DNA from: an uncultured virus (IMG/VR IMGVR_UViG_3300042522_000840)
Lineage: Duplodnaviria; Heunggongvirae; Uroviricota; Caudoviricetes
Strand: one strand, 5' to 3'
DNA length: 20,000 nucleotides
IMG/VR virus record: IMGVR_UViG_3300042522_000840
Shown here: one piece after another, positions 1 to 20,000 of the stretch
Layout: each line of letters starts with the position of its first letter
How positions within the stretch are numbered: the first letter of the stretch is position 1
Program-made: the position numbers and the translations under genes
The notes under the pieces: model-generated
Told to the model about the DNA's origin: nothing
What the model saw: the letters and a program-made list of their open reading frames with translations, nothing else
Database searches by the model: none

Positions 1-128
1 ATGTTGTGGATTCTTTTCCAACTCTCAAAGTTACATCCAATACAGGAACAGGGGCAATTCTTAGACCACTACTTGGCGATCCGAAGTTTACTGGTGAAGT
101 AGAAACAGTTGTAAATTGTGTAGTGTAA
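1..128 (+). CDS. 3' end of an upstream virion/baseplate protein (likely gp5-like baseplate hub), truncated by window edge
   Basis: Frame open from nt 3: VVDSFPTLKVTSNTGTGAILRPLLGDPKFTGEVETVVNCVV, stop TAA 126-128; next ATG at 130. Product inferred from context and recalled similarity to cyanophage baseplate-hub C-termini. Confidence 0.55.
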   Translation, partial: VVDSFPTLKVTSNTGTGAILRPLLGDPKFTGEVETVVNCVV

Positions 129-129
129 A

Positions 130-699
130 ATGGCAGCAAGAAAGAAAAACTTATACAAGAGACAACTAATTAGTTTTAATCCAAACTTCAGGATTGATAC
201 TGCAAATCCTGAAATGGGTGGATCGGGAACAGATGTTTATAAGATTTATGGCGTAACTGATAATGGAGATAATCAATCATCAATCAGTCTAAGTAGTGGT
301 GGTTTATTTTCGATCTACAATGATCATACAATTCAAATATCTGGTGGAACTAATAATGAAAAAGGTAGAGAAGATGTAGTTATCATCGGTAAAAATGGAA
401 ATGTTTCAGTCTCTGCTGACGGAACAGTTCGCATTTATGCCACAAACATTATGCTTGAGGCAGAAGAAGATATTCATTTGAAGGCAGGTAGAAATATTAA
501 TTTGAAAGCAGGTTCTGGCAGATTAATGCTAGATGGAAAAAGAGTAGATGTTAAAGGTATGAGTGGCAATTTAATTTCTTTACTTGGAATGGATTTTACT
601 AAAAAAGTTTTCGAAGGTAGTTTTGTTGGTATTGATGCAATTGATGGTCTGGTTGGGGATATTGTTGGTAGTGTAGTTAATAACTTAGTTGGTGGTTAA
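130..699 (+). CDS. Baseplate hub/spike-associated protein (gp5 C-terminal-like beta-strand repeats)
   Basis: 189 aa; short beta-repeat pattern (NIMLEAEEDIHLKAGRNINLKAG) typical of gp5/VgrG-like spike regions; tightly coupled to flanking structural genes. Confidence 0.55.
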   Translation: MAARKKNLYKRQLISFNPNFRIDTANPEMGGSGTDVYKIYGVTDNGDNQSSISLSSGGLFSIYNDHTIQISGGTNNEKGREDVVIIGKNGNVSVSADGTVRIYATNIMLEAEEDIHLKAGRNINLKAGSGRLMLDGKRVDVKGMSGNLISLLGMDFTKKVFEGSFVGIDAIDGLVGDIVGSVVNNLVGG

Positions 700-700
700 A

Positions 701-1384
701 ATGGCAGAAATTAAGTATTATGGTTTAGAGTCTCATTTTAACGAGAATGTGACTTTTTATAAGGACGTCAATATTCAGGGCAATTTAAATTACGATTCTT
801 TAACTGTTAGAAATCTTACTGTTAATGAGAAATCAATTCTTGGAACAGTTAAAGTATCTTCGGGCATTGTAACGGCAACTTCTGGTATTACAACTTATTA
901 TGGTGATGCTGCTAATATGACTGTTAATGGGTCAACTTTGGCATCTGCAATTACTGGAATAGGTGCCATTGTTCCATCTGGGGTAATTGTAATGTGGTCT
1001 GGAACCATTACAAATATCCCAACAGGATGGGCACTTTGCAATGGTTCTAATGGAACACCAGACTTAAGAAGTAAATTTATTGTAGGTGCAACCAGTGATG
1101 CTTCTACTGGAGTCACATTTAATGCTGATACTGGTGCTGTAAGTGGAGCATATGCGCCTGGAAATACTGGTGGTTCAGTTGCACATCAATTGACAACTGC
1201 TGAAATGCCCGCACACACACATACTACAGAAAGCAATAATGCAACTGGTGGTAATTATAGTGGTGGTGGAAATAGTAGTAATTTAGGTCCTTATTATTCA
1301 ACAACCACTGGTTCTGCGGGCGCAAGTGATTTTCATGAAAACCGACCTCCATACTATGCTCTAGCATTTATCATGAAAACCTAA
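701..1384 (+). CDS. Tail-collar domain protein (short tail fibre/baseplate)
   Basis: ATG at 701 follows stop at 699; collar motif VPSGVIVMWSG..IPTGWALCNGSNGTPDLRSKFIVGA, LTTAEMPAHTH and C-terminal HENRPPYYALAFIMK. Confidence 0.85.
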   Translation: MAEIKYYGLESHFNENVTFYKDVNIQGNLNYDSLTVRNLTVNEKSILGTVKVSSGIVTATSGITTYYGDAANMTVNGSTLASAITGIGAIVPSGVIVMWSGTITNIPTGWALCNGSNGTPDLRSKFIVGATSDASTGVTFNADTGAVSGAYAPGNTGGSVAHQLTTAEMPAHTHTTESNNATGGNYSGGGNSSNLGPYYSTTTGSAGASDFHENRPPYYALAFIMKT

Positions 1385-1405
1385 CCACTTTTAAAATTGG
1401 CACAC

Positions 1406-1434
1406 TTGACACCCCCACCCATCTGCCCTATAAT
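1406..1434 (+). promoter_or_regulatory. Consensus sigma70-type promoter
   Basis: TTGACA (1406-1411), 17 nt, TATAAT (1429-1434); preceded by motif CCACTT-N4-AATTGGCACA (1385-1404). Confidence 0.85.
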
Positions 1435-1459
1435 ATGGGGGTAATCAACGGAACACCAC

Positions 1460-1660
1460 ATGACCGCCGCACAAGAGATCGTCCAAGGCATTGTGATTGA
1501 TATCTGCACCCGCACCTTTCTTCTTCTCAGCGATCACGGCAGCGAGCGTCGAGTGGAGTGTGATACTGTTGAAGAGTTTATGAACGTACTGGAAGTTGTC
1601 ACCGCACAACTTGATCCTGAGCAGATTGAGTATGCTGATCTTGCGATTTACGGCGAGTGA
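1460..1660 (+). CDS. Small hypothetical phage protein (66 aa, acidic)
   Basis: ORF directly downstream of the consensus promoter. Confidence 0.75.
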   Translation: MTAAQEIVQGIVIDICTRTFLLLSDHGSERRVECDTVEEFMNVLEVVTAQLDPEQIEYADLAIYGE

Positions 1661-1668
1661 TGCGATAA

Positions 1669-1676
1669 TATAAATA
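1669..1676 (+). promoter_or_regulatory. T4-type late promoter TATAAATA
   Basis: Exact gp55 consensus, 14 nt before ATG 1691. Confidence 0.75.
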
Positions 1677-1690
1677 TCGAAAAGAAACGA

Positions 1691-1864
1691 ATGGAAGTTT
1701 TTACGGTGGAAGAGTTTCAAGAAAAGTTTGATGAACTTATGGAACGAGTTGAAAATGGTGAAAGTTTAGGTATAATCAATGAGAATGGACAGGCAGCGGT
1801 TATGATACCTGCTGATGATGACTTTGTACGAATACACACTGAGTGTAATAACGAAGCATCATGA
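1691..1864 (+). CDS. Phd/YefM-family antitoxin-like protein (57 aa; absent from ORF track)
   Basis: MEVFTVEEFQEKFDELMERVENGESLGIINENGQAAVMIPADDDFVRIHTECNNEAS; fits the Phd/YefM N-terminal pattern (TV.EF...F.EL...VE.GE...I...G..AV.IP). Confidence 0.65.
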   Translation: MEVFTVEEFQEKFDELMERVENGESLGIINENGQAAVMIPADDDFVRIHTECNNEAS

Positions 1865-1870
1865 ACGCAC

Positions 1871-1942
1871 GGGGGTATAGCTTAATGGTTAGAGCGGGCT
1901 CCTTATAAGGGCTTAGTCTGGGTTCAACTCCCAGTATCCCCA
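1871..1942 (+). tRNA. trnI: tRNA-Ile(UAU)
   Basis: Acceptor GGGGGTA/TATCCCC, anticodon arm GGCTC-CTTATAA-GGGCT, T arm CTGGG-TTCAACT-CCCAG, discriminator A; CCA not encoded. Confidence 0.9.
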
Positions 1943-1965
1943 TTCGCTATTCGCAAATAGCGAAT
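1942..1965. repeat. Perfect inverted repeat filling the spacer between two tRNAs
   Basis: ATTCGCTATT-CGCA-AATAGCGAAT (10-bp stem; 11 bp with C1941/G1966). Confidence 0.85.
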
Positions 1966-2037
1966 GCTCGTTTAGCAATCTGGGAATGCAATCGTCTCAT
2001 AAACGATAGAAGGTCGGATCGTAACCGACAACGAGCA
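1966..2037 (+). tRNA. tRNA with CAU anticodon (elongator Met or lysidine-Ile2; not initiator-like)
   Basis: Acceptor GCTCGTT/AACGAGC (paired G1-C72), anticodon arm ATCGT-CTCATAA-ACGAT (no three G-C pairs), T arm GTCGG-ATCGTAA-CCGAC. Confidence 0.85.
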
Positions 2038-2038
2038 C

Positions 2039-2067
2039 TTGACTATTATGATTCTTTGAGTTATAAT
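2039..2067 (+). promoter_or_regulatory. Sigma70-type promoter for the tRNA-Leu gene
   Basis: TTGACT (2039-2044), 17 nt, TATAAT (2062-2067); tRNA begins at 2080. Confidence 0.75.
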
Positions 2068-2079
2068 GGTCTCATACAC

Positions 2080-2351
2080 GCCCGTGTAGCCCAGCGGAAG
2101 AGGCAAGAGACTTATGTAAAATTGAGCCTCATTTGGGAAACCTTATGAGTGTAATTCCTCAAATTCGGTGAAACCTGTAAAATGGCAATACCGAGCCAAG
2201 CATCGCAAGATGAAGGTGTAGAGACTAGACGGGGAACACCTAAACCGAAAGGTATGGTGAAGGTATAGTCCAGACCACAAACTGAAAAGGCAACGAAAGT
2301 TGTAGTGGTAAGAAAATCTCTCAAGCGGTGGTTCGAATCCACTCACGGGTA
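2080..2351 (+). tRNA. trnL: tRNA-Leu(UAA), intron-containing (exon 1 2080-2113, exon 2 2313-2351)
   Basis: Spliced: acceptor GCCCGTG/CACGGGT, D stem GCC/GGC, anticodon arm AGAGA-CTT^AAAA-TCTCT, T arm GGTGG-TTCGAAT-CCACT, discriminator A. Confidence 0.9.
2114..2312 (+). ncRNA. Group I self-splicing intron (IC3/trnL-type), 199 nt, no endonuclease ORF
   Basis: 5' exon ends in U; IGS TTGAGCC; core elements AAATTCGGTGAAACCT, GGCAATACCGAGCCAAG, GTAGAGACTAGACGG, GAAGGTATAGTCC; terminal G2312; insertion U^AA in the anticodon. Confidence 0.92.
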
Positions 2352-2357
2352 TTAAAA

Positions 2358-2364
2358 ATAAATA
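2358..2364 (+). promoter_or_regulatory. Late promoter core ATAAATA
   Basis: Intergenic, about 20 nt before ATG 2386. Confidence 0.55.
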
Positions 2365-2385
2365 TAAGATATTAGGCACACCCCT

Positions 2386-2688
2386 ATGTCTTATCGTATC
2401 GATCACGCATACTGCTGGTACAATAATGGCAGTATGATTGTGAAGATGTATTTTATCAATCATATTCCCTTCACGTTCGATGAACTTCCAGACGGGCACT
2501 TATACGATCAAGACCTTTGTAGATTAGCAGACAAAGAGAGAACCTTTGAACCAGAAGACTTATATAAAACCTCATTCTATCTTATAGACGAAGAGGCACA
2601 TCCATGCTTCTTTCCAGTGGACTTAGAAAACCCTGAAGACCTTCCAGATGACCTCGAATTTGAATATGATGGGGAAGATTTGACTTGA
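2386..2688 (+). CDS. Hypothetical cyanophage protein (100 aa, acidic C-terminus)
   Basis: Clean ORF between tRNA-Leu and the large fibre gene, with a late promoter core upstream. Confidence 0.75.
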   Translation: MSYRIDHAYCWYNNGSMIVKMYFINHIPFTFDELPDGHLYDQDLCRLADKERTFEPEDLYKTSFYLIDEEAHPCFFPVDLENPEDLPDDLEFEYDGEDLT

Positions 2689-2694
2689 TAAATA
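2688..2694 (+). promoter_or_regulatory. Late promoter core ATAAATA
   Basis: Overlaps the preceding stop codon, upstream of the 1760-aa structural gene. Confidence 0.6.
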
Positions 2695-2726
2695 AAGAAT
2701 AGAAATAATCTAGAAGAAGTAATACG

Positions 2727-5700
2727 ATGCCTCTTAACAAACTTGATAATTTCATAAAGAATACCGAAGGTCGCATTCTTTATGTAAATCCAAATGACCT
2801 AGATTCGACTGATTCTATTGAAAATGAAGGTAATTCTCTTGCTCGCCCATTCAAAACAGTTCAAAGAGCACTGTTAGAGTCGGCAAGATTTTCTTATGTA
2901 AAAGGAAACAATAACGACTTAGTAGAAAAAACTACAATTCTACTATTTCCTGGCGAACATTTAATTGATAATAGACCTGGTTATGCAATTTATGATAATG
3001 GTGGAGATGCTTATGCAGTTTCTAGAGCAGGTGGCATAGGGGTTTCAGCGTCTTCAGTATTATCTTTAGGTCTTGATTCCAATTTTGACTTAACACAAGA
3101 AGATAATATTCTCTATAAGTTTAATAGTTATTATGGTGGAGTTATTATTCCAAGAGGCACCTCAATTGTTGGTCTCGATTTAAGAAAGACTAAAATTCGT
3201 CCAAAGTATGTTCCCAATCCAACTGATTCGGCAGTAACAAAATCAGCAATCTTTAGAATCACGGGTGCTTGCTATTTCTGGCAATTTTCTCTATTTGATG
3301 GTGACGAAACTGGTTTGGTTTATACAAATCCAGATAATTTTGGTGCGACTTATCAATCAACTCCATCATTCTCTCACCACAAACTGACTTGTTTTGAATT
3401 TGCAGATGGTGTAAACAATATTGGGTCTTATGGTCTTACAGACCTTGATATGTATTATAGTAAGGTATCTAATGCTTATAATTCAGTTCGTGATATTGAT
3501 CAAAAGTTCCCAACAAATGAACTAGGATTTGCTAAGCAACGCTCGGAGTGGGAAATTGTTGGGGCATTTGCTAGCGATCCTATAACTGTTTCATCTATCA
3601 TTTCTGGTAACGGATCCGTTGCAAGTTCTATTGTTACAGTTATAACTACTTCGGAGCATGGGTTAAATGCTGGTACACCAATTAAAATTAAAGGTGTATC
3701 AGGTTCTGGAGTAACGTCACCTTATAATATTTCTACCAAAGTTCAGAATGTTTTAAGTAGCACTCAGTTTACTTATTTACTACCTGGACTTGCTTCTTAT
3801 CCAAACATCAATCCAAGTCCAAGTGCTGGATCGGCAACAGTAACAATTGAGACTGATACTGTTTCTGGTGCATCTCCATATATCTTTAATATCTCTATGC
3901 GTTCCGTATGGGGTATGAACGGTCTTCATGCTGATGGTAGCAAAGCATCTGGTTTCCGAAGCACCGTTGTTGCTCAGTTTACTGCAGTATCTCTACAAAA
4001 AGATGATCGTGCTTTTGTAAAATATAACAAGTCTTCAAGAACTTATCAGGGAGTTAATATAACTCCAGTTTATGGTGCATCACTTCCAGAAGGTGCTTCA
4101 CAAACAAATTCAGATCAAATTTACCATTTAGATCCTGATGCAGTTTATCGTCAGGGTTGGGAAACAAGTCATGTTAAAATTTCCAATGATGCGTTTATTC
4201 AAATCGTTTCTGTATTTGCGATTGGATTTAATAAACATTTTGATGCCGAGTCTGGTGGTGATGGTTCAATCACCAACTCTAACTCAAACTTTGGTCAAAT
4301 TTCTCTAAACTCTTCTGGATTTAAAAGAGAGGCATTTAATAAAGACAATAATGCCTTCATTACCTCAATTATTCCCCCAAGAGCAGTTGATACTACTCAA
4401 GAAGACACAATAGAGTGGTTATCTCTGAATGTCGGATTGACAACTCAGGTTGGCATTTCAAGTCATCTTTATCTTTATGGGTTTACATCTGCAGACTCTG
4501 CACCATCTTCACTTACACAAGGATATCGAATTGGTGCAAGACTAAATGATAATCTATATTTGGTGGGTGCTGGTGCAACTTACTCAGCGTCTATCTATAT
4601 GTGCGATAATTTAATCAGCACTAGTGGACTTACTACAGCATTGGGAACAACAAGTTCCGTCAAGTCTTATGATGTAACTTCTGGTCCAACATCAAATTCA
4701 TTTACAATTGGAGCAAATAAACTTTTAACGGGTGAAAAAGTTATAATTATTAGTGATGATGGAGATCTTCCAGAAAATATTGAAGCTCACCAAATTTATT
4801 ATGCAATTAACAACGGCGACAACAATACGGTTAAGTTGGCATCATCATATACAAATGCAACTCAATCACAAGCAATTACAGTTTATGGTGGAACTAATCT
4901 TCATATTTTAAGTCGAGTTTCTGATAGAAACTCTGGAGAACTTGGTTCACCAATTCAATTTGATGCCCAAAATAATAATTGGTTTATTCATGTTAATGCA
5001 GGTAACGGCATCTACAATGCATTTGCATCAGGTGGCACGGCGACATATGGAACCACGACTGACCTTGCTTATGTAAATCGTATTTCTGATGAAAGAAGTC
5101 TTGATGAAAAACTGTATAAGTTTAGAGTTGTTATACCAAAAGAACTTGCAAACGCAAAAGATCCTGAAAATGGATTTGTAATTCAAACTTCAAGTTCAAC
5201 TGGATCTAGAGATAATTTTGATTTTACAAGACCTAGTATTACTAGTGCTGATTATGGATACAATAAGAACCCAAGATTCATTAGCAATTGCTCAGTAAGT
5301 TCTAATCGTGTTACAGTCACATCCGAACTTCCACATAACTTACAAACTGGTGACATCGTTGCTATTAGAAAAGTAACAAGCACTGATAATTCAATTGGCG
5401 AAGATAATGTTGGATATAATGGTATTTTTGAAGTTGTAGTTACAGATGATGTAACATTCAACTATTCAACTACCGATATTTTTGATGTTGCACATACTCC
5501 AGGAACATTTACAAACAATGTAAATGTAAGAGATATGAATCTTCCAAGATTTGAAAGAAATGACCTTAAAGGAAATCTCTATATTTACAGAAATGAAGTT
5601 ATTTCTCCATACATCTATAACACTCAGGATGGTATCTATCATCTCTATGTTCTGAATGCAAGTAATACGATTCCTATAGAGTTTACAAATCTAGAGTATA

Positions 5701-8009
5701 GTCAGCTTCCAGTAGATCTTTATCCACAACTGGATAGAGATAATGCAAATGATAACCCATTTGCTGCAAAATCGTTCGCTAAGCGTTTTCCAATTGGTGA
5801 TGTTGTAACAAACGATCTTAAGAGGAGTATTACTAGAGAATCTGCCGACTTATTGCTCAAGGATGTTGGTATTGGTTTAACTATTTCTTCAGTCTTATCA
5901 CCATCAACATCTGGTATTGCAACAATTACCTTTGGTAGGAATCATGGTCTTGCTGGTATTGTAACTTATAGCACTCTTACCGGTGGTTCTGGGCACACTA
6001 GCGGAACATTCTATAATGTTAAATTATACAATGAAGTAGGTCTATCTAACTGGGATGGTGCAACTGCTAAGGTTGTAGTATCTGCTAGTGGTGTTGTTGT
6101 TGGTGTTGATATTCAGGCAGGTGGTTCTGGATATACCAATGATGAAACACTCTATTTTGATACTGCGAAGATTGGTGGAACCGCAAATGCTTATGTTACA
6201 ATTGCAACCGCTGGTATTTCTACAAATATCGGTGATGTTGTTCAGTTCACTGGGGCTGGAACAACTGCTGACGGATACTACCGCATCACTTCAGTTTCTG
6301 CAAAGAATCAAATTGCAATTGCTAAGACTGCTGGAGACCCAACAATCCTATCAAGTCAATATGCCTTTGTAGTTGGTCCTTCATCTAGAATTACTGGAAC
6401 GACTTATAGTTCTACAACAGGTATTACCACATTCACAACTTCTTCTTCTCACGGACTGGTTTCTGGTAATAAGTTTAGAGTTATTGATTCGAGCAATAAC
6501 AATCTAGGAGACTATCTAGTTCTGGAAAGAACCAATGTAACACAATTTACTGCAATTACGAACAAATCTATTTCAGCAACAGATGGATTTATTCTCAAGC
6601 ACGGTCTTTCGGCAAATGATGCAATTTCTGATGCTGGTGGAGAAAGTATTGGAACAAGAACAGTTCCTTTCTATAATAATGAAATCTTTACATTAACTTC
6701 TGCAATTACCAATGAAACTACACTCAATATTAGCGCAATTGGTCCAATAACAAATCGTATTCCTCTTGGTTCATATATTCAAGTAGACAATGAAATTATG
6801 AGGGTGACAAGTAGTGCAAATACTACTCAAATCAATGTCATTCGCGGTGCTTTTGGAACTCGTCAAGAAAATCATGATGCCAATTCACTTATTCGTAAGA
6901 TTAACCCAATTGCCATAGAATTCCGCAGACCATCCATTCTAAGAGCATCTGGACATACTTTTGAATATCTTGGTTATGGTCCTGGAAACTACTCAACTGG
7001 TCTGCCACAAGTTCAAGTTAAGACTCTTACTGAAAGAGAGGACTTCTTATCACAGTCTCAGGAGCGCTCTTGTGGCGTTGTTGTTTACACTGCTATGAAC
7101 AGCAATGGTGATGTTTTTAATGGCAATACAAAGACTTCTGCGACCAGTGGAGAGACTATTTCATACGATATTCCAACACCTACTGTTACAGGTCAAGATG
7201 TATCCAGATTAAGTGCTGTATTTGATGAGGTTACTATCAAAGAAAGACTTCTTGTTGAAGGAGGTGATTCGGGTCAAGTATTATCTCAGTTTGATGGTCC
7301 AGTTAATTTCAATAAAGACCTTAGAATTAGAGCTCAATCCACGTTTAGCAATACTGTAAGATTAACCCAAGGAACTCAGTCAACTTCTACAACAACTGGA
7401 GATTTGATTGTTTCTGGTGGTGTTGGTATTGGCAACAATCTAAATGTTGGTGGAACCTTAGGAGTTACTGGTGCTACTACGCTTTCAAGCACATTAGGAG
7501 TTACTGGAAACACAACTCTAACAGGAATTCTAACAATTAATGGTGGAAGTGGTGGAACAGCACTACGATTGAATAATGGTGGTGATATTGTTCTTTACAA
7601 CGCAGCAAATACTGGTCTTACATCTATTTTCTGCGATACAGATAATGAGTTAAAAACTAACGGTAATGTTCTTATTGGCGGAGCACTGAATGTTGTCGGT
7701 GATATCACAGCATTCTATACTTCCGACCAAAGACTAAAAGATAATATTGTTGCGATTGAGGACCCACTTGCTAAAGTTCTCTCAATCAGTGGTAACACTT
7801 ATACTTGGAATGAGAAGTCTGGTAAAGAAGGTAATGATGTTGGTGTAATCGCACAAGAAATCCTTGAGGTTCTTCCAGAAGCAGTTACAACTAGAGATAA
7901 TGGATACCTTGCAGTTGACTATCATAAGATTGTTCCACTGTTGGTTGAGGCAATTAAAGAACTTTCTGCGAAGGTTGAAAACCTTGAGCAGAAACTTACA
8001 GATAAATAA
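2727..8009 (+). CDS. Large tail fibre/virion structural protein with C-terminal intramolecular chaperone (peptidase S74) domain
   Basis: 1760 aa, G/S/T/N-rich; N-terminal LYVNPND..GNSLARPFKTVQRAL motif; repeated TT...HGL..G modules; C-terminal TSDQRLKDNI...GVIAQEI..VLPEAV...VDY.KIVPLLVEAIKEL plus coiled coil. Confidence 0.9.
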   Translation: MPLNKLDNFIKNTEGRILYVNPNDLDSTDSIENEGNSLARPFKTVQRALLESARFSYVKGNNNDLVEKTTILLFPGEHLIDNRPGYAIYDNGGDAYAVSRAGGIGVSASSVLSLGLDSNFDLTQEDNILYKFNSYYGGVIIPRGTSIVGLDLRKTKIRPKYVPNPTDSAVTKSAIFRITGACYFWQFSLFDGDETGLVYTNPDNFGATYQSTPSFSHHKLTCFEFADGVNNIGSYGLTDLDMYYSKVSNAYNSVRDIDQKFPTNELGFAKQRSEWEIVGAFASDPITVSSIISGNGSVASSIVTVITTSEHGLNAGTPIKIKGVSGSGVTSPYNISTKVQNVLSSTQFTYLLPGLASYPNINPSPSAGSATVTIETDTVSGASPYIFNISMRSVWGMNGLHADGSKASGFRSTVVAQFTAVSLQKDDRAFVKYNKSSRTYQGVNITPVYGASLPEGASQTNSDQIYHLDPDAVYRQGWETSHVKISNDAFIQIVSVFAIGFNKHFDAESGGDGSITNSNSNFGQISLNSSGFKREAFNKDNNAFITSIIPPRAVDTTQEDTIEWLSLNVGLTTQVGISSHLYLYGFTSADSAPSSLTQGYRIGARLNDNLYLVGAGATYSASIYMCDNLISTSGLTTALGTTSSVKSYDVTSGPTSNSFTIGANKLLTGEKVIIISDDGDLPENIEAHQIYYAINNGDNNTVKLASSYTNATQSQAITVYGGTNLHILSRVSDRNSGELGSPIQFDAQNNNWFIHVNAGNGIYNAFASGGTATYGTTTDLAYVNRISDERSLDEKLYKFRVVIPKELANAKDPENGFVIQTSSSTGSRDNFDFTRPSITSADYGYNKNPRFISNCSVSSNRVTVTSELPHNLQTGDIVAIRKVTSTDNSIGEDNVGYNGIFEVVVTDDVTFNYSTTDIFDVAHTPGTFTNNVNVRDMNLPRFERNDLKGNLYIYRNEVISPYIYNTQDGIYHLYVLNASNTIPIEFTNLEYSQLPVDLYPQLDRDNANDNPFAAKSFAKRFPIGDVVTNDLKRSITRESADLLLKDVGIGLTISSVLSPSTSGIATITFGRNHGLAGIVTYSTLTGGSGHTSGTFYNVKLYNEVGLSNWDGATAKVVVSASGVVVGVDIQAGGSGYTNDETLYFDTAKIGGTANAYVTIATAGISTNIGDVVQFTGAGTTADGYYRITSVSAKNQIAIAKTAGDPTILSSQYAFVVGPSSRITGTTYSSTTGITTFTTSSSHGLVSGNKFRVIDSSNNNLGDYLVLERTNVTQFTAITNKSISATDGFILKHGLSANDAISDAGGESIGTRTVPFYNNEIFTLTSAITNETTLNISAIGPITNRIPLGSYIQVDNEIMRVTSSANTTQINVIRGAFGTRQENHDANSLIRKINPIAIEFRRPSILRASGHTFEYLGYGPGNYSTGLPQVQVKTLTEREDFLSQSQERSCGVVVYTAMNSNGDVFNGNTKTSATSGETISYDIPTPTVTGQDVSRLSAVFDEVTIKERLLVEGGDSGQVLSQFDGPVNFNKDLRIRAQSTFSNTVRLTQGTQSTSTTTGDLIVSGGVGIGNNLNVGGTLGVTGATTLSSTLGVTGNTTLTGILTINGGSGGTALRLNNGGDIVLYNAANTGLTSIFCDTDNELKTNGNVLIGGALNVVGDITAFYTSDQRLKDNIVAIEDPLAKVLSISGNTYTWNEKSGKEGNDVGVIAQEILEVLPEAVTTRDNGYLAVDYHKIVPLLVEAIKELSAKVENLEQKLTDK
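8002..8008 (+). promoter_or_regulatory. Late promoter core ATAAATA
   Basis: At the stop of the fibre gene, 17 nt before ATG 8026. Confidence 0.6.
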
Positions 8010-8025
8010 CTAGAAACCATATAAG

Positions 8026-9903
8026 ATGGCAAATTATAGAAAGTCATTTAACCTTAGGAATGGTGTTCAGGTTGACGATGATAACTTTATCGTAAACGCT
8101 AATGGTCTGGTGGGAATTGGAACTTCAATTCCCACTGAGTTCTTGGATGTTCGAGGTAATGTTAAAGTTGTTGGATTAGTTACTGCTTCAAGGGTAAGTA
8201 CTCCTAATTTGCAGGTTACTGGAGTTGGAACATTTACAACTTTAACAGACGGAACTGTTAGAATTAGTTCTGGTATTGTAACGGCATCTTCTGGAATTGT
8301 AACTTACTATGGTGATGGTAAAGGGCTAACTAATATTCCAACTTCACAATGGGTTGATGTAAATACTGGAACTGGATATTCGAGCATATATGCTGCCGGA
8401 ACGGTCGGTATTGCTAATACAATGCCCAATTATTTCCTTCAAGTGGGAGGAAATCCGGACACAGTATCTGGTGTAGGTATTAACTCTACTGGCGATATCA
8501 AATTAACGGGAATTATAACTGCTTCTTCTTTTGTTGGTTCTGGTATTGGAATTACTCAAATTAATGCTTCGAATATTTCTTCAGGAACTTTATCAAACTC
8601 AATACTTCCATCAAATATCAATGTTTCTGGAGTCATAACCGCGACTTCTGGATTTAGTGGTAATGTCGTAGGCAATGTAACTGGCACTGCAACTACTGCA
8701 CAATCACTCACAGGAACTCCAAATATTACTGTTGGTGTTGTAACTGCAACGAAGATTATTGCTGATAGTATTGAAGTTAATGCATTTCCATCAGGTATCA
8801 CAACAATTTCCAAGTTACTTCATGTTGGAACTGGTGGAACTGCATTTGCCGCATTAGAATCTGGAAGAATTGGTGTTGGAACCGCAGCACCAACATCAGA
8901 ACTTCAAATCAGAAAATCTGATAATACTCTTGTAGAAGTTATTAGTGATACTTCACAAGCAAGAATTAGCATTGGTCAATCTGTTGGTGTTGGTAAAAGT
9001 ACCGCAGTATTGAGATTTGGAAATGAATCAAAGACTTTTGATATTGTTAATAATGACACTGGAAATATTAATACATATCTACACGCTGGTCCTGCTGGCG
9101 TAGGAACTGGTAGATTTGCTTGGTTGTATGGTCAGTCAAATGCCGAACTAGTTTCACTAACTTATAATGGCAATTTTGGCATAGGAATTACAAATCCAAC
9201 AAACAAGCTGCACGTTGTTGGTACATCTACTGTTACAGGTAACGCTAATTTTGGAAGTAATGTAACTATTAATGGAAACTTAACTGCTGGAAGTCTTACT
9301 TTACCACCAGTTTTAACAAACGTAAACTTAAATAATTCCTCAGGAATTTCTACATTTAATGACATAAAATCATCTCGAATTTTATCTATAGTACAAATTG
9401 GGATTAATACCGCAAACCCATTAGCAGAAATTGATGCCAGAGATGGTACATTACTAGTAAATCGTATTGGAATAGGAACAACTGTTGCAAATGTTCAACT
9501 AGATGTGCAAGGTGGTACATTATTAGTGGATTCTGTTGGGGTAGGTACAACTTCAATTTATGTTGATCCATTGTCAAGTTTTTCATCTGGAGTTCAATTT
9601 TGGGATAAGTTTATTTCAGTTTATGGTGGTGGAATTTCTCTATATGGAGATAGTACTATTGGATTTAATACAGATTTTTCAAGATCGATTTTGGATTTTG
9701 GTCGAGTAGGTTCTGCCGCGACCGTAAGTGGTTACTTTATAGTACCAACAATAACAACTGCAAATAGAAATCAATTATCTAACAATACTGGTATTGGTGG
9801 TACTATTGAGGGTGCAATTATATACAATTCAACTACAAAAAAACACCAAGGATATGGAAGTACTGATAATGGAGTTACATTTGGTTGGCAAAATTTATAT
9901 TGA
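8026..9903 (+). CDS. Tail fibre protein
   Basis: 625 aa; repeated VGIGT..P...L.V.G units and GIVTA/GIITA repeats typical of cyanophage fibres. Confidence 0.85.
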   Translation: MANYRKSFNLRNGVQVDDDNFIVNANGLVGIGTSIPTEFLDVRGNVKVVGLVTASRVSTPNLQVTGVGTFTTLTDGTVRISSGIVTASSGIVTYYGDGKGLTNIPTSQWVDVNTGTGYSSIYAAGTVGIANTMPNYFLQVGGNPDTVSGVGINSTGDIKLTGIITASSFVGSGIGITQINASNISSGTLSNSILPSNINVSGVITATSGFSGNVVGNVTGTATTAQSLTGTPNITVGVVTATKIIADSIEVNAFPSGITTISKLLHVGTGGTAFAALESGRIGVGTAAPTSELQIRKSDNTLVEVISDTSQARISIGQSVGVGKSTAVLRFGNESKTFDIVNNDTGNINTYLHAGPAGVGTGRFAWLYGQSNAELVSLTYNGNFGIGITNPTNKLHVVGTSTVTGNANFGSNVTINGNLTAGSLTLPPVLTNVNLNNSSGISTFNDIKSSRILSIVQIGINTANPLAEIDARDGTLLVNRIGIGTTVANVQLDVQGGTLLVDSVGVGTTSIYVDPLSSFSSGVQFWDKFISVYGGGISLYGDSTIGFNTDFSRSILDFGRVGSAATVSGYFIVPTITTANRNQLSNNTGIGGTIEGAIIYNSTTKKHQGYGSTDNGVTFGWQNLY

Positions 9904-9912
9904 GGATAAAAA

Positions 9913-10998
9913 ATGACAGCAACAGTAACAAAAGCAGGACCCTATTATTCCTCAGGTTCTATTTCCTTCAGTTCTTTAAGATTAAATTTCAAGGAATCTG
10001 CTTCCGGTTCTATTAGTGCATCAGAATTGAGAAAAAATACATCTACAACGAATACAAATCCAATTGTTCCTGATGCTACAGAAAATTCTGATATTTCATC
10101 AAGTACAAATTTAAAATTATCACAATTTCGTAATAGTATTAAGTATTATTATATCACACAAACTGGAACTGATATTAATTTTAATATTAGTGCTCAAACT
10201 TGGAATAGTAATTTGAATAAAAATATTAGAAAATGGATATTTATGAATGGAACATGTGGATCTAATTCAATATCTTTGTATGCTGCTTCTTTTGATGCAA
10301 CTACTTATAATTTGACTGTTGATGTTTCTGGTGGAATTTATGGGGCAGGTGGATCTAATGGAACTTCTACTACCATTAGTGGTGGTAATGGTGGGAATGC
10401 TCTTTATATTAATTCTTCTGGTGGAAATAATATAGTTTTATTTTTAAGAAATACCGCAAATATTTACGGTGGTGGAGGCGGTGGAGAAAAGGGTTCAACT
10501 GGTTCATCTGGATCTTCTGGAACTTGTTATAGTTACAGTACAGCTACGCAAAGATATACAACAGGTAATAGGTGTAGAAGTTGCCCCGATTGTGATCCTG
10601 GATGGTATCGTATTGATTGTTATCAAAGGGAAGGTCGATGTGATTGGAGAGGTCAATTTAGAAAATCTCTATGTGAAAGAGTTATTACAGTAACAACTCC
10701 TTATGCAGTTGGAGGCGCTCCAGGTGGTGCAGGAGGAGATGGTGGATTTGGTCAAGGATATAATCAGGCAAGAACTAATGGGGCAGGAGGGGCAGGAGGA
10801 ACTCAAGGTGGATGTCCTTCTTATGGTGGTACAGGAAATACTGGAGAGACTGGTGGTAATGGTGGAGACTGGGGATCACCTGGAGGAGTCACCACAAATT
10901 CAGGATCAGGTGGAACAGCAGGAAGAGCAGTTTCTGGTTCTAACTACACTGTGACAGGATCAATAAATAGTAGCACTATCAGGGGTTTATACCAATAA
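9913..10998 (+). CDS. Glycine-rich receptor-recognition protein, gp38-adhesin-like
   Basis: 361 aa; motifs GGIYGAGG, GGNGGNALYI, NIYGGGGGG, GGDWG, GGTAGRAV..TIRG occur in the order seen in T-even gp38 adhesins; directly after the fibre genes; GAGG RBS. Confidence 0.65.
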   Translation: MTATVTKAGPYYSSGSISFSSLRLNFKESASGSISASELRKNTSTTNTNPIVPDATENSDISSSTNLKLSQFRNSIKYYYITQTGTDINFNISAQTWNSNLNKNIRKWIFMNGTCGSNSISLYAASFDATTYNLTVDVSGGIYGAGGSNGTSTTISGGNGGNALYINSSGGNNIVLFLRNTANIYGGGGGGEKGSTGSSGSSGTCYSYSTATQRYTTGNRCRSCPDCDPGWYRIDCYQREGRCDWRGQFRKSLCERVITVTTPYAVGGAPGGAGGDGGFGQGYNQARTNGAGGAGGTQGGCPSYGGTGNTGETGGNGGDWGSPGGVTTNSGSGGTAGRAVSGSNYTVTGSINSSTIRGLYQ

Positions 10999-11004
10999 TA
11001 AATA
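10998..11004 (+). promoter_or_regulatory. Late promoter core ATAAATA
   Basis: Directly at the adhesin stop, upstream of ATG 11027. Confidence 0.55.
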
Positions 11005-11026
11005 CCTTCAAGAATTAAATTATGTT

Positions 11027-11374
11027 ATGACCATGGAAAATAAAAAATATCCATCATTACTACAGCAAGGAAAAAATCTAGCAAAATTTTCTCTCAATTT
11101 TCTTCAGTATTTGCAAAATAATGATAATGAAGAAAATAAAACCCTTATTGCCTCTGATAATATTTACAATAAAAGAATAGAAACTTGTAAAGGATGTGAT
11201 AGATACGACAATTCTCAAAATCGTTGTTACGAATGTGGTTGTTTTTTATCAGTAAAGGCAAAATTTGTTCTAGAAAGTTGCCCATTAAATAAATGGAGTT
11301 TTGATGACAAAGAATGGGAAGAAGTTTTTAACAATATTCTAAATGATATGGATGAAAAAAAAGATGACAAATAA
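11027..11374 (+). CDS. Small Cys-rich protein (DUF6171-like, putative metal-binding)
   Basis: R..TCKGC-x8-CYECGC...KAK....CP..KW pattern. Confidence 0.65.
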   Translation: MTMENKKYPSLLQQGKNLAKFSLNFLQYLQNNDNEENKTLIASDNIYNKRIETCKGCDRYDNSQNRCYECGCFLSVKAKFVLESCPLNKWSFDDKEWEEVFNNILNDMDEKKDDK

Positions 11375-11924
11375 TAATCCAGAGATAATAGGTATTTTTA
11401 GTGTTCCAATTTTCCATATTATTTGCGAAAATTGGAAGAGTAAAAAGGAAAAATTAAATGAATTAATGAAATCATATGAATTTGAATCTTCTGCAAATGT
11501 TATGACAACTTATTGTGAAAACAACAATTATGGTTTAAATGGAAAATTAAACAAAGATATAGAAAATATTTTCTCAGAAGAACTAAAAATTTATCAAAGT
11601 AATTTTAGTTTTCCATCTTTTTCAGTAGAAAATAGTTGGTTTCAAATAGAAAAAACAGGAATGAACCATAATATTCATAATCATGGAATAGGAGTTAGTG
11701 GTATATGCTACTTAGATTATAATGAAAATTATCATAAACCTGTAAATTTTGTATCTCCACATGTTGATGTTTTTGATGGTTCTTTAGAAATTGTATCTCT
11801 AAGGGATATAAAAGAAGGATCTTTAATTTTATTTCCATCAATGATATCCCATTTTACGCATAGAAATACGTCAGAACATGAAAGAAAAATAGTATCTTTT
11901 AATATTAATATTTTACCACGTTAA
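11364..11924 (+). CDS. Putative 2OG-Fe(II) oxygenase (TIGR02466-like)
   Basis: IFSVPIF N-terminus, SWFQ, HNIHNH, SGICYL, EGSLILFPSMISH, RKIVSFNI; start taken at ATG 11364, overlapping the upstream stop. Confidence 0.85.
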   Translation: MTNNNPEIIGIFSVPIFHIICENWKSKKEKLNELMKSYEFESSANVMTTYCENNNYGLNGKLNKDIENIFSEELKIYQSNFSFPSFSVENSWFQIEKTGMNHNIHNHGIGVSGICYLDYNENYHKPVNFVSPHVDVFDGSLEIVSLRDIKEGSLILFPSMISHFTHRNTSEHERKIVSFNINILPR

Positions 11925-12595
11925 AAAATATTTCTACAAAAAGGATATTGCCACTCAGAGTCTATTCTGTAACAGAAAAATACTTGAGTTAAACGCTCTT
12001 TAGTGCCAAAAGTTTGTGCTGCATGATGATTATTTCCCCCAAATAGAATGCAACGATTATAAAGATTTTCTATTTTAACTGTTTCATCATAACCTTCAAA
12101 AGTTTTTTTATGTACTTCTGAATATTTTTCATCATCTATATTGGATTTTTTTAAGTAATCATTTCTCATTACCATAGAATCTTCCATTTCATATCTAAAA
12201 TATGTATTTTTTTCGGTGTAAATAGAAGTTCCTGTATCTTTTTCTGGATTTTCTGTCAAATAAATCAATCCACCAAATAAACAACCATCATTGTGTATCC
12301 ATCCCATATTTTTTGGATGATATTTTTCTTCATGTCTTGGTGATACTTTTTGAAAGCAAGACACTATATCAAATCCTATTCGATATTCTGGTGGATAAAA
12401 TAAACTCAAAATACTTTTAGAAAAGAATAAAAATAATTTTTCATCAATATCATCTAAGTTTTTAATACTTCTTTCTCCAGGCCAAGATCCCTTTTCACTT
12501 GGCATATATTCTTGCTCCAAAGCTATTTGTCTAACTTCATCTGGGTTTGAATAAAAATTATCGATGATCGTTATTGGAAATAAATTATTTTGCAT
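11921..12595 (-). CDS. Putative 2OG-Fe(II) oxygenase (DUF6445-like)
   Basis: IIDNFYSNPDEVR..AL, WPGERS, GWIHND, GGLIYL, GTSIY, N.YNRCILF...HH, RLTQVFF; HxD...H triad. Confidence 0.85.
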   Translation of the reverse strand: MQNNLFPITIIDNFYSNPDEVRQIALEQEYMPSEKGSWPGERSIKNLDDIDEKLFLFFSKSILSLFYPPEYRIGFDIVSCFQKVSPRHEEKYHPKNMGWIHNDGCLFGGLIYLTENPEKDTGTSIYTEKNTYFRYEMEDSMVMRNDYLKKSNIDDEKYSEVHKKTFEGYDETVKIENLYNRCILFGGNNHHAAQTFGTKERLTQVFFCYRIDSEWQYPFCRNIF

Positions 12596-12623
12596 TGGAG
12601 TTGATAAATCTTGGATTTTTTAC

Positions 12624-12632
12624 ATTATACCA
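12624..12632 (-). promoter_or_regulatory. Extended -10 promoter for the minus-strand oxygenase
   Basis: Reverse complement reads TGGTATAAT, 28 nt upstream of the start at 12595. Confidence 0.55.
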
Positions 12633-12637
12633 CAAAG

Positions 12638-12666
12638 TTGACATACCCATAAAATCCATGTAGACT
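12638..12666 (+). promoter_or_regulatory. Sigma70-type promoter
   Basis: TTGACA (12638-12643), 17 nt, TAGACT (12661-12666). Confidence 0.6.
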
Positions 12667-12706
12667 ACCTTTGTCTGGGTTGGAGATGAGGATCTGATCT
12701 TTTATA

Positions 12707-12766
12707 GTGACACTTTAAGAACCGTCACACAGGGTTCCGCATGAGACCCCTTTTTGCTGCTATAAT
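12707..12766 (+). promoter_or_regulatory. Putative early promoter with upstream dyad motif
   Basis: GTGACACTT-TAAG-AACCGTCACA (12707-12729), AGACCCCTTTTTGC, then TGC-TATAAT (12761-12766); near copy at 18960-19015. Confidence 0.7.
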
Positions 12767-12779
12767 AAGTTCATACGCG

Positions 12780-14015
12780 ATGAGACCTGTGATTCAACTC
12801 CGACCTCACCAGCAACGTGCTCTGGATGCCCTGCTGCAGCACCGCAAGGGGCAGGTCATTATCCCCACTGGCGGCGGTAAGACCCTTGTAATGATTTTTG
12901 ATGCTATTCGTCAGTTTTCTCAATCTCAAGCACAAACAATCGTCATTGTTTGCCCAAGAATTCTTTTGGCTGAGCAATTGTCTTCTGAGTTTTTGGAGTT
13001 TATTACCAATGCTTCTGTTGCACATTTGCACTCGGGAGAGACACATCATTTTAGCACGACTCGCCCCAATGAGATTCATAACTGGTCTCGTCGTGCTTAT
13101 AAGCATCAACTGATCTTCACTACCTATAACTCTCTGCAGCGTCTGCAGCAGGCAGACCTTAAGGTTGACACCATTTACTTTGATGAGGCACATAACAGTG
13201 TTCAACGTCACTTTTTCCCTGCTACGGAGCACTTCGCTTCTACTGCTGACCGCTGCTATTTCTTCACTGCTACTCCTAAGCATTCTGCCACTATTTCCAA
13301 ACCTGGGATGAATGATGGTGCAGTATATGGTCAGGTGATTTGTAATGTCCCTGCCCCTGAACTTGTTGAGGGTGGTTTCATTGTGCCCCCTAAGGTTGTT
13401 GTGCAGCAGTTTGAGATGTTGAGTAAGGGTCAGATTGTTGCTGATGTTGACTGTGAGAACCTGATTCAAACCATCGATGCTCAGGAGGTGGGTAAGGTTC
13501 TTATCTGCTCCAAGGCAACCAAACAGATTCAGAATCTGGTTTCTCAAACTGATTTCTGTAAGCAACTGGAAAACCGTGGATTCTCTTGGATGTATATCAC
13601 TTCCAAGACTGGTGCCGTGATCGATGGTCGTAAGGTCAATCGCGAGGTGTTCTTTGACACTCTCTCTGCCTGGGGCAAGGATGACTCTAAGAAGTTTGTT
13701 GTTCTTCATCACAGCATTCTGTCTGAAGGCATCAATGTGTCTGGTCTGGAGGCAGTTCTGTTTATGCGCTCTATGGATTACATCGGCATCTCTCAGACCA
13801 TCGGGCGGGTGATCCGTCTGCACAAGGACGACGCAGAGGGTCTCAGCAGCGGCAGGATCGCCCCTGGTGCCGTTGAAACCTACACCAAGTCCTTTGGGTT
13901 GGTCTGCATCCCTGTCTACTCTTCTGTGGGCATCAGCACCGCTAGGAAGGTGCAAGCGGTGGTGGACACCGTGTTCAACCAAGGTCAACCTGCAATCTCT
14001 GTCGTTAAGCGTTAA
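12780..14015 (+). CDS. Superfamily 2 DEAH-box helicase (ResIII/UvsW-like fold)
   Basis: LRPHQQ, IPTGGGKT, YFDEAH, FTATP, LSEGINV, QTIGRVIR. Start moved to ATG 12780 (or GTG 12789) because ATG 12741 lies upstream of the -10 box. Confidence 0.9.
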   Translation: MRPVIQLRPHQQRALDALLQHRKGQVIIPTGGGKTLVMIFDAIRQFSQSQAQTIVIVCPRILLAEQLSSEFLEFITNASVAHLHSGETHHFSTTRPNEIHNWSRRAYKHQLIFTTYNSLQRLQQADLKVDTIYFDEAHNSVQRHFFPATEHFASTADRCYFFTATPKHSATISKPGMNDGAVYGQVICNVPAPELVEGGFIVPPKVVVQQFEMLSKGQIVADVDCENLIQTIDAQEVGKVLICSKATKQIQNLVSQTDFCKQLENRGFSWMYITSKTGAVIDGRKVNREVFFDTLSAWGKDDSKKFVVLHHSILSEGINVSGLEAVLFMRSMDYIGISQTIGRVIRLHKDDAEGLSSGRIAPGAVETYTKSFGLVCIPVYSSVGISTARKVQAVVDTVFNQGQPAISVVKR

Positions 14016-14020
14016 TTCCA

Positions 14021-14164
14021 ATGAAGTACAAAGTTCAACTCTATGTCGGCGGTCAAACTTGGTGGTTTGAATGTTACGCCAATAATATTCAAGAAGCAAA
14101 GCAAGTTGCTTCTGCACAACATCCAAATGCTCGCATCATCAGTGCCACTGCTACCTTTCTATGA
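14021..14164 (+). CDS. Small hypothetical protein (47 aa; absent from ORF track)
   Basis: MKYKVQLYVGGQTWWFECYANNIQEAKQVASAQHPNARIISATATFL; starts 5 nt after the helicase stop; ATGA overlap with the next gene. Confidence 0.7.
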   Translation: MKYKVQLYVGGQTWWFECYANNIQEAKQVASAQHPNARIISATATFL

Positions 14165-14382
14165 ACACTCAAAACGAAGGTATTCTCAATCCCAAACCAG
14201 GAGATCCAAACGGTTATGTGACCAAGGATGGAATGTGGGCAGCAGTTTCTTGGGGTAAAAAATTTATTATTCTCCATAATGGACAGCAAGTTCACATTAC
14301 AAACAACTATAAGTCCGCAAAAACCTACATTCAAAAGTCCGCAAAAGGAGCATCGGTTTCCAGTTTAGACAAGTTTCTTTAA
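14161..14382 (+). CDS. Hypothetical protein (73 aa)
   Basis: Translationally coupled ORF. Confidence 0.7.
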   Translation: MNTQNEGILNPKPGDPNGYVTKDGMWAAVSWGKKFIILHNGQQVHITNNYKSAKTYIQKSAKGASVSSLDKFL

Positions 14383-14414
14383 ACACGTTAAATAGTATAA
14401 CTACAGAACTGATT

Positions 14415-14585
14415 ATGGAAGAATCACCTGACGTTAAGTGGAATCGTGGTCTCGATCTGTTTATTGAGAGCGTACACAAACCAGACCATGAACTTCGTCA
14501 ATGTGCTCATAACCAAAAATGTTACAATGAACTCATGTCGGTTCGTGAGCATGTGTTAGAATATCTAAAAACAATAAGACGATGA
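14415..14585 (+). CDS. Small hypothetical protein (56 aa; absent from ORF track)
   Basis: MEESPDVKWNRGLDLFIESVHKPDHELRQCAHNQKCYNELMSVREHVLEYLKTIRR; TTAAATA at 14388; ATGA overlap with the next ORF. Confidence 0.7.
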   Translation: MEESPDVKWNRGLDLFIESVHKPDHELRQCAHNQKCYNELMSVREHVLEYLKTIRR

Positions 14586-14812
14586 CCTATTACGCTTGGT
14601 TTATTGTATTTGTGGTAGTAGCATACTTCATCGCAACGGATGATAGTGTCGCTACTGCCTTTTATTACCTTACAATAATTATCAAGAATAAGTGTTTGAT
14701 TTTTCAATGGTGGTTAATTCACAATCCCACAACTCCATGGGCAAAATATTCAATGCATCGCCGTTCTATGAAACTTGCAAAAGAGTTAATGGACGAATAT
14801 AAAAATAAATAA
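14582..14812 (+). CDS. Small membrane protein (76 aa)
   Basis: Hydrophobic N-terminus YAWFIVFVVVAYFIA; coupled start. Confidence 0.7.
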   Translation: MTYYAWFIVFVVVAYFIATDDSVATAFYYLTIIIKNKCLIFQWWLIHNPTTPWAKYSMHRRSMKLAKELMDEYKNK

Positions 14813-14832
14813 CACTACATCTGGTAATTCTT

Positions 14833-15141
14833 ATGCTCTCTACACAATATCGCCTGCGTCTTGAAGCAATCTGTGATAGGATTGCAACAGGCGATGAGGT
14901 GAGTTTAGAAGATATGATCTGGGCAGAAAAACTTGCGAAAGCAAATCGTTCTGCCGCTACAATACTCCGTCAGGCAAGACGAAAGGCATCAAATCCCAAT
15001 ATGAAAGAAGGAAGTCTGGATGAATTTTTAAATATTATGGATTTAGGGCATCCTGACCCATCAGAGCACCGTACAAGGTTCGATGGTGCAGATGATATCG
15101 CAGATTTTTTTAGAACTGATGATGATATGAGAAGAGATTGA
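14833..15141 (+). CDS. Hypothetical protein (102 aa)
   Basis: Clean ORF preceded by ATAAATA (14805-14811). Confidence 0.75.
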   Translation: MLSTQYRLRLEAICDRIATGDEVSLEDMIWAEKLAKANRSAATILRQARRKASNPNMKEGSLDEFLNIMDLGHPDPSEHRTRFDGADDIADFFRTDDDMRRD

Positions 15142-15326
15142 TGAAACCCAATTTTCGTAAAGTTCTTGAGATGGCACTGGAAGAAGGTGTCCGATTTGGA
15201 TATGATCGTGCTCACAAACATGTAGAGAATCCACACGAAGATGCTGTGGTTGATTGTGTGGTAGATGGTGTGGTAAACTCTCTATATGAATGGTTTGACT
15301 TTGAGGACAATAATGAAACCAATTAA
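15141..15326 (+). CDS. Hypothetical protein (about 61 aa)
   Basis: TGATG overlap with the previous stop. Confidence 0.7.
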   Translation: MKPNFRKVLEMALEEGVRFGYDRAHKHVENPHEDAVVDCVVDGVVNSLYEWFDFEDNNETN

Positions 15327-15603
15327 ATTTTTTCAAGTTGCTAAATGGTCTTATCGTGAAGACTTTGGACACGAGTGGTATGTTCAATTTCTATTTACAG
15401 ACCGTTGGGCACTTCTTCAGGCATCGATTTCTTGGAATGATTATCCTGGTTGTCCATATATTCAAATCAAATCTGGAACTGGTAGTCTTTTGAGTATTAT
15501 GTTCTGGGCATATAAGTTTGGATTTGATATTGGATTTATTGAGTACACTTGGAATTGGGAACGACTGGAAGAGGTAGATGAAGAAGAAACTGAACTGGTT
15601 TGA
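15313..15603 (+). CDS. Hypothetical protein (Trp/Phe-rich, 96 aa)
   Basis: GAGGA RBS before ATG 15313. Confidence 0.7.
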   Translation: MKPIKFFQVAKWSYREDFGHEWYVQFLFTDRWALLQASISWNDYPGCPYIQIKSGTGSLLSIMFWAYKFGFDIGFIEYTWNWERLEEVDEEETELV

Positions 15604-15925
15604 GTATTATTTCGGTCACTGCCTGCAAACTGGTTGGCATGAGATTGGAAACAATTTCAAAATGTGGAAAGACCTTATCGGTGGAAATTATAAGGATTAT
15701 GCTCTACTGAAAACTGATGATCCATTTCAAGAGTGTTACGAATGGTTCTGGTGTAGCATCAATATGGATGAAACATATCCAAAAGAGTTTCTGGAATATC
15801 TGATGGAAATGTGTGATAGAATTGATAGAGGTGAAGAGAAACTAATACCGTTGACTGAAGATTTTTTTAATGACCTTAAAGACCTTGTAAAAGATGTGGA
15901 GTTAAATGATGAAGACTTTACCTGA
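15578..15925 (+). CDS. Hypothetical protein (115 aa)
   Basis: GAGG RBS; overlaps the previous gene end. Confidence 0.75.
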   Translation: MKKKLNWFEYYFGHCLQTGWHEIGNNFKMWKDLIGGNYKDYALLKTDDPFQECYEWFWCSINMDETYPKEFLEYLMEMCDRIDRGEEKLIPLTEDFFNDLKDLVKDVELNDEDFT

Positions 15926-16028
15926 TAAATAAAAATGCCTGACTTGGTGGTTCTTTTCGGGTTGGGATAAAGCACTTTCGAGTGCTTTTCCTGTATAAAT
16001 ACTAATAACCACCAAGTTAAGAGCAGTT
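15925..16028 (+). promoter_or_regulatory. Endonuclease leader cassette 1 (late promoter / antisense arm / UUCG hairpin / late promoter / target arm)
   Basis: ATAAATA 15925-15931; ACTTGGTGGTT 15942-15952 is the reverse complement of AACCACCAAGT 16007-16017; TATAAATA 15994-16001. Confidence 0.8.
15969..15989 (+). terminator. UUCG-capped hairpin with short U-tract (putative intrinsic terminator)
   Basis: AAAGCACT-TTCG-AGTGCTTT-T. Confidence 0.65.
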
Positions 16029-16796
16029 ATGGTAAATCCTAAAAGATTTTATACCTATGCGTATTTAAGAGAAGATAGGACTCCTTATTACATAGGTAAA
16101 GGTAGTGGAAGAAGATATTATAGTAGGAAAAAAACTGACATAAAACCACCTAAAGATAAATCAAGAGTAATATTATTAAAGCAAAATTTAACCGAAGAAG
16201 AAGCATTTAGACACGAAATTTATATGATTGCGATTTTTGGTAGGAAAAATTTGAAAACTGGTATTTTACTCAATAGGACTGATGGTGGGCAAGGTTCTTC
16301 AAATTTTTCTGAAGAAGCATTAAAAAAAATAAGTGAATCATCAAAAAATAGAGTTTATTCCTTAAAAACTAGAATAAAAAAAAGTAAATCTATGACTGGT
16401 AAATTTCATACGGAAGAAACTAAAAGAAAAATGAGAGAATCTAAAAAAAATATATCCAAAGAAACAAGAGAAAAAATAAGTAAATGTAGTAAGGGTAGAT
16501 TGCATACTGAAGAAACTAAAGAAAAAATAAGACAAGCAAATATTGGGAAAAAAATAAGTGAAGAAACAAAAAGAAAAATGAAAAATAAAATTTTAAGTGA
16601 AGAACATAGAAACACAATTTCAAATTTGCAGAGAAGACATTTTCTTTTTACTTCACCTAATGGAGAAATTATAGAGGAATTTACTACTTTGATGAAATTT
16701 GGTAAAAAATATGGATTAGATTCTTCTTGCCTTTCAAAAGTGTTAAGGGGAAAGTTAAAACAACATAAAGGATGGAAAGTTCGTCAAATTTTATGA
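16029..16796 (+). CDS. Free-standing GIY-YIG-type homing endonuclease with NUMOD3 repeats
   Basis: N-terminal FYTYAYLREDRTPYYIGKG...R, AF.HE..MI..FGRK...GILLN.TDGG; NUMOD3-type repeats (HTEETKRKMRES, HTEETKEKIRQA); C-terminal L.KVLRGK..QHKGW. Confidence 0.85.
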   Translation: MVNPKRFYTYAYLREDRTPYYIGKGSGRRYYSRKKTDIKPPKDKSRVILLKQNLTEEEAFRHEIYMIAIFGRKNLKTGILLNRTDGGQGSSNFSEEALKKISESSKNRVYSLKTRIKKSKSMTGKFHTEETKRKMRESKKNISKETREKISKCSKGRLHTEETKEKIRQANIGKKISEETKRKMKNKILSEEHRNTISNLQRRHFLFTSPNGEIIEEFTTLMKFGKKYGLDSSCLSKVLRGKLKQHKGWKVRQIL

Positions 16797-16802
16797 TATA
16801 AT
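16794..16802 (+). promoter_or_regulatory. Extended -10 promoter overlapping the endonuclease stop codon
   Basis: TGA-TATAAT, 22 nt before ATG 16825; no recognisable -35. Confidence 0.5.
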
Positions 16803-16824
16803 AATAGGTGTAATTTTAAAATTT

Positions 16825-17025
16825 ATGAAACCTCTTCCACCAAAACACGAACTTGATATTTTTTGGACGGTCGCAACGAGTACCAGTATCGAAACTGGCA
16901 CAAGACCCTACTACGGGTTTGCCTACCTACTGTATGATTACCTCACAGACAACCTCAAAAACAAATACGGAGTTGAACTGCGTTATGAACCTCAAAGAAA
17001 AGAAAGCACTCCTGAAGAAACTTGA
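16825..17025 (+). CDS. Hypothetical protein (66 aa)
   Basis: ORF after the putative promoter. Confidence 0.6.
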   Translation: MKPLPPKHELDIFWTVATSTSIETGTRPYYGFAYLLYDYLTDNLKNKYGVELRYEPQRKESTPEET

Positions 17026-17248
17026 GAATGCTGCCAATACCTGCTTTGACTGTGGGAAAAAGTATGGAGTATATTCTGTAGGATGCTCCTCTGTTTATGA
17101 AGCAAAATGTGGTGTATGTGGTGAAACCAAACCTATCACTGAAACAAGAGATTTTGCTTATTTCTTTCCTACCATTCGTAAACTGAAACTTGAGATTCAA
17201 AATGAGAAAAGTAACAGTCAAACCAAAGTCCAGCAAATCCAAGAATAG
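16985..17248 (+). CDS. Putative zinc-finger protein
   Basis: Start taken at ATG 16985 (MNLKEKK); CFDC...CGVC pair. Confidence 0.7.
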   Translation: MNLKEKKALLKKLENAANTCFDCGKKYGVYSVGCSSVYEAKCGVCGETKPITETRDFAYFFPTIRKLKLEIQNEKSNSQTKVQQIQE

Positions 17249-17417
17249 GTTAGCAAACATTATGGACAACAATCCTGTTTGTATTGTAGAGCAGGACACT
17301 GGTGGTGAATTATTCCTTGCTTCTGAAAATCGTAAATACTTTTTTTGGGTTAGCACTCGTACTGGCACTAACCGTTTTGGTGACAAATCTGACGCACATT
17401 GGGAGGTTATTGAATGA
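17202..17417 (+). CDS. Hypothetical protein (71 aa)
   Basis: MRKVTVKPKS...; ATGA overlap with the next gene. Confidence 0.7.
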   Translation: MRKVTVKPKSSKSKNRLANIMDNNPVCIVEQDTGGELFLASENRKYFFWVSTRTGTNRFGDKSDAHWEVIE

Positions 17418-17695
17418 GTTTTTCTAAAACTGTTTCTGTTTTTGCTGCTCTTGCAAGTATCTTTGCTGCTGGTGCTACTGGTTGGAAACTGTCAGATTCT
17501 CAAAAAGAAGTTCCTTTGAGTCCATTAGACCAAAAGGTGATGGAGTTGGAAAAGAAACTTGACCAAGCACAACAACCACAAGTTGCTCCAGAACCTGTAA
17601 TTCTTCCTACCCCCCAACCTCAACTTCCTCAAACGTCTCAAACCCCCCCACCTCAACTGCCTCCTCCTCCTGTTCCTGAAAATGTCACTCCTTGA
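17414..17695 (+). CDS. Membrane-anchored or secreted protein with coiled coil and Pro/Gln-rich tail
   Basis: Hydrophobic N-terminus VSVFAALASIFAAGA; tail TPPPQLPPPPVP. Confidence 0.7.
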   Translation: MSFSKTVSVFAALASIFAAGATGWKLSDSQKEVPLSPLDQKVMELEKKLDQAQQPQVAPEPVILPTPQPQLPQTSQTPPPQLPPPPVPENVTP

Positions 17696-17882
17696 TACTC
17701 TCAATTACCTCATACAAGACCAAGAAGGAGACCTTCAATGTTATGAATGGGACATTCGTGAAGAACTCAATCACGAAGTGAATGACCTTGATTGGTATAC
17801 TGAACAATACGACCTTACTAAACAACGAATAGAAGACCTCAAACAAATTAAAACTATGTTGGAGAACAATGAGATTTCGTAA
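17682..17882 (+). CDS. Hypothetical acidic protein (66 aa)
   Basis: Overlapping, coupled ORF. Confidence 0.7.
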   Translation: MSLLDTLNYLIQDQEGDLQCYEWDIREELNHEVNDLDWYTEQYDLTKQRIEDLKQIKTMLENNEIS

Positions 17883-18129
17883 CATAGAGTTCCGTTGGAG
17901 CACCTGTAACAACAAGTATGAACTCGTCAAGTGGTATCAATCTAATGGTTCAGGACAAGAGAACTGTTATGTGATTGCTTTCTTTGATAAAGGCAAAGAG
18001 TGTTATGATATGAGAACCATTGGTGATAGGTTCTTTGAGGATAAAGATGCATTCGTAGTGGGAAAATACGCAATTGAGTTTCTCAACGAAACTTTTGAAA
18101 TTGAAAGACAAGAAGAAGAACTTAAATAA
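17869..18129 (+). CDS. Hypothetical protein (86 aa)
   Basis: GGAG RBS before ATG 17869. Confidence 0.75.
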   Translation: MRFRNIEFRWSTCNNKYELVKWYQSNGSGQENCYVIAFFDKGKECYDMRTIGDRFFEDKDAFVVGKYAIEFLNETFEIERQEEELK

Positions 18130-18229
18130 ATAAAGATGCTTATGTGTGTCGCAACCATAGCAGAGATTGGGTGCTTTCGGGCACCTTTTCTTGTATAAAT
18201 ACTATTGCGGCACAACATAAAGCAGAACT
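18126..18229 (+). promoter_or_regulatory. Endonuclease leader cassette 2 (same architecture as 15925-16028)
   Basis: ATAAATA 18126-18132; TGCTTATGTGTGTCGCAA 18137-18154 pairs with TTGCGGCACAACATAAAGCA 18205-18224; TATAAATA 18194-18201. Confidence 0.8.
18169..18192 (+). terminator. UUCG-capped hairpin with U-rich tail (putative intrinsic terminator)
   Basis: GGGTGCT-TTCG-GGCACCT-TTTCTT. Confidence 0.7.
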
Positions 18230-18958
18230 ATGGAACTCAAAGAGTATCACTATGTTTATTATTCCTATGAGGAATGGGGTAGAGGATATTTTGGTTCAAG
18301 AACCTGTAAATGCTTACCAGAAGAAGATATAAAGTATTTTGGTTCTTTTAGTGATAAAAACTTTAAACCAACTCAAAAGATAATACTTAAGGACGATTAT
18401 AATACAAGAGAAGAAGCATATATTGATGAGATTACTTTACAAGAATACTATAAAGTAGTTGAAAATCCACACTTTGCGAATAAAGCATATCAAACTTCTT
18501 CAAAATTTCATAATGGAATGACGACAGAAAAAGCAAAAGAATTGGGAAATAAGACAAAAGAACTTGGTGTAGGTATTCATTCACTTACTTACGAACAAAG
18601 GAGTGAATATGGTAAAAAAGCAACCGAAATAGCAAAAAAACTTGGTGCTGGACTTTATGGTTTTACAAAAGAACAAAGGAGTGAAAATGGTAAAAAATCA
18701 AAAGAACTTGGTGTTGGTATTTTTTCTTATACAAAAAAACAATTGAGTGAAAATGGGTTTAATGGTGGAAAAAAAGCATATGAAATGAAAGTTGGGGTTC
18801 ACGCACTTACCAGAGAACAAATGAGTGAGAATTCTAAAAAAGTTGCCTCACAAAAATGGAAATGTCTTGAAACTGGTTTCATTTCTAATGCTGGGGCACT
18901 TGCTTGTTATCAAAGAAAAAGAGGAATAGACACTTCCAAAAGAGTAAGAATATCATAA
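18230..18958 (+). CDS. Free-standing GIY-YIG-like (Seg-type) endonuclease with C-terminal repeats
   Basis: YHYVYYSYEEWGRGYFGSR, KYFGSF, K.IL..Y.TREEAY.DE..LQ..Y.V..NP.FAN; four G.G...T.EQ.SE..KK repeats. Confidence 0.75.
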   Translation: MELKEYHYVYYSYEEWGRGYFGSRTCKCLPEEDIKYFGSFSDKNFKPTQKIILKDDYNTREEAYIDEITLQEYYKVVENPHFANKAYQTSSKFHNGMTTEKAKELGNKTKELGVGIHSLTYEQRSEYGKKATEIAKKLGAGLYGFTKEQRSENGKKSKELGVGIFSYTKKQLSENGFNGGKKAYEMKVGVHALTREQMSENSKKVASQKWKCLETGFISNAGALACYQRKRGIDTSKRVRIS

Positions 18959-18959
18959 A

Positions 18960-19015
18960 GACACTTGACGAACTGGCACAGGGGGTCTCCACAAGACCCC
19001 TTTTTGCCTTATAAT
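18960..19015 (+). promoter_or_regulatory. Putative early promoter with upstream motif and embedded terminator
   Basis: GACACTT-GACG-AACTGGCACA (18960-18980); TATAAT 19010-19015; similar to 12707-12766. Confidence 0.7.
18981..19005 (+). terminator. Intrinsic terminator after the endonuclease gene
   Basis: GGGGTCT-CCACA-AGACCCC-TTTTT. Confidence 0.7.
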
Positions 19016-19037
19016 GACTTCATAAGCAACCAAACAA

Positions 19038-19277
19038 ATGCGTATTCAACTCAAAGCAATCACAGTTACTTACACCCGAACTCTCACGGTTTCTCCCACA
19101 ACTGAAATGTTTGAGGACTGGGAGTGTTATCCAGACCAAGAAGGATTTGAGAGTTTAGTGCTTAATGAATTGTTTGATAAAATCCATTATGAGATGGGAG
19201 GACCTGCAAATCCTATGCCTTACACTAATGTAGAGCAGTTTGAAACCGTTGAGATTGATTGGGAGGATGAAGAATGA
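19038..19277 (+). CDS. Hypothetical acidic protein (79 aa)
   Basis: First ORF after the promoter; ATGA overlap with cpeT. Confidence 0.75.
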   Translation: MRIQLKAITVTYTRTLTVSPTTEMFEDWECYPDQEGFESLVLNELFDKIHYEMGGPANPMPYTNVEQFETVEIDWEDEE

Positions 19278-19732
19278 TTGAAGATTTCAAAGTAAAATTG
19301 ATTGGTAATTATTCTAACCAACAGCAAGCATTTAACAGTCCACCACTTTGGGCACATATTCATATTAAATTTGAAGAACTTCCTGACGGAATGTTATACT
19401 CAAAGAGTTGGTATGATATTGATGGGGAAGAAAAACCTTATCGGGCAACAACATTGGAATTATCCGTGTCTGGTGAGAATGTTATTATGACACCTTATAA
19501 TAATCTTACAAATACCAAATCTTGTGAGATTGTTTTTGAGTATGTAAATAACTCTTGGATTGGTATAAATGATAATTGTATCATACCCAAGAGAAATGCT
19601 TATGTCTCCACATTTTTGAAGTTTGATGGTATTAATTACTATTCCAGAGATGCTGGATATGATATAGATTCAAATGAATTTCTCTGGGGTAAAACAAAAC
19701 AAGATGGTGAATTTCACTTTATAAAACTATGA
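19274..19732 (+). CDS. cpeT: CpcT/CpeT-family phycobilin lyase-like protein
   Basis: G.YSNQQQAF..PPLWAHI, YS..WY....KPYR, C...F, SRDAGYD......WG....EFHF.K motifs; GGAGG RBS. Confidence 0.85.
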   Translation: MIEDFKVKLIGNYSNQQQAFNSPPLWAHIHIKFEELPDGMLYSKSWYDIDGEEKPYRATTLELSVSGENVIMTPYNNLTNTKSCEIVFEYVNNSWIGINDNCIIPKRNAYVSTFLKFDGINYYSRDAGYDIDSNEFLWGKTKQDGEFHFIKL

Positions 19733-19866
19733 TTTACGAAATAAAAAAACAAGCAATTGATGAATATCTTATAGACACAATTGAGGAACGACTTACTCGT
19801 ATTGAAGATAAAGTTGATTTACTCATTACTCAACTCAAAATAGAGTTTTATAAGAAAAATGACTGA
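19729..19866 (+). CDS. Small coiled-coil protein (45 aa; absent from ORF track)
   Basis: MIYEIKKQAIDEYLIDTIEERLTRIEDKVDLLITQLKIEFYKKND; ATGA overlap with cpeT. Confidence 0.6.
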   Translation: MIYEIKKQAIDEYLIDTIEERLTRIEDKVDLLITQLKIEFYKKND

Positions 19867-20000
19867 ACCACCAGATTGTTTGGGTGTTGTTGGTAAATGC
19901 ACCGATTGTGAAAATCCTGTGTTAGAATACCTGTGTAATCAATCTCTTTTGGAAGTGCGACCAGAAAGTAAAAACTTTGACTATTGGTTTTCTTGTAGTA
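19859..20000 (+). CDS. Cys-containing hypothetical protein, truncated at window end
   Basis: MTEPPDCLGVVGKCTDCENPVLEYLCNQSLLEVRPESKNFDYWFSCS..., frame open to the end. Confidence 0.6.
   Translation, partial: MTEPPDCLGVVGKCTDCENPVLEYLCNQSLLEVRPESKNFDYWFSCS

Follow-up and report, generated by a model that had tools for sequence, protein, structure and literature searches.

A mobile leader cassette with two late boxes ahead of cyanophage homing endonuclease genes, and a predicted same-strand antisense RNA

Hairpins that sequester the ribosome-binding site and are bypassed by a late promoter are described for I-TevI, I-TevII, I-TevIII and segB of T4 and for mobE of Aeh1 (PMC2988022, PMC3014915; here and below, published systems are summarised from the accessible parts of the cited texts). 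The late self-limitation of I-TevI is ascribed to protein autorepression, and the reason for the tight regulation of phage homing endonuclease genes (HEGs) is treated as an open question (PMC2988022). In the marine 'fractured genes', 5'UTR hairpins with the TATAAATA box precede GIY-YIG and Vsr-like HEGs (PMC2677866). In IS10, the loop of a short stem-loop RNA, RNA-OUT, starts to pair at the unstructured mRNA 5' end, and the ribosome site becomes blocked (PMC4737173). The antisense RNA CfrI of cyanophage S-PM2, about 225 nt long, comes from the opposite strand and spans psbA and an HEG (PMC2984593), and the type I toxin-antitoxin loci, as well as the antisense control of EcoRI and Eco29kI, use reverse or facing promoters (PMC3874152). 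A 2010 review states, in its accessible text, that T4 had yielded no functionally characterised small regulatory RNA acting in trans (PMC3014915). Finally, among the anonymous freshwater motifs of Fremin et al. 2023 are some located upstream of GIY-YIG/HNH genes, such as DNAVirus_1290 with 92 nt (PMC10690425).

The DNA considered here is a stretch of 20,000 nucleotides (the window) from a 65-kb viral contig, 29% complete, of a T4-like cyanophage. The contig contains a CpeT-like gene, and its best annotated relatives are the Synechococcus phages S-SRM01, B3 and B23. It is confirmed that region 15925–16028 represents a copy of a portable cassette placed ahead of free-standing GIY-YIG/HNH HEGs of T4-like cyanophages. 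The cassette is a variant of the known antisense and hairpin control; it is real, widespread, mobile together with the nuclease and, in such form, apparently undescribed. The layout was not found described in the literature searched, mostly open-access; the anonymous motifs of Fremin et al. 2023 may include this cassette. The accessible text of the S-SRM01 genome paper never mentions the word 'promoter' (PMC8557907).

Layout and cargo of the two cassettes in the window

From 5' to 3', the cassette consists of late box P1, the stem-loop SL1 with arm A, a terminator, a second late box (P2), arm A' and the ATG (Table 1), and copy 1 directly precedes the nuclease ATG at 16029. Apart from SL1, these elements had been proposed in a sequence-only reading of the window, and all of those lie where it had put them: ATAAATA at 15925–15931, sharing the final base of the upstream TGA, arm A, the UUCG hairpin (GCACT-TTCG-AGTGC with TTTT through 15989), the TATAAATA box, arm A' and the ATG. 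Its measurements hold as well, namely 104 nt from P1 to the ATG and 69 and 68 nt between the boxes of the two copies (in copy 2, the boxes are at 18126 and 18194, and the ATG is at 18230). The duplex of A and A' indeed has 11 Watson–Crick pairs, then G-U, A-U and three further pairs around two A bulges. Since the T4 late box occupies positions −13..−6 (PMC1524935), the predicted starts are the sixth bases after the boxes.

The whole-cassette fold has an energy of −34.1 kcal/mol (z −3.9) in copy 1 and −35.1 kcal/mol (z −4.1) in copy 2, equalled by none of 200 shuffles. The predicted small RNA of copy 1 folds at −19.0 kcal/mol as SL1 plus the terminator, and its duplex with the leader is computed at −22.0 kcal/mol. 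A simple strict terminator scan listed copy 2 (18169–18186) and missed copy 1, which has a short U-tract. There are just three exact TATAAATA boxes in the window, two of them being the P2 boxes of copies 1 and 2.

Table 1. Positions of the cassette elements, nuclease genes and mobile units in the window
Feature	Position	Strand	Basis or remark
P1, late-promoter box (GA)TAAATA	15924..15931	+	sequence; completed by insertion
Arm A	15936-15952	+	
Predicted small RNA, ~55 nt	15937..15992	+	start at 6th base past P1, end at U-tract
SL1, 5' stem-loop GCCTGA/TCGGGT	15937..15962	+	RNAalifold consensus helix of 48 cassettes; covariation counts
SL1 loop with address segment of arm A	~15943-15956	+	fold
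Intrinsic-terminator-like hairpin	15964..15992	+	TTCG loop 15977-15980, U-tract 15986-15989; folds, covarying helix
P2, perfect T4-type late box TATAAATA	15994..16001	+	sequence; predicted mRNA start 16007
Arm A', leader at the late-mRNA 5' end	16007..16025	+	includes purine-rich ribosome-site region AAGAGCAG
255-aa free-standing homing-endonuclease-like protein (copy 1)	16029..16796	+	domain, phrog and fold matches
Sigma70-like promoter TGGAAA-18-TATAAT	16773-16802	+	within 16773..16848; insert-supplied for the downstream gene
Substitute start ATG for the downstream gene	16825	+	insert-supplied
Mobile unit 1, ~920 bp	15929..16848	+	cassette, nuclease gene and new promoter/start for the downstream gene
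Cassette copy 2	18125..18229	+	address different from copy 1
P1 of copy 2	18125-18132	+	
Predicted small RNA of copy 2	18138-18192	+	
P2 of copy 2	18194-18201	+	predicted mRNA start 18207
242-aa second nuclease gene (copy 2)	18230..18958	+	N-terminal domain GIY-YIG-like
Mobile unit 2	~18129-18958	+	not in most relatives; empty junctions

Two further features of the window lie apart from the cassettes. A 57-aa ORF (1691–1864) with a match to the Phd/YefM antitoxin family is located behind an exact TATAAATA at 1669. The minus strand of 12771–14126 contains a 451-codon open frame antisense to a 424-aa helicase gene, probably a by-product of codon use.

The 255-aa protein has NUMOD3 repeats and matches the homing endonuclease family phrog_314 (E 4e-21). 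Residues 1–83 of its model match PD-T4-3 (Z 7.6), UvrC (Z 6.0) and I-TevI (Z 5.3), and the C-terminus matches an I-HmuI-like DNA-binding domain (Z 9.1). Residues Y8, Y10, Y20, Y21, G23, R29, E63 and N82 are invariant across 22 relatives; we take them to correspond to the catalytic residues of I-TevI. The Pfam GIY-YIG family does not match this protein, and a Foldseek search against the PDB gave nothing at E≤0.001. Judging from the models, with middling Z values, plus the invariant residues and the phrog_314 match, the protein is assigned to the GIY-YIG fold and is predicted to carry modular C-terminal DNA-binding units (NUMOD3, I-HmuI-like). The best fold match of the 242-aa protein is the catalytic domain of I-TevI (Z 6.8, rmsd 2.6, 76 aligned).

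In the whole family, 92 of the 104 distinct downstream proteins fall into five N-terminal classes, nine are other and three are short or broken. The cargo includes Pfam GIY-YIG, HNH_3, EndoVII-like and MobE-like HNH proteins. Some cassettes (G000:C1:354-987, that is, L257; L014; L118) stand before ORFs with NUMOD3-type or similar repeats and no recognisable nuclease domain; these may be degenerate HEGs, or DNA-binding proteins that share the cassette's control.

Insertion sites and distribution

Empty alleles of site 1 run from ...ACCTGATAA straight into the downstream gene, and the similarity of the window to them ends at 15928 and restarts at about 16849. Scored by the downstream gene, site 1 is filled in six of 45 loci and site 2 in four of 33, with clean junctions; in a set of 80 loci retrieved through the upstream gene, four have the cassette at the stop of that gene. 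The copy 1 unit is an optional element at a fixed site among the relatives. At site 1, the empty alleles listed have TGATAA-GAAAG or a similar sequence, and at site 2 GAAATAG, and P1 is absent from them; therefore P1 arrives with the insert, and its being a native promoter of the host locus is ruled out.

Unit 1 is inserted in the first codons of the downstream gene, so that the N-terminus reads MKPLPPKHE in place of MKTLPDKK. Site 2 is just upstream of a repeated early-promoter/stem-loop unit (CTTGA..AACTGGCACAGGG..hairpin..TATAAT), located at 18957–19030 right after the second nuclease gene. This unit recurs in many relatives, sometimes twice per locus.

Complete cassettes also head nuclease genes inserted against the neighbouring genes. 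The assignment of upstream orientation is ambiguous for 67 of 236 sites, and four inverted cases (L762, L763, L397, L394) were checked by ORF lists; three of them share one baseplate-region site and have three different addresses. No same-strand operon reads into the inverted cassettes.

The contig contains four copies of the cassette by pattern and five by covariance model, and the cultured phage S-SRM01 (NC_070963) contains six, with P1 boxes near 17953, 48433, 51247, 55959, 62406 and 192421. A viral pattern search that fixed only the two boxes plus ATGC and GCAG yielded 74 loci, 39 of them distinct; 37 fold A onto A' around the terminator hairpin, and two are chance matches. A metagenome scan with the boxes and a few anchor bases fixed yielded at least 122 loci, and among the matches listed both the duplex and the terminator are present in 98 of 101 distinct ones. 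Related sequences inflate all these counts, and neither the counts nor the covariation take account of the tree.

Leaders were also picked by the nuclease protein alone, as the best 80 of 617 relatives, a set hence biased toward close relatives. The covariance model matches at the gene start in 62 of these 80 loci. The 75 distinct leaders from the best 80 of 617 comprise 58 with P1, terminator and P2, one with a variant P1, four of a second leader class described below, two with the late box only and ten with none of these. By the same model, 39 of 50 records searched had matches, ten per record at most. Out of ten named phage records, B23, S-B68 and S-N03 were matched and seven were missed; phage MC09 has, by eye, a diverged form of the layout. 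The covariance-model search that the sequence-only reading had proposed strongly supports the existence of the family, its tie to GIY-YIG/HNH genes and the covariation of A with A'. That reading was to be given up if homologues lacked covariation or nuclease association, and they lack neither.

Rfam 15 had no credible match on 15000–20000 of the window or on the cassettes in 15 further loci. Three matches in a scan of prokaryotic genomes all lie on MAG contigs of 1–2 kb, which are probably stray phage DNA, and were rejected as prokaryotic cassettes. An HNH-like ORF, identified by eye (G000:C1:42719, minus strand), has late boxes and no cassette; therefore not every nuclease-like gene carries one. 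In S-SRM01, a wcaG RNA motif (L264:507-604; Rfam RF01761, 101 bits) is situated about 900 nt upstream of one cassette.

Among 77 distinct 5' halves, 62 belong to complete cassettes on their own genes. Three are orphans lacking A' and a nuclease (L353/L730, L674, L719); they consist of P1 and SL1, with or without the terminator, and the one in L353 precedes an ORF that by eye is methyltransferase-like. As small-RNA genes these three candidates out of 77 are unpersuasive and look like deletion remnants.

A second leader class occurs on the same nuclease families. Its leaders form one long stem-loop (GGGCAGC...GCGTAAGTCCC) in which an internal loop is fixed, and the upper part of the stem-loop is complementary to the leader after the TATAAATA box. 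There are 72 such loci, 45 of them distinct (L372, L396, L401, L408, L432, L443-L514), with no Rfam match. The upstream promoter is degenerate, TAAATA being present 13–16 nt upstream in 13 of 45 and a sigma70-like promoter in a few. The leader of Sf-CH5 (L265) resembles this class.

Register, stem-loop and addresses

When the 5' half of the cassette was left unconstrained, a scan yielded 41 distinct matches. TAAATA is present 62–70 nt 5' of P2 in all 36 with A/A' pairing and in none of the five unpaired ones; similarly, of 56 leaders that were chosen by protein only (best 80 of 617) and pair at long range, 53 carry P1. While P2 is a perfect TATAAATA in 71 of 77 cassettes, P1 is such in only nine. 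The base at −1 of P1 is A or C in 77 of 77, which resembles native intergenic boxes (28 of 38 on the minus strand, where most genes lie) and not in-ORF matches (six of 33).

The register of both boxes was assessed on a held-out set. Out of 88 model matches, three were unparsed and eight fell below the duplex cut-off (five probable false matches and three mis-parsed doubled boxes); the rest gave the held-out set of distinct copies outside the training set. SL1 begins to pair at the sixth base after P1 in 39 of the 47 held-out cassettes and in 43 of the 53 picked by protein (best 80 of 617), and one base later in the remaining ones. At P2, Watson–Crick complementarity is observed in 47 of 47 held-out cassettes at +6, a position not used when setting the register, and in fractions of 0.74, 0.23, 0.53, 0.15 and 0.23 at +5..+1. 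In the protein-picked set (best 80 of 617), the fractions at +6, +5 and +4 are 0.96, 0.82 and 0.29; in the training set they are 0.98 at +6 and 0.46–0.60 at +3..+5. By folding, the partners of P2 +6..+9 (mRNA bases 1–4) have a probability of 0.83–0.98 of being single-stranded in the free RNA, whereas for the partners of +11 and +12 (mRNA bases 6–7) it is only 0.20–0.25.

When applied to 48 cassettes, RNAalifold returns the local 5' helix SL1 instead of A/A', the latter being partly hidden by gap placement. SL1 covaries, with double changes at all five pairs, and the terminator helix covaries too; the second alignment used for covariation was fitted to the covariance model. Columns 16 and 17 covary with both the 3' strand of SL1 and A', and from this double covariation we conclude that two structures are under selection, SL1 competing with the cis pairing.

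The pairing stops 2–9 nt before the ATG in 53 of 54 distinct cassettes. The modelled unpaired fraction of the ribosome region is 0.64 in the late mRNA alone, 0.22 in the duplex with the small RNA and 0.22 in the read-through cis fold. The gene's strand is favoured by the folds in 52 of 54 cases and by the duplex in all 54, and reverse late boxes are seen in one of 58 cassettes; an opposite-strand antisense RNA is thereby ruled out. At least six T in 8 nt form the U-tract in 34 of 58 cassettes, and at most five in the other 24; in nearly all copies it ends 0–5 nt ahead of the P2 box.

In total, 48 distinct 7-nt addresses were found. Seventeen of them are shared by at least two protein classes, and the same address is found on both GIY-YIG and HNH/EndoVII proteins; therefore the cassette and the nuclease reassort. 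Raw duplex energies do not discriminate for copy 1: in the ranking of 95 late-box starts, both its own start and unrelated starts score −20 to −24. The net binding is −14.1 kcal/mol for cognate pairs vs −3.3 for non-cognate ones, and the cognate leader is the best one for 21 of 24 seeds. In the contig, the 12-nt seeds have one exact occurrence, with no other exact target. The addresses are mutually distinct among the four contig copies tested and among the six copies of S-SRM01. In 69 cassettes from 18 genomes, the cross-binding within genomes is slightly weaker than in permuted data (uncorrected P 0.02 for the mean and 0.04 for strong pairs), shared 6-mers are not significantly depleted (uncorrected P 0.16), and one genome holds two identical cassettes. 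These values point weakly to a separation of addresses within genomes, which is incomplete.

Readings of the cassette and comparison with known systems

With a probability of about 0.6, we favour the reading in which a free RNA of ~55 nt limits the late translation of the nuclease, with cis masking as a back-up. The activity of P1 and of the terminator, the pairing in trans and the purpose of the arrangement are what we infer. Late in infection, P2 would make translatable nuclease mRNA, and P1 at the same stage would make a separate ~55-nt RNA formed by the 5' stem-loop and the terminator. The first 4–5 bases of the mRNA would pair with the exposed loop, and the helix would zip through the SL1 stem and cover the ribosome-binding region. 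With two late promoters on one template, one making the repressor of the other's product, the nuclease output could be a pulse or stay flat while the phage DNA copy number climbs, as in the action of IS10 RNA-OUT on RNA-IN. The terminator would insulate the nuclease gene from upstream early transcription, and transcripts that read through would be masked in cis by A folding onto A', as known from T4. The address would lie in the variable pair of loop and leader, and several HEGs of one genome would be regulated mostly independently.

Both layers are most likely at work: the terminator and the cis helix acting against read-through, P2 opening the gene late, and the P1 RNA setting the limit. SL1, the register at both boxes, the presence of P1 in the insert and the inverted copies suggest the predicted free RNA, indirectly. 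Counting against it are the modest U-tracts, the equally good cis masking and the incomplete separation of addresses. As P1 is usually a poorer box than P2, it may be the less active of the two promoters, a difficulty for an antisense RNA that has to be in excess. Further, the TAA of the P1-region box doubles as the upstream stop (offset 0 in ten of 46 and offset 4 in six of 46), and thus a part of the box could be conserved for another reason. Three metatranscriptome contig sets contained only 5–7% of the words and gave little or no cover of the cassettes, which weighs on neither side.

Less probably, the cassette acts in cis only: the terminator and the A/A' hairpin silence read-through from upstream operons or from P1, P2 bypasses both, any short RNA from P1 arises incidentally, and the only role of SL1 is to protect arm A from wrong pairing before A' has been transcribed. 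Masking of this kind is established for I-TevI, I-TevII, I-TevIII, segB and Aeh1 mobE (PMC2988022). The very stable read-through fold that masks the ribosome region and the weakness of many U-tracts agree with it, and a cis helix would likewise begin near the P2 start if the late transcript contains its entire 3' arm. However, acting in cis only gives no reason for a second late box that is fixed 5 nt before SL1 and borne by the insert, nor for arm A being kept in the inverted insertions, and SL1 competes with the cis helix, yet covaries.

A free RNA could alternatively work mainly between elements, silencing same-address nucleases of a co-infecting phage or at another locus, an immunity against homing that addresses would escape by diversifying. 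The 48 distinct addresses, the weak within-genome avoidance, the cassettes kept before broken or nuclease-less ORFs (three short and several NUMOD-only out of 104) and the three orphan 5' halves with SL1 fit this. But the bulk of the 5' halves is complete on own genes, the orphans resemble deletion remnants and the avoidance signal is weak, and we regard such a role as unlikely. A broader scheme, in which we place little confidence, is a shared library of address-coded same-strand antisense RNAs, each capping own expression and silencing same-address nucleases on co-infecting genomes; the addresses would diversify, the cassettes would swap between unrelated nucleases, and the second, unrelated-fold leader class would have converged independently. 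The position of the U-tract right before P2 would suit transcriptional interference, where the P1 polymerase terminates on the P2 box and represses P2, and the complementarity is a cis layer only; this leaves the placement of the mRNA-start complement in the loop unexplained, and is improbable. In the OMEGA-type loci, a structured RNA is tightly linked to nuclease genes, and the same linkage is observed here, as would be expected of an RNA that binds the nuclease as a guide or a type III-like antitoxin. The variable segment, however, is complementary to the gene's own leader; at the two loci covered, cognate 12-mers match the empty insertion sites at 8.4 and 7.8 of 12 positions, vs 7.8–9.7 and 7.3–9.2 for the others; the same address serves unrelated folds; and the proteins carry their own DNA-binding modules. 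We therefore consider this very unlikely. The nuclease-associated RNA suggested by the sequence-only reading is not borne out either, as the same cassette heads unrelated nuclease folds and the variable segment matches its own leader rather than the insertion sites.

The favoured reading, a P1 RNA limiting the late nuclease, yields a sharply predicted small-RNA candidate (starts, ends, seed and address pairs) in a cultured phage, S-SRM01, with six copies. If true, it would explain how a genome tolerates 5–10 nuclease genes, show that late self-limitation, which in I-TevI depends on protein autorepression, can also be reached through RNA, and provide a natural stock of dozens of RNA-OUT-type antisense/leader pairs that have diverged and are mostly orthogonal.

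In comparison with the T4 hairpins, the cassette likewise precedes an HEG, has a helix over the ribosome site on long transcripts, and a TATAAATA box that yields a leader without the 5' arm; both the masking on read-through and the removal of the 5' arm by the late box are found in silico. The T4 hairpins, as described in the accessible texts, are single simple cis hairpins with one late promoter. Here, in contrast, there is no single local hairpin whose 5' arm lacks its own promoter and terminator: the 5' arm has its own late box and its own covarying stem-loop, and a terminator lies between the arms. Moreover, the cassette is portable across unrelated nucleases and has many addresses. The leaders of the 'fractured genes' are also those of environmental T4-like phage HEGs, with a hairpin of two complementary motifs and a late box; the accessible text mentions neither a second promoter nor a terminator or an antisense RNA (PMC2677866). 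CfrI resembles the predicted RNA in being a cyanomyovirus RNA thought to regulate an HEG, whereas the cassette is a small tandem module.

As in the type I loci and in EcoRI and Eco29kI, a short RNA would cover the ribosome site on the mRNA of a potentially harmful protein. The type I antitoxin of the sequence-only reading stands as an analogy only, the RNA not being from the opposite strand. In anatomy, the cassette is like IS10, with no sequence relation claimed: the mRNA of a mobile element's enzyme would be targeted, the loop would set the specificity, and, by the folds and predicted starts, the loop is complementary to the first mRNA bases, with a duplex reaching the ribosome site. RNA-OUT comes from the opposite strand, overlapping its target, and its complementarity is automatic (PMC4737173). 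In the cassette, no such overlap exists: both RNAs would be encoded on the same strand in tandem, and their complementarity needs compensatory change.
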